64,000 nucleotides of DNA from an uncultured delta proteobacterium (GTDB lineage Bacteria > Desulfobacterota > Syntrophorhabdia > Syntrophorhabdales > WCHB1-27): NCBI GenBank assembly GCA_963810935.1, contig CAWEPK010000009.1, forward strand, positions 256,001-320,000, in the 5' to 3' direction. Within the stretch, counting starts at the first letter, position 1. Each line of letters opens with the position of its first letter. Positions 1 to 64,000 of this stretch are shown one piece after another. The translations under genes were made by a program, and so were the position numbers. The notes beneath the pieces are model-generated. The model ran no database searches. It saw only the letters and a list, made by a program, of their open reading frames with translations, and was not told the DNA's origin.

Positions 1-824
1 GGGTGCCAGCCGGGGTTGCGCACAAAGAGAAACGGGCAATGGGTCAGGTCCGCCTGTACGTAAACGCTGCTTGAGCCCGACGTAACGATATGGCAGGTGT
101 GGCCGGGGGTGTGCCCTGGGGTCGCACTGGCTACGATGCCCGGGATCACTTCCCGGTCCCATTCATATGTACGCAGCCTTTTAAGCACCTCCCCGCGCAT
201 GACGCGCCGCACGTTCTTGAAGACGCCTTCGATGCGCGGCGTGGCCGCCCGGCTCATCTCTCCGTCGTCCATCCAGTATTTGTGCTCGCGCGCAGGCACC
301 AGTATTTCCGCGTTCGGGAACGCGAGCGAGTTGTCGGCCCTGATGAGGCCGCTGATGTGGTCTACGTGGTAATGGGAGATGATGACTGCATCGATCGCGC
401 CGGGGGCTATGCCCGCCGCGGCAAGGTTCGTCAGGAGCTGGCCGTTGAGGCCCCGGCTCTCCCTGTACGCTGCCTCGCCGGTCCCCGTATCGATCAGGGC
501 GAGCGTCGTCCCGGTATTGACGACCACCGGATTGAAGGGCGTGACATATACGTCCGTCTCCATGAAGAGGGCCGCGAGAGCCGCCCGGACCTCGGCCTTT
601 TTGACGTTGAGGGCGAGGCCGTCGGTGACGGGGAACCGGATCACGCCGTCAGTCACGACAGTCAGCTCGAAGCTCCCGACCTTGTAGCGGTAGAACCCCG
701 GCGCCTGCCTGCCGGCAAACGGGGCGGATGCGCCGGCCGTGCGAGGCGCCGTAAACGGGACGGCTGTAGCGAGCGCCGCTGCTGCTGCGCCGGTGAGCAA
801 TTGGCGACGCGTTATCTCTGCCAT
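1..824 (-). CDS. Tat-exported metallo-beta-lactamase-fold hydrolase (methyl-parathion-hydrolase/OPHC2-like), 3' end runs off the window
   Basis: Hand translation from ATG at 824 (GGAGG upstream): MAEITRRQLLTGAAAAALA twin-arginine signal, QAPGFYRYKVG, SHYHVDH (HxHxDH), PGHTPGH, ADLTH. Absent from the ORF track because there is no stop in the window. Confidence 0.9.
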   Translation of the reverse strand, partial: MAEITRRQLLTGAAAAALATAVPFTAPRTAGASAPFAGRQAPGFYRYKVGSFELTVVTDGVIRFPVTDGLALNVKKAEVRAALAALFMETDVYVTPFNPVVVNTGTTLALIDTGTGEAAYRESRGLNGQLLTNLAAAGIAPGAIDAVIISHYHVDHISGLIRADNSLAFPNAEILVPAREHKYWMDDGEMSRAATPRIEGVFKNVRRVMRGEVLKRLRTYEWDREVIPGIVASATPGHTPGHTCHIVTSGSSSVYVQADLTHCPFLFVRNPGWH

Positions 825-1006
825 TGGTCCCCTCCTGAAGCGTCGTTCGGTCAGACAAACATATCAGGGATGGGCTATTTCCGTCAATAGCGAAATAAGC
901 CCCTGTCCGTGCGGCCCCTTTCGAGTGTACACCGGGCAGAGGCATTGGTGCAAAGACGGTGTATAATACGGGAACGGACGCCAAACAGCCTAAAGGAGGC
1001 AAGTCC

Positions 1007-1477
1007 ATGCGGCAGGCAAAGAGGGAAATAAACGACAGGGAAGCGGTGGAAGGCATCCTGAGGGAGTGCCCCGTGGGGAGGCTCGGCACGGTGCGGCACG
1101 ACGGTTACCCCATGGTGAAGCCGCTTAATTTCGTCTATCTCGACGGCGCTATCTATTTCCACTCGGCGCGCGAGGGAGAGAAGATCGACGACATAAAGCG
1201 GGACGACCGCATCTGCTTCGAGGTCGATCTGCCGGCCATATTTGTGAAGACGACGGGTGACCCATGCTCGGCGATCGTTCTTTTCCGCAGCGTCATCGCC
1301 AGGGGGCAGGCGCGCATCGTTGAAGATAAGGACGAAGTGCTGAAAGCCCTGAAAGCACTGATGGAAAAATACCAGCCTGAAGGCGGCTATGGGCCTTTCT
1401 CCGAAGAGAAGCTCGCGATTACGGCGGTCGTGAGGATCGATATTGTCGAGATGACCGGGAAAGAGCGTTCAAAATAG
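1007..1477 (+). CDS. Pyridoxamine 5'-phosphate oxidase-like FMN-binding protein (NimA-like)
   Basis: AAGGAGG before ATG 1007; GRLGT..YPMVKPLNFVY..IYFHSAREGEK, FRSVIARG, MTGK motifs. Confidence 0.85.
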   Translation: MRQAKREINDREAVEGILRECPVGRLGTVRHDGYPMVKPLNFVYLDGAIYFHSAREGEKIDDIKRDDRICFEVDLPAIFVKTTGDPCSAIVLFRSVIARGQARIVEDKDEVLKALKALMEKYQPEGGYGPFSEEKLAITAVVRIDIVEMTGKERSK

Positions 1478-1517
1478 AAACACCGCTCGATGAGGCCGTC
1501 TGTACACCGCCCCGCTG

Positions 1518-2054
1518 TCATATCAGCTTGTTTTCCGCCGCTCCTGTCTTCGACAGCCTAAAAAGCATGCACGTAGAGACTGCGTGGGCGTAAAGCAGGC
1601 TATCTGCGTCGATCAGGTCCGCTTCAGCCAGGACAATGCGGGATCCTTTATGGAGAACCTTGCCGACGCAGCGCAACGGTCCCGTCTCTTTCGACACCGG
1701 CCGGAGATAATTCACCTTTATGTCCAGGGTCGTGTAACCTGTGCCTGCGGGCAGCGTGGAATGGACCGCGTAACCCACCGCTGCGTCGAGGACCGGGCAG
1801 AGTATGCCCCCCTGGACCGCCCCGAAGCGGTTATAATGGTACTCGGCCGGCGTCATCTCCATCACAGCGCGCCCCTCACTGAATTCGACTAACCGGAAAT
1901 TGACCAGGCCCCAAACGGGCGGGAGCGGGAAACGGCCGTCCAGCATGGCTTTCATCAATTCAGGGCCGCTCATGCTCAAGACGGTCTCAACGTCAACGTC
2001 GGGCCGGTCCCATGTCAGCGTCCGCCTGCCCCTTTGAGAACCTTTGTCTGTCAT
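1518..2054 (-). CDS. PaaI family hotdog-fold thioesterase
   Basis: HYNRFGAVQGGILCPVLDAAVG, TLDIKVNYLRP; GGGAGG before ATG 2054. Confidence 0.85.
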   Translation of the reverse strand: MTDKGSQRGRRTLTWDRPDVDVETVLSMSGPELMKAMLDGRFPLPPVWGLVNFRLVEFSEGRAVMEMTPAEYHYNRFGAVQGGILCPVLDAAVGYAVHSTLPAGTGYTTLDIKVNYLRPVSKETGPLRCVGKVLHKGSRIVLAEADLIDADSLLYAHAVSTCMLFRLSKTGAAENKLI

Positions 2055-2084
2055 AACGCGAAGCCTCCCTTGTCGGTTGGAATA

Positions 2085-2112
2085 ATTATAGGAATACACG
2101 AATTGCTGTCAA
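2085..2112 (-). promoter_or_regulatory. sigma70 promoter for the PaaI gene
   Basis: Minus strand TTGACA-16 nt-TATAAT. Confidence 0.7.
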
Positions 2113-2215
2113 GATATTTTTCACCCTTCCTATCAGGCGCGGCGAAACTCCGCCGATGCTTGCCCTTTGATGTTTTTTGTTGCACAGTCCCCTTCAATTG
2201 GTAACAATAGTATTC

Positions 2216-4304
2216 ATGTCCATAACAGATCATGTCGTCAGGACATCGTGCAGGGGCTGCCACGGCGTCTGCCAGGTGCTCGTCCATATGGAGGGCGACA
2301 GAATAGTCAGGGTTGTAGGCGACCCCGACAGCCCGACGAGCCGGGGTTACATCTGCCCGAAGGGGGCGGCCGCACCGGAGATATTCTACCATAAGGACCG
2401 GCTCCTTTATCCGCTGCGGAGAGCGGGAAAGAGGGGCGAGAACAAATGGGAAAGGGTCTCCTGGGATGAAGCGATCGGCGAGATAGTAGACCGCCTCGAC
2501 CGCGTACGCGCCGAATCGGGGAGCGAATATTTCGCACATGGCGAAAGGTACAGGGAGGCCCCATTCGGAGTTCACCGCCCGGTTCGCTCAAGGCTACGGC
2601 ACGCCCAATTTCCTCTCACCCGGCCACAATTGTTTCCTCCCCAGGGTGATCCTCAGCACGTTGACTGCGGGCGGCCTTCCAATCGCGGATATTTACGGCT
2701 TCGGCGGCGAGATGCCGGCGTGCGTCATGAACTGGGGATGCAACCACACAGAGACGGGGGCGTCCGACGGCATGTGCGGGGCAATGTTCAAAAGGGCCTT
2801 CATGCAGGCCAAAAAGAAGATCGTCGTAGACCCGAGGCGCATCGGGCTTGCCGAAAAGGCCGACTACTGGCTCCAACTCAAGCCGGGCAGTGAATGCGCG
2901 CTGGCCCTCGCAATGATAAATGTCATCATCGGCGAGGACCTCTACGACCACGAGTTCGTGGAGAACTACGGTTTCGGCTTCGACCGCCTGGCAGACCACG
3001 TCCGCCCTTTCACTCCCGAATGGGCCGGTCCGATTGCAGCCATCCCAGCTTCCACGATCAGCGAGGCGGCCAGGACTTTTGCGACGACTAAGCCCGCATG
3101 CATCCAGTGGGGCAACGGGATCGACACGAGCACGAACGCCTTCCAGACAGCCAGGGCGCTTATCATCCTTATGGGGATAACCGGCAATATCGACGCGCCC
3201 GGAGGGAACGTCTTCTGGGTGCCGCCCGAAGGCATCAGGTCGGGGCTGGACGATCTTCGTTCCAGGGACCTGATGCCTGCCGGAAAGAAGGCAGCGGTCG
3301 TCGGCAAAAGGTTCCCCTTCACTCCGGGCTGCCATGTGCCGACTTTCTGGAAATCGGTGATTACCGGCGAGCCTTACCGGGTGCGGATGATGTGGATCGT
3401 CGGCACGAACCCCATGCTTACCGCAACGCAGGGCCTGGCGATAGAGCGGGCGCTGAAAGAGTACATGGAGTACACGGTAGCCTCCGACCTCTTCATGACC
3501 CCCGCTGCCCAACTGGCCGACCTGGTGCTGCCGGCCTCGCACTGGCTAGAGCAGGACGACATCGCCTTCATGCATGAGATCTGGTGCGCCATGACCAGGA
3601 AGAAGCTCGCGCAGATAGGAGAGGCAAGAGACGACAGGGAGGTGATCCTGGAGGTAGCCCATCGCCTGGGCCTCGATGACGCCTTCCCCTGGCTCGACTG
3701 GCATGCATACCTCGACTGGGTTTGCGAGGGTACGGGCATGCGCTTTGCGGAGTTCAGGGAGAAAGACCTGGTTATGGGGAAGATGCGTTACAGGAAGTAT
3801 AAAGAGCATGGGTTCGCCACGCCCACAGGCAAGTTCGAGTTCTACTCGACCATTATGGAGCGCGAGGGGCGCCCTCCCCTGCCGGTCTACACCGAGCCGC
3901 CTTTGTCGCCGACGCCCGATTATCCGCTCATCCTCATGACCGGCACGAAAGGGCTCAATTATTTCCATTCGGAGCTGCACCAGATCGACTCCCTTCGCAG
4001 GCGCCACCCCGATCCCCTTGTCGAGATCAACCCCGAAACTGCGGCCCGCCTGAATATATCCGACGGCGGCTGGGTATGGGTGGAATCGCCTTATGGGAAG
4101 GTGAGGCTTAAAGCAAGGCTCATCGGAGGCATAGCGCCGGACGTCGTCAACGCGGAGCACGCCTGGTGGCGCCCGGAGGCGGCCCCGCCCGACTACAACT
4201 GGAAGGAATCGTGCGTGAACCTGCTTTTCGGCGACGACTTTTTCGACCCCGATTCCGGGGCCGAGCCGCTGAAGTGCTACATCTGCCGCATCACCCCCGT
4301 ATAG
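2216..4304 (+). CDS. Molybdo/tungstopterin oxidoreductase, acetylene-hydratase-like subfamily; one +1 frameshift at ~2537
   Basis: N-terminal CRGCHGVC..CPKG [4Fe-4S] motif in the first frame. After TTC GCA C ATG it continues MAKGTGR..PGHNC..VVDPR..ADLVLP..VEINPETA. About 695 aa if joined. Confidence 0.85.
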
Positions 4305-4370
4305 CAGATCAAATGATGTCCTTTACATTGGGCAGATAACGTTGTATGCAATATAGGCGGAGGGGCCACC

Positions 4371-5309
4371 TTGGATTTTCATGCCTGCAACCTTATTAAA
4401 GAGAACATATCCCGCGTCGTCGTCGGCAAGGAAAGGGCCGTGGAGGAGCTGCTCGTCGGCCTGCTCGCTGAAGGCCATGTACTTATCGAAGACGTGCCCG
4501 GCCTGGGCAAGACACTCCTTGCTAAGTCGCTCGCGGCGAGCATCGGCGCATCCTTCAACAGGGTCCAGTTCACGCCCGACCTCCTGCCCGCCGACATAAC
4601 GGGCTTTAGCGTCTACAACCAGCAAACAGGCCGGTTCACCTTCCAGCCCGGCCCGGTAATGACGCACGTGCTGCTGGCCGACGAGATCAACCGCACCATC
4701 CCCCGCACGCAGTCTAGCTTGCTCGAAAGCATGGAGGAACGCCAGGTGACGGTGGACGGCACGACCTACGTCCTGCCCACCCCCTTTTTCGTCATGGCCA
4801 CCCAGAACCCCATTGAGCTGGAAGGCACCTTCCCCCTGCCGGAGGCGCAGCTCGACCGGTTTCTTCTGAAGATCAGGCTCCGGTATCCCGAGATGCGCGA
4901 AGAGGTGGCGATCCTCGAGCGCTTTCAGGAAAAAGACCCTCTCAGAGAGCTTTCTGCAGTCGTCTCCCCCGAGGAGATCCACGGGATGCAGGTCGCAAGG
5001 CGCGCCGTCCGCGTTTCGGAGGCGGTCAGGTCTTACATCACCGGGATCGTGAGTGCGACGCGCAGCCACCCTGCCCTGCGCCTCGGCGCAAGTCCTAGGG
5101 GCTCCCTCGGACTGATGAGGGCTTCCCAGGCACTATCAGCCCTGCACGGACGCGATTACGTCCTGCCCGACGATGTAAAGGCCCTCGCCGTCGGCGTCCT
5201 CGCCCACAGGCTCATCCTCAAGGAAGAGGAAAGGCTGAAAGGTGCGACGCAGGAATCAATCGCCGAGGCCGTATTAGCCGCCACGCCCGTCCCTGACGGA
5301 AGCCCCTGA
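4371..5309 (+). CDS. moxR: MoxR family AAA+ ATPase
   Basis: DVPGLGKT, RVQFTPDLLPADITG, LLADEINR, ATQNPIE..FPLPEAQLDRF, GASPR; TTG start after GGAGGGG. Confidence 0.95.
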   Translation: MDFHACNLIKENISRVVVGKERAVEELLVGLLAEGHVLIEDVPGLGKTLLAKSLAASIGASFNRVQFTPDLLPADITGFSVYNQQTGRFTFQPGPVMTHVLLADEINRTIPRTQSSLLESMEERQVTVDGTTYVLPTPFFVMATQNPIELEGTFPLPEAQLDRFLLKIRLRYPEMREEVAILERFQEKDPLRELSAVVSPEEIHGMQVARRAVRVSEAVRSYITGIVSATRSHPALRLGASPRGSLGLMRASQALSALHGRDYVLPDDVKALAVGVLAHRLILKEEERLKGATQESIAEAVLAATPVPDGSP

Positions 5310-5316
5310 AACGGCT

Positions 5317-6468
5317 GTGAACGTCCAGGCGCGCCGTGTCTCAAGCGTTTTCGTCATGTACCCCAGTCTCTTCTTCGTGGGGCTGCTCCTCTTCAGCGCA
5401 CTCATTTACCGCAGGGCCGACCTCGCAGTCCTCGCGCTCCTCGTTTTATGCCTCGTAGCAGGCCTGAAGGCGTGGGGCCGGTTGAGCCCGAGGGGCATCG
5501 CGTTTGACCTCGCCGTTGACAAGATAAGGGTCTTCGCGGGCGACGGACTTACAATCTCGGCGCAGGGGCAAAACGGCAAGCTCCTTCCCGTCTGGCTGGA
5601 AGCCGCCATCCCCGCAAAAACCAGCAGGACGCAGGAGACGTTCCTTCGCGCCTCGGCCAGTCTCCTGTGGCGGCAGGGGGCACACTTCAGTTGGGAGCTG
5701 CCCGGCCTCAAAAGGGGCATAGCCTCGATCGGCCCGGCCATGACGGCAACGGCGGACCTCTTCGGGTTCTTCCCGGCCGAGAAGACGCAAGGCGACGCAA
5801 TCCAGTTGGTCGTTTACCCCAGGCTCGTGCCGCTCAAAGAGTTCCGTCTGCCCAAGCGTGATTTCTTCGGCACCCCCGGCGGAAGGAGCCCTGTTAACGA
5901 CCCGGTCTACATACTGGGCACTACGGACTACCATCCGGGAAGGCCCGCCCGGTTCATCCACTGGAAGGCGACGGCGCGCCACGGCCGCCTGCAGGAAAAG
6001 ATTTTCGAGCCGACCCGCCAGGCAAAGGCGCTCATCCTTCTCGACACGGAAAGGTTCTTTACTGAAAGCGCGGATGAGACCTTCGAGCGGACTATCGAAG
6101 TCGCCGCCTCGGTCGCTGCCAGACTCGACCGTGAGGGATGCGCCGTGGGCCTGCTCACGAACGGACATGTGACCGGCGGCTCGCCTTTCGTGCCCGTCAG
6201 CAGGGGGCCCGGACAGTTGTCGGCCATCCTTGAGGCCTTGGCGCGGCTCGACATGGAGCCCGCCTGCCGGATGGCGGACCTCGTCTATCGCATCGAAGTC
6301 CCCTGGGGCGCGACCTGCCTCTATTTCGCCTCGGACGAAGACGAGGCGGCCCGCGCCGTACTGGCGTGCCTCACCCGGAAGAGACTGGGACGCCTCTTCT
6401 TTACTGCGGAGGCGGCCCTGCAACTGGTGGCACGCGCAGAAAGCACGCAGCAAAGGCGGACTGCATGA
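5317..6468 (+). CDS. DUF58 (vWA-like) membrane-anchored protein
   Basis: Two N-terminal TM segments, VVYPRL, DYHPG.PARFIHWKATAR; directly follows MoxR. Confidence 0.85.
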   Translation: MNVQARRVSSVFVMYPSLFFVGLLLFSALIYRRADLAVLALLVLCLVAGLKAWGRLSPRGIAFDLAVDKIRVFAGDGLTISAQGQNGKLLPVWLEAAIPAKTSRTQETFLRASASLLWRQGAHFSWELPGLKRGIASIGPAMTATADLFGFFPAEKTQGDAIQLVVYPRLVPLKEFRLPKRDFFGTPGGRSPVNDPVYILGTTDYHPGRPARFIHWKATARHGRLQEKIFEPTRQAKALILLDTERFFTESADETFERTIEVAASVAARLDREGCAVGLLTNGHVTGGSPFVPVSRGPGQLSAILEALARLDMEPACRMADLVYRIEVPWGATCLYFASDEDEAARAVLACLTRKRLGRLFFTAEAALQLVARAESTQQRRTA

Positions 6469-7865
6469 TGCGCAGCAAAGGACCACTGCTTGTTCTCCTT
6501 ACGGCGCTCATGGAACTGTGCTGGCTTTACAGTTGGGCTTCCTTCTCGCTCGGCGCCACCGCTCCCCGCACGCTTTCGCTTCCTGTCCTGTGTCTCGTAT
6601 TCGGCGTTGCAGCGCTCGCCACGCGCCTGTCTTCACAGAAAGGCTGGCGCGTCGCCGCTATACTCGCCGTTCATATCCTGGGCATCGTCTGCGCAGCCGC
6701 CTTTACGGTCAGGGACGTATACTATGCTTCGTATCCACTTTTCGCAACGACCTGGCCCAGTGCGTTCTTCCACGGCGCGAGGGCGCCCCTCGATTGGATC
6801 GTCCTGATAATCGTGCTAGCGTGGGCCGCTGCCCTCTGGGCGGCAGGCGCGACGTTCGCGCGACGGAAGAGAGACTACTACGGTGTTTGCGCCCGTTTCG
6901 ATATCGGGCTAGTCGCCTTCTTCGTCCTTTTTCTCCTCACCTTCGCCGCAGAGGTGAAAGGGGGCATGCACATGGAGAACGGCCTCGCCGCCCGGCTCAT
7001 CTTCCCATTCTTCCTTTTCGGGCTCCTCGCGATAGGGACGGCCAGGGCCGAACAGGCGCAAAAGACCTTCGATGAGGGCTTTGCAGGGACGGGCCTCGTC
7101 CTTTGCGCAGCCTCGGCTGCGCTCCTTGCCGCAGGAGGCGCAGCGCTCCTTTTGATGCCCGGCATCGAAGCCGCGGCAAAGGCCGGCCAGGGGGTGCTCG
7201 CCTCTACGACGGGTCCGCTCCTGCCTTTTATGGAAAGGCTGTTGCGCTTCATCTATGCCAACCGGACGACGCTCAGGTCCGAGCCGGCAGGTGCTTCAAA
7301 AGAAACGACGTGGCTAAAGTGGCAGGCGGGCAGCGGCCATTGGCTGGGGGTATTCTTCGCCAAGGCGATGCTATGGGTCATGTGCGCCTTAGGGGTAATA
7401 CTGCTCGTCGCCATTGCCCTCGTCCTTCTCTCCTTTGTCGTCAGGTGGCTCCTGACAAGGACCGAGCGGCGTCCCGGCCGGACCGGGCAATGGACGGCCG
7501 CGCTCCGTGGGCTTTCACGGTTTCTGGAGCGTCTCATCAAGTGGCTCGGCTTCCTTCTCACGCGGCCCGTCCGGGCAGCCGATTTCTACTACAACCTGTG
7601 CAGATGGGCACGGCGCTCGGGCCTGCCGAGGGCACCTGCCGAAACCCCCTCGGAGTTCGGCATGCGCCTTTCCGGCCGCTTTCCCGGCCTCGCATCATCC
7701 ATAGGCGCTATAGTAGGCGCATTCGAGAAGGAGTTCTACGGCGGCATCGCGCTCCCCGCACGCCCGGAAGCATCCGTGCTCGCATGGCAGGCATTGCGCA
7801 GCCCAAGGCACTGGCCGCGAAGGATATGGGCGCGGGGTGCGGGGCCTGGCGCTTTGCGCGCCTGA
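6465..7865 (+). CDS. Polytopic membrane protein with C-terminal DUF4129-like domain
   Basis: ATGA overlap with the DUF58 stop; many TM helices; C-terminal YYNLCRWARRSGLPRAPAETPSEF..FEKEFYG. Confidence 0.75.
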   Translation: MMRSKGPLLVLLTALMELCWLYSWASFSLGATAPRTLSLPVLCLVFGVAALATRLSSQKGWRVAAILAVHILGIVCAAAFTVRDVYYASYPLFATTWPSAFFHGARAPLDWIVLIIVLAWAAALWAAGATFARRKRDYYGVCARFDIGLVAFFVLFLLTFAAEVKGGMHMENGLAARLIFPFFLFGLLAIGTARAEQAQKTFDEGFAGTGLVLCAASAALLAAGGAALLLMPGIEAAAKAGQGVLASTTGPLLPFMERLLRFIYANRTTLRSEPAGASKETTWLKWQAGSGHWLGVFFAKAMLWVMCALGVILLVAIALVLLSFVVRWLLTRTERRPGRTGQWTAALRGLSRFLERLIKWLGFLLTRPVRAADFYYNLCRWARRSGLPRAPAETPSEFGMRLSGRFPGLASSIGAIVGAFEKEFYGGIALPARPEASVLAWQALRSPRHWPRRIWARGAGPGALRA

Positions 7866-8000
7866 GCCATATATACGGGGCTTTAGAGAACAACGGAGAG
7901 CTTCACTTCAAGATGGCCACCCGGCTGTTTTATGGTTCTGGTCACAATCAGATGTCGGGAACATTAGAGCGGGTCGCAAAATAAAGTGAGTTTCGCGTAG

Positions 8001-8081
8001 CCGTCACCCCGATGAAAATCGGGGCCCAGACCTTTCCTGCTCGTTCGAAATAGTGGATACCGGCTTTCTCCGGTATGACGG
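8001..8081. repeat. REP/RPE-like palindromic element
   Basis: CCGTCA...TGACGG termini enclosing hairpins CCCCGAT-GAAA-ATCGGGG and ATACCGG-CTTTCT-CCGGTAT; lies between convergent genes. Confidence 0.7.
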
Positions 8082-8203
8082 AAGAGGGCAAAGCGGTCGG
8101 CGTGAAAGACGTACCTCGCTTGCAATCATCTTATCACAGACCGTTAGAATAGTATGACTTTATAAACACACCAAAAAAATTGAAAAGCACACGTCATATT
8201 ACA

Positions 8204-8915
8204 CTAGAACCGGTAGTACCACCAGATGTCGAAGGCTTCGTTTTTGATCTTGTCTCTGATGTGCTCTTTTTCCTTTGTGATGAAGTCCCTTGACTGGCCC
8301 GCTATCTCCTTGGGGTAATGGCCGAGCAGGTACTCTTCCTCGATCATGAATATGCCCGCGTTTTTGAGCCTGCCCCGTAGGTGCTCCGTGCTGTCGGGCT
8401 TCATCATTAGGAAATGGGGGTAGTAATAAAGGGGTATGAAGGGGAAGCAGCGGTGCTTTGTTCCTTCCCTGGCGCGGTACATGATCTTAAGCCGCTCGAC
8501 GTAGCCTTCCCTGCCGTCGGTCTCAAGCATCGCTTTGATGTCGGAATCCGTGAAGCCTTCAGACTCCATTATGGAGGTGAAGGTTGCAAAATGGACAAGA
8601 CACGCGTATTTGGTGGCGTTGAGGATGCCCCGGAAAATGAGCTTTCTCCGCGCGAGCCTGTCGACGTCGTCGTAGAAGCGCATGATGCCCTTGATGCGCC
8701 GGTTCGTCTCCTCTCCGTCCGCGATGCTCAAGATGCCCGCCTTCCCTTTTTATAATGCCGTGGCCGACAAGGGCCTCTATCGCCTGGCGCGCATATTGCC
8801 TGTCCGGAAGGCTATCGACGACGGCCTCCTCGCTACGCCCTTTCCCTTCGTTCAAAAGAAGGTGCAGAACGCGCGGCACGGCAGGCGCGTCGAGCAGGAC
8901 GTTGAAGCTGCCCAT
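8204..8915 (-). CDS. Hypothetical protein, possibly winged-helix type; +1 frameshift at ~8737
   Basis: ORFs 8559-8915 and 8204-8731 join (..GIIKREGG/ILSIADGEE..) on removing one G of a GGG; GGAGG upstream; about 236 aa. Confidence 0.7.
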
Positions 8916-8995
8916 AGGTTGACTTGGCCTCCAATCTAATCTATATTATTCACGTTATTGGGCTTCCGAAAACCCCATAAACAACGGCCGAAGAG

Positions 8996-10534
8996 ATGCT
9001 CAACACCACAACGCGCCAAAATGCAGAACTGTTAGAGCGCTACCAGCCTATCCCGATTTCCTACTTATTAAGATACTCCATCCTCAAAAGGATTGAAAGG
9101 GGAGAGGAGGTCCTGGAGGACATCCAGGGCAGGCAGGAGGTAAAACAGGACGTGATCCGCGCCCTCCTGTCGGGATCGCAGCCGTACCTGGTTTCCGAGG
9201 AGGGCACCGGCAAGACGCGCCTGGCGAGGTCGATCAGCAGGCTGCTTTTGCCCGTGCCGAAGATCGCAGGATGCCCGTACAACGATGACCCCAAGTGGCC
9301 GAAAGAGCGCATGTGCCCGCGCTGCCGGGAGACTGACGACCCTGCCGCGAAATTCGGGATAGAGTGGATAACCGGCCAGGAAAGGTTCTCCAGGATACAG
9401 GGCAACGAGTATACGAACGAGGCAAAGCTCCTCGGCTTAAAGGACATACAGGCCATAGCGCGGGGCATGAGCCCGAAAGACCCGCTGGCTTTCGCCGGCA
9501 CCGGCGTTTTCCGGGCCAACCGGGGCGTGCTTTTCATCGACGAGCTGCCCGCCATACGGACGAAGGTGCAGGTCCTCCTCCACCCGATCATCGAGGAGAA
9601 AAAGGCGATACTTGAAGAATACAACTGGGAATACCCCCTCGACATTATCGTCGTCTCCACCGGGAACCCGGAAGGGTTCTCGCACGTAAACGAGGTGCCC
9701 AGGCCGCTTCTCGACAGGCTTGAAACCATCTATATGGACCTGCCCGACGAGGAGACGGAATTGACGATCATGATGATGGAGCGGTTCGGCGGAAGGGACG
9801 GGTCGGGACCTGCCGAGGCCTTCCCGACCGAGTTCCCCAGGATGGAAGAGGTCAAGCGGCGGGTGCTCGCGCCCTGGTGGATGCTCTCCCTTATCAATAA
9901 ATCGGCGAGGCAGAGCAGGACGTGCCGCTGGCTCGACAAGAAGGCGAGCATCAGGGGCACTACAAGGGCCATCGACCACACGTATTCCTCGACCGAGATG
10001 GAGAGGCGGCGCGTAACGCGGCTCGCCGACGTAACGGCCGGGTTGAAACTCGCCCTGCGCGGACGCGTCCAGCTCCGCCAGGACCTTGTCGATTTCGAGA
10101 ACCCCAGGGAAACCATGCGTAAGGTGGACGAGTTGTCCGAAGACCTCGTTCGAAACGGCCTGCTGGACTTGGGCAACGAAGTTGCCGCCACCTGGGACAG
10201 GGAGGAGATGGAGAAAGAAGCGGCGGCGCTCGTGGACCTGCCGGGACGGGAATGGCCCTCCTTTATGCGCGAATCAGCGGTCCTGAAGGAAAGGCTCCAA
10301 CAGATAGAGAACATGGGGCGGGAAAGATACAGGCTGGACAGGGTGGTCGCCGAAGGCGAGGACCTGCTGCGTGAGGTCGAGCGGTCGAGCGAAGTCCGGA
10401 ACGAGTACCTGACGTCCGCCGCCGAGTTCATCGTCAACATCTGCGCTGTGAAGAAGTGGGTCTACCTGCAGGACGGGCGCGACTTTTATATCCCGAAGGA
10501 GATTACTTGGGCCCAAAAGGGAACCTGGAAATAG
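8996..10534 (+). CDS. Mg-chelatase ChlI-like AAA+ ATPase
   Basis: SEEGTGKT Walker A, GCPYNDDP..CPRC insert, RANRGVLFIDE, NPE..PLLDR; promoter TTGACT-17-TATATT at 8919-8947. Confidence 0.85.
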   Translation: MLNTTTRQNAELLERYQPIPISYLLRYSILKRIERGEEVLEDIQGRQEVKQDVIRALLSGSQPYLVSEEGTGKTRLARSISRLLLPVPKIAGCPYNDDPKWPKERMCPRCRETDDPAAKFGIEWITGQERFSRIQGNEYTNEAKLLGLKDIQAIARGMSPKDPLAFAGTGVFRANRGVLFIDELPAIRTKVQVLLHPIIEEKKAILEEYNWEYPLDIIVVSTGNPEGFSHVNEVPRPLLDRLETIYMDLPDEETELTIMMMERFGGRDGSGPAEAFPTEFPRMEEVKRRVLAPWWMLSLINKSARQSRTCRWLDKKASIRGTTRAIDHTYSSTEMERRRVTRLADVTAGLKLALRGRVQLRQDLVDFENPRETMRKVDELSEDLVRNGLLDLGNEVAATWDREEMEKEAAALVDLPGREWPSFMRESAVLKERLQQIENMGRERYRLDRVVAEGEDLLREVERSSEVRNEYLTSAAEFIVNICAVKKWVYLQDGRDFYIPKEITWAQKGTWK

Positions 10535-10554
10535 CGGGCCTGTGCGACCGTTGC

Positions 10555-11805
10555 ATGGCATGCAGCGAGGCAAGCGACGAAGGCATGCTCTATGACCTCG
10601 CCCACATGGACGACCGTTCCGTCTCGAACCTGGTCAATGAGTGCCAGCAGGGCGCCAACGGGCTGCAGGAGAAGGCCCGCAGCAATGCAAGGAAGCGCCT
10701 CGAAGAGAGCCGCGACGCAATGCAGTCGAAGAAGGGGGAGCTCCGCGACCTCAAGGAAGGGTTTTCATACAAGCTCCTCGAACAACTGGCCGGCGGCGCA
10801 GACGTGGACGAGCTTCTCGCGCAGTACCTCAATGACGAATACCGGAAGCGCCTGGAAGAAGAGGTTGCGATGCTCGACCGCACGGAAGAGGCCATACAGC
10901 CGGAAGACGTCGAAAACAGCCTAAAGGAATACGTCGAAAAAGATCTGGTCGAGATAGGTGAGGACGGCGTAAAGATAACACCCAGGGGCTCCAACAAGCT
11001 CGCCCGGTACGTCCTGCGCCGCATCTGGGAAAACCTGGCCGCAGCCCACCCCGGCTCAAACGCCACTAAAGAAGAAGGCTTCGGAATGAGCGACGGCTTC
11101 CGTATCAGGAAGTACGAGTTCGGCGACGAGTTTTTCAAGATCGACATGGAGACTACTCTTTTGTCCGCCCTGGAGTCAGGAAAAAAACGGGATGGGCGCA
11201 TCGAGTTCGACCAGGACGACCTTTCCGTCAGGGAGACGATCGTCGATACGAAGCTGTGCGTAGGTTTGATTATCGACGAGAGCGGCAGCATGAGCGGCGA
11301 CAAGATGCACGCTGCGATGGACATATCCTTGGCCCTCTCCGAGCTTATGCGGAGGAATTCGAGAGACAAGATAAGGCTTTTCCTTTTTTCCAACCAGGTG
11401 CGGGAGCTGGCGTACTGGGACATGCTCAACGTAACGTTCGCCGGTGGCACAACGGACATCAGGCGGGCGATGCGCAGGTTCAGGACGGCCACTGCGGGGG
11501 AGACCGGTGAAAAGCAGGTCTATCTCATAACCGACAGCGAGCCGAACTGCGAGGACGGGAAGTATATAGGCTTCGAGAAGGCAACGCTCGGCGTCCTCCA
11601 GGAAGCGATCATTTACCAGAAAGAGGGCATCACCCTCAACATAATAATGCTCGACAATACCCCCCACCTGCGGGAGTTTGCCTCGGTCCTTGCCAGGCGC
11701 AATCTCGGAAGGGTCTTCTTCGCAGAGCCCAAGGAGCTCGGCAAGGTTGTCATGGAGGATTACCTTCGGACCAGAAAGAGGCAGCGCTTAAGGAAGGCGG
11801 TATAA
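10555..11805 (+). CDS. vWA domain protein, partner of the ChlI-like ATPase (start uncertain: 10525, 10531 or 10555)
   Basis: IIDESGSMSG MIDAS, GGTTDI, YLITDSEPN, RKYEFGD..IDMETTL. Confidence 0.85.
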   Translation: MACSEASDEGMLYDLAHMDDRSVSNLVNECQQGANGLQEKARSNARKRLEESRDAMQSKKGELRDLKEGFSYKLLEQLAGGADVDELLAQYLNDEYRKRLEEEVAMLDRTEEAIQPEDVENSLKEYVEKDLVEIGEDGVKITPRGSNKLARYVLRRIWENLAAAHPGSNATKEEGFGMSDGFRIRKYEFGDEFFKIDMETTLLSALESGKKRDGRIEFDQDDLSVRETIVDTKLCVGLIIDESGSMSGDKMHAAMDISLALSELMRRNSRDKIRLFLFSNQVRELAYWDMLNVTFAGGTTDIRRAMRRFRTATAGETGEKQVYLITDSEPNCEDGKYIGFEKATLGVLQEAIIYQKEGITLNIIMLDNTPHLREFASVLARRNLGRVFFAEPKELGKVVMEDYLRTRKRQRLRKAV

Positions 11806-11819
11806 CTTCCGGCGTTGAC

Positions 11820-12413
11820 TCACCTTCCCCTATGCAGCACCCTGTTTTCTTTCCCTGCCAGAAGCCGCCTGATATTCTCCCTGTGCTTCACGGTTATCAT
11901 CACTGCCATCACAGCGCATACCGAGATATAGCTTACAGGCGCGCCCAGCGCCGCCAGCACGAACGGCATAAGCACCGCACCGCAAATGGAGCCTAGGGAG
12001 ACATAGCCGCCCACGAGGAAGATGACGAGGAAGACGACGAACACTATAAGCACTGCAAGAGGTCCGAGTGCGAGGAAGACGCCCAGCGCAGTCGCAACGC
12101 CCTTGCCGCCTTTGAACTTGAGGTACAGCGGGAACAGGTGGCCCGCGAAAGCCGCAAGCCCCGCTGCCGCAACCGCCACTTCCGGCTGCCCCGATTTTAT
12201 CGCAAGCCATACGGGAATAAACCCTTTAAGCACATCGCACAGGAGGGTGACTATGCCTGTCGTCCTGCCTGCGGCGCGCATGACGTTCGTCGCCCCTATG
12301 TTGCCGCTGCCGACCTTCCTGGGGTCTGCGCCCTTTCCCTTTGCGAGGAGCAGGCCCACTGGCACCGAGCCGAGCAGGTACGAGCCTATCACCCATAGAA
12401 CCGACAGCGCCAT
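11820..12413 (-). CDS. plsY: Glycerol-3-phosphate acyltransferase PlsY
   Basis: GSGNIGATN, DVLKG, GHLFP..FKGGKGVAT, HRENI. Confidence 0.97.
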   Translation of the reverse strand: MALSVLWVIGSYLLGSVPVGLLLAKGKGADPRKVGSGNIGATNVMRAAGRTTGIVTLLCDVLKGFIPVWLAIKSGQPEVAVAAAGLAAFAGHLFPLYLKFKGGKGVATALGVFLALGPLAVLIVFVVFLVIFLVGGYVSLGSICGAVLMPFVLAALGAPVSYISVCAVMAVMITVKHRENIRRLLAGKENRVLHRGR

Positions 12414-12425
12414 CTGACTCTCCCT

Positions 12426-12659
12426 CTACGACCGCCTGTATAGCTCGTTCAACAGCCTTTTGAAGCGCGGCGCGTAGACTATGTCGAAAGTCTCCTCTTT
12501 TTCGGGAAAGAGGCCTAAGGCAAAGCGCTTCACGCTTTCCACGACCAGCATCGCCTCGTCATGCGAAAGCTGCTGGGTCCTGATGTACTCCAGGCTGAAA
12601 TCGACCATGAAGCGCAGCCGCCTTACCTTTTTATTCTCCTCGCGCAGGTCGTCGTCCAT
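12426..12659 (-). CDS. Small hypothetical protein
   Basis: 77 aa ORF tightly packed between lspA and plsY in the same orientation. Confidence 0.75.
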   Translation of the reverse strand: MDDDLREENKKVRRLRFMVDFSLEYIRTQQLSHDEAMLVVESVKRFALGLFPEKEETFDIVYAPRFKRLLNELYRRS

Positions 12660-12662
12660 GTC

Positions 12663-13157
12663 TTATCGCCCCTGCTTATGCTGCCTGTCCTTGCGCAGGC
12701 CCTCACCCGTAAAAAGCTGCGCAAATATCCATAACCCGATGCCGAAAGTAATCGACATGTCGGCCACGTTGAAGGCAGGCCAGTAATAAGTCTTGTAAGA
12801 CACGAGTATGAAATCGACCACGGAGCCGTAAGCAAACCGGTCGTACATGTTGCCGGTGGCCCCGGAGAGCACGAAGGTAAGGGACAGCCTCGTCCAGATG
12901 GGGAGCCTGCGCATAACGAGATAATATGCCAGTCCCGCGATGATCGCCAGGGGGATCAGGAGGAATATATAACGGCCCGCATCGCTTTGCGACAGCATCC
13001 CGAAGAGGCCGCCCTTGTTATGCCAGTGGACTATCGACAGCCAGGAGGTAACGTGCAGGCTGTCCCCCATGGGAAGCCCGTCCTGCACCAGAAACTTGGT
13101 CCACCTGTCCAGAACGAAGACGGGCGGGATTATGAAGAGGTGAGCGTATCTCTGCAT
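12663..13157 (-). CDS. lspA: Lipoprotein signal peptidase II
   Basis: GATGNMYDR..GSVVDFI..WPAFNVAD; follows ileS. Confidence 0.96.
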   Translation of the reverse strand: MQRYAHLFIIPPVFVLDRWTKFLVQDGLPMGDSLHVTSWLSIVHWHNKGGLFGMLSQSDAGRYIFLLIPLAIIAGLAYYLVMRRLPIWTRLSLTFVLSGATGNMYDRFAYGSVVDFILVSYKTYYWPAFNVADMSITFGIGLWIFAQLFTGEGLRKDRQHKQGR

Positions 13158-15880
13158 CGGCCGCAGATATTCGGATGAGCCCCGGTTGTCTCAACGTCGG
13201 TCGCGTACTGCCAGCACCGCTCGCACTTCAGGCCGTCAGCCCTCAACACCTCGACTGACAGCTCTTCAGCCCTGGTAAGCTCAACCTGTGAGACGATGAG
13301 CACCTCTTTCATCTCATCTCCCAGTTTTGTAAGTATCCCGTACTCGCGCTCGGGTGCGGCCAGCAGCACCTTCGCGTCGAGGGGGTGGCCTATGACCTTC
13401 TGGGTGCGCTTCTCCTCGATCTTCTTGTTGACCGCCTCCCTTATGCCCCAGACCGCATCCCATTCCGCCTCCAGGTCCGCATCGACGAGGCCGGCGTCCG
13501 CCACGGGCATGGACGCCATATGGACCGATTCCTCTGCGACAAGGGGCCGCATGTACGACCACATCTCTTCCGTCGTGAAAGAAAGGATAGGGGCGGCAAG
13601 CCGGAGGAGGGAAACGAGGCTCTCGAACACGACCGTCTGCGACGCCCGGCGCTTCACGGAATCCTTTCCCCCGACGTACAGCCTGTCCTTGATGATGTCG
13701 AGGTAGAGGGCGGAGAGATCGACCGTGCAGAAATTCTGGATGCTGTGGTAGATCGAATGAAAAGCATACGTCTCGTAGGCGCTGCGCACCCTCTCGATCA
13801 GCCCCTGGAGCCTTGAAAGCAGCCACTTGTCGATCGAAGAGAGCTGCCCGTAGGGCACCGTATTTTTCGCGGGGTCGAAATCCTCCGCGATGTTCGCGTG
13901 GAGGTACCTGAAGGTGTTCCTTATCCGCCTGTACGTCTCTATGATACGGTCGACGATCTCCTTCGAGATCCTGATGTCGTCCCTGTAATCCTCGTAGGTC
14001 ACCCAGAGGCGCAGTATCTCCGCGCCGTACTTGTCGATAATCTCCGAAGGCGCAATCACGTTGCCATCGGTCTTCGACATCTTCCTGCCCTTGCCGTCGA
14101 CTACGAAGCCGTGCGTGAGCACCGAGCGGTACGGGGCGGTCCCGTCGTTGCCGACCGATACCAGAAGCGAGCTGTGGAACCAGCCGCGGTGCTGGTCGCT
14201 CCCTTCCAGGTACATATCGGAGGGGAACTTCAGCTCCGGCCGCTTCTTGAGGACTGCCGCGAAGCTGGAGCCGGAGTCGAACCAGACGTCGAGGATATCC
14301 TCTTCTTTGACAAAGGTGCGGTTCCCGCAGGCGCAGGCAGCGTCTTCCGGCAGGAAATAGGCCGCGTCTTTCGCAAACCATATGTCGGCCCCGTGTATAG
14401 CCGTCTCCGCGATGACCTTGTCGAAGGTCTCCCTGCTCCAGTAAGGCTCCCTGCACGCCTCGCAGTAGAAGATGGTGATAGGCACGCCCCACGTCCTCTG
14501 GCGCGAGATGCACCAGTCGGGCCGGACGCTCAGCATATTATAGATGCGCTCCTTGCCCCACGCGGGGATCCATTCGACGGTATCTATCGCTGCAAGGGCG
14601 TTCTTACGGAGGTCGTTCGCCTCCATCGAGACGAACCACTGCTCGGTCGCCCTGAATATGACCGGCCGCTTGCACCTCCAGCAGTGCGGGTAGGAGTGCT
14701 CTATCGGCTCCGAGAAGAGAAGTACCCCCATCTCCTTCAGCTTTTCGATAATGATGGCGTTCGCGTCGAAGACGTTCAGCCCGCCGAAGTACGGGATGTC
14801 CTTGCTGAGCATCCCTTTTTCGTCAACGGGTGAATAAACGTCCAGCCCGTATTGGAGGCCCGTCACGTAGTCCTCTTCGCCGTGGCCGGGGGCCGTATGC
14901 ACCGCTCCCGTGCCTACGTCTTTCGTCACATAGTCGGCGAAAACGACGACCGACCTCCTGTCGATGAACGGGTGCCTGAAATTCAGGTCCTTGAGCGTCT
15001 CCGGCGACAGCTTGCCGATGATGCGCCACCCCGTTATCCCCGCCTTGCCCATGATCTCTTCGACAAGCTCACGGACTGCGATATAGATATCGCCTGAAGT
15101 CTCGACCGCAACGTAGGTAAAATCGGGGTTTATGGCAATGGCCAGGTTCGCGGGCAAAGTCCAGGGGGTCGTAGTCCATATGAGCATCGATATCGGCTTG
15201 TCCGGGTACCCGCTGAAAACATCCGTCCGGGAGGCGAGGGGGAACTTGACGCAGATGGAGGGCGACGTCTCCATGTCGTACTCGATTTCCGCCTCGGCGA
15301 GCGCGGTCCGGCAGTTGATGCACCAGTAGACGGGCTTCTTCTTACGATAGGCGTCGCCCCGTTCAAAGAACTTCGCCACCTCTCCAATGATCGTCGACTG
15401 GTAGCCGTAATCCATCGTGATATACGGATGGTCCCAGTCGCCTATGCCGCCCAGCCGCTTGAACTCCTCCCGCTGAATGTCGAGGAAGCGCGCCGCGTAT
15501 TCCCGGCAGTACGCCCTGATTTCCATTTTTGTCATGGCCGTCTGCCTGGCCTTCATCTCTTTCTCCGCCTGATGCTCTATGGGCAGGCCGTGGCAGTCCC
15601 AGCCGGGCACGTAATCGGAACGCATACCGCTCATGAATTTGGACTTTATGATAATGTCCTTCAGGATTTTGTTGAGCGCGGTCCCCAGGTGGATGTTGCC
15701 GTTCGCGTAAGGAGGGCCGTCGTGCAGGATGAACTTGGGCGCATCGATGCGCTGCTTTATCAGCTTCCCGTAAAGGTCGATCTGTTTCCAGAACTCGAGT
15801 ATCTGCTGCTCCTTTACAGGCAGGTTGCCCCTCATGGGAAAAGACGTCTTCGGGAGATTTAGGGTTGATTTATAGTCCAT
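13130..15880 (-). CDS. ileS: Isoleucyl-tRNA synthetase (type 1)
   Basis: HDGPPYANGNIHLGT, GWDCHGLP, WTTTPWT, DWCISRQR, KMSKT, C-terminal CERCW..CGRC. Confidence 0.99.
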   Translation of the reverse strand: MDYKSTLNLPKTSFPMRGNLPVKEQQILEFWKQIDLYGKLIKQRIDAPKFILHDGPPYANGNIHLGTALNKILKDIIIKSKFMSGMRSDYVPGWDCHGLPIEHQAEKEMKARQTAMTKMEIRAYCREYAARFLDIQREEFKRLGGIGDWDHPYITMDYGYQSTIIGEVAKFFERGDAYRKKKPVYWCINCRTALAEAEIEYDMETSPSICVKFPLASRTDVFSGYPDKPISMLIWTTTPWTLPANLAIAINPDFTYVAVETSGDIYIAVRELVEEIMGKAGITGWRIIGKLSPETLKDLNFRHPFIDRRSVVVFADYVTKDVGTGAVHTAPGHGEEDYVTGLQYGLDVYSPVDEKGMLSKDIPYFGGLNVFDANAIIIEKLKEMGVLLFSEPIEHSYPHCWRCKRPVIFRATEQWFVSMEANDLRKNALAAIDTVEWIPAWGKERIYNMLSVRPDWCISRQRTWGVPITIFYCEACREPYWSRETFDKVIAETAIHGADIWFAKDAAYFLPEDAACACGNRTFVKEEDILDVWFDSGSSFAAVLKKRPELKFPSDMYLEGSDQHRGWFHSSLLVSVGNDGTAPYRSVLTHGFVVDGKGRKMSKTDGNVIAPSEIIDKYGAEILRLWVTYEDYRDDIRISKEIVDRIIETYRRIRNTFRYLHANIAEDFDPAKNTVPYGQLSSIDKWLLSRLQGLIERVRSAYETYAFHSIYHSIQNFCTVDLSALYLDIIKDRLYVGGKDSVKRRASQTVVFESLVSLLRLAAPILSFTTEEMWSYMRPLVAEESVHMASMPVADAGLVDADLEAEWDAVWGIREAVNKKIEEKRTQKVIGHPLDAKVLLAAPEREYGILTKLGDEMKEVLIVSQVELTRAEELSVEVLRADGLKCERCWQYATDVETTGAHPNICGRCRDTLTSS

Positions 15881-17603
15881 CCTCTGTCCTTTCGTTGAAC
15901 CAGTCCGGGTTCACATCGTCGAAAAGGTCGTCCTCCTTCTCGATCGCTGCAAGCGCCTCTTTATCCGCGTTTGCCGCAACACCCGACTTTTGTATGCGGC
16001 CGAGCATGTCGTAAAGCGCCTTCCAGGCATCGCAATGGCCGAGGAACCTCGATTCCCCGTAGTCGCCCGCCGTATGTGTGGAGACGAGGAACGGCCAGTC
16101 GGACGACTCGGCGAGGAAAAGCTCCCTGGCCATCTGCCTGAGCAGCCGCCCCGTGATGCCGTTGCTGCCGGCCGTTTCCACCGCGCGCGCCATGCCCCGC
16201 TCGGCCTCGTAAAGACGCTGCCACATCCAGGCTGTCTCCTTGTTATACCAGAGAAGGTGGCGGCCGCCTTCACCCCAGGACCCTTCAGGAAGACTGACGG
16301 CGCCTCGAGGATCGACGCTTTTCAGGGCCGTCGAGGCCCTTTCTATTGTAACATAATTCGGGTCCAAAGCAGAAACGAGTGCGCCGAGCCAGCTTACACC
16401 CTCGAACCACCAATGACCGAACAGTTCTGCATCGAACAGCAGCGTGAGCACCCCGGTCCTGCCCGTTTCCTTCCGGTAGTCCGAGAGCCTCTCTTCGATA
16501 AGCCGGGCAAAGTGGTGCGCATGCTCCTCGACCCTCGCCGCCGCCTGCTCCGGCTCGTAGACCATTTTATCGCCGAGCCCGGTTTGCCTGTCCGTGACGC
16601 GCCAGTAGCGCAGGCCGCCGGGGTCCCGCTTCTTGTGGAACTCAAGGTACCAGGGGTCGCCCGGGTAGCCGTCGCTGCCCCATACCTGTCTGCTCGTATC
16701 GGTATCGCGCGATAAGAAGGCAACTTGAGCACCGGGACCCGCAGTCTTGTATATGCCGTAAATGTCGAAGTCTTTATCGCCCCGGCTCCCCGCTGTCCGG
16801 CCGGCGCGAAGAGGGGCCGCATTGTAGTACCCGCCCCGGTACGCGCCTTCGACGGGCGGAGGCATAAGATCGGCAGCGAAGGAACTTGCCGCAGGACCGG
16901 CCTGCCCTGCGGCCTGCCGGCCGTCCACGAAAAAATACCTGATGCCGTGGGCGGCCAGGAAATCCTCTATGCCGCGCCTCGCGGGCGCGCAGGACCGGCC
17001 AAAGGATGCGGGTCCGGCCGGGCGGTAGGCGCACTCGGGAAGCCACATCCCCGCCGGCTCCCTGCCGAAATACCGTCGGTACGCCGCCACCCCCTGGTTG
17101 ACCTGGGCGTCAATCGACGAGTCGAGAGACAGGAGCGGCAGGTAGGCGTGCGTCGCCGGGGAGGCGACGATCTCCACCTGCCCTTCTTCCTGCAAACGCC
17201 GATACGCGCCGGGCAGGTCGGATCCGTAGCGATTTCTGAAGTCGGCCAGGCACAATGCATAGAAGCGCTCCCAGCCCTCCGCAAGGGCTGCGAGCGCAGT
17301 TTCTCCCTTGGCCTCGAACGTCCGGCGGTCGATGTATGCGGCTTCCGCCTTCTCCTGCGCGTACTCCCCGAAGGCCGACCGGAACGACGGGGAAGCCAGC
17401 ATCTCGCAGAGCACCGGGGTCATATTAATGGTGAAACGGGCCGCCTTTCCTCGCATCGACAGCCGGTCGAGCAGGTTGGCCAGCGGTATGTAGCACTCGC
17501 ACGCCGCCTCACAGAGCCAGTCCGTGCCGTACGGCCACTTGCCGTGGGAGAGCACGTACGGCAGGTGCGCGTGGAGCACCAAGACAACGTATCCTTCCGG
17601 CAT
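15870..17603 (-). CDS. GH57 1,4-alpha-glucan branching enzyme (DUF1957)
   Basis: HAHLPYV, HAYLP, WLPECAY, YLEFHK, DAELFGHWWFEG, AESSDWPF. Confidence 0.9.
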   Translation of the reverse strand: MPEGYVVLVLHAHLPYVLSHGKWPYGTDWLCEAACECYIPLANLLDRLSMRGKAARFTINMTPVLCEMLASPSFRSAFGEYAQEKAEAAYIDRRTFEAKGETALAALAEGWERFYALCLADFRNRYGSDLPGAYRRLQEEGQVEIVASPATHAYLPLLSLDSSIDAQVNQGVAAYRRYFGREPAGMWLPECAYRPAGPASFGRSCAPARRGIEDFLAAHGIRYFFVDGRQAAGQAGPAASSFAADLMPPPVEGAYRGGYYNAAPLRAGRTAGSRGDKDFDIYGIYKTAGPGAQVAFLSRDTDTSRQVWGSDGYPGDPWYLEFHKKRDPGGLRYWRVTDRQTGLGDKMVYEPEQAAARVEEHAHHFARLIEERLSDYRKETGRTGVLTLLFDAELFGHWWFEGVSWLGALVSALDPNYVTIERASTALKSVDPRGAVSLPEGSWGEGGRHLLWYNKETAWMWQRLYEAERGMARAVETAGSNGITGRLLRQMARELFLAESSDWPFLVSTHTAGDYGESRFLGHCDAWKALYDMLGRIQKSGVAANADKEALAAIEKEDDLFDDVNPDWFNERTEDGL

Positions 17604-17889
17604 AATTGTCCCTATCCTTGCGAGATTTCAGTAACAGTAGCACAAAGCGGCGGAACCGCGCAAGGCAAATGGACATGCCCCGCCTCGCTTGCGCCGGGCG
17701 GCTTGAACAGGCATTGCAACGCTTATTCTGAAAATAAACGAACCTGCTTTCTTAGCAGGTAATAAAGCGAGCGTATGCGAAGCGCCGAGCGGGGAAGATA
17801 GTGGCGTCGATTCTCCTCGCAGTCGTAGCCGCCGGCCTTATCGCAGGCATCCTTTAGGGTCTTAGAAGCACCCTTCCGTCCCGGACGCC

Positions 17890-17905
17890 TCGACAAATAT
17901 GTCGA
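17890..17905. promoter_or_regulatory. Putative upstream activator site for the sigma54 enhancer-binding protein
   Basis: Palindrome TCGACA-AATA-TGTCGA about 100 bp upstream of the sigma54 promoter. Confidence 0.55.
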
Positions 17906-18005
17906 AATGTTCTATACTCTCGCTGACTTGTCTACCCGTGCTTGATGACCTGAATCGTTGCGGCAGTAAGATAGAAGGGTAGAAATGAGTCGGGGTGAGG
18001 CTATC

Positions 18006-18021
18006 TGGCACCAGTATTGCT
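18006..18021 (+). promoter_or_regulatory. sigma54 -24/-12 promoter
   Basis: TGGCAC-CAGTA-TTGCT, exact consensus, upstream of an operon encoding a sigma54 activator. Confidence 0.85.
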
Positions 18022-18046
18022 ATCGGAATGTAAGGAGGAGTCTGCC

Positions 18047-18358
18047 ATGAGAAAGATCGGGTTACTCGTGTTCGTAATCCTTCCCCTGGCGGTCTGCCTC
18101 CTTTTGCCGATTGAGTGCGGCGCGCAAGGGGAGGCGCCGGCAGGCCCGGCCGCCGGACAGGCGGCGAACCCGACCTCCCGGAGCGGGGCCGGACAGGTAG
18201 GCGGCGAGACGAACGTGAGTACGCCGCAAGGTCCGGCCACGGCAGAGCGTTATAGACAGCCTGTTCCGAATGCCGTCTCCGGCAGATTTTCCGTTCAGCC
18301 GGGCGGGTGGTTAAAAATCGATGTCTCCGAACAGAACCGGTCGGCGGTGAAGCCGTAG
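18047..18358 (+). CDS. Small exported hypothetical protein
   Basis: AAGGAGG RBS; signal peptide MRKIGLLVFVILPLAVCLL; low-complexity Ala/Gly/Pro region. Confidence 0.7.
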   Translation: MRKIGLLVFVILPLAVCLLLPIECGAQGEAPAGPAAGQAANPTSRSGAGQVGGETNVSTPQGPATAERYRQPVPNAVSGRFSVQPGGWLKIDVSEQNRSAVKP

Positions 18359-18380
18359 GCCGGCCCATAGAGAGAAGAGA

Positions 18381-18845
18381 GTGACCCGCCTTTCGATCAC
18401 GCCCCTCTTATCAGTCCTGTTAATTATTCTCATGGGCGCCCCGTCCCTTCTTGCCCAACAGTCCTATGGCGAGTTCGAGAGGGGCATGAACCTGACGGAC
18501 ACGCAAAGAACCCAGGTCGACGGCATCAAGAGAAAATACATGGATGAATGGAGGTCCCTCAACGACGAATCGGCGCGGAAGCGGCTGGAGCTGCGGGAGA
18601 TGGACCCCAACCGTCCCGACCAGAGGGAGAAGGCAGAAAAGCTCCACAGGGACCTGGATCGGATAGAGACGTCCAGGCAGCGCCTTTTCGGCCGGTACCG
18701 CGGCGAGATGTCCGGGGTGCTGACCAGCGAGCAGAGAGGACGTTTCAACCGGTTCACGGCTCAGGAGAACAGGAAAGCCGTAGGGCCGCCGATCAGGTCC
18801 GCACCTCTGGCACCGGGAGCGAGGTACCGGTCATATGGCAGATAG
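18381..18845 (+). CDS. Spy/CpxP/ZraP-like periplasmic protein
   Basis: Signal peptide; two LTxxQ motifs (LTDTQ, LTSEQ). Confidence 0.8.
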   Translation: MTRLSITPLLSVLLIILMGAPSLLAQQSYGEFERGMNLTDTQRTQVDGIKRKYMDEWRSLNDESARKRLELREMDPNRPDQREKAEKLHRDLDRIETSRQRLFGRYRGEMSGVLTSEQRGRFNRFTAQENRKAVGPPIRSAPLAPGARYRSYGR

Positions 18846-20388
18846 GAAAGTAGTATTCCCACTTCTCCTTTTCGCCATATTCTTCGTGCTGATCGCCATT
18901 ACGGGTTTCTTCCAGATAGCCATCATTAAGAAGAACGTGGAGGGGCTGCTCATAGGCGAGGGCGAGACGCTTTTCCAGAGCATCGCCAGGGAGATCGAGA
19001 TAAATATGGAGTATCTGTTCCTCATCGAGAAATCACCCTCCATAATTACGCCCAATTTCCTGAATGTCATGACGTATGACGAGGCGATCGTGGATGACCT
19101 GTACAGCCAGGTGAGCAAGGCCAAAGGCCCGGACCCCCTGCCCACCCTGAAGAACGTCCTCGTCGCAGACACGAACGGCAAGCAGCTCCTGCGCAAGGGA
19201 GTAATACGGGTAGACGAGCGCGAGCTTAACCTGCTGCGAAAGAAAGACCGGCAGGTCATAGTCAGGATGCCGGGCGATACGCAGCGCACACTGTTCGTCG
19301 GCGTAGAGCTTGCCGACAGGTTCGTATTTTTCGACCTGACCACGAAGGAGCTCGACGAGCTGAGAAAGACTTACATAATGAAGACGATCCTCGAGAACGA
19401 GAAGAAACGGCTGAACATAGCCGAGATCAATGTATATGACGGTGACGGTAAGCTCTACTTCGGCTCGGGCAACAGGCCGAAAAACGTCTTCGCCATCTGC
19501 AAGTCCCTGGATTCGCATTATTTGCACAATTACTCGATGGAAATACTCATCTGGAACAAGCTCGCCGGGGACACAATAAGGAGGACGAGCACCAACTTCG
19601 TCATGCTCCTCTTTTTCCTCATGCTCGGCGGCGCCGGGGGCATCTATTTGATTTTCAGTCTGGAGCGGAAGAACGCGCAAAGGCTGTCCGATCTTGAGAG
19701 GGACATGGCGCGCCAGGACAGGCTGGTCTCGCTCGGCAGGCTCGCCTCCGGCATGGCCCACGAGATAAGGAACCCCCTGAACGCCATAGGCATCTCCATT
19801 CAGCGGCTGAAAAGGGAGTTCGTACCGGAAAACGACAAGAAGGAAGAATACGACTCTTTTTTGAGCATCGTGCGCTCGGAGCTTTTCAGGGTCAACCGGA
19901 TAGTCGAGAATTTCCTCCTTTCCACGAAGGCCGATATGCGGATGGAGCCGCACAGCCTGCGCACCCTCATCGAAGAAGTCCTCACGATCCTGCAGGAGAA
20001 GGCAAAGGGCGCCCGTGTCGATGTATCCAACGAAGTCGATGCCCGCGTCATAATCGATTGCCAGAAGGAGAGGCTGACCCAGGTTTTCTACAACCTCATC
20101 GTCAACGCCATCGAGGCGATGGCCGGTGGTGGCGCAATCTATATCTCCGACTCGTCCGACAACGCGCGCGTCCGCCTTTTCATAAGGGACACGGGGCCGG
20201 GCATCAAGAAAGACGATATATCCAAGATCTTCGAATATTACTACACGACCAAAGACAAGGGGATGGGCCTTGGCCTGCCTCTTTCCTACATGATAGTCAG
20301 GGACCACGGAGGAGACATACAGGTTTTGAGCGAGGAAAGCAGAGGGACGACATTCGTTATCGCCCTTCCGGCGAGAAAGGGGTCTTAA
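18835..20388 (+). CDS. Sensor histidine kinase (ZraS/NtrB-like)
   Basis: Two TMs, AHEIRNPL H-box, QVFYNLIVNA, DTGPGI, GMGLGL. Confidence 0.95.
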   Translation: MADRKVVFPLLLFAIFFVLIAITGFFQIAIIKKNVEGLLIGEGETLFQSIAREIEINMEYLFLIEKSPSIITPNFLNVMTYDEAIVDDLYSQVSKAKGPDPLPTLKNVLVADTNGKQLLRKGVIRVDERELNLLRKKDRQVIVRMPGDTQRTLFVGVELADRFVFFDLTTKELDELRKTYIMKTILENEKKRLNIAEINVYDGDGKLYFGSGNRPKNVFAICKSLDSHYLHNYSMEILIWNKLAGDTIRRTSTNFVMLLFFLMLGGAGGIYLIFSLERKNAQRLSDLERDMARQDRLVSLGRLASGMAHEIRNPLNAIGISIQRLKREFVPENDKKEEYDSFLSIVRSELFRVNRIVENFLLSTKADMRMEPHSLRTLIEEVLTILQEKAKGARVDVSNEVDARVIIDCQKERLTQVFYNLIVNAIEAMAGGGAIYISDSSDNARVRLFIRDTGPGIKKDDISKIFEYYYTTKDKGMGLGLPLSYMIVRDHGGDIQVLSEESRGTTFVIALPARKGS

Positions 20389-20389
20389 A

Positions 20390-21743
20390 ATGGAAAAAAT
20401 GGGGATATTGGTAGTGGAGGATGAGCAGACCCAAAGGGTCTTGCTCGAGGGGCTTCTCAAGAAGGAAGGATACGCCGCTACAGGCGCAGAAGATGGAGAG
20501 CGGGCGCTTCAGCTTGCCAGGGACCGCACTTTCGAGATAGTGCTCCTCGATTACAAGCTGCCGGGCATGGACGGATTGACCGTGCTCAAAAAGCTTAAGG
20601 AGATGAACCCGGAGATCCAGGTCATCATGATCACCGCTTTCGGCAGCATCGAGAACGCGGTCACCGCTCTCAAGGAGGGCGCGTTCGAGTACCTGACCAA
20701 GCCCATCGACCTCGACGACCTCCTTTTCAAGATCAAGAAGGTCGAGGAGCGCCTGCACCTGATCCACGAGAACCTCGTGCTCAAAGAGGCCCTCAAGGAC
20801 AAAATGAAGTCGGAGAACATCGTCTACGCCAGCGAGAAGATGCACGAGATCGTCAGCCTCATCGTGAGGGTGGCCAAGACGGACTCGACCTGCATGGTCC
20901 AGGGCGAAAGCGGCGTAGGTAAGGAGATAGTTGCCAATCTCGTCCACGAGCTCGAGCGAGAGGAAGGGGCAGCCGCTGGTCAAAGTGAACTGCTCCGCTA
21001 TCCCGGAAACGCTCCTGGAAAGCGAGCTGTTCGGCTATGAAAGGGGCGCCTTCACAGGGGCCTATCAGAGAAAGATCGGCAAGTTCGAAGTCGCCAACAA
21101 GGGGACCGTCTTTCTGGACGAGATCGGCGACGTGCCGCTTCCCTTGCAGCCGAAGCTGCTCCGCGTGCTCCAGGAGCGGGAGATAGAAAGGCTGGGGGGA
21201 CTCCACCCGATCAAGGTCGATGTCCGGATCATAACGGCCACCAACAAGAACCTCGAAGAAGAGGTGAAACAGGGGCGCTTCAGGGAAGACCTGTTCTACC
21301 GGCTGAACATCGTCCAGATAGAAATCCCGCCTTTGAGGGAGAGGAAGGAAGACATCCCGCTTCTTCTCGATTTCTTCCTGAAGAAATTCAACGAAAGGCA
21401 CAAGAAGCAGTTGAAGGGATTTTCCAGGGAGGCGCGGGACACGCTTATCAAGCACGATTACCCCGGCAACGTGCGGGAGCTCGAGAATGTCGTCGAGCGG
21501 TCCGTAGTCCTTTCAAGGGGAGAATACGTCACCCGTGAGGACCTTTCCATGCTCGGTTCGGCGGACGCCGTCCCGACGGACGGCAGCATGAAGCAGGTCG
21601 TCGAGTCGATGGAGAAGAGGATGATAATGGAGGCCCTCGTCACGGCCAACTGGGTGCAAACGAGGGCAGCCGAGGCCATCGGGATCAGCGAGAGGATGTT
21701 GCGGTACAAAATGAAAAAGCTGGGGATAGCGAGAGAGGAATAA
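20390..21743 (+). CDS. sigma54-dependent response regulator (ZraR/AtoC-like); +1 frameshift at ~20954
   Basis: REC domain and GESGVGKE in one frame; [29 protein letters not shown] and Fis HTH in the next; the two join at CTC-G-AGC. Confidence 0.92.
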
Positions 21744-21790
21744 AGCTGCCGCGGGGCGACGCTAGCCCCGAGGCTCTTAATGCATCTTGC

Positions 21791-21853
21791 TTTTTATGAA
21801 GGGGTGGCTCCGCCGGCTGATGCCGGTGGAGGGGGCGACGCGAGCCCCAATAA
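21791..21853 (+). repeat. Structured intergenic repeat, family A (preceded by a short related hairpin at 21753-21769)
   Basis: Reverse complement matches the 27002/27082 copies except in the inner stem. Confidence 0.85.
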
Positions 21854-21893
21854 TTGACAGCGGACTTGGCTCGTCTTATATTTTGTGCACTAT

Positions 21894-22466
21894 ATGTCCG
21901 CGAACGAGTTCATCGAGCATTACGGCTATCTCGCTCTGTTCGTTGGCGTTTTTTTCGAGGGAGAGACAGTCCTCATCGCTGCGTCGTTTGCCGCGCACCA
22001 GGGCTACCTGGACGTCTCCTGGGTCATCCTGATCGCCTTTTTCGGCGCCGTCGCAGGTGATGAATTCTATTTCTTCCTGGGCCGGTTCAAGGGCAGGACT
22101 TTCCTTAGAAAACATCCTTCATGGACGGAAAGGATCATGAAGGTCCAGCACCTGCTTGAGCACTACCACCGGCTTATCATCCTCGGTTTCCGCTTCCTTT
22201 ACGGTCTTCGGAGCGTCACCCCGTTCGCCCTCGGCGTGATGAGCGATGTCAAAATCTCCCAGTTCATCGTCCTGAATCTCATAGGAGCATTTGTCTGGTC
22301 GGTTGTGATGGGACTGTTCGGTTTTCTCTTCGGCGTCCTCCTCGACGCACTGATCTTCAACGTGAGAAAAGTAGAACACCACGTCATGCTGGCTATCATC
22401 ATCCTGTGGGGCCTGGGGTGGGTGTGGTATTTCTTCCTGAAGAGACGGAGACTAAGGAAGGCATAA
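21894..22466 (+). CDS. dedA: DedA family membrane protein
   Basis: EGETVLI..GD..F.LGR, RFLYGLR..P; promoter TTGACA-17-TATATT at 21854-21882. Confidence 0.9.
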   Translation: MSANEFIEHYGYLALFVGVFFEGETVLIAASFAAHQGYLDVSWVILIAFFGAVAGDEFYFFLGRFKGRTFLRKHPSWTERIMKVQHLLEHYHRLIILGFRFLYGLRSVTPFALGVMSDVKISQFIVLNLIGAFVWSVVMGLFGFLFGVLLDALIFNVRKVEHHVMLAIIILWGLGWVWYFFLKRRRLRKA

Positions 22467-22480
22467 TAGCACCGCCTGCG

Positions 22481-22819
22481 CTAGTCGTGTTTTTTGATAG
22501 AAAAGATGGGCTCCTGCACCGATTCGCTCCTGCAGATCGGACACCTGCCGGGCTTCTTCAGACGGACCCTCTTACGGAAGACAAACCCGCACCTTTCGCA
22601 CTGCGCGGGGACCACGATCAGCTTCGATGTGCTCTTGTCTATCGTTTTACGGATGTGCTCCAGGTGTTCGTACACATCCCTTTCCGGGATCCGCAGCTCA
22701 ACCGATATCTGCCTGGCGCCCAGCGGCGCCTCCGCCAGGAGGGCGGCGATCCTTTTCCGGATCGTCTGATACCTCTCCTCCGGCACGACGGCTTCTTTGG
22801 GTAGTTTGCGAACGGCCAT
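22481..22819 (-). CDS. HTH plus Zn-ribbon predicted transcriptional regulator (COG3357-like)
   Basis: TIRKRIAALL..VYEHLEHI..PAQCERCGFVF..PGRCPICRSE. Confidence 0.8.
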   Translation of the reverse strand: MAVRKLPKEAVVPEERYQTIRKRIAALLAEAPLGARQISVELRIPERDVYEHLEHIRKTIDKSTSKLIVVPAQCERCGFVFRKRVRLKKPGRCPICRSESVQEPIFSIKKHD

Positions 22820-22966
22820 CCGGGCTCCAGTGTACCATAATTATAGGCGTGCCTGCGCAGGTGCGCCATCGGAAAAACACCGGCTGCTTCTCCTTGCCGC
22901 AGGCATCAGGCGACCTTATATTTAACATTACGAAGAGACTAAAGCGACCGAGATAAGGGGGGTCCC

Positions 22967-23533
22967 ATGGCAGAGATAAAATGGATCGGGGACGTGGAAT
23001 CCGCACTTTCCCTGGCTAAGTCCGAAAAGAGGCCGCTGTTGCTCGATTTCTTCAACCCGAATTGAATAGGCTGCAAACAAATGGGTGCAGTTACGTACCC
23101 TGACGGACGCGTTGCGGAATTCATAAACAACCGGACGATACCCGTTCAGCTCCTCTACGACGCACAGCCTTATGCCTCTATGTACAACGTTAAGTGGACG
23201 CCTACGATCCTCATGCTGGACGAAACCGGAAAGGAGCACCACAGGATAGTCGGCTTCCTGCCCCCCGAGGAGTTCATACCGAACCTGCTCCTCGGCACGG
23301 CGAAGGTGAGCTTCGACAGGGATGAGCTGGAGCAGGCGGACGCAGACCTCGAGAAGGTCATCCACAGCTATCCGCAGAGTGCAGCGGCGCCTGAGGCGAT
23401 CTATCTGCACGGCGTAATCCGGTTCAAGGAAACGCATGAGCCGGAGCCGCTGAAGGAGGCCTTCGAGAAACTCAAACGCGAGCACCCGGAAAGCGAGTGG
23501 GCAAAAAGAGCGACGCCTTACGGGCTTCTGTAG
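22967..23533 (+). CDS. Thioredoxin-fold/TPR protein, probable selenoprotein (UGA at 23063-23065 in UxxC)
   Basis: AAGGGGGG RBS, then MAEIKW..ALSLAKSEKRPLLLDFFNPN-UGA-IGCKQM in frame with the 23081-23533 ORF; WTPT cis-Pro loop; TPR-like C-terminus; 188 aa. Confidence 0.88.
23083..23100 (+). promoter_or_regulatory. Candidate bacterial SECIS hairpin
   Basis: GGGUGC-AGUUAC-GUACCC stem-loop; loop starts 23 nt after the UGA, with GU at loop positions 2-3. Confidence 0.55.
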
Positions 23534-23721
23534 ATAAAGACCGATGGGTGAATAAGCGATTACCGGCCGCACCCTGCTGCCTCTATCGAGGCCGCAAGAA
23601 TACTCTCGCAGGACGCGGCTGGTAAGTTTTTTTTACCGGCCTTCGCAATATCCTTGCAAATCGATTCGAATTGGGTAAATATTACTGCCATGAGATTGTT
23701 GCCTAAACGGATGGATGCAGA

Positions 23722-24357
23722 ATGAGAAGGGCGCCTTTCAACGCCTGTGACTATCTTTGCGACCGGTGCGCAGAGACGGCCTATTGCGACATCTTTGCCC
23801 TTTTGCGCAGCAAGGCCCTTTCCGGACAGATGGAGGGCAAACCCGGCGGACTGCCCGGCGCCTCTATCGAGGACGTGAAGGAGTCGCTCGATGAGACGAT
23901 GGAAGTCCTGAAGGCGATAGCCGTGGCGCTCGCGATAGACCCGGACGACAGTGCCGGCTTCGGCGGCCTGGAAAAAAGCTCGGTTGACGATGACGGGTTA
24001 TACCGCCTTGCCCACGCCTTCACCACGAAGACGCATGCCTTTCTGAAAAACGTGGAGCCTTTCGTAAGCTCCGGGCAAAAGACGGCCTTCGACGATCTTG
24101 TCTGGTACCACAGGATGGTCTCGGTCAAGACGCGCAGGGCGGTCGCGTCCGATTTCAGCGGCATGTCCGAAGATGCCGTAGATTCGGCCGGCGTCGCCAT
24201 GCGATCGCTCAACAGATGCATAGAGGCGTTCGAGGATATCCGCCAGTCCTGCTTTCTGGCGTCCCACGATTCGCGTCAGCTTTCAAACACGGCAGTCGAG
24301 ATAAGAAAGCAGCTCAGGAAGCGTTTCCAAAAAGACTCGCTGCAGGAACCCGCTTAA
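23722..24357 (+). CDS. Hypothetical protein with N-terminal Cys cluster
   Basis: NACDYLCDRCAETAYC followed by a helical domain. Confidence 0.75.
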   Translation: MRRAPFNACDYLCDRCAETAYCDIFALLRSKALSGQMEGKPGGLPGASIEDVKESLDETMEVLKAIAVALAIDPDDSAGFGGLEKSSVDDDGLYRLAHAFTTKTHAFLKNVEPFVSSGQKTAFDDLVWYHRMVSVKTRRAVASDFSGMSEDAVDSAGVAMRSLNRCIEAFEDIRQSCFLASHDSRQLSNTAVEIRKQLRKRFQKDSLQEPA

Positions 24358-24429
24358 GCCGCAAAAACGGCCTGACGCATCCAAAGACGAGAAACCCGAT
24401 CTGATAGGACATGAAACGCCCCGGAGCTT

Positions 24430-24846
24430 TCAGCGCTCGATCATATCGATAAAGCGCCGCTCAGTCCTTACGACCTCGAAGACCGCATCGATTTGCGCTA
24501 TGAGCTCATCTTTGGTAACAGGCTTGGTTATAAACGGAAAACCGTGTATGTAACCGTTCCTTTTCTTCACTTCATCGTCCGTAAGAAGGCCGGTAATGAA
24601 CGCAATCGGGATATCCCGCGTGCCTTCGCCGCGGATGAGGCGGTCGGCCACCTGCGCCCCGTTCATTTTCGGCATCCTTATGTCGAGAAGAATCAACTCC
24701 GGCTTTTCCGTCTCCGCCCGGCTCAAGCCCGAAGCCCCATCCGTCGCGACAGAGACATCGAACCTACCCGTCCTTTCGAGACAGTGCTTGACGAACTCAC
24801 AAAAACCTTCTTCGTCGTCGATTACGAGTATCTTCTTCTCCCTCAT
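24430..24846 (-). CDS. Single-domain response regulator
   Basis: ILVIDD, LLDIRMP, FITG, TKP; GGAGG RBS; promoter TTGACG-17-TAAACT at 24879-24907. Confidence 0.9.
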   Translation of the reverse strand: MREKKILVIDDEEGFCEFVKHCLERTGRFDVSVATDGASGLSRAETEKPELILLDIRMPKMNGAQVADRLIRGEGTRDIPIAFITGLLTDDEVKKRNGYIHGFPFITKPVTKDELIAQIDAVFEVVRTERRFIDMIER

Positions 24847-25016
24847 CTTTCCTCCTGAACTGCAGGCAGTCGATATCTAGTTTAGTAACGAAACGGGCTC
24901 GCGTCAAGCCCCCGGACACCCTCCGGGATACCGGGTAGACCCCGTTCCCGAGGCAGCGATTGTCCTTTTTCTTATCCCGAGTTTTCTAAAACGAATAGGC
25001 GACCGAAGGGCGCCGG

Positions 25017-25445
25017 TCAAATATCGAGTATGACAAACGCCTTCCACCCCCGGCCGGTTTTTTCAAGGCTGAGGCGGTGGAGCGTGACTGCTTTCACGTC
25101 TGCGCGCTGCGCGTGGCGGCCAGGGTCGAGCTTTTCCCCTGCAGCGCTCGCGCGAAGGCGGTACGTATTCCCCGTTTCCGTTACGGTTGCCTTCCCGATT
25201 TTCAATAGAAGCTGCTCCGCGTCCTTATAGTATATCAGTTCTTGAAGGAGGTCGAGAAGTAGCATGTCGGCGGTGCGCTCTTCCAGGTCTATCTCCCTTT
25301 GCTCCCTCGGTGCAATGGAGGCCAGGTCTTCGACCATCACGTTCATCGTCGCGTCGCACGCTGCCACGAGCGTCTCCTCCAGGGTCGTGTCTTCCGCCTC
25401 GAATGCGATATCGGCCGTCGCAACGTCTTCCAGGTAACGGTACAG
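25017..25445 (-). CDS. Archease (RtcB activator), CTG start
   Basis: AAGGAG-AGCCC-CTG then YRYLEDVATADIAFEA; C-terminal DVKAVTLH..ILDI. Confidence 0.9.
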   Translation of the reverse strand: MYRYLEDVATADIAFEAEDTTLEETLVAACDATMNVMVEDLASIAPREQREIDLEERTADMLLLDLLQELIYYKDAEQLLLKIGKATVTETGNTYRLRASAAGEKLDPGRHAQRADVKAVTLHRLSLEKTGRGWKAFVILDI

Positions 25446-25474
25446 GGGCTCTCCTTCTTTCGGTGCGCCTTCGC

Positions 25475-26932
25475 CTACCCTTTCACATTGCCCACGGGGA
25501 TAAACCGCGCGACTCTTCGGGCGATCCCCGCAAGCTCGGCTGCCTCGGCCACTTCATCGATATTCTTGTAGGCCGCCCCCGCCTCCTCCGCGAGGCCCGA
25601 CCAGGAAGCGGTGCGGACATAGATGCCCCGCTTTTCCATCTCCCGCTGGAGGTCTTTTCCCCGCCACTGCTTCCGCGCGGCCGTGCGGCTCATAGTGCGT
25701 CCGCTGCCGTGAGGCGCGCTGAAGAACGTCTCCCTGCCCCCTTCCGTGCCGACGAGGAGGTAAGAGCCGGTTTCCATGCTCCCTCCTATTATGACCGGCT
25801 GGCCGATCTTCTTGTACCGGTCCGGTATCTCCGCCATGCCCGGCCCGAAGGCCCTGGTGGCCCCCTTCCTGTGTACGAGGAGCTGCCTATCCTTGCCGTT
25901 TACCATGTAGCGCTCCAGCTTCGCCGTATTGTGCGCTATGTCGTAAATCATCCGGACGCCCAGCTTTTCCGCCGGTTTGCCGAACATACGGGAAAAAACC
26001 TCCCTTATGCGATGGAGGATCATCTGGCGGTTCGCGAACGACATATTGAGGGCGCATTTCATAGCAGAGAAATAGTTGCGCCCTTCCGGCGAATCGAAGG
26101 GGGCGCAGGCAAGCTCCCGGTCGGGGACGCGTATGGCGTACTTGCTCTCCATGACGTTCAGGAAGCTGCGGAGGTAATCGGTCGCCACCTGATGGCCGAA
26201 CCCCCTGCTGCCACAATGGAACATGATAACAACCCGGCCGGGCGCGAGGCCGAACGCTTCCGCGAGTTCCGGCGCGAATATGTGCTTCTCGTGTACGACC
26301 TGCACCTCAAGATAATGGTTGCCGGAGCCTAGGGTCCCTATCTGGTTGAAGCCCCGGTCGATGGCCCTCTCGCTGACTGTAGAGGCATCCGCTCCGGGGG
26401 TGCAGCCCCGGTCTTCCGTCAGCTCCAGGTCTTCGTTCCAGCCGTAGCCGTTGCGGACGCACCATCCGGCCCCCTGCTCGACAACGTCACGGAATTCCTG
26501 TCTCGTCAGCTTCAGGAAGCCCGAGCTTCCGACGCCCGCGGGCACTGCGGCGAAGAGCGCGTCTACAAGCTCTTTGAGCCGTGGCTTGACCTCTTCATAG
26601 TCCAGGTCGGTCTTGATCAGCCTCATGCCGCAATTGATATCGAAGCCGATACCGCCCGGCGAGATGACGCCGCCTTGCCCGATGTCCATCGCAGCTACGC
26701 CCCCGATGGGGAACCCGTATCCGAAATGGCCGTCCGGCATGCATAGGGCATAATCCGTCACGCCCGGCAGCATGGCGACGTTGGTCACCTGGTCGTAAAC
26801 CGCGTCGTCCATCTCTTTGATCAGCTTCTCGGTGCCGTAGACGCGGGCAGGCACACGCATCCCCGGCTTGTACGACACCGGCAGCTCCCATACAGTCTCC
26901 GACAGGCGCTGCAAGCGTTGCGGCATCGGCAA
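25475..26932 (-). CDS. rtcB: RNA ligase RtcB (archaeal/eukaryotic-like, archease-linked)
   Basis: MPDGHFGYGFPIGG, GFDINCG, GTLGSGNHYLE, HCGSRG, HNTAK, HRKGATR, HGSGR, EEAGAAYK; TTG start 8 nt after GGAGG (ATG 26926 is an alternative). Confidence 0.97.
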   Translation of the reverse strand: MPMPQRLQRLSETVWELPVSYKPGMRVPARVYGTEKLIKEMDDAVYDQVTNVAMLPGVTDYALCMPDGHFGYGFPIGGVAAMDIGQGGVISPGGIGFDINCGMRLIKTDLDYEEVKPRLKELVDALFAAVPAGVGSSGFLKLTRQEFRDVVEQGAGWCVRNGYGWNEDLELTEDRGCTPGADASTVSERAIDRGFNQIGTLGSGNHYLEVQVVHEKHIFAPELAEAFGLAPGRVVIMFHCGSRGFGHQVATDYLRSFLNVMESKYAIRVPDRELACAPFDSPEGRNYFSAMKCALNMSFANRQMILHRIREVFSRMFGKPAEKLGVRMIYDIAHNTAKLERYMVNGKDRQLLVHRKGATRAFGPGMAEIPDRYKKIGQPVIIGGSMETGSYLLVGTEGGRETFFSAPHGSGRTMSRTAARKQWRGKDLQREMEKRGIYVRTASWSGLAEEAGAAYKNIDEVAEAAELAGIARRVARFIPVGNVKG

Positions 26933-27001
26933 GGGTATAACCTCCTGATGTTAATATTCTCTCATAGAATGGGCATCACGCGGAAGGAATATTGCGGCAA
27001 T

Positions 27002-27146
27002 TATTGGGGCTCGCGTCGCCCCCTCCACGAGCGAAGCTCGTGGAGCCACCCCCTCATAAAAAGGAAGAGGCATTTACCCACTATTGGGGCTCGCGTCGCC
27101 CCCTCCACGAGCGAAGCTCGTGGAGCCACCCCCTCATAAAAAGGAA
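27002..27146 (-). repeat. Two tandem identical 65-bp copies of repeat family A (80-bp period); short related hairpin at 27162-27188
   Basis: 27002-27066 equals 27082-27146. Confidence 0.9.
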
Positions 27147-27189
27147 AAACTTTAAAAATCACCGGGGATAGCGTCGTCCCCGGCTGCCT

Positions 27190-27897
27190 TTAATCGGGCC
27201 AGACGTTCCTTTTCTCCCTGCTGCCCATAAACGACGGCCGCTCGAAGTCCAGGTCGTTTATTTTGGCAGAGTCGATGCGCAGCACAACGCGCTTGCCGCT
27301 CGTGGCAATGACGCTAAAGGGTACGTAAATGTCCCGCCTCATCGTCCGGTCAATCAGGAAGTCTTTTTCCCTTATCTCCCTGACCTGGCCGATATGTTCG
27401 CCGTTGGAGTCGACAACCTCCATGCCCTCGATGATGCGCTGCCCTTCCGTCCACGCAGGCGCCCTTTCTCCCGGCATGATGCCGGCGGGCTCGAACGCGG
27501 CGGGGTCGACGCGCAGCATATTCTGGATGTCTACGACCCCGAGCACCGATTCGGCCGTGTCCTCGGCTGCGTGCTTGGCCGCCCTGCTTGCGACGGAGCC
27601 TTTAAGCGTCACTACACCTCCGGCAACGTCCACATCGACGTCCCGCGCGTCTATCGACCCGTGGCGCATGAGCCGCTCGCACACCTCTTCCTTGACGCGC
27701 TCGTCGGAGCGCGTGTAGCCCTTGGGCCCCTTTCCTGTATACGGGCCCGGTTCCTGCCACTGCTCAGCAGGCCGGCCGGAATCCTGGCGGACGGAAGGGT
27801 CGACGTAATACGCCCGGCCCATCATGCTTCGGGCGTCAGCCCCCCGGTCGTGCTCGCCATCACCCTTTTGCCTCTCTCCATAGGTTCGCTCGCTCAT
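27190..27897 (-). CDS. BON domain protein with C-terminal PRC-barrel/DUF2171-like domain
   Basis: GKGPKGYTRSDERVKEEVCERL..VTLKGSV..GVVDIQNML; GMEVVDSNGEHIGQV..IYVPF. Confidence 0.85.
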   Translation of the reverse strand: MSERTYGERQKGDGEHDRGADARSMMGRAYYVDPSVRQDSGRPAEQWQEPGPYTGKGPKGYTRSDERVKEEVCERLMRHGSIDARDVDVDVAGGVVTLKGSVASRAAKHAAEDTAESVLGVVDIQNMLRVDPAAFEPAGIMPGERAPAWTEGQRIIEGMEVVDSNGEHIGQVREIREKDFLIDRTMRRDIYVPFSVIATSGKRVVLRIDSAKINDLDFERPSFMGSREKRNVWPD

Positions 27898-28087
27898 GGT
27901 TTCCCCCCTGTCTTGTCAGTAAGCGCCGTCCAATCGTCCGGCTAGAGGAACATAACGCAGTTTGGCCCGGTGTCAAGTCCGCCGCGCGCGGACACGGGTT
28001 GATGCCTTTGTTGTCTTGCTGCCCTTTATATGGAATATTATTGGAAGTGAAAGCCCCTGGAGAGAGGGACTCAACAGGCAGAGGCGG

Positions 28088-30454
28088 ATGGCGGAAGTCA
28101 AGAACACAGAGATAGCCGGCACCATAAGGAGCGTAGTCTACAGGAACGCAGAGACTGGCTACATGGTGCTCAAACTCGACAAGAACACCACCCTGTGCGG
28201 CATTTACCACGACGCCTCGGCCTCGCTGGAAGGCGCGCGGATAAAGGCGTGCGGCGAGTGGAAGAAGCACAAGACCTACGGCCTCCAGTTCGTCTTCAAT
28301 GAGCTTACCGTCCTCGAGAATGAGATCTTTTACTTCCTGACAAGGATGGTCAAGGGCTTAGGCAAGAACCTCGCCGCCACACTCATCGAAACGATGGGCG
28401 AGGAGGCGCTGGAGCAGGTGCTCGAAAACGAGCCGGAGAAGCTGCTCCAGGTAAAGGGGATCAAAGAAAAGAAGCTGAAGAAGATAGAATCCCACTGGCA
28501 CAAATACAAGGAGCTGAAGTCCCTTTCCAAGTTCCTCATGCCCCTGGGCGCGACACCTTCGCTCGTCCAGCGCGTATATCGGGAGCTGAAAGACGAGACC
28601 GACCTGATCCCGCGGATCGAAGAAAACCCGTTTGTGCTGACGAAGGCGAAGGGCATAGGGTTCAAGACGGCCGACAGGATGGCCAGGGCGATGGGCATCG
28701 CGCCCGTGCACCCTTTCCGCTTAAGGGCCTGCATCGAGTATGTGCTCTTCGAATACACCGACTCGGTCGGCAATAGCTGCATCAGTCTGCCGCTGCTCAA
28801 GTCTCTCGTATCGGGCGAGCTTGCCCTTGACGACCAGGGGGAAAAGCTCGATGACGAGCTTTTCAACGGCGTGCTGGCCGCGATGGCCGGCGATGCCAAA
28901 ATAGCGATGCTGCCCGAGGACAAGGTCACGTCGTCTTTCCTTTATGATGCCGAGAAGCGCATATACGATTTTGCGGCGGCAAAGTCCCGCCAGGCGCTCA
29001 AGCCCTTCGTCGAGGACGTGGAAAGCTTCATAGCGGGGAAAGAGTCCGCCATGTCGATCGCCTTCAGCGACGAGCAGAAGGACGCCATAAGGGCGGCCAA
29101 CAAAGGCATCACGCTTTTTGCCCTCTGCGGATACGCGGGCACGGGGAAGAGCACCGTGTCGAAGGCGCTCCTCGACCTTTTATCGGTGAGGTACAACCCG
29201 GACAAGATAATCTGCTGCGCCCTGTCCGGCATCGCGTCCGACCGCATCAGGAAGCTCACCGGGTATAAGGCACAGACGATTTACAGCCTCGTCCTCGCCC
29301 ACGAGAAGCTACCGTACGACGCCGTCCTCGTGGACGAGTCGTCGATGGTCAACACGGAGCTTCTCTTCAAGCTGATAACGCGGCTGAAGGAGGGCGCAAT
29401 CCTTATCATGGTCGGCGACCCGGCCCAGCTCCCGCCTATCGGAGCGGGCAACCCGTTCTCCGACATAATAGACCTGGGCCTCGCTCCGACGGTGAAGCTC
29501 AGCCGCATTTACCGGCAGCGGGAAGACAAGGTGATCGCCCTTTTCGCCAACGAGATCCGGCAGGCGCAGGTACCCGAAGGCTACGCCCAAAGCGGTTACA
29601 GCGACTTCAGGTTCATCGACGTTTCCATTCCCAATTATTTCGCCCTGAAGCGGAAGGTAGAGAGCAACGAGCTGAAAGAGGCCGACCTGCGCAAAATGAG
29701 AGAGGAGAACTCGGACGGCATCTTACACGTCATCTGCAAGGCGGCCGGCGCCTACAAACAACCCCTGGCGGATTACCTGCACGCCAAAGACTACATGGCC
29801 TTCATATACTCCTTTCAGGTGATCTCGCCCATGAAGAACGGCGTGCTCGGGACGGAGAACCTTAACGACGCGCTCCAAAAAATACTCAACGACCATGCGG
29901 CCCGCGCAGAGACGCGCCTCGACCTGGGCAGGGTCGTGCTCGCCCGCGCCGACAAGGTCGTCCACACCCGCAACACGAATATCGACTGCATACGTTCCGA
30001 GGACTTCACCAAGCCGGACAGGGAAGAGCATTATTACACGGACAGGGTCTTCAACGGGATGCTCGGGTTCGTCAAAGAGATCGACAGGCGGGAAGAGCTG
30101 CTGTACGTCTATTACCCGGCGGACAACGTTATAGCGGTCTACAGCTTCGACGAGGCGCGCGACCTTTTGCGGCTTGCTTATGCGCTGACCATCCATAAAA
30201 CGCAGGGCAGCGAGTATAGGAACGTCGTGATACCGATGACGTTCAGCCACTTCATCATGCTCAACAACAAGCTCCTCTATACGGCCGTGACGAGGGCAAA
30301 AGAAAAAGTGACGCTGGTCGGGGAAGACTATGCGTTCAAGAGCGCGTGCCGGAAGAAGGACGCGGTCATAAGGGATACGGTGCTGAAGATGTTCGGCGTG
30401 AATGCGGCGAGCACAGGCGGCCCGACCATTCCACCGGCATCAACGCTGTTGTAG
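28088..30454 (+). CDS. recD2: RecD2-like SF1B helicase
   Basis: N-terminal OB/HhH region, GYAGTGKS, VDESSM, GDPAQLPPIGAG, IYRQ, AYALTIHKTQGSE, LYTAVTRAK. Confidence 0.92.
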   Translation: MAEVKNTEIAGTIRSVVYRNAETGYMVLKLDKNTTLCGIYHDASASLEGARIKACGEWKKHKTYGLQFVFNELTVLENEIFYFLTRMVKGLGKNLAATLIETMGEEALEQVLENEPEKLLQVKGIKEKKLKKIESHWHKYKELKSLSKFLMPLGATPSLVQRVYRELKDETDLIPRIEENPFVLTKAKGIGFKTADRMARAMGIAPVHPFRLRACIEYVLFEYTDSVGNSCISLPLLKSLVSGELALDDQGEKLDDELFNGVLAAMAGDAKIAMLPEDKVTSSFLYDAEKRIYDFAAAKSRQALKPFVEDVESFIAGKESAMSIAFSDEQKDAIRAANKGITLFALCGYAGTGKSTVSKALLDLLSVRYNPDKIICCALSGIASDRIRKLTGYKAQTIYSLVLAHEKLPYDAVLVDESSMVNTELLFKLITRLKEGAILIMVGDPAQLPPIGAGNPFSDIIDLGLAPTVKLSRIYRQREDKVIALFANEIRQAQVPEGYAQSGYSDFRFIDVSIPNYFALKRKVESNELKEADLRKMREENSDGILHVICKAAGAYKQPLADYLHAKDYMAFIYSFQVISPMKNGVLGTENLNDALQKILNDHAARAETRLDLGRVVLARADKVVHTRNTNIDCIRSEDFTKPDREEHYYTDRVFNGMLGFVKEIDRREELLYVYYPADNVIAVYSFDEARDLLRLAYALTIHKTQGSEYRNVVIPMTFSHFIMLNNKLLYTAVTRAKEKVTLVGEDYAFKSACRKKDAVIRDTVLKMFGVNAASTGGPTIPPASTLL

Positions 30455-30490
30455 CAAATGCTTCCTTGGTCGTTCTCGCAAGTTCTTTCT

Positions 30491-30539
30491 TTGTTGGGGC
30501 TTCATCGCCTTCCCCCATACGGACAGGCCCAGCCCTTCA
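30491..30539 (-). repeat. Degenerate copy of repeat family A
   Basis: Minus strand TGAAGGGCTGG...GGGGGAAGGCGATGAAGCCCCAACAA resembles the family A ends. Confidence 0.45.
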
Positions 30540-30624
30540 GTTCTTCCCCGCCCTCCCTAATCGGTAGGCAAAGCACTGAAAGGTGAGAAAAAACACCAGT
30601 CACGACAACCCCATTTCTCGTTCT

Positions 30625-30651
30625 TAAGTTTTTCCCTTTTACCGCCGAATA
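30625..30651 (+). promoter_or_regulatory. sigma28 (FliA) promoter
   Basis: TAAG-15 nt-GCCGAATA upstream of an MCP gene. Confidence 0.65.
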
Positions 30652-30698
30652 ATGGCTAGGCGCTTCGACGGTGACTTTGCATAGGGGGGGTATCTTTC

Positions 30699-32324
30699 AT
30701 GAGAAGAAATGATATTAGCATCGGGAAGAGGCTCGCTGTCGGTTTTGGGGCTATTACATTTATAATGGCGGTTCTGATATGCATTGCGATCTTCAATATG
30801 AAGCAACTGGACACGAGATTCAGCCAGGTTGTAGATCTCAATGCGGCAAGGATCGAAAAAGCAAATGCAGCCATAAAGGCCATAGATCAGATCTTCTACG
30901 CGATGGGCATAATAATGATGTCGCAGGATCAGAGCATCGCCGAAGAGAATGCCAAGGTCATCGCAGAGAAGCGGAAGGTGCTGGGCGAGGCATTTGACGC
31001 CCTCAGTAAGCTGGGCTTGACCCAGAGGGCCACGGATCTCGTGGAGCAGAACAGAGTCGCCTCGGCGGCCGGCAAGCAGGCGAACAACAAGGCAATGGAG
31101 TTGGCGAAGGCCGGCAACCGCGAAGAGGCGATGTCGGTCTATGTAAAAGAGGCACGACCGTTCGCACTGCAGAACATAGCGGCGATGGAAGAGCTCGTGC
31201 GATACGAACAGGGGGAGATGGCGTTAGCCCGCCAGGCAGCATTGAAAGAGAGCCTCAAATATCGCCTGCTTCTAGTAGTTTTAGGCGTCATCGGCCTTAG
31301 CATGGTCGTTTCGGCCACGGTTTATCTAACCCGCAGCATTACTGTCCCCCTCAAAGAAGGAGTGAGTGTAGCGGACCGTCTCGCAAACGGCGATCTCGGG
31401 ACAAAGGTCGCTTATGAGGCCCGTGACGAAGTTGGTCAACTGCTGGCGTCAATGAAAAACATGGTGGAGAAATGGCGAGTTGTTGTGTCCCACGTAGCAT
31501 CCACCGCGACGAGTCTTTCGTCCGCGGCCACCGAACTTTCCGCAAGCGCCGAGCAGATGTCGAAAGGTTCATCCGTTCAAGCGGAGCGGGTGGCGACGGT
31601 CGCCACCTCGTCCGAAGAAATGTCCAAGACGGTCCTTGATGTAGCTAAGAACGCCAATGGCATCTCCCAATCAGCCACCGATGCGGCGATGACTGCACGG
31701 GGTGGGGCTTCCGTGGTAAACAGGGCAGTCGAAGAAGTCAAGGACATCGCGTTGACAGTAAACGACTGTGCACGGTTCGTGGAATCCCTCGGGGAACGCT
31801 CCAAACAGATAGGGGAGATCGTTGGGGTTATTAATGACATAGCCGACCAGACGAACCTCCTGGCCCTGAACGCTGCAATCGAGGCGGCGAGGGCCGGAGA
31901 CCAGGGCAGAGGTTTCGCGGTCGTTGCGGACGAAGTGAGAAAACTCGCGGAACGGACTGCAACCTCGACCTCTGAGATAGGCGTAATGATAAAGGGGATT
32001 CAAGATGAGGTCGGCAGGGCAGTCGAGGCGATGAACATCGCAACGACAAAGGTCGGCCAGGGAGTCAAGTACTCGGAGGAGGCAGGCAATTCGCTGGGCG
32101 TTATTGTTAAGGGCGTTGATGACCTACAGCTCATGGTCCAAGAGATAGCATCGGCCACGGAAGAAATGAGCGCTACCTCCGATGAGATCAGCAAGGACGT
32201 GGAAGAGATAGCTTCCATCTCCCGGGAAACGTCAACCAGTTCGGAGCAGACCGCAACGGCATCGGGCGAGTTGGCCAAATTGGCAGTTGCCCTACAGAAT
32301 ATTGTCGGGGGATTCAGGATGTAA
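30699..32324 (+). CDS. Methyl-accepting chemotaxis protein (four-helix bundle sensor, HAMP)
   Basis: Two TMs, [47 protein letters not shown]. Confidence 0.97.
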
Positions 32325-32403
32325 TTGCCTGCCCGGACTCGTGTTGTTGCGTAGGCAGGGCACGCTTCAGGGGCCTGCGGTTCGTCCATACGCAAACGGA
32401 GTC

Positions 32404-33594
32404 TCATGACAAATAGAGGTGCTCTCTGGTCAGGGGGAGCGTATTGTTGATGCCGTTGGTAAAGAGTATCTGGTAGAGCCTGGTGTCGCCCCATCGGAAA
32501 GCCGCCGCGCTGCCCTTCAGGTACATCCTCCACATGCGCACGACTCCTGAGTCGAACATCTTTTCGATCGTCGCGGCGCGAGCCTCAAGCCGTCTCCCCC
32601 ATTCATCGAGGGTGGCCGCATAATGAAGGCGAAGGTTCTCGATGTCGAGAGGGACGAGCCTTCTTTGCCCCATCTCGCGTATCACGTAGTCAAGAGCAGG
32701 GATATGGGCGCCGGGGAAAATATACTTCATTGTCCATGGGTCATCAGCCGTATGGCGTTCCTTTCCGACGGTATGGAGGAGGCCGATGCCGCCTTGCCGC
32801 AAGAGGTTTCCCGTTTTTTCCATGAACGCGGGAATAAAGCTTTTTCCTACATGCTCGAACATGCCGATGGAAACGAATTTGTCGAATTGACCCGTGAGGT
32901 TTCGATAATCTTCACGGAGAATCGTGATGCTCTTTGTCAGTCCTTCCCGTGCTATCCTTTCTTCCGCATAGCGGGCCTGGCGTTCGGATAAGGTGCATCC
33001 GACACCGCTTACCCCGTAATGATGGGCGGCATAGAGGAGCATTCCACCCCATCCGCAACCGATATCCACCAGTGTCTCGCCTGCCTTCAGGCAGAGTTTT
33101 TTGCAGATGTGTTCGTACTTCTGCTGCTGGGCCTCTTCGAGGGTGTCCTTCTCGTTTTTGAAATACGCGCACGAATAAGTCATGCTCTCGTCCAGGTATT
33201 GCTCGAAGAAATCGTCCCCTAGGTCGTAGTGGTGCGAAATGTTTGCGGGCGACTTTTTCTTCGTGTTGAGGCATCGCAGGTATTGAAGCAGAACGGCTGC
33301 CTTTGTCTTGAGCGGCAGTTTCATATCCTGGACGTGCGGGTCCATGCCTATACGGAGAAGCTGGTCAAGGTCGCCCTCCACGTCTATATTTCCCGCAACA
33401 TATCCTTCCCTGAACCCCGTTGCCCCTCTCTTGAAAATGGCCTTTGCCCCGTCTTCCGTCGTGAAGGAGATAATAAAGGCGGGCAGGCCATGCCCGAACG
33501 CTTCTGCGTCACCATCCCAAAAACGAACTGCGAAGGGAATTTCGGGGAGATTACGGCTTAATGTTCGAAGCAACTCCTGAAGGGTTTTCTTCAT
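32404..33594 (-). CDS. cfa: Cyclopropane-fatty-acyl-phospholipid synthase family methyltransferase
   Basis: ISHHYDLG, MTYSCAYF, DIGCGWG, SIGMFEHVG, YIFPG, HYAATL. Confidence 0.9.
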   Translation of the reverse strand: MKKTLQELLRTLSRNLPEIPFAVRFWDGDAEAFGHGLPAFIISFTTEDGAKAIFKRGATGFREGYVAGNIDVEGDLDQLLRIGMDPHVQDMKLPLKTKAAVLLQYLRCLNTKKKSPANISHHYDLGDDFFEQYLDESMTYSCAYFKNEKDTLEEAQQQKYEHICKKLCLKAGETLVDIGCGWGGMLLYAAHHYGVSGVGCTLSERQARYAEERIAREGLTKSITILREDYRNLTGQFDKFVSIGMFEHVGKSFIPAFMEKTGNLLRQGGIGLLHTVGKERHTADDPWTMKYIFPGAHIPALDYVIREMGQRRLVPLDIENLRLHYAATLDEWGRRLEARAATIEKMFDSGVVRMWRMYLKGSAAAFRWGDTRLYQILFTNGINNTLPLTREHLYLS

Positions 33595-33843
33595 AACCTT
33601 ACTATGGTTTTCTTAGAATCTAACTCTCTTCAAGATACGGTATGGAGCTACCAGAATCATGATATGAGGTTCCGTCATATTTGTCAACCAAACACGCATG
33701 ATTTGTATGCAGACCGGCCCCTCCCCCGCCCATCCACCCGGCTTTGTTAGAGGAGAACCGCAGTCCATGTGATGAGTTCGGCGGCTACCTGTATTATAAT
33801 AGTCTCGGCCGTACCTTTGCGCGGTACGCGCCACGGAGGTCAT

Positions 33844-35505
33844 ATCGAAATATACGGGAACGTACAGGGCCTTAACCGCCTGCAAAAACGCAGACTCCTT
33901 AACCTCGCCGGCAAGAAGATAGAGGCAGGCGCAGTCATCACCTTCGACAGGGCAAGGAACATGATGGAGATCTCCAGGGAGATCGCCAGGCAGGTGGGCC
34001 TTGTCGTCAACCGGAGGGGCGTCGTGGAGCACGTCGTCGTCGGGACGCGGGAGCGGATCGGCCTGCCGGAGCTTTCATCCGAGAGGGTGGGCAGGGCGCG
34101 CTTCAGGGGGCTGCGGTTCGTCCATACGCACCTCGCCGGAGAATTGCTCTCTAAGGAAGACCTCACGGACCTCGCCCTGCTCCAGCTCGACCTGATTGCC
34201 TGCGTCCTTGAACGAAAAGGAGAGCCGGGAGAGCTGATACAGATCGGCCACCTGATGCCCGGCGGCGGCAAGGGGCAGGCGTGGGATTTCATAGGTCCCG
34301 TGCCTGTAGCCGAACTGGACCTCGACTTTACCGAATTCATCAACACCCTGGAGGCGGAATTCGTCAAGGAAAGGGGCACCCATTACGTTACCGGCGCGGG
34401 CGTCCGGGAGGCGTGCGTGCTCGTCGTAGTTACCCTGCCCCGGAAACCGAAGAACGTGGAGGAGAGGGTCGCCGAGCTGAAGGACCTCTCCTATTCCGCG
34501 GGCCTCTCGGTGCTCGACGTTGTGTTGCAGCGCCCCAAGGAGCTGCACCCCAAGTTCCTCGTGGGCAAGGGCAAGATCGAGGAGATCGCGGTGAACTGCG
34601 CGCAGGCAGGGGCGGACATGCTCGTCTTCGATGAGGAGCTGACGCCGAGCCAGCTCAACAGCATCTCGTCCCTCACCGGACTGAAAGTGATCGACCGCAA
34701 CCAGCTCATCCTCGACATTTTTGCAGCAAGGGCAAACACGAGCGAGGCCAAGATTCAGGTCGAGCTTGCGCAGCTACGTTATATCCTGCCCCGGCTTTCC
34801 GAGAAAGAGGCGGCCCTTTCGAGGCTCACGGGGGGCATCGGCGGCAGGGGGCCCGGAGAGACGAAGCTCGAAGTGAACAGGGCGAGGATAAGAGAGAGGA
34901 TCGCCTTCCTGGAAAAGAAGCTCAAAGAGGTGGGAAAGGCCAGGGAGAGGAAGAGGGAGAAGAGGCGGCGGATGCGCATCCCCGTCGTCTCTATCGTAGG
35001 CTACACGAACTCAGGTAAATCGACGCTGCTCAATCTCCTTACGAAGAGCGCCGTGGAGGTGCAGGAGCGCTTCTTCAGCACACTGACGCCTACGACGAGG
35101 CTCATCAAATACCCCGCCCGGAAGGGGATCGTCATGACCGATACGGTCGGCTTTATCGAGCACCTGCCCGAAGTGCTCCTGCGCGCCTTCGCCGCGACCC
35201 TCGAAGAGCTGGAAGACGCGACCCTTCTCCTCCACCTCGTCGATATCAGCTCCCCCGATTTCGAGGATAGGATAGAGTCGGTCAACCGCATGATAGGGAA
35301 GCTGGGCCTCTCCGAGAAGCCGAACCTGTTCGTCTTCAATAAGATCGACCGGGTGGACAGGGGCTTTGTCAGGCTGACCGAGGCGCGCTACGGGGCATGC
35401 TCGATCTCGTGCGTAACTGAAGAAGGCATAGAAGGCCTCGTCCATACAATAGAGGCGGCGGTAGAGGCGGTGGAGGGCCTGGGCTATATGGAGACGCGCG
35501 GATAA
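33844..35505 (+). CDS. hflX: GTPase HflX (long N-terminal form); start codon uncertain
   Basis: IYGNVQGL, HTHL, GGRGPGETKLE, GYTNSGKST, DTVGF, NKID. Confidence 0.95.
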   Translation: MEIYGNVQGLNRLQKRRLLNLAGKKIEAGAVITFDRARNMMEISREIARQVGLVVNRRGVVEHVVVGTRERIGLPELSSERVGRARFRGLRFVHTHLAGELLSKEDLTDLALLQLDLIACVLERKGEPGELIQIGHLMPGGGKGQAWDFIGPVPVAELDLDFTEFINTLEAEFVKERGTHYVTGAGVREACVLVVVTLPRKPKNVEERVAELKDLSYSAGLSVLDVVLQRPKELHPKFLVGKGKIEEIAVNCAQAGADMLVFDEELTPSQLNSISSLTGLKVIDRNQLILDIFAARANTSEAKIQVELAQLRYILPRLSEKEAALSRLTGGIGGRGPGETKLEVNRARIRERIAFLEKKLKEVGKARERKREKRRRMRIPVVSIVGYTNSGKSTLLNLLTKSAVEVQERFFSTLTPTTRLIKYPARKGIVMTDTVGFIEHLPEVLLRAFAATLEELEDATLLLHLVDISSPDFEDRIESVNRMIGKLGLSEKPNLFVFNKIDRVDRGFVRLTEARYGACSISCVTEEGIEGLVHTIEAAVEAVEGLGYMETRG

Positions 35506-35536
35506 TTTTGTTTAGGCCGCGTCCGCTTCCTTTGTG

Positions 35537-36022
35537 TTATCCGGCTGATGACATAAAGACATCCCTGATCTCCGGAGAGATGCCCGTAAAGTCGAAGTTT
35601 TCGAGCAGCCTGGCGCGGTCGAGGCCTTTGGCCTCCCTGAACAGGGCGGTCGCCTGGGCGCAACGCTCTTTCGCGTCATTTTCGATCCAGGATTCGGCCC
35701 AGATGTCCCTGCCGTCTATGCGTTGCAGCCTTGCCCCGGCATGGTAAGCCGAATCGCACGACACGGGCTTCAGGAAATCCATATCCAGCTTGCGGGTAAA
35801 ACCGATCTTGCCCGTCTGCACGAATATCGCGTACCACATCATGGCGTCGAGGATGCCGAAAAGCATCCCGCCGTGGACTACGCCCTCGTACCCTTCGAAC
35901 GCAGTGCTAAGGCTGAAGTCCGTCCGGACGAGCCCGTCCCGGTAATGGATGCGAAGCTGCATTCCGTCGCTTCGCCGCAAGCTGGTGAAAAAAGAGTCCC
36001 TGTAGACCGGCAACAAGCTCAT
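35537..36022 (-). CDS. PaaI family thioesterase
   Basis: ATG overlaps the rlmN stop; FEGYEGVVHGGMLFGILD, MDFLKPV. Confidence 0.8.
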   Translation of the reverse strand: MSLLPVYRDSFFTSLRRSDGMQLRIHYRDGLVRTDFSLSTAFEGYEGVVHGGMLFGILDAMMWYAIFVQTGKIGFTRKLDMDFLKPVSCDSAYHAGARLQRIDGRDIWAESWIENDAKERCAQATALFREAKGLDRARLLENFDFTGISPEIRDVFMSSAG

Positions 36023-37047
36023 CTTCCCTCCTCGAGATACCTCATGCCTAGCTGCCCGCACCCCCCGCCTACGTCGCCGGCGCGGGAGTCCCGCACGATG
36101 GCCGTAAAATGCCTGTTGATCAGGTACGACTGAAACTGTTTGACCGATTCCTGGTCGGGCGTCTCGAATTCCGTATAGGGGGACGCGTTGTGCGGTATGA
36201 GGTTGATCTTGCACCTCACTCCCTTGAGAAGCTCGGCAAGGCGCGCCGCGTCCTCCATCGAATCGTTTACTCCCCGCAGCATTACGTATTCGAAGGTCAC
36301 CCTCGTCCGGCCCATGTCTCCGAGGCCTTTTACGTAGTCGATGACGTCGGCCAGGTGATAGACCCTGTTGATCGGCATGAGCCGGGTCCTTAAAGCGTCC
36401 GTGGCCGCATTGAGCGAGATTGCGATCTGCACCTTGCGCGGGTCGAGGAGGCGGAGCCTGTCTACGAGGGCCACGGTCGAGACGGTGAGGCGCCTGTGCG
36501 AAACCTTGAGGCCGAAGGGCTCTTCCATTATCTCGACGGCCCTCAGCACGTTGTCGACGTTGTCGAGGGGCTCGCCCATGCCCATGAGGACTACGTTTGT
36601 TATTGCGCTGCCTTGCGCGTGAGGCCGCATCGCCATTAACTGGCCTACGATCTCCCCGGCAGTCAGGTTCCTCAAAAAGCCGATCCTGCCGGTTACGCAG
36701 AACGCGCAGGCCATCTTGCATCCCACCTGGGTGGAGAGGCAGACGGTGCTCTTGCCGCCCTCCGGCATAAGGACGCTCTCGATGACACGGCCGTCGTTGA
36801 GGGAAAATACGAACTTAATGGAGTCGTCGGCGGAAACGCTCATCTCCTCGGCCTTAGGGCTGTTGAAATCGAACATGTTACGGAGGGTCACGCGGAAGCC
36901 TTTCGGAAGGTTGGTCATGAGGTCGAAATCGCACGTGTCGGCCTGGTAGACCCATTTGTAAATCTGGCGCGCCCGGTAAGGCTTTATGCCGAGGCTCTCG
37001 ACTATGTCCTCAAGCTCCCGTAGGGAGAGGTCAAAAAAATTGGTCAC
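36019..37047 (-). CDS. rlmN: Dual-specificity RNA methyltransferase RlmN
   Basis: CLSTQVGCKMACAFC, MGMGEPLDN, FEYVML, GCGQL. Confidence 0.97.
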   Translation of the reverse strand: MTNFFDLSLRELEDIVESLGIKPYRARQIYKWVYQADTCDFDLMTNLPKGFRVTLRNMFDFNSPKAEEMSVSADDSIKFVFSLNDGRVIESVLMPEGGKSTVCLSTQVGCKMACAFCVTGRIGFLRNLTAGEIVGQLMAMRPHAQGSAITNVVLMGMGEPLDNVDNVLRAVEIMEEPFGLKVSHRRLTVSTVALVDRLRLLDPRKVQIAISLNAATDALRTRLMPINRVYHLADVIDYVKGLGDMGRTRVTFEYVMLRGVNDSMEDAARLAELLKGVRCKINLIPHNASPYTEFETPDQESVKQFQSYLINRHFTAIVRDSRAGDVGGGCGQLGMRYLEEGR

Positions 37048-37126
37048 CTAATTAAATAACCAGAAATGACAGGACTTTTCAAGAGAATGAGGGCGGCTCG
37101 CCTCCCCCGACTGCCCACCTTTCAAG

Positions 37127-37156
37127 AAATACCCTGCTGCAAGCAGCAGGGTATTT
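37127..37156. repeat. Perfect 14-bp-arm palindrome (REP-like or terminator)
   Basis: AAATACCCTGCTGC-AA-GCAGCAGGGTATTT downstream of the 37191 stop. Confidence 0.7.
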
Positions 37157-37190
37157 AAAGCAAGTGAATGCGCAGCGCCAATGGTTGTCT

Positions 37191-37753
37191 TTACCCGGTC
37201 GCCTTTTCCAATGAAACCGCCATTGCCTGCGTATAGGTGATGTTTAGTTCGTCGCCCACCTTCAGTTTCGTGATCGTGTTGGGGTTCCTGGCCTTTTGAC
37301 GGTGACCATATTCCCCTGCGGTCCCTTCAACGTTACCATGGAGTTCGGCTTATCGATCGACTCGACCGTGGCCGTAGTCGTCACCCGCTCCATCGTAGTC
37401 GCGGGCTGGCCGGGCACCGCCGTTCTTTCCATTTCCCTCGAAGACATCATCGGCTGCTCTCCGGGCTTGGCCATCTGCACGGCCACTGACTGGTAGTATC
37501 TCGCCATGATCTGGTCGCCCGGCTTCAGGTCCGACAGGTTGGCTACGTCAGGGCCGGCCTTGATGGTGAAGAGGTTGCCCCTCGGGCCCCGCAAGGTAAC
37601 CATCCGGTTCTGGAGATCGACCGATTCGATCGTCGCTTTCATAGTGATAAGCTCGGACCTCTGGGCGGTCGGCATGTTTTCCGCAGCCGGCGCAATCGCC
37701 GCAAATGCCGCCACCATAACTATGGCCAGAAATAATGCACATACCTGTCTCAT
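37191..37753 (-). CDS. Exported protein with two tandem OB-like beta-barrel repeats; frameshift at ~37295
   Basis: Signal peptide. Repeat 1 is TIKAGPDVANLSDLKPGDQIMARY; repeat 2 is completed only in another frame (TVK/ARNPNTITKLKVGDELNITYTQAMAVSLEKATG*). Confidence 0.8.
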
Positions 37754-37927
37754 ACGTTCCTCCTTGCTGTTTTATGGCCCGCAAGGGGCCTGGTACGCTT
37801 TTGGCGGGCTAACCGCCCGACTTGGATTGCCGTATCGCCGAGGATCGTCTACGGGGTCGTCCCGGAAATTACTTTCGGAGGAGGGAGAAGCGGAAACGGC
37901 AACCCTTTCAAGTACATCCTTGCGGCA

Positions 37928-37943
37928 TGCAAAACCTTTGCCT
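37928..37943 (-). promoter_or_regulatory. Possible sigma54 promoter
   Basis: Minus strand AGGCAA-AGGTT-TTGCA (GG-N10-GC). Confidence 0.45.
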
Positions 37944-38040
37944 AGGAAACATGCTCACCCGGGCTGAATTTGTCAATGTGGGGGCCGGGCGTCCCCGCGC
38001 CGTCTTGATTACGAGAGTTCAAATTGTTAGAATGAGGAAA

Positions 38041-38598
38041 ATGATTTCGCTGATAAAAGAGAGGCTTGCCGCGTACAAGCCGTCCTCGATCCGGGCAGGA
38101 TCGAACACCAGGGCGTCCGTGCTCATCCCGATTCTGGGAGAGGACGGCGAAGCCCGCATCCTGCTTACGAAAAGGTCCACGAACGTCACGTACCATAAGG
38201 GGGAGATCTCCTTCCCCGGCGGCATGTACGAGGACGCAGACGGAGACACGGTCCGGACTGCGATACGCGAATGCGGGGAAGAGATAGGTGTAGGGCCGAA
38301 CGATATCGAGATAGTGGGCCGCTTAAGCGACATGGAGACAATGACCGGCTTCGTAATCACCCCGTACGTGGGCCTCATTCCTTGTCCTTACGACTTCAAG
38401 CTCAACCCCGACGAGGTACGCTACCTCATCTATCTGCCCTTTACCTTCCTGATGTCCAGCCGGCCGCAAGCGACTACGGCGGAGCACAAGGGCAGGACAA
38501 TGGAAGTCTTCGAGATCCGGTATGACGGCGAGAGGATATGGGGGGCCACATGCAGGCTGCTCCTCGAGCTCCGGCAGATACTGGATGAGAAAGTTTAA
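38041..38598 (+). CDS. Nudix CoA pyrophosphatase (NudL-like)
   Basis: ASVLIP, LLTKRS..HKGEISFPGG..TAIRECGEEIG, NPDEV, IWGAT. Confidence 0.9.
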   Translation: MISLIKERLAAYKPSSIRAGSNTRASVLIPILGEDGEARILLTKRSTNVTYHKGEISFPGGMYEDADGDTVRTAIRECGEEIGVGPNDIEIVGRLSDMETMTGFVITPYVGLIPCPYDFKLNPDEVRYLIYLPFTFLMSSRPQATTAEHKGRTMEVFEIRYDGERIWGATCRLLLELRQILDEKV

Positions 38599-39763
38599 CT
38601 TCAGGGTCCTGCTCCTCCTCTCGTCGGGGCACATGGTCTGCGATATTTACCAGGGCGCGCTCCCGGCGATCCTTCCGTTCCTGAAACAGCACCTCGGCCT
38701 TACCTATGCGATGACGGGCTTCATCCTGATCGTTGCGAGTTTTGCCTCTTCGATACTCCAGCCCGTCTTCGGCCTGCTTTCGGACAAAAAGGAAAAGGGC
38801 TTTCTCCTGCCTGCGGGGGTACTCGCCGCGGGGGTCGGCTATTCGCTGCTTTCCCTGCCCTCCGGGTTCTTGCCGATACTTGCACTCGTTACCTTAAGCG
38901 GCCTCGGCATTTCGTCGTTCCACCCCGAGGGCTATAAGATTGCGGGTTTTTTTACGGGAGACAAGCCGGTCACCGGGATGTCCATCTTTTCCGTGGGCGG
39001 GAACCTGGGCCTCGCGCTCGGCCCGGTCATTGCCATATGGACCATCTCCCGGTTCGGCTTCCGCTCGCTGCCGCTCGTGGTAGTGCCCTCGCTCGTCTTC
39101 ACCGCCGCGATCATCGCCCTCAAAAAGACGGTGACGCCTCCCGCGCCTGCCCGGACGGCCGTTCCCGCGGCAAGGCTAAAGGCAGTTAAAGGCGCGTACA
39201 CCTCCCTCGTTCTCACCGTCTGCGTCGTGATCATGCGGTCATGGATTCAGGTCGGGATCATGGCTTACATACCGTTTTATATCATCGACGTCGTAAAGGG
39301 CGACCCCATATACGCGGCGAAGCTCGTGACCGTGTTCCTCTTCGGCGGCGCAGTCGGCACGCTTGCCGGGGCGCCGATCGCGGACAAATGGGGCCACCGG
39401 TTCCTGCTGCGCGCCAGCATGTTTTTGAACACGCTTCTTTTTCCGCTCATATTCTTTTTTGAAGGCACCCTGCTCATGGTGCTGCTCTTTGCGATGGGCG
39501 CCATACTCGTGGCCTCCTTCTCCGTGACTGTAGTCATGGCCCAGAAACTCCTTCCTAACAGCATGGGCGTAGCCTCAGGCATCATGACGGGCTTCGCCAT
39601 AGGGGTCGGGGGCATCGGGGTAACGCTCCTCGGGGTGGTGGCCGACCACTTCGGCGTCACCGTCGCGCTGAAGTCGATAGCCATACTTCCGGTAACCGGC
39701 CTCTTGTTCAGTCTGTTTTTGAGGTACCCACCTAAGGGGGATGCGAGCGTATGCGACCGATAG
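38585..39763 (+). CDS. MFS transporter (Fsr-like)
   Basis: About 12 TMs, H..D, QPVFG.LSD, FHPEG, FSVGGNLG. Confidence 0.9.
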   Translation: MRKFNFRVLLLLSSGHMVCDIYQGALPAILPFLKQHLGLTYAMTGFILIVASFASSILQPVFGLLSDKKEKGFLLPAGVLAAGVGYSLLSLPSGFLPILALVTLSGLGISSFHPEGYKIAGFFTGDKPVTGMSIFSVGGNLGLALGPVIAIWTISRFGFRSLPLVVVPSLVFTAAIIALKKTVTPPAPARTAVPAARLKAVKGAYTSLVLTVCVVIMRSWIQVGIMAYIPFYIIDVVKGDPIYAAKLVTVFLFGGAVGTLAGAPIADKWGHRFLLRASMFLNTLLFPLIFFFEGTLLMVLLFAMGAILVASFSVTVVMAQKLLPNSMGVASGIMTGFAIGVGGIGVTLLGVVADHFGVTVALKSIAILPVTGLLFSLFLRYPPKGDASVCDR

Positions 39764-41055
39764 TCGGCATTATAGGAAGGCCCAACGTAGGCAAATCGAC
39801 GCTCTTCAACCGCCTGATCGGGCACAGGAAGGCGATCACCGAAGACTCGCCCGGCGTAACCAGGGACAGGAACTACGGCGAGTTCGACCACGGGAGAAAA
39901 TCGTTCATCCTGGTCGATACGGGCGGTTTTGAGCCGGGGGGGACCGGGGAGATCACGTCGCTCGTCAAGCGGCACATCATGGAGGCGGTCGAGGAATCGT
40001 CGATGATAATCTTCCTCATGGACGCAAAAGACGGACTCACGCCTGACGACAGGGAGATAGCGTCAATCGTACGCAAATATGATAAGCCGGTCTTCTACGT
40101 AGTCAACAAGGTCGATTCCCAGAAACGGGGGGCGGAAACGGCCGATTTTTACGCGCTTGGCTGCGACACGGTCTACCCGATCAGCGCGTCCCACGGTCTC
40201 GGCATCGTGGAGCTACTGGATGACATGGCCCTCATCGTCGAGCCGGAAAGCCCGCAAGAGGAAGCGCAGGGCTTGAAGATCGCCGTTGTCGGGCGGCCCA
40301 ATACGGGCAAGTCGTCCATCGTCAACAGCCTTCTCGGCTCCGAGCGCATGATAGTGAGCGACATCCCGGGGACCACGCGGGACGCCATAGACTCCATCGT
40401 TCGCTATAGAGAGAAGACCTATACGGTGATCGATACCGCGGGCCTGAGGAAGAAGGCCAGGATATCGGCCAGGGTAGAGGAATTTTCGGTAATGAGCGCG
40501 GTTCGGAGCATCGAGCGGGCGGACGTTGTGAACCTGGTGATCGACGGGGCGGAAGGCGTCGGCCGCCAGGACGCGACCATCGCCCACCTCGTCGTCTCCG
40601 AGGGCAAGGGCATAGGCATCGTCGTGAACAAGAAAGACCTGATGGACCGCAGCATCAATGAAGACCGGTACCGCAAAGTGATCATGGAGACCCTTCCCCA
40701 TGCCGATTTTGCCCCGGTCGTCTTCACATCTGCCCTTACCGGCGAAAACATCGAGGAAATACTCGACATCGATACGGCTATCCACAAGCAGTTGACACGA
40801 CAGATACCCACGCCCAAGCTGAACAGGGCTTTCGAGGAATTCTTCCAAAGGCTGAGCCCGCCGGTTGTCGAAGGCAGGCAGCTCAAGATATTTTACGTGA
40901 GCCAGCTAAAAGTGACACCCCCGACGTTCCTGCTTTTTTCGAATTACCCCGACCGGATCCCCGAGCATTATAAAAGATTTTTGGAGAACTGCCTGCGGGA
41001 GAAGTACGAGTTCAAAGGGGCGCCGATCAGGTTGTTCTTCCGAAAGCGGTCATAA
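39751..41055 (+). CDS. der: Ribosome biogenesis GTPase Der
   Basis: Two G domains (GRPNVGKS, GRPNTGKS; DTGG, DTAG) plus KH-like C-terminus. Confidence 0.98.
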   Translation: MRPIVGIIGRPNVGKSTLFNRLIGHRKAITEDSPGVTRDRNYGEFDHGRKSFILVDTGGFEPGGTGEITSLVKRHIMEAVEESSMIIFLMDAKDGLTPDDREIASIVRKYDKPVFYVVNKVDSQKRGAETADFYALGCDTVYPISASHGLGIVELLDDMALIVEPESPQEEAQGLKIAVVGRPNTGKSSIVNSLLGSERMIVSDIPGTTRDAIDSIVRYREKTYTVIDTAGLRKKARISARVEEFSVMSAVRSIERADVVNLVIDGAEGVGRQDATIAHLVVSEGKGIGIVVNKKDLMDRSINEDRYRKVIMETLPHADFAPVVFTSALTGENIEEILDIDTAIHKQLTRQIPTPKLNRAFEEFFQRLSPPVVEGRQLKIFYVSQLKVTPPTFLLFSNYPDRIPEHYKRFLENCLREKYEFKGAPIRLFFRKRS

Positions 41056-41063
41056 CTCTTTTA

Positions 41064-41190
41064 GCAGCCAGGTCATTTCCGCGCCTTTCGCGTCGTTTTC
41101 TCGGCGCGGCGTGCTCACGTACCTAACTACGTACGCTGCCGCGCGCCTTCGAAAAGCAACGCGAAATGCATCGAAAATCTCTCCGGCCGC
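41064..41190 (-). repeat. MITE/REP-like element, family B, left copy
   Basis: Imperfect terminal inverted repeats; central CGTAC-N8-GTACG; 41169-41190 is the exact reverse complement of 42424-42445. Confidence 0.7.
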
Positions 41191-41216
41191 AAAAAAGAGC
41201 ACCATGGGCCTTACAA

Positions 41217-41921
41217 TTAAAGTGCCTTTACTGGAAATGGATGTTTTTGTGAGCAATACTGCCGATTGAAGGCAACGACCTTTTCAATCGTTTCCTGGCT
41301 CTTTCCGATAGCCACGAACATAACGTCCCGCCAACAAATTGCTGCCAAATGCACTTTCGTTAACCTCTTTCTTATCCGGGTTTCTATCCGAGTAAAGCAC
41401 GTGTCGGGCGCGATACGCTGAAAGTACTGAAAACCGGAAATAACCGACTCCGGTGATACTCGTTCCAGAATGTTATTGATATCCGAATACGAGACATGTC
41501 CCTCGTGGCTATCCCTTTCCGGCTCGAAACCGATATCTGGGTCAATAAAAAACACGTGATTTTCTTTGCTTGGAAGGCCGGAAAAATATGTTTCCCTGTC
41601 TTTGTTCGTAAAATACGTCCCCGGCTTATGTATCTTCACTTTATACGAGGCGGCCGTCACCATCGGCAATGCTTGAAGCAAGAAAAGATCCAGAATGGGA
41701 CAGGCACGTTTGATGCATCGCTCCCGCTGTAAATCACGGCAGAAATCAATGACGGGGCCCCTTGCGGGAAAGAGTGCGGGCCGTGTGTTGCCATTTCCGG
41801 TACCGTCGTCTGGGGTTAACATCGGTATGATGTACAGGGGGTATTGCAAGGCTGACGCAAGAAAGTCATGATAGTCCCATTTGAAACTGTCCTTCGAGTC
41901 CCCGAAATATTGCTTTTTCAT
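41217..41921 (-). CDS. Hypothetical protein (MKxQYFGD..D..K; FIDPD.G), lower GC than flanks
   Basis: Uninterrupted 234 aa ORF, AT-rich codons. Confidence 0.75.
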   Translation of the reverse strand: MKKQYFGDSKDSFKWDYHDFLASALQYPLYIIPMLTPDDGTGNGNTRPALFPARGPVIDFCRDLQRERCIKRACPILDLFLLQALPMVTAASYKVKIHKPGTYFTNKDRETYFSGLPSKENHVFFIDPDIGFEPERDSHEGHVSYSDINNILERVSPESVISGFQYFQRIAPDTCFTRIETRIRKRLTKVHLAAICWRDVMFVAIGKSQETIEKVVAFNRQYCSQKHPFPVKAL

Positions 41922-42108
41922 TTCTCTCACCCGTATAGTGGCAAAGCAGGCTGTTGTTCAGTCGATCAAACCGCCGCCCGTTGTCATCTTCTGGATAGAA
42001 TAGCATACGAGTTTTGTTCTTCGTGCAAAATATTTGTGAGGAGAATCAAAAAGGGAAGAACACAATAAGTGAAAAAGCGATGACGTTGCCCGCGCGACAG
42101 GTATATAA

Positions 42109-42122
42109 TCTTACCAGTAAGA
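42109..42122. promoter_or_regulatory. Putative AbrB operator
   Basis: Palindrome TCTTAC-CA-GTAAGA immediately after TATAAT (42104-42109). Confidence 0.55.
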
Positions 42123-42141
42123 ATTGAGGCAGAGGTGGGAA

Positions 42142-42405
42142 ATGGCAAACGTCGCAACGACAAGGATGTCCTCGAAGGGTCAAGTAGTGATCCCGGAGGA
42201 AATCAGGAAGCGCCTCAAATTAAAGAAAGGCACCCAGTTTGTAGTGGTATGTGATAAGGACGTGGTGATATTGAAAGCGATCTCTCCGCTATCCATTGAC
42301 GAGTTCACTGCTTTGATTGCCGAGTCGCACAGGAAGGCGAAGGAGGCAGGTATAAGGCGAAAGGACATTGAGGCTGCCGTCGTCAAGGTCCGGGGTCGTA
42401 AGTAA
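42142..42405 (+). CDS. AbrB/MazE/SpoVT family DNA-binding protein (antitoxin-like)
   Basis: TTRMSSKGQVVIPEEIRKRLKLKKG. Confidence 0.9.
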   Translation: MANVATTRMSSKGQVVIPEEIRKRLKLKKGTQFVVVCDKDVVILKAISPLSIDEFTALIAESHRKAKEAGIRRKDIEAAVVKVRGRK

Positions 42406-42423
42406 GAAATAGCGGCCTGGAGA

Positions 42424-42547
42424 GCGGCCGGAGAGATTTTCGATGATAGGCACCGTGACCGAGGAGCCGCCGCCCGGAGCGTACTCTTTGTGTACGCGAG
42501 GACTCGCGGCTTCGAGGGACAGGTGATAGCGCGAAAAGATCCCGGCC
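42424..42547 (+). repeat. MITE/REP-like element, family B, right copy
   Basis: GGCCGGAGAGATTTTCG...CGAAAAGATCCCGGCC termini; central GCGTAC-N7-GTACGC. Confidence 0.7.
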
Positions 42548-42572
42548 CATATCAACCAACCCCAACTTCGGG

Positions 42573-42601
42573 TAGACATGCCGGCCCTTCTTTGTTATGA
42601 T
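42573..42601 (+). promoter_or_regulatory. sigma70 promoter of the liv operon
   Basis: TAGACA-17-TATGAT with extended TG. Confidence 0.6.
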
Positions 42602-42636
42602 AGGGGCGCCGATGTCTGACCAATAAGGAGGGCCAT

Positions 42637-43803
42637 GTGAAAAAGGCAGGCCTTTTATTCTTGATGTTCGCAGCTATAGGGATACTGGTTGCCGGCTGCG
42701 GCGAAAAGAGCCCGACCACGGTAAGGGTGGGTGTTATAGCCGAGCTGACGGGCGACATGCCCGCCGTTGGCGAATCCTGCAAGAAGGCAGCCCAGCTCGC
42801 AGTAAAACAGATCAATGACGCGGGCGGGCTGAAGATAGGCGACAAGCAATACCAGGTCGAGCTTTTTGTCGAGGACAACGCAGGCAAGGCCGACCAGTCT
42901 GCCTCCGCAGCCCAGAAGCTCATCACGCAGAAAAAGGTTGTAGCCATAGTCGGCCCGAACGCGACGCGCTACGCCATACCCGCCTCGGAGATAGCGGAAA
43001 GCTCGAAAGTCGTCCTCATCACCCCGTGGTCCACGAACCCGAAAACCACCCTCGACGCAAAGACGGGCGCGCCCAAGAAGTACGTATTCCGGGCCTGCTT
43101 CATCGACCCCTTCCAGGGGAGGGTGCTCGCGCGCTTTGCGATGGACAACCTGAAGGCGCGCAAGGCGGCCGTCCTCTACGATGTTGCTTCCGACTACAAC
43201 AAGGGCATCGCGGAGGTTTTCAAAGAGACGTTCGAGAAGAACGGGGGCAAGGTAGTCGCCTTCGAGACCTATACGACGAACGACAGGGATTTCTCGGCAC
43301 AGCTCACCAAGATAAAGAAAGCGGACCCGGATGTCGTCTTCCTGCCCAATTACTACAGCGAAGTGCCCCTGCAAATCCAGCAGGCCAAGAGGCTTGGCTT
43401 CAAAGTGCCTTTCTTCGGCAGCGATTCATGGGGCAGCCAGGAGCTGACGAAGCTCTGCGGCAAAGACTGCGAGGGTTATTATTTCAGCACGCATTACGCG
43501 CCGGATACGGCCGCCCCTGCGGCGCTGAAATTTATCGAGGCGTATAAGGCGGCTTACGGCGGCATGCCGGATGACGTAGCCGCCCTTACCTACGACTCCT
43601 TCGGCCTTCTGAAGCAGGCAATACTGGACGCGGGCAAGATCGACCGGCAGGCCGTACGCGATAGCCTGGCCAAAGTCCAGAAATACGAAGGGGTGACGGG
43701 CGACATGCAATTTAAGGAAGGCTCGTCCGATCCGGTGAAAAGCGCCGTGATACTTAAGATAGTGGACGGGAAGTTTGTCTATTTTGCGAACGCTGGACCT
43801 TAG
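42637..43803 (+). CDS. livK: Branched-chain amino acid ABC transporter substrate-binding lipoprotein
   Basis: Lipobox VAGC; INDAGG; FRACFIDPFQG; DFSAQLTKIK. Confidence 0.9.
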   Translation: MKKAGLLFLMFAAIGILVAGCGEKSPTTVRVGVIAELTGDMPAVGESCKKAAQLAVKQINDAGGLKIGDKQYQVELFVEDNAGKADQSASAAQKLITQKKVVAIVGPNATRYAIPASEIAESSKVVLITPWSTNPKTTLDAKTGAPKKYVFRACFIDPFQGRVLARFAMDNLKARKAAVLYDVASDYNKGIAEVFKETFEKNGGKVVAFETYTTNDRDFSAQLTKIKKADPDVVFLPNYYSEVPLQIQQAKRLGFKVPFFGSDSWGSQELTKLCGKDCEGYYFSTHYAPDTAAPAALKFIEAYKAAYGGMPDDVAALTYDSFGLLKQAILDAGKIDRQAVRDSLAKVQKYEGVTGDMQFKEGSSDPVKSAVILKIVDGKFVYFANAGP

Positions 43804-43887
43804 TAAACCGGCCGGGTGGACACGCCCGGCCGCGCAAAAGTTTGCGGCAGGGAGCCGACCGCTTCTCGCAGCGCAGGTTATTTTCGC

Positions 43888-44763
43888 ATGAGCTACCTCC
43901 TGCAACAGATACTGAACGCCCTCCAGCTCGGGAGCATCTATGCACTTATTGCCCTGGGCTACACGATGGTCTATGGCATCCTCACAATGATCAACTTCGC
44001 CCACGGCGATCTGTTCATGGTGGGCGCTTTCATCTGCTTCCTCTCGGTGCTCCTTTTCAATCTGCCTTTCATCGCCGTCCTTGTCGTCTCCATGCTCGGG
44101 ACAGCGGTCCTCGGAGTCACGATAGAACGGCTCGCATACAAGCCGCTGCGCCAGGCCCCGAGGGTTTCGGCGATCATCACTGCGCTCGGCGTCGGCCTCT
44201 TCCTGGAAAATTTCACCCTTGCCCTCAGCCCGTATCCCAAGCACATCCCGGCGTTCATCCCCAACATCGCCTGGACTTTCGGGGACGTGTCGATCTCGCT
44301 TTTGCAGGTCGTCGTTATCGCCATTTCCCTCGTGCTCATGATCATCCTCGATTTGATCGTAAGGCGGACGATGGTCGGCATGGCGATGAGGGCCATCTCG
44401 TGGGACAAGACAGTCGCCCCTCTGATGGGCGTACCCGTCGATTCGGTCATTTCGATAACCTTCGCCATAGGGACAAGCCTGGGGGGCGTTGCGGGAGTCC
44501 TGTACGCCCTATGCTACCCGGTAATCGACCCTTACATGGGCATAATGGTGGGCTGGAAGGCGTTCATCTCTGCAGTCGTCGGCGGCATCGGCAATATCCG
44601 CGGCGCTATGATAGGCGGCTACATCCTGGGTGCGGTGGAGATCCTCGTAGTGGCTTTTCTGCCCTCTACCTACAGGGACCTCGTGGCGTTCGGGCTGCTT
44701 CTCGGGCTCCTGATCCTGCGGCCCCACGGCATCCTCGGCAAGGCAACGGTGCAGAAGGTATAG
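43888..44763 (+). CDS. livH: BCAA ABC transporter permease
   Basis: GSIYALIALGYTMVYG..INFAHG; VVGGIGNIRGA. Confidence 0.95.
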   Translation: MSYLLQQILNALQLGSIYALIALGYTMVYGILTMINFAHGDLFMVGAFICFLSVLLFNLPFIAVLVVSMLGTAVLGVTIERLAYKPLRQAPRVSAIITALGVGLFLENFTLALSPYPKHIPAFIPNIAWTFGDVSISLLQVVVIAISLVLMIILDLIVRRTMVGMAMRAISWDKTVAPLMGVPVDSVISITFAIGTSLGGVAGVLYALCYPVIDPYMGIMVGWKAFISAVVGGIGNIRGAMIGGYILGAVEILVVAFLPSTYRDLVAFGLLLGLLILRPHGILGKATVQKV

Positions 44764-44764
44764 C

Positions 44765-45802
44765 ATGGCGCGCCCGTTCAAAGACAGCCGGCTTATGTCC
44801 TTTCTCCACTCCCTTTTGGCTAAGCGATGGCTGAGGCAGGCGCTGCTTGCGGCCGGTTTCGCGCTCTCGTTTATCATTCCGGCTACGGACCTCCTCGACC
44901 AATACGTCCAGCTCGTCCTGATGTACATCGGCATCAACATCATCTTAAGCGTGAGCCTGAACCTCGTGAACGGGTACATGGGCGAATTTTCCGTGGGCCA
45001 CGCAGGCTTCATGGCGATAGGGGCCTATATCGCCTCGGTCGTATCCGTGCGCGTCTTCCCCGCCGCTGCGGCAGCCTGGCTCTTTCCGGCAGCGGTGATT
45101 GCAGGGGGGCTTGCCGCGGGCCTGGCAGGGCTTCTGGTCGCCTTCCCTTCTTTCAAGACCAGGGGCGACTACCTTGCCATCGTCACCCTTGCCTTCGGCA
45201 TGATCGTCAAGTCCGCCATCGAGAACATAAGCGCCCTCGGCGGCCCGCGCGGCTTCCTCGGCATGGACAGGCTTACGACTCTGCCCTGGGTCTTTTTCTG
45301 GACGGTCCTTTCCCTCTGGTTCATCCGCAATCTCGTTTATTCGCGCTTCGGGAGAGGCATCCTCTCGATCAGGGAGGACGAGATCGCCGCCGAGCTATCG
45401 GGCATAGACACGCGCCGCGTGAAGATGCTCGCCTTTGTGGTCTCGTCGTTCTTTGCCGGCATAGCGGGGGCCCTCTTCGCCCATCTCCTCCAGTTCATCA
45501 ACCCAAGGGTCTTCGATATCGTCAAATCGACCGATATCCTGATCATGGTCTACCTGGGCGGCATAGGCTCCCTCGGCGGCTCAATCGTCGGCGCAGTCAT
45601 CTACACGGTGCTCCTCGAGTTCCTGCGCCCCTTAGGCGTCTGGCGGATGGTCTTGATGCCCCTCGTGCTCGTGCTGCTCATGCTTTACAAGCCGAAGGGC
45701 ATCATGGGCCTGCGTGAGTTCTCCTGGCTCGTGCCGGGGGCCGGGCTTATCGCTTCCCGGTCCGGCCGTAAGAAAAAGGGGGCGGTCGATGTCGCTCCTT
45801 GA
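44765..45802 (+). CDS. livM: BCAA ABC transporter permease
   Basis: SLNLVNG..GHAGFMAIGAY; GDYLAIVTLAFG; SIREDEIAA. Confidence 0.95.
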   Translation: MARPFKDSRLMSFLHSLLAKRWLRQALLAAGFALSFIIPATDLLDQYVQLVLMYIGINIILSVSLNLVNGYMGEFSVGHAGFMAIGAYIASVVSVRVFPAAAAAWLFPAAVIAGGLAAGLAGLLVAFPSFKTRGDYLAIVTLAFGMIVKSAIENISALGGPRGFLGMDRLTTLPWVFFWTVLSLWFIRNLVYSRFGRGILSIREDEIAAELSGIDTRRVKMLAFVVSSFFAGIAGALFAHLLQFINPRVFDIVKSTDILIMVYLGGIGSLGGSIVGAVIYTVLLEFLRPLGVWRMVLMPLVLVLLMLYKPKGIMGLREFSWLVPGAGLIASRSGRKKKGAVDVAP

Positions 45803-46556
45803 GATAAAGGACCTCACCCAGCGCTTCGGCGGCCTTACCGCGCTGTCGGATTTCAGCCTGAACCTGGAGAGGGATGAGCTGGCCGGGATCATCGGGCCGA
45901 ACGGCGCGGGCAAAACAACGGTCTTCAACCTTATCACGGGCGTTTACCGCCCGACGCGGGGAAGCATCGCGATCGACGGAAAAAGGATCGACGGGCAGAG
46001 GCCGAACCGGATCACATCCATGGGCATTGCAAGGACCTTTCAGAATATCAGGCTTTTCAAGGAACTTTCCGTTCTGGACAACGTGAGGTGCGCCCAATAC
46101 GGGCACGCAGCCTGCGGGGTCCTCTCGTCCCTTTTCAGGCTCCAACGCTTCAGGAAGGAAGAGGCGGCAATAATCGACGCCTCTATGGAGCTTTTGGGCC
46201 TCTTCCAGCTCGACGAGTACGCGCAGGAGGCGGCCAGGAACCTGCCCTACGGCCTTCAGCGGCGGCTGGAGATAGCGAGGGCGCTGGCCACGCGCCCGAG
46301 ACTGCTGCTCCTCGACGAGCCCGCGGCCGGGATGAACCCGACGGAGATAACGCGGCTCATGGAGCTGATAGGCTGGGTCAGAAAGGCATTCGACGTCACG
46401 ATCCTGCTCATCGAGCACCAGATGCAGCTCGTCATGAATATCTGCGAACGCCTTACGGTGCTCGACTTCGGCGCCACCATCGCGGAAGGCTCACCCACCG
46501 AGGTGCGCGCTGACAAGCGCGTGCTGACTGCCTATCTGGGGGAGGAAGAGGCGTGA
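45789..46556 (+). CDS. livG: BCAA ABC transporter ATPase
   Basis: GPNGAGKT, RTFQNIRLF, LPYG, LLDEPAAG. Confidence 0.95.
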   Translation: MSLLEIKDLTQRFGGLTALSDFSLNLERDELAGIIGPNGAGKTTVFNLITGVYRPTRGSIAIDGKRIDGQRPNRITSMGIARTFQNIRLFKELSVLDNVRCAQYGHAACGVLSSLFRLQRFRKEEAAIIDASMELLGLFQLDEYAQEAARNLPYGLQRRLEIARALATRPRLLLLDEPAAGMNPTEITRLMELIGWVRKAFDVTILLIEHQMQLVMNICERLTVLDFGATIAEGSPTEVRADKRVLTAYLGEEEA

Positions 46557-47266
46557 GCGATAAGGTCCTGCTCGCAGTCAGAGACCTGGAGGTGACGTAC
46601 GGAAGCATCAAGGCGGTAAAGGGCGTCTCGTTCGATGTAAGGGAAGGCGAGATCGTCGCGCTGGTCGGCTCGAACGGCGCGGGCAAATCATCGACCCTGC
46701 GCGCAATCTCCGGCATGGTGCCTTACAAGGGCAGCGTCCTGTACGATGGCAAGGAGCTGCGCGGCGCAGCCTGCCACCGCATCGCTTCCATGGGCATCGC
46801 CCACGTGCCGGAAGGGCGTGGCATCTTCGGAAACCTCACGGTGCAGGAGAACCTTAAGCTCGCCACGTGGCACCGGAAGGAAAGGCGTGAGATAGAGAAG
46901 GACTATAAGCGCGTGTTCGACCTCTTCCCCGTGCTTCAAAAGCGAAAGAAGCAGTCCGGCCAGACGCTGTCGGGCGGCGAGCAACAGATGCTGGCGCTTG
47001 GCAGGGCGCTCATGGGGCGCGGGCGCCTGATGCTCCTCGACGAGCCTTCGATGGGCCTTGCCCCCGTTCTCGTCAGGGACATATTTTCCGTGCTTAAGGA
47101 GATCAACCGGGCGGGCGGGACGATCCTGCTCGTCGAGCAAAATGCGCACATGTCGCTCAAGGCCGCGTCCTTCGGCCACGTGCTGGAGACCGGCAGCGTC
47201 ACCCTTTCGGGCCCGGGGGAGGCGCTGCTTGCAGACCCGCAGATCCGCGCGGCCTACCTGGGATAG
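46553..47266 (+). CDS. livF: BCAA ABC transporter ATPase
   Basis: GSNGAGKS, VPEGRGIF, LSGGEQQM, LDEPSMGLAP. Confidence 0.95.
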   Translation: MSDKVLLAVRDLEVTYGSIKAVKGVSFDVREGEIVALVGSNGAGKSSTLRAISGMVPYKGSVLYDGKELRGAACHRIASMGIAHVPEGRGIFGNLTVQENLKLATWHRKERREIEKDYKRVFDLFPVLQKRKKQSGQTLSGGEQQMLALGRALMGRGRLMLLDEPSMGLAPVLVRDIFSVLKEINRAGGTILLVEQNAHMSLKAASFGHVLETGSVTLSGPGEALLADPQIRAAYLG

Positions 47267-47308
47267 GGGTCCGTACACTATGCAAAATTACCGAAAAGCG
47301 GAAGGTTC

Positions 47309-48478
47309 ATGAGAATACGCTCCCTGGCTATTGTCTCGATTGCCCACGGGTCTGCCGACATTCCGCAGGGGGCCATACCCGTCCTGCTCCCGTTCTTCAT
47401 CGCTGCGCACCACCTTAGCTACACGGCTGCCGCAACCATCGTCTTCGCGGTGAGCCTCGTAGCGTCCGGCTTTCAGCCCGTCTTTGGCTGGATGAGCGAC
47501 CGGCGGCCGATGCCCTGGTTGATACCTGTTTCAATGCTGCTTTTGGGCGTCGGCGTAGCAAGCACCGGAATCCTTCCGACATACGGGCTGGGGGTCGCGG
47601 CGGTGATGTTGAGCGGTCTCGGCAGCGCCATGTTCCATCCGGAAAGCGCCAAGGTAATGCTGCACCTTGCGCAGGGCAGGAAGGCAACGGCGATGAGCTT
47701 GTTCGGTATGGGCGGTCAGGCCGGTTTTGCGGTGGGTCCCATCCTTGCCACCGTCCTGCTTCTCGCGTGGGGCCTTAAGGGCACGGTATGGCTTATAGTG
47801 CCGCCCGTTCTCGTCGCAGCCATTCTGGCCTTTAAGCTGCCTGACTATACGAAGGGCTATTCAGCGCACAAAAAACTGCCGGCCGGCACATTCGGCGCTC
47901 AAGTGCCCGACCAATGGCCGCCGTTTGTCTGTCTCTCCAGCGGCCTGCTCATACGGTCGATAATCTTTTACGGGCTGAATACCTTTCTCCCGCTCTTTTG
48001 GATCAATGTCCTGCATGCCTCGAAGGTGACTGCGGGCTCCAGCCTGGCGGCTTTTCTCACTGCATGTATAGTGGGTAATTTCGCAGGCGGCTGGATGGCA
48101 GACCGCCTCGGCTACAAGATGATGGCTGTCGGCGGCTGTCTTCTCCTCGCGGTCCTTCTTCCGTTCCTGCCCATGGCGTCGACCCCGCTCACTGCTACGT
48201 TGCTTCTCGTGCTTATCGGCCTCGTCCTCTCGGTCCCCTTAAGCGCCATGGTTGTGCTCGGCCAGTCCTACCTGCCTAACAGGCTGGGACTCGCCTCCGG
48301 GATTACCCTGGGCCTGGGCTTTTCATTCGGAGGGCTGACCACGCCTGCCATCGGACGGGTAGCCGATGTTTACGGCCTCCGCGCAGCACTCATGGTGCTC
48401 GCTTTCCTGCCGGTCGCGATGACTCTGCTTATGCTGGCGCTGCCTTCAGAGAAAAGAAAAGAAGCGATGGCGCTGTAA
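47309..48478 (+). CDS. MFS transporter (Fsr-like), second paralog
   Basis: H..D, QPVFGWMSD, FHPES, about 12 TMs. Confidence 0.9.
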   Translation: MRIRSLAIVSIAHGSADIPQGAIPVLLPFFIAAHHLSYTAAATIVFAVSLVASGFQPVFGWMSDRRPMPWLIPVSMLLLGVGVASTGILPTYGLGVAAVMLSGLGSAMFHPESAKVMLHLAQGRKATAMSLFGMGGQAGFAVGPILATVLLLAWGLKGTVWLIVPPVLVAAILAFKLPDYTKGYSAHKKLPAGTFGAQVPDQWPPFVCLSSGLLIRSIIFYGLNTFLPLFWINVLHASKVTAGSSLAAFLTACIVGNFAGGWMADRLGYKMMAVGGCLLLAVLLPFLPMASTPLTATLLLVLIGLVLSVPLSAMVVLGQSYLPNRLGLASGITLGLGFSFGGLTTPAIGRVADVYGLRAALMVLAFLPVAMTLLMLALPSEKRKEAMAL

Positions 48479-48490
48479 ACCCTGAGCCTG

Positions 48491-48997
48491 TCAGTAGACC
48501 GCAAGCACCTGGGCATGGAACCTGCGCGCTATACGCATTGCGATGCGCTGCAACGCCGCCCTTCTGTTCGGGTCCTCCAGGTTGATGCTGCTTGCGTCGT
48601 ATACCTCGCCGTCGCCGAACGACCACGTCTTCAAAAGCTTGCCCTGCTTCCCCCGCAAAGTAAGGACGACAATCGCTGTGACGGATTTCTGGACGGTCTG
48701 GGCGGTCGCGCCGATAGCGCCAGGCGCTGTGGCCACAGTGTTGATGGTCCCCTGAAGGGTAGCATCCGCGTCAGGCTTGTTTATCTGAAACAGGCCGCTT
48801 CCGGCCAGCTCCTGGGAAAACGCCTGCGTGAAGAGGCCGGACACCATCGGCTCGAAGCTGTTGTTCTTAAAAACGGGGACGTATATGGAGGTGATATCCC
48901 CTCCATAAATGCCTTTTTCCTTGACAAGCTCGTAGCCGCAGCCACTCACCAGGACCGCGCAGATGAGAAGCGCGCAAATCGGAAGGAGTCTCTTCAT
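48491..48997 (-). CDS. lptE: LPS assembly lipoprotein LptE family
   Basis: Lipobox VSGC-GY; IYVPVFKN; directly downstream of leuS. Confidence 0.8.
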   Translation of the reverse strand: MKRLLPICALLICAVLVSGCGYELVKEKGIYGGDITSIYVPVFKNNSFEPMVSGLFTQAFSQELAGSGLFQINKPDADATLQGTINTVATAPGAIGATAQTVQKSVTAIVVLTLRGKQGKLLKTWSFGDGEVYDASSINLEDPNRRAALQRIAMRIARRFHAQVLAVY

Positions 48998-49007
48998 ATG
49001 CCCCTCA

Positions 49008-51497
<2,490 letters not shown>

Positions 51498-51505
51498 TTC
51501 TTGCC

Positions 51506-52708
51506 TTATTCTCCCTTCTGCATCGCCCTTATGCGCAGCCGGAGGGCATTGAGCTTGATGAAGCCGGTCGCGTCCCCCTGGTTGTAAACGGAGTCTTTGT
51601 CGAAGGTAGCGAAATCCTGGCTGTACAACGATTTTTCCGATTTCCTCCCTACGACTATCGTATTGCCCTTGTACAGCTTTAGGCGGACGGTCCCGGTTAC
51701 GCCTTCCTGCGTCTTATCGATAAAGGCCCGCATGGCTTCCATCTCCGGCGAATACCAGAAGCCATAGTATATCAGCTCCGATACCTTCGTGATGAGGCTG
51801 TCCCGTAAGTGCATGACCTCGCGGTCCATAGTGATCGTCTCTATGGCGCGGTGGGCCGTGTGGAGTATCGTGCAGCCCGGCGTCTCATAGACACCGCGCG
51901 ACTTCATGCCGACGAACCTGTTCTCGACGATGTCCACCCTGCCTATGCCGTTCTCGCCTGCCACCTTGTTGAGCAGCCCTATGACCTCGTGGGCCTTCAT
52001 CGCCTTGCCGTCGATGCTCGTCGCCGCCCCGTCCGTAAAGCCTATCTCGACGTAGCGCGGCTTGTCGGGCGCCTTCTCGGGGGAGACGGTCAGTATGAAC
52101 ATCGACTCGTCGGGCTCGTTCCACGGGTCTTCGAGCACCCCTCCCTCGTAGCTTATGTGCATCAGGTTCCTGTCCATGCTGTAAGGCTTGGCCTTGTTGA
52201 CCGGCACGTCGATGCCGTGCTTCCTGGCGTAATCCATCAGCTCTTCCCTCGAAGAGAATGACCAGTCCCGCCACGGCGCGATGACCTTGATATGCGGGGC
52301 CAGGGCATAATACGTCAGCTCGAAGCGCACCTGGTCGTTCCCCTTGCCCGTTGAGCCGTGGCAGACCGCGTCTGCGTTCTCCTTCTTGGCGATCTCCACG
52401 TGCCTTTTCGCTATCAGCGGCCTAGCGATGGAAGTGCCGAGCATGTAGCAGCCTTCGTAAATTGCGTTTGCCTTGATCGCAAAATAGACGAAATCCCTCG
52501 CGAACTCTTCCCTCAGGTCGTCGATGTAAATCTTCGATGCCCCGGTCTTTATCGCTTTTTCCTCGAGGCCCGACAACTCCTCTTCCTGCCCTACGTCGGC
52601 GGTATACGCGATGACCTCGCACCCGTACTGCTCGCGCAGCCACTTCACGAGTATCGACGTATCGAGACCGCCCGAATAAGCGAGTACGACCTTGTTGATC
52701 TTATCCAT
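51506..52708 (-). CDS. argG: Argininosuccinate synthase
   Basis: [28 protein letters not shown]. Confidence 0.98.
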
Positions 52709-52777
52709 TAATCTCCTCCAGAAAAAAGCAATTGCCGAAACGGCCCGCAACGCGGTCGCTCCGGCCTATTTCGCTCG

Positions 52778-53689
52778 CTACTCTGCCGACATCAACCATT
52801 CCAGGAGCGCCTTCTGCGCGTGCAGGCGGTTTTCCGCCTGCGTGAAGATCGCGTCCTGGAACCGCTCGAAAACCTCGTCCGTTATCTCCTGCCCTCTGTG
52901 GGCAGGCAGGCAATGCAGGACTATGGCGTCCGGCTTCGCCGCTTTCATCAGGGCGCTGTCCACGCGGAACGGGGAAAAGGCTCTTTCCCGCCCCTCCGCC
53001 TCGGCCTCCATGCCCATACTGATCCAGACGTCCGTATTCACCACGTCCGCATCGCGGACGGCCTCATAGGGGTCGGCGTAAAGGGTAAGCGTACCCTTTT
53101 CCTTCGCCTGCCGCACCAGCGGCTCATGCGGGCCGTAAGCAGGCGGCACTGCCAGGGCCAGGGGGAAGCCGAAGAGAATGGACGCCTCTATCCAGGAATT
53201 GGCGACGTTGTTGCCGTCGCCCACCCACGCAACCTTCACGTCTTCCAGCCTGCCCTTGTATTCAAGGACCGTGAGAAGGTCCGCGAGTATCTGGCACGGA
53301 TGGTAAAGGTCCGACAGCCCGTTGATGACGGGGACCGTGCACCATTTGGCAAGCTCTTCCACCGTCTCCTGGCCGAAGGTCCGTATCATCACCCCGTGCA
53401 CGTACCTGGACAGGACCCTCGCCGTATCCCGGACGGGCTCGCCCCTGCCCATCTGCGTATTGGCCTGGGAGAGGAATATGGCCTGGCCGCCCAGCTCGCC
53501 CATCCCTACTTCAAAGGAGATACGCGTCCTGGTCGACGCCTTCTCGAAGATCATCGCCAGGGTCATGCCCTTAAGCGGCGCATGCTCCTTGCGGGCCAGG
53601 CGCAGCTCCTTGAGGAAGCGGGCGCGGTCTAAAAGATGTCTGCACTCCTCAGCCGTTATGTCGAGGAGCCTCTTGAAGTCCCTTTTCAT
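52778..53689 (-). CDS. argF: Ornithine carbamoyltransferase
   Basis: STRTR, HPCQ, DVWISMG, HCLP. Confidence 0.97.
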   Translation of the reverse strand: MKRDFKRLLDITAEECRHLLDRARFLKELRLARKEHAPLKGMTLAMIFEKASTRTRISFEVGMGELGGQAIFLSQANTQMGRGEPVRDTARVLSRYVHGVMIRTFGQETVEELAKWCTVPVINGLSDLYHPCQILADLLTVLEYKGRLEDVKVAWVGDGNNVANSWIEASILFGFPLALAVPPAYGPHEPLVRQAKEKGTLTLYADPYEAVRDADVVNTDVWISMGMEAEAEGRERAFSPFRVDSALMKAAKPDAIVLHCLPAHRGQEITDEVFERFQDAIFTQAENRLHAQKALLEWLMSAE

Positions 53690-54882
53690 CGTCCACTGCG
53701 CCTTTCGAGGATTTTCTTTGCGATCTCCAGGAAGATATTGACCTCGTCCTGCCCGATGATAAGCGGAGGCAGCAGCCTTATGACGTTCCCTTTGGACGCG
53801 TAAAGGATGACCCCTTCCGCCAGGAACTCCTGCACGATGGGGGCCACGTCGGAGTCGAACTCAACGCCGAGGAGCAGGCCGAGCCCCCTCACGTCGATGA
53901 TGGACGGGAACTCCTTTTTCAGCTTGAGGAGGCCGTCCAGAAGATAGGCGCCGACGGCAGCGCACCGCCCTACGATGCCCTCGTCCATCATGGTGTCGAT
54001 GGTCGCGATGACGGCCGCAGAGGCGAGCGGGTTGCCGCCGAACGTGGAGGCGTGCGAGCCCTGATCGAATGCCTCCATCACCTTGTCTTTGGCCACGATT
54101 GCGCCCACCGGGAAGCCGCTGCCCAGCGCCTTCGCCAGGCTCATGATGTCGGGCTCGATACCGTAGTGCTCGTATCCGAAGAGCTTGCCTGTCCTGCCCA
54201 TGCCCGTCTGCACTTCGTCGAAGACGAGCAGGATGTCGCGCTCGGCCGTAAACTCTCTCAGTTCCTTCATGTACTGCTGATCTGCGACGAAGACGCCGCC
54301 TTCCGACTGGATGCACTCGATGATGACTGCGCAGGTCTTCTCCGAGACCGCTTTCTTTATTGCCTTCATGTCGTTGAACGGCACGAAGCTGAAGCCCTCG
54401 ACCATCGGGCTGAACCCCACCTGGAACTTCTGCTGCCCCGTGGCCGACAAGGTGGCAATGGTCCGTCCGTGGAAAGAGTTCTCCATGGCCACGACGTCCG
54501 CCCTGCCTTCACCGTGGTTCTTCCAGGAATAGCGCCTCACCAGTTTTATGGCGGCCTCGTTCGCCTCCGCACCGCTGTTGCAGAAAAAGACCTTGTCCCC
54601 GAACGAGTGCCTGACTATCAGCTCTGCCGCCTTTATCTGGGACTCGGTATAGAAAAGGTTCGAGATGTGAAGGAGCCTCCGCGCCTGGGCGCAGATGGCA
54701 TCGACGACGGAAGCCGGAGCATGGCCCAGGTTGCAGACGGAGATGCCGGACAGGAAATCGAGGTATCTCCTGCCGCTTAAATCCCACAGCCAGCAGCCTT
54801 CCCCTCTCGCGATCCCGATGGGAAACCGCTTGTACGTATTAGCCAGATATTTATTGCCTTTTTCGATCCACTCCTGCTGCAT
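53686..54882 (-). CDS. argD: Acetylornithine aminotransferase
   Basis: NSGAEANE, FHGRT, DEVQTG, LAKALG; arg cluster context. Confidence 0.95.
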   Translation of the reverse strand: MQQEWIEKGNKYLANTYKRFPIGIARGEGCWLWDLSGRRYLDFLSGISVCNLGHAPASVVDAICAQARRLLHISNLFYTESQIKAAELIVRHSFGDKVFFCNSGAEANEAAIKLVRRYSWKNHGEGRADVVAMENSFHGRTIATLSATGQQKFQVGFSPMVEGFSFVPFNDMKAIKKAVSEKTCAVIIECIQSEGGVFVADQQYMKELREFTAERDILLVFDEVQTGMGRTGKLFGYEHYGIEPDIMSLAKALGSGFPVGAIVAKDKVMEAFDQGSHASTFGGNPLASAAVIATIDTMMDEGIVGRCAAVGAYLLDGLLKLKKEFPSIIDVRGLGLLLGVEFDSDVAPIVQEFLAEGVILYASKGNVIRLLPPLIIGQDEVNIFLEIAKKILERRSGR

Positions 54883-54884
54883 TG

Positions 54885-55721
54885 CTATTCTCCCGCTATC
54901 TGCGTGCCGATGCCAAGGTCGGTAAATACCTCCAGGAGCAGCGCATGGGCGACGCGGCCGTCGATTATATGCGCTTTCCTGACCCCGCCGACGAGTGCGT
55001 CGAGGCAGCACTTGATCTTCGGTATCATGCCCCCGCTGACTGTATCGCTCGCAGCGAGCTCGCTGGCCTGCTTTATGTCGAGGGACGAGATCGTCTTGAG
55101 AGAGGCATCGAGTATGCCGGGCACGTCCGTCAGCAGGACCAGCTTCTCCGCGGCCAGCTCCTTCGCTACGTGGCCTGCCGCAGTATCGGCATTCACGTTG
55201 TACGTGCTGCCGTCCGTGCCTGCTGCGAGCGGCGCGATCACGGGGATGTATCCCGATTCCGATATCTTCCTGACGAGCTCCCCGTTTACTTTCGTGACGT
55301 CGCCGACGAAGCCGATGTCCTTGCCTTTGACTTTCTCCGCAGTAATGAGCCTGCCGTCTTTCCCTGACAACCCGATGGCCTGGCCGCCGGCGTTATGTAT
55401 CGCCTGGACGATCTCCTTGTTGATCGACCCCGACAGCACCATCTCCACCACCTCTAAGGTGTCCGCGTCGGTGACGCGCAGGCCGTCGACGAACCGGGTC
55501 GGTATGTCGAGCTTCTTCAGTAGCCTCTCTATCCGGGGGCCCCCGCCGTGGACGATAACCGGGTTGATGCCGACGTATTTCAAGAGCACGACGTCCTTGG
55601 CGAATTCTTTCTTGAGCTCTTCCTGTTCCATTGCCGCCCCGCCGTATTTGACGACGAAGGTGCAGCCCGAGAATTTCTTGATATACGGAAGCGCCTCAAG
55701 TAAAACCGATATCTGTTCCAT
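54885..55721 (-). CDS. argB: Acetylglutamate kinase
   Basis: KYGG, VHGGGP, GLRVTD, NVNAD, GGMIPK. Confidence 0.97.
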   Translation of the reverse strand: MEQISVLLEALPYIKKFSGCTFVVKYGGAAMEQEELKKEFAKDVVLLKYVGINPVIVHGGGPRIERLLKKLDIPTRFVDGLRVTDADTLEVVEMVLSGSINKEIVQAIHNAGGQAIGLSGKDGRLITAEKVKGKDIGFVGDVTKVNGELVRKISESGYIPVIAPLAAGTDGSTYNVNADTAAGHVAKELAAEKLVLLTDVPGILDASLKTISSLDIKQASELAASDTVSGGMIPKIKCCLDALVGGVRKAHIIDGRVAHALLLEVFTDLGIGTQIAGE

Positions 55722-57055
55722 CAGAGTATATACCTGCTAAGGTCCTCCTTCTCGAGGAACTCGGAAAGCCTCTCCTTCACGTATTCCTGCGTTATCACCA
55801 CCCGTTTCTCGGACATCTCCGGCGCGTCGAAGGAGACGTCGTCGAGGAGCTTCTCCATGACGGTATAAAGCCTCCTTGCGCCGATATTCTCCGTCATCTC
55901 GTTGATGCGCTGGGCGGTGTCCGCGATCTCGGCGATGCCGTTTTGCTCGAACTCCAGGTCGATGCCTTCCGTAGCGAGGAGCGCCTTGTACTGTTTTATA
56001 AGGGCGTTCTCCGGCTCCGTCAGTATCCTGAAGAAGTCGTCCTTCGTCAAGGGCGTAAGCTCGACCCTTATCGGGAACCGTCCCTGAAGCTCCGGTATAA
56101 GGTCGGAGGGCTTCGACATATGGAAGGCCCCGGCTGCGATGAAGAGCACGTGGTCGGTCTTCACCATGCCGTACTTCGTAGTGACGGTCGTCCCTTCGAC
56201 GATGGGCAGGATGTCCCTCTGCACCCCTTCCCTCGATACATCAGGGCCGTGCGCCTGGTCACGGCTCGCGATCTTGTCGAGCTCGTCCAGAAAGATGATG
56301 CCCGCCTGCTCCACCCTGTTGACCGCCTCGCTGAGCACCCTGTCCATGTCTATCAGCTTCTTCGACTCTTCCTGGATCAGGTAATCGTATGCCTCGCCTA
56401 TCCTAACCTTGCGCTTCTTAGTCTTCTTCGGAAGCATGTTGCCGAACATGTCGCGGAGCTGCATGTCCATCTCTTCCATGCCCTGGGACGAGAATATCTC
56501 GATGATCGGCAGTGAGCGCTCCGGCACCTCTATCTCGACGAACTTATCGTTGAGCTTGCCCTCCTTAAAGAAACCGCGCATCTTCTCGCGCGTAACCTCG
56601 TGAGACTGGTCTTCGCCCGGATGCGGAGCGATCTGTTTTCTAGGGGAGACGAGCAGGTCGAGTATGCGCTCTTCCGCCAGGTCCTTCGCCTTCTCTATGA
56701 CGCGCTCCTGCTCTTCCTTCTTTACCATGTTCACCGATAGCTCCGTCAGGTCTCTTATCATCGACTCGACGTCTCTGCCCACGTAGCCGACCTCGGTGAA
56801 TTTCGTGGCCTCTATCTTCAGAAAAGGCGCGTTGGCGAGCTTGGCGAGGCGCCTCGCGATCTCCGTCTTGCCCACGCCGGTCGGACCTATCATGATGATG
56901 TTCTTGGGCGCTATCTCGTCCCTGAGCGACTCCGGTATCATTTGCCGCCGCCACCTGTTGCGCAGGGCGATGGCAACAGCCCTCTTCGCATTATTCTGGC
57001 CTATGATATACCGGTTAAGCTCTTCCAGGATGGCCCGGGGTATCATCGTTTTCAT
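55721..57055 (-). CDS. hslU: ATP-dependent protease ATPase subunit HslU
   Basis: [19 protein letters not shown]-terminal DLSRYIL. Confidence 0.98.
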
Positions 57056-57580
57056 TTATAACTCCTCTATGGCGATCCTGTCGTTAGTGTAGATGCATAT
57101 CTCGGCCGCAATAGCCATGGCCTCTTTGACCACGTCAAGGGCCGACAGGTCCGTATGCTTGACCAGCGCCTTGGCCGCGGCCTCCGCGTAAGGACCACCC
57201 GAGCCTATGGCGGCCACTCCGCCGTCCGGCTCGATCACGTCGCCCGTCCCCGAAAGGATAAACGTGTGCTCCGCGTCGGCCACAAGCAGCAATGCCTCAA
57301 GCCGGCGCAGCATGCGGTCCGTCCTCCAGTCCTTCGCCAGCTCGACGGAGGCGCGTGTGATATTCCCGTTGTATTGCTCCAGCTTCTTCTCGAAGCGCTC
57401 GAAAAGGGTGAACGCGTCGGCCGTCGCGCCCGCAAAGCCCGCCAGGCACCTGTCCTGGTAGAGCTTGCGCACTTTTTTCGCGGTACGCTTCAATATAGTG
57501 TTCTGGAACGTAACCTGGCCGTCACCGGCCAATACGACCTTATTGTTCTGCCTTACGCATAGGATTGTCGTGCTTTTCAT
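57056..57580 (-). CDS. hslV: ATP-dependent protease peptidase subunit HslV
   Basis: TTIL, GDGQVT, GFAG..ADA, GSGG, CIYTN. Confidence 0.98.
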
Positions 57581-57581
57581 T

Positions 57582-58466
57582 CTATCGTCTCGGATGGGCT
57601 TTGTCATATATCTCCATGAGCTTGTCCATGGAGACGTGCGTGTATCTCTGCGTAGTGGAGAGATTCGAGTGGCCCAGCAGCTCCTGTATGCTCCTCAGGT
57701 CCGCCCCGCCGTTCAGCATGTGGGTGGCGAAGGAGTGCCTGATGCCGTGAAGCGCCAGGTCTTTGAAAAGATTTGCGCTCATCTGGTGCTTTTTCATCAC
57801 TTTCAAAAGACCCCTGTAAGAAAGCCTCGTCCCTTCCCTGTTGACGAAGAGGGCCGCAACAGACGCCTTTCTCCTGTTCCCGGCCTCCCTCATGTATGCC
57901 GACAGGGCCGAGCCCGCCTTCTCGCCGAAAGGGAGCACGCGCTCTTTCCCGCCTTTCCCTTTGACGATGGCCCACGAGCCTTCGAGGTGGACGTCGGTTA
58001 CGTCAAGGCCCAGCGCCTCGGCAGCCCGCATCCCCGTCGAGTAGATCAGCTCGAATACCGCCCTGTTGCGCAACGATATCCAGGTCTGCTCGGGCAGCGT
58101 ATCGAGGAAGTGGAACATCTCGTCAACGGTGTAGAACTTGGGCAGCCGCTTCTCGGTCCTCGGACTCTTCACGAGAAGGGCCGGGTTCTCGGCGATGTGC
58201 CCCTTCTTCTTGAGGAACTTGAAGAAGACCCTGATGGTCGATATCTTCCTCGACAAAGACGACTTCTTCAATCCCCCATAAATATCGGCGATATAGGCCC
58301 TGATCGCCTGGTGGTCCACCTCAGTGCACCCGCTCTCGCCGAGGAAGCGCAGGAAATCCCTCAGGTCGCCGATGTAGGCCCGCATAGTGTGTGACGACAC
58401 CCCCTTCTCGTCGGACAGATAACGGGAGAAGGCGGGCAGAAATGTGCTCATCGCCTGTGAATCCAT
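57582..58466 (-). CDS. xerC: Tyrosine recombinase XerC
   Basis: R..K (GKGGKER)..[18 protein letters not shown]; upstream of hslVU. Confidence 0.9.
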
Positions 58467-58589
58467 GGAGTATTATTGTATTACGTTTTCGCAAATAATC
58501 AAGCCTTTTCAGCTATTCCGGCACGGCAGGGGGCATCCGAATCCGTGGATCTATTGACTTCCCCGGCCCCGCCGTGCTACACAGAAGAA

Positions 58590-60515
58590 ATGCGGTACCC
58601 CCATGTCTTTTCATCAGGCCGCATCGGCCCCCTGACTGCGAAAAACCGGATCAAGTACGCAGCCACAGAGACGAACTTCAACAGCCAGGACGGCTTCGTA
58701 ACGGACAAGGAGATCGCCTACCTTACGGCGCAGGCGAAAGGCGGCGCAGGCATCGTCACTACCCAGGGCGCCTATCCCGACCTCCCGGGTGAGGGCAAGG
58801 GCTTCCGGGGGACCATGTCGATCGCGCACGACAGCTTCATCCCCGGCCTCGCAAAACTGGCCCGGGCGATAAAAGATAACGGGGCACTCTCGTGCCTTCA
58901 GATACTCCATTGCGGGCGCGAGGGCGGCGTGGACCTCGACTATTGCCTGATGCCCTCCGTCGTGCCCCAGCGCCTCTCCTATTTCAAGCCGCCACGCGAG
59001 ATTACCGCTGCCGGGATCAGACAGGCGGTAAAGGACCATGCCGCGGCAGCACGGCGGGCAGTCGAGGCGGGCTACGACATGATCGAGCTGTCCGGCATCG
59101 TCGGCTACCTCATATCGACGTTCATCAGCCGCTACACGAACAAGCGGCAGGACGAATACGGGGGCGAGACCTTGAGGGAAAGGTGCCGCCTGATGGTCGA
59201 GATCCTGGGCGCGGTGAAGGCCGAGGCCGGGAAGGTGCCCGTCGGAATAAGGCTCTGCGGGGCCGAAATCCTGGAAGACAGGGGAGGCAACCCCCTGGAA
59301 GAGAGCATCGAGAGCTTCGCCATCGCCGAGGAAGCGGGGGCTGATTTCGTAAGCGTCACCGTCGGATGGCACGAATCGTCCATATCGGTCATCACCCGCG
59401 ACGTGCCGATGGGCCACTGGCTCTGGGTGGCCGAGCGGGTGAAAAAGGCCGTGAGCGTGCCGGTTATGATGGCTTTCCGGCTTTTCCTGCCCCATATACC
59501 GGAAAAGGCGATTGCCGGCGGCTCAATCGATTTCTGGGAGGCGTGCAGGCCGATGATAGCCGACCCGGAGCTGCCATTAAAGGCGGCCGAAGGAAGGGAA
59601 GCCGAGATCGTCCCGTGCATAGCCTGCAATCTTTGCTTCTCCCGCCTCTACTACCACCAGCCCATCATGTGCACGGTAAGGCCGACGCTGGGCCACGAAG
59701 GCGAGGAGGAGTGGGGCTATTACGGCTTTGCGCCTGTGAAAAGGAAAAAAAGGGTCGGCATTGTCGGCGGAGGTCCTGCCGGCTTGCAGTGCGCGGCAGC
59801 GGCAGCGAGGAAAGGCCACGAGGTCTTTCTATGGGAGAAGGGGTCGTCCCTTGGCGGCAGCACCCTTCTGGCCGCGAAAGTAGACGAGGGCGACGACGAG
59901 CTTTTGCGCCCGGTCCGTTACCTCGAAGGGGAGTGCCGCAAGGCAGGCGTCACCATAGAGCTGAACCGGGAGTGCTCGCCGGAGATGCTTGCCGCCTGCG
60001 GCCTGGACGCGCTCGTTATCGCAACGGGTGCAGGCTTCGTGCGGCCCCTGCCCGGCCCCTGCCTCGACCCCGAAGAAATAATATCCAAAGGCAAAAGGCC
60101 GGGAAAATCAGTACTCATCCTTGGCGGCGACGGGGCGGGCCTCGCCACGGCCGTCTACTTGCTCCGGACGGGCGATTATGACATCACGATTGCGGAGGCG
60201 TCGGGTAAGCTCGGCCGCGACGTAAGCCCCTTCTACCTGTGGCGCTATCTCAAGCTTTTCAGGGAGCGGGGCGTCGTGAGTCTGACACGGGCGCGCGTCA
60301 CGCCCGGACCGGGCAAAGGCGTCACGGTCACGACACCGAAGGGAGACAAGGCCATAGAGGCGGACGTCGTTACCGCCCTAAGGCAGACTCCGGAAAACCT
60401 GAAGTCACGCTACGAGCGGTGCGCGCCGGAGGTCTATCTACTGGGAGACGCGAAACGGCCGAGGAGGCTCCATAACGCCATCCACGACGGCTACCGCCTG
60501 GGGTTACAGCTATGA
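58590..60515 (+). CDS. Old-yellow-enzyme family FMN/[4Fe-4S]/FAD oxidoreductase (2,4-dienoyl-CoA reductase / aryl-CoA reductase-like)
   Basis: TIM barrel QILHCGR, SGIVGYL, TNKRQDEYGG, GWHES; CIACNLC-x11-C; GGGPAG. Confidence 0.9.
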   Translation: MRYPHVFSSGRIGPLTAKNRIKYAATETNFNSQDGFVTDKEIAYLTAQAKGGAGIVTTQGAYPDLPGEGKGFRGTMSIAHDSFIPGLAKLARAIKDNGALSCLQILHCGREGGVDLDYCLMPSVVPQRLSYFKPPREITAAGIRQAVKDHAAAARRAVEAGYDMIELSGIVGYLISTFISRYTNKRQDEYGGETLRERCRLMVEILGAVKAEAGKVPVGIRLCGAEILEDRGGNPLEESIESFAIAEEAGADFVSVTVGWHESSISVITRDVPMGHWLWVAERVKKAVSVPVMMAFRLFLPHIPEKAIAGGSIDFWEACRPMIADPELPLKAAEGREAEIVPCIACNLCFSRLYYHQPIMCTVRPTLGHEGEEEWGYYGFAPVKRKKRVGIVGGGPAGLQCAAAAARKGHEVFLWEKGSSLGGSTLLAAKVDEGDDELLRPVRYLEGECRKAGVTIELNRECSPEMLAACGLDALVIATGAGFVRPLPGPCLDPEEIISKGKRPGKSVLILGGDGAGLATAVYLLRTGDYDITIAEASGKLGRDVSPFYLWRYLKLFRERGVVSLTRARVTPGPGKGVTVTTPKGDKAIEADVVTALRQTPENLKSRYERCAPEVYLLGDAKRPRRLHNAIHDGYRLGLQL

Positions 60516-60706
60516 TACCGACTATCGATAAGGACATCTGCACCGGCTGTAAGAAGTGCATGGAAGTTTGCCCGCCCCTTGCCATAGCGGAAGAGGACGG
60601 AAAGGCCCGTATCGAGGAGGAGTTTTGCGAGGAGTGCGGCTTCTGCGCCGCTGCCTGTCCTGCGGACGCCATCGAGATAGCCTTCCCGAAGTCCGGGACA
60701 GCCTGA
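60512..60706 (+). CDS. 2x[4Fe-4S] ferredoxin
   Basis: CTGCKKCMEVCP and CEECGFCAAACP; ATGA overlap with the OYE gene. Confidence 0.93.
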   Translation: MIPTIDKDICTGCKKCMEVCPPLAIAEEDGKARIEEEFCEECGFCAAACPADAIEIAFPKSGTA

Positions 60707-60773
60707 CCCCGTAAGTACCGGTTTGGATGCAGAAGAAACCTGCTCCGGCCCGCTGCCTCAGGCGCTGCCGGGG

Positions 60774-60802
60774 TTGATAATTTGCCGTTTTCCGTGTATA
60801 AT
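60774..60802 (+). promoter_or_regulatory. sigma70 promoter of tig-clpP-clpX
   Basis: TTGATA-17-TATAAT. Confidence 0.7.
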
Positions 60803-60857
60803 AGCATGTTCACACACTAAAATATTTTCCCCCTTTTCTGATGATTGCGGAGGACGA

Positions 60858-62135
60858 ATGAAGGTAGAAGTCGAGAGTCTCGATAAGGTTCGGAAGAACA
60901 TCGAGGTAATCCTGGAGGCAGACAAGGTAGAAGAGCTGCGCGAAGGGATTTACCAGGATTTAAAGAAGCAGGCGAAGATCAAGGGTTTCCGGCCGGGAAA
61001 GGTCCCGAAGTCCGTTATCCAGGCATATTACAAGGAATTCATCGACGACGAGCTGAAGAAGAAGATGGTGGAGTCGACGATGGGAGAGGCCCTGTCCGGG
61101 ACGGACATCCGGCCCGTCAGCGAGCCGAGGGTCCAGTTCTTCGAAGGGGACGACAAGGTCGGGTACAAGATGGAGATCGAGGTCATCCCGGAAATCGACC
61201 TGCCTGCCTACGAAGGCATAGAGGTTGAGGTGGCGCCCGTCAAGGTGACGGATGAAGAGATCACCCGGCGGATCGAGGACATGCGGGAGACCCACGCCCA
61301 GATGGTGGACAAGCCCGGGGACCACGCGGCTGCAAAAGGCGATTTCGTGATCATCAAATACGAGGCTACGCACGATGGCAAGCCGGTTAAGGGCGTCGCC
61401 TCGGAATCGTACCCGCTCGACTTGAGCAGCTCCAACCTGATGCCGGAGTTCGAAGTCGGGGTTACCGGCATGAAAGTGGGCGAAGAGAAGGAAATTGAGA
61501 TTAATTTTGCAGGGGATTATCCCGATAAGGATATAGCGGGGAAGAAGCTTCTTTTCAAGGTGGCCGTAAAGGAAATCAAGGAGAAGAAGCTGCCGGAGAT
61601 CGGCGACGATTTCGCGAAGGACGCGGGTTTCACGGACATGGAGGCCTTGAAGAGCGAAGTAACGAAAGAACTCGAAAAGGGGAAAGAGGCCATGCAGAAG
61701 CAGGCGATCAAAGACGAGATCGCGAACCACCTGGTCGCCAATACCGATATCCCCGTGCCTGCCAGGCTCCTTGAAAAACGCGTGGAAGAGTTCGTACAGG
61801 AGGCCCGGTCGCGGATGAAGACGGGCGCCCTGACCGATGAGCAGGAAGGCAGCTTCAACGCGGCCCTGAGCAAAGAGTACGGGCCGGAGGCGGAGAGGCG
61901 CATAAAGATCGGCATAATCTTCGGCAAGATAGCGGAAAAGGAAGGTATAAAGGTCGATGACGCGGAGGTAGACGAGCGCTTGAGGAGAATTGCGGAAGAA
62001 ACCAAGAGGGCTTATGATTATGTAAGAGAATTCTACGACAAATACGACCTCACAGCCAACCTCAGGAATAGTATACTCGAGGAGAAGACGGTCGGTTTTC
62101 TCATAGAGAAGGCAACGGTAAAGGAGAAAGAATGA
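60858..62135 (+). CDS. tig: Trigger factor
   Basis: [12 protein letters not shown] domain; GGAGG RBS. Confidence 0.97.
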
Positions 62136-62716
62136 ACCTGGTGCCAATGGTCATTGAAAAAGACGGAAGGGGAGAGCGGGCCTTCGATATCTACTCGCGG
62201 CTCCTCAAAGAACGGATCGTCTTTTTGGGCACTGCTATAGACGACGTAGTCGCAAACCTCATCATCGCGCAGTTGCTGTTTTTGGAATCGGACGATCCGG
62301 GAAAAGACATCTACCTGTACATCAACTCGCCTGGCGGCATAATTACCAGCGGGCTGGCCATTTATGATACAATGCAGTATGTGAAGCCGGAAGTGGCGAC
62401 GATCTGCATAGGACAGGCAGCCAGTATGGGGGCCGTGCTCCTCGCGGGCGGCGCCAAGGGTAAGCGGTACGGGCTCCCCCACGCGCGGGTGCTCATCCAC
62501 CAGCCCCTGGGGGGCGTGCAGGGCCAGGCAACGGACATCGACATTCAGGCAAGAGAGATCCTGCGGATGAGAGAAGAGATCAACGCAATTTTCACGAAGC
62601 ACACAGGGCAGGACATGGAGCGCATTCGGCAGGACACGGAGAGGGATTTCTACATGACCACCGAACAAGCGCTCAAGTACGGCATCATAGATCAAATTGT
62701 GGAGAAACGAGCATGA
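62132..62716 (+). CDS. clpP: ClpP protease
   Basis: [32 protein letters not shown]. Confidence 0.99.
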
Positions 62717-63972
62717 CGGTAATGAAGAAAAGCAACGGGAGAACAATGAAGCTGCATTGCTCTTTTTGCGGAAAAAGTCAGGACGAAGTAAAAAAACTGA
62801 TCGCAGGTCCTATGGTTTACATCTGCGACGAGTGCATAGAGCTGTGCAACGAGATCATTCAGGAAGAGGCGAAGCGGGAGCGGTTCGAGTATATCAAGAC
62901 TTCCATACCGAAGCCGCACGAGATCAGAAGGATACTCGACGAGTACGTCATCGGCCAGGATTTCGCCAAAAAGGTGCTTTCCGTGGCTGTTTACAACCAC
63001 TATAAGAGGATCGAGTCGAAGACGACCTTCGACGACGTCGAAATCCAGAAAAGCAACATCCTGATGATCGGGCCCACCGGGTCAGGCAAGACGCTGCTTG
63101 CCCAGACGCTGGCCAAGATACTGCACGTGCCTTTTACCATCGCCGACGCGACGACCCTGACGGAAGCGGGTTACGTTGGCGAGGACGTGGAAAATATCAT
63201 CCTGAACCTGCTCCAGTCCGCTGACTACAACATCGAAAGGGCGGAAAAAGGCATCGTCTATATCGACGAGATTGACAAGATATCGAAGAAGACGGACAGC
63301 CCATCGATCACCCGCGACGTGTCGGGCGAGGGCGTGCAGCAGGCATTGCTGAAGATCATAGAAGGCACGGTCGCCAACGTGCCGCCGAAGGGCGGCAGGA
63401 AGCACCCGCAGCAGGACTACATAAAGGTAGACACGACGAACATCCTGTTCATCTGCGGCGGCGCCTTCCACGGCCTGGAGTCGATCATCGCCAACCGTAT
63501 AGGCAGGAAGAGCATCGGCTTCGGCGTAGACGTCGAGGGCGGCAGGGACAAGATGTATGGCGAGCTGATCAAAGAGGTGCAGCCGGAAGACCTGCTCAAA
63601 TACGGCCTGATCCCGGAGTTTATCGGCAGGCTGCCCATCACCGCGACTCTGGAAGAGCTGGCGGAGGACGTCCTGGTCGAGATACTGAAGAAGCCTAGGA
63701 ACGCCATCGTCAAGCAGTACAAGAAGCTCTTCGAGCTTGAGAACGTGAAGCTTACCTTCACGGAAGGGGCCATCCGAGGCATCGCGAAAGAGGCCATGAA
63801 AAAGAAGACGGGCGCCCGCGGCTTGAGGTCGATCATGGAGAAAGTCATGCTCGACGTGATGTACGAGCTGCCGTCGATCTCCAACGTGAAGGAGTGCGTG
63901 GTAAGCGAGGAGGTCATCTCGAACCACGAGAAGCCGATCCTGATTTATGAGGAAGAGGCTGAAATCGCGTGA
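62713..63972 (+). CDS. clpX: ClpX ATPase
   Basis: [27 protein letters not shown] loop. Confidence 0.99.
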
Positions 63973-64000
63973 CGCGCTTTACAATAGGCGCAGGAATTGA

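Follow-up and report, generated by a model that had tools for sequence, protein, structure and literature searches.

The locus at 22967-23533 of the window (the whole 64,000-nucleotide stretch analysed here) raises the question of whether a TGA codon within a thioredoxin-like reading frame is a stop signal or is decoded as selenocysteine (Sec) and, if it is decoded, what kind of protein results. From an ATG at 22967, 32 sense codons lead to an in-frame TGA (23063-23065), after which the same frame runs through I-G-C, a WTPT motif and a helical tail to a TAG at 23531-33. With the TGA read as Sec, the product would be 188 aa long. This is the layout of the original prediction, which had placed the TGA at the first Cys of a CxxC motif, and it was confirmed on the sequence. 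The features concerned are:

22955..22962, plus strand: purine-rich ribosome-binding site, read from the sequence
22967..23533, plus strand: predicted selenoprotein gene, 188 aa, of the 'thiol:disulfide interchange protein' family of Zhang et al. 2006
23063..23074, plus strand: U-I-G-C active-site motif, with the TGA at 23063-23065 as predicted Sec33 and Cys36 at 23072

Orthologs were found in 51 of the 96 genomes of the order (E<1e-20; counted from the match table), and every match that spanned the motif contained exactly one TGA. Codon 33 was TGA in 30/30 of the best 30 genome loci, this genome included. It was also TGA in 80/80 metagenome loci, chosen as the best 80 of at least 543 confirmed stretches, so that this set leans towards close relatives. 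Neither TAA nor TAG occurred at codon 33 among these 110 genome and metagenome loci. Codons 22-32 showed coding-type conservation (0.86, 0.93 and 0.62 at positions 1, 2 and 3, respectively), and other stops upstream of the TGA were seen in 0/30 genome loci and 1/79 metagenome loci.

A search for homologs with Cys or TGA at codon 33, proposed with the original prediction, found both. Among 377 aligned stored proteins, 25 fell short of residue 170 and were dropped; 252 of the 352 that reached the C-terminus begin after residue 33, without the active site, and 100 cover that residue, the query among them. The Sec column of the 99 other full-length homologs held Cys in 77, Trp in 10, Ser in 9 and another residue in 3. 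The prevalence of Cys, together with the invariant TGA, argues for Sec at this position. A rough tree, built from TGA and Cys sequences (25 of each) and weak at its deep nodes, nested two Cys forms in a TGA clade (support 0.93-0.99), probably as a result of reversion.

The Trp forms bear on a different reading, in which the TGA is either translated as Trp under code 4 or stands for a TGC or TGG misread in sequencing; this assembly does contain many indel errors. Trp in homologs had been named in advance as evidence against Sec and was seemingly found, but it proved to be an artefact of code 4 in the two cases that could be traced: P0028 is 100% identical, and P0041 99% identical, each over 121 residues, to a TGA-bearing locus read under that code. 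The remaining Trp forms had no matching locus, which leaves 2 of 10 traced to TGA. Moreover, the only tRNA with a UCA anticodon in this genome is tRNA-Sec, and independent genomes carry the same TGA. We give the Trp or error reading next to no weight.

Elsewhere this genome uses TGA as a regular stop codon, at the end of 396 of the 1045 ORFs of at least 400 aa. It could conceivably be a true stop here too, leaving either a pseudogene or a 32-aa peptide followed by a separate 150-aa protein that lacks the active site. The 150-aa form is indeed what a plain ORF listing gives (23081-23533, from Met39 alone), and an identical product has already been deposited in a public collection, as expected from the original claim that gene callers would truncate the protein. 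The assembled selB gene is also broken. Against this reading, TGA stands alone at codon 33 in 110/110 loci, the frame and Cys36 are conserved past it, and the selB breaks are assembly errors (see below). A Shine-Dalgarno-like word lies near codon 1 in 29/30 genome loci and before Met39 in 2/30, and the Met site after Cys36 is a Leu in L007. A true stop is thus extremely improbable. One 90%-identity cluster in the databases contains 185-aa Cys members alongside 149-aa truncated members.

A hairpin follows the UGA closely:

23083..23100, plus strand: predicted bacterial SECIS hairpin GGGUGC-AGUUAC-GUACCC, with a 6-bp stem and an AGUUAC loop

The hairpin starts 17 nt downstream of the UGA and its loop 23 nt after it. 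Its dimensions (6-nt loop, 6-bp stem, G second in the loop, 23 nt from the UGA, -8.4 kcal/mol) agree with the bSECIS model as given in section 5 of PMC13188914, which specifies a 3-9 nt loop, a 4-16 bp stem, a G at loop position 1 or 2, a distance of 16-37 nt from the UGA and an energy of -7.5 kcal/mol or lower. Over the 30 genome loci, helix +21-26/+33-38 was paired in 180/180 cells with its +23/+36 pair G-C in 17 loci and A-U in 13, a level reached by 0/500 shuffles, and RNAalifold recovered the identical helix. The +23/+36 pair is the only one of the six stem pairs to covary, four being invariant, and the loci are kin rather than independent. Among 88 distinct sequences drawn from 111 loci, an A at +23 (in an Asp codon) was paired with a U at +36 (in the Tyr codon TAT) in 27/27 cases, the synonymous stem sites +24 and +33 were near-fixed (87/88 and 86/88, respectively), and the hairpin was fully paired in 83/88. 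Its folding energy was no better than that of shuffled sequences (z -0.5 to -0.8), and an Rfam e-value search of 22300-24200 gave no match. At the level of sequence, the support for this hairpin as a SECIS element is comparative, not energetic; the covariation and the fit to the bSECIS model nonetheless favour the role originally assigned to it.

The second stem suggested at first, GGCUGCA/UGCAGUU, does exist, but it uses bases of the hairpin, and the two structures are therefore mutually exclusive. It showed no covariation (112/500 shuffles reach its level) and was fully paired in 26/88 distinct sequences. It dominates the 50-nt fold of this gene (0.96), not the 60- or 80-nt folds, and vanishes when the first 11 nt are omitted from the fold. 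These first 11 nt after the UGA would be covered by the ribosome.

Sec decoding calls for a dedicated machinery, another check put forward with the original prediction. This genome (G000) has selA, tRNA-Sec and two selD genes. The assembled selB (G000:C5:224279-226178, L022) is split by three single-base indels, two of which lie in an identical GAGCT-C-GA context. In short-read contigs from four runs of one study (depth about 4-7), which may include the source sample, both extra bases were absent in 4/4 runs and the missing base was added in 3/3 covering runs; the selB frameshifts are therefore errors of the assembly. selB was intact in 3/3 genomes of the same genus. When a second assembly (G087) was compared with this one, 17 of its 68 long ORFs lost frame, among them genes that we take to be rpoB and atpG, although some of the breaks may be G087's own. 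Across the order, selA was found in 91/96 genomes; the TGA ortholog is present in each of the other 5, three of which are at least 95% complete. Every one of these five holds selB (3) or tRNA-Sec (4), in line with incomplete binning; the missing selA counts against Sec decoding there until explained.

Some observations on these genes stand apart. The tRNA-Sec gene occurs in three near-identical copies (G000:C4:30323, C6:4921 and C11:126664) with about 220 nt of upstream sequence in common, beyond which the C6 and C11 copies diverge, by eye, into different integrase-like gene ends. This suggests that selC is an integration site and that the bin mixes strain variants. The selD genes lie at G000:C9:199342-200256 and C8:20204-21109, one of them with an in-frame TGA. 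Weak matches elsewhere in the order were to other thioredoxin-like ORFs with one in-frame TGA each (G008:C172, G045:C14, G044:C69, G043:C181, G020:C342 and G018:C2), possibly further selenoproteins of the thioredoxin fold.

On this comparative evidence, what looks like a stop is almost certainly the selenocysteine codon of a thioredoxin-like redox protein. Taken jointly, Sec decoding and membership of the family described by Zhang et al. leave us with very little doubt. What the protein does is then best considered from its two predicted domains:

22967..23299, plus strand: thioredoxin-like domain (about residues 1-111), PF13098, DsbD-gamma/DsbH-like, with a Thr-Pro loop at residues 78-79
23300..23530, plus strand: helical TPR-like domain at the C-terminus, similar to CpoB/YbgF/BamD, with W..RA.PY.LL as its conserved end

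The thioredoxin fold and TPR-like tail, both part of the original prediction, held up in profile searches: PF13098 matched with 54.1 bits (cut-off 27), and profile positions 114-184 matched the CpoB TPR structure 6g5s with an E of 9e-8. YfiO and TPR_6 fell slightly below their Pfam cut-offs for the tail. An AF2 model, built with Cys at residue 33 from an alignment of 23 full-length sequences, reached a pLDDT of 97 and consists of a thioredoxin-like and a helical domain, the modelled tail having helices at 100-117, 121-134, 141-156 and 160-172 plus two short ones. Modelled from its sequence alone (pLDDT 61), the tail had YbgF and BamD as its top Foldseek rows, with no match at E < 0.001, and the ESM Atlas returned only unnamed Trx/TPR clusters. 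Near the C-terminus, PYx[L/F][L/I/V] was present in 109/109 complete tails drawn from 114 loci, some of which were fetched twice.

Of the two active-site residues of CxxC in a thioredoxin fold, the leading one acts as the nucleophile and the other resolves the intermediate, and SelB with GTP and Sec-tRNA binds the SECIS loop. We propose that SelB-GTP-Sec-tRNA at the loop of this hairpin would insert Sec33, whose selenolate would attack a disulfide of the substrate; Cys36 would resolve the mixed intermediate, and the enzyme would be re-reduced, probably via a TrxB-like reductase. Two TrxB-like sequences are present in the genome, both below cut-off. Disulfide reductase activity, as predicted from thioredoxin chemistry, is likely. 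With about even confidence, we also infer that the TPR-like tail and the invariant C-terminal helix form a docking module for one specific partner or client. Overall, the best explanation is very probably a cytoplasmic Sec thiol-disulfide oxidoreductase of the 'thiol:disulfide interchange protein' family.

The published name of that family suggests instead an exported protein of the DsbD/DsbC type. The closest solved folds (DsbD-gamma, DsbH and a protein of cytochrome c biogenesis) are in keeping with the name, and the tail resembles the repeats of periplasmic CpoB and BamD. DsbD gamma, DsbH and related PF13098 proteins (1vrs, 2ju5, 3f9u, 2kuc, 2lst) have folds like that of residues 1-118 (Z 14.6-17.4), the VIA Z scores being 17.4 to 3f9u, 15.7 to DsbH and 14.9 to DsbD-gamma. 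Unlike DsbD gamma and DsbH, however, the protein has an extra helical tail and Sec, and it lacks a membrane or export signal: by eye, neither it nor the aligned full-length homologs contain an N-terminal hydrophobic stretch, signal peptide or membrane segment, which agrees with the cytoplasmic location first proposed. The DsbD model PRK00293 matched over the gamma domain only, at 43.4 bits against a cut-off of 330, and inspection of the recurrent neighbours by eye turned up neither dsbD nor a gene for cytochrome c maturation. We consider an exported Dsb-type protein very unlikely.

A further reading accepts the same Sec decoding and differs from the cytoplasmic oxidoreductase in the role of the tail. 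In a CnoX-like chaperedoxin, the TPR tail would hold unfolded proteins or dock on a foldase, the UxxC motif would repair oxidised cysteines, and the gene would be under heat-shock control. Like CnoX/YbbN (3qou, 3qdn), the protein has an N-terminal thioredoxin domain, C-terminal TPR-type helices and a conserved last helix, and Foldseek ranked YbbN/CnoX 3qdn second and 3qou 14th. The invariant C-terminal helix recalls the GroEL tag of CnoX, which binds GroEL through its conserved last helix (10.1101/2022.05.03.490446, as far as seen in part). The architectures nevertheless differ: CnoX has about 285 aa and two five-helix TPR subdomains, whereas this protein has 188 aa and one short helical domain with a single CpoB-like repeat unit, closer to CpoB/YbgF. 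The CnoX motif is SxxC or CxxC, as opposed to Sec on a DsbD-gamma-like thioredoxin here. The CnoX matches had an rmsd of 10.8-11.6, and VIA aligned the thioredoxin part alone. When the apical domain of this genome's GroEL and the Cys homolog P0045 were submitted to complex prediction, neither of them with an alignment, the score was 0.00 and the controls did not fold; the result weighs neither for nor against.

The upstream region holds two features:

22481..22819, minus strand: divergent PF0610-like HTH and Zn-ribbon gene (PF21476 and PF23470 over cut-off)
22894..22922, plus strand: promoter-like site TTGCCG-17 nt-TATATT

The promoter-like site was present as first described, but by itself it is close to what chance would give (1 site vs. 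0.5 expected). A similar site lies upstream of 17/30 genome loci vs. 2.3% of shuffles, with a pattern set after viewing the sequences and loci that are kin rather than independent. Its -10 box with the preceding T (T-TAT[A/C]TT) is of a class common to the promoter-like sites before both groES genes, both dnaK genes, htpG and clpB, which we take to be these genes from their motifs and N-termini; groEL was identified by TIGR02348. Chaperone genes account for 6 of the 30 sites of this class with a downstream ORF (689 sites with an ORF overall), in a class defined after five of the chaperone sites were known, clpB not being used. TATATT, on the other hand, occurs more often in the scan than any other -10 hexamer (60/1337), hsp20-like and clpP sites have other -10 boxes, no site was found before lon, hslV, hrcA or grpE, and chaperone genes are absent among the recurrent neighbours. 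A chaperedoxin of the CnoX kind is accordingly rather unlikely, if worth keeping in mind. In a variant, of similarly low probability in our view, the family would be an additional chaperedoxin that anaerobes built independently, a Sec thioredoxin using its CpoB-like tail and PYxLL helix to dock on a folding machine or client and expressed from the promoter class of groES, dnaK, htpG and clpB. If the chaperedoxin reading were true, a selenoprotein would be at work in bacterial protein quality control.

Within this genome, the sites TTG[A/C]..T-TAT[A/C]TT lie upstream of groES (C17, C11), dnaK (C8, C15), htpG (C8) and clpB (C7), the C17 groES site being followed by a CIRCE-like inverted repeat; this is possibly a lineage-specific heat-shock promoter. 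The genome has four RpoH-like sigma genes, all below the model cut-off. A sigma-54 promoter at the selenoprotein gene was rejected by eye, as the GG-GC spacing is wrong compared with the sigma-54 consensus. A sigma-32 promoter ('CC' before the -10) was likewise rejected: of the 20 sites that a scan of the genome found, not one precedes a chaperone operon, and there was no match to the delta-proteobacterial sigma-32 sites in the part of the PMC545781 table covered. A literature search for a Geobacter RpoH motif yielded nothing further.

Of the 29 genome loci with upstream DNA long enough to show it, 13, from two families, have the PF0610-like gene, always divergent, which suggests that it and the selenoprotein gene use one control region. 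Regulation of the latter by the former, mooted in the original prediction, is a possibility for which the evidence is synteny. A profile comparison of the PF0610-like protein and a literature search on PF0610 gave nothing further. Neighbour clustering over 114 loci revealed no recurrent partner save this gene and, further upstream in close kin, an NtrC-type regulator, and the conserved neighbourhood offers no clue to a substrate. This sigma-54 regulator (window 20390-21743) is two ORFs here and one 450-aa ORF in G087, probably owing to another assembly indel. Downstream, a 211-aa ORF with a Cys-rich start (23722-24357, plus strand) is found in close relatives only and had no Pfam or NCBIfam match. 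At 25017-26932 (minus strand), rtcB precedes archease, the usual RNA ligase pair.

Returning to the cytoplasmic Sec oxidoreductase, we compared it with known selenoproteins. The NCBIfam thioredoxin-like selenoproteins TsoB (NF045694), VPGUxxT (NF041382/3) and Trx7/PDZ (NF041199) also combine a thioredoxin-like domain with Sec, but have motifs and architectures unlike this protein, and their models scored 44.2, 23.6, 16.4 and 13.3 bits vs. cut-offs of 805, 275, 350 and 300. In the comparison with curated models, which the original prediction had recommended for judging novelty, no NCBIfam model exceeded its cut-off for this protein. The novelty implied at the outset did not survive the literature, however. 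Zhang et al. 2006 (PMC1794560) described a predicted selenoprotein family in Syntrophus aciditrophicus, Geobacter metallireducens and G. uraniireducens, and supplement file 4 of that paper prints three sequences, named 'thiol:disulfide interchange protein'. The sequences having been in print since 2006, the protein is a new member of a known family, not a new family. Table 1 of a 2026 catalogue (PMC13188914) lists the family as PF13098, UxxC, WP_011366075.1, predicted only, with the credit going to Kryukov and Gladyshev 2004. As the name, the PF13098 domain and the UxxC motif all agree, WP_011366075.1 appears to be one of these proteins. Neither source, in the portions covered, mentions the TPR tail or a function (TPR or tetratricopeptide, 0 matches in PMC13188914). 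Literature searches for a description or function of a Trx+TPR selenoprotein gave nothing further; subscription papers, mostly outside their coverage, may describe the tail or function.

The discovery value of the locus is small, as lists of selenoproteins have carried the family since 2004-2006. The annotation value is modest: most database copies lack the active site, there is no NCBIfam model, and the periplasm-suggesting name is unsupported by sequence. The lineage also gains a clean example of a SECIS, compact and covarying, and the natural Cys forms offer an easy assay of the predicted function. What is added here is the order-wide set of orthologs, the mostly truncated state of the database copies, the CpoB/YbgF-like TPR tail and the invariant C-terminal PYxLL. 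The family is also far commoner than the three genomes first reported, being present in 51/96 genomes of the order and in at least 543 metagenome stretches. With the three sequences printed in the supplement, the protein has in common DFFNP[G/N]-U-IGCK, the WTPT loop, APEA.Y, the W..RA.PY.LL end and a length of about 186-190 aa. The active site reads NPN-TGA-IGC here and NPN/NPG-U-IGC, at the same position, in the published three; 100 of 186 positions are identical, without gaps, to the G. uraniireducens protein (counted by eye, and possibly off by a few). The sole difference from the published members is the lineage of the host.
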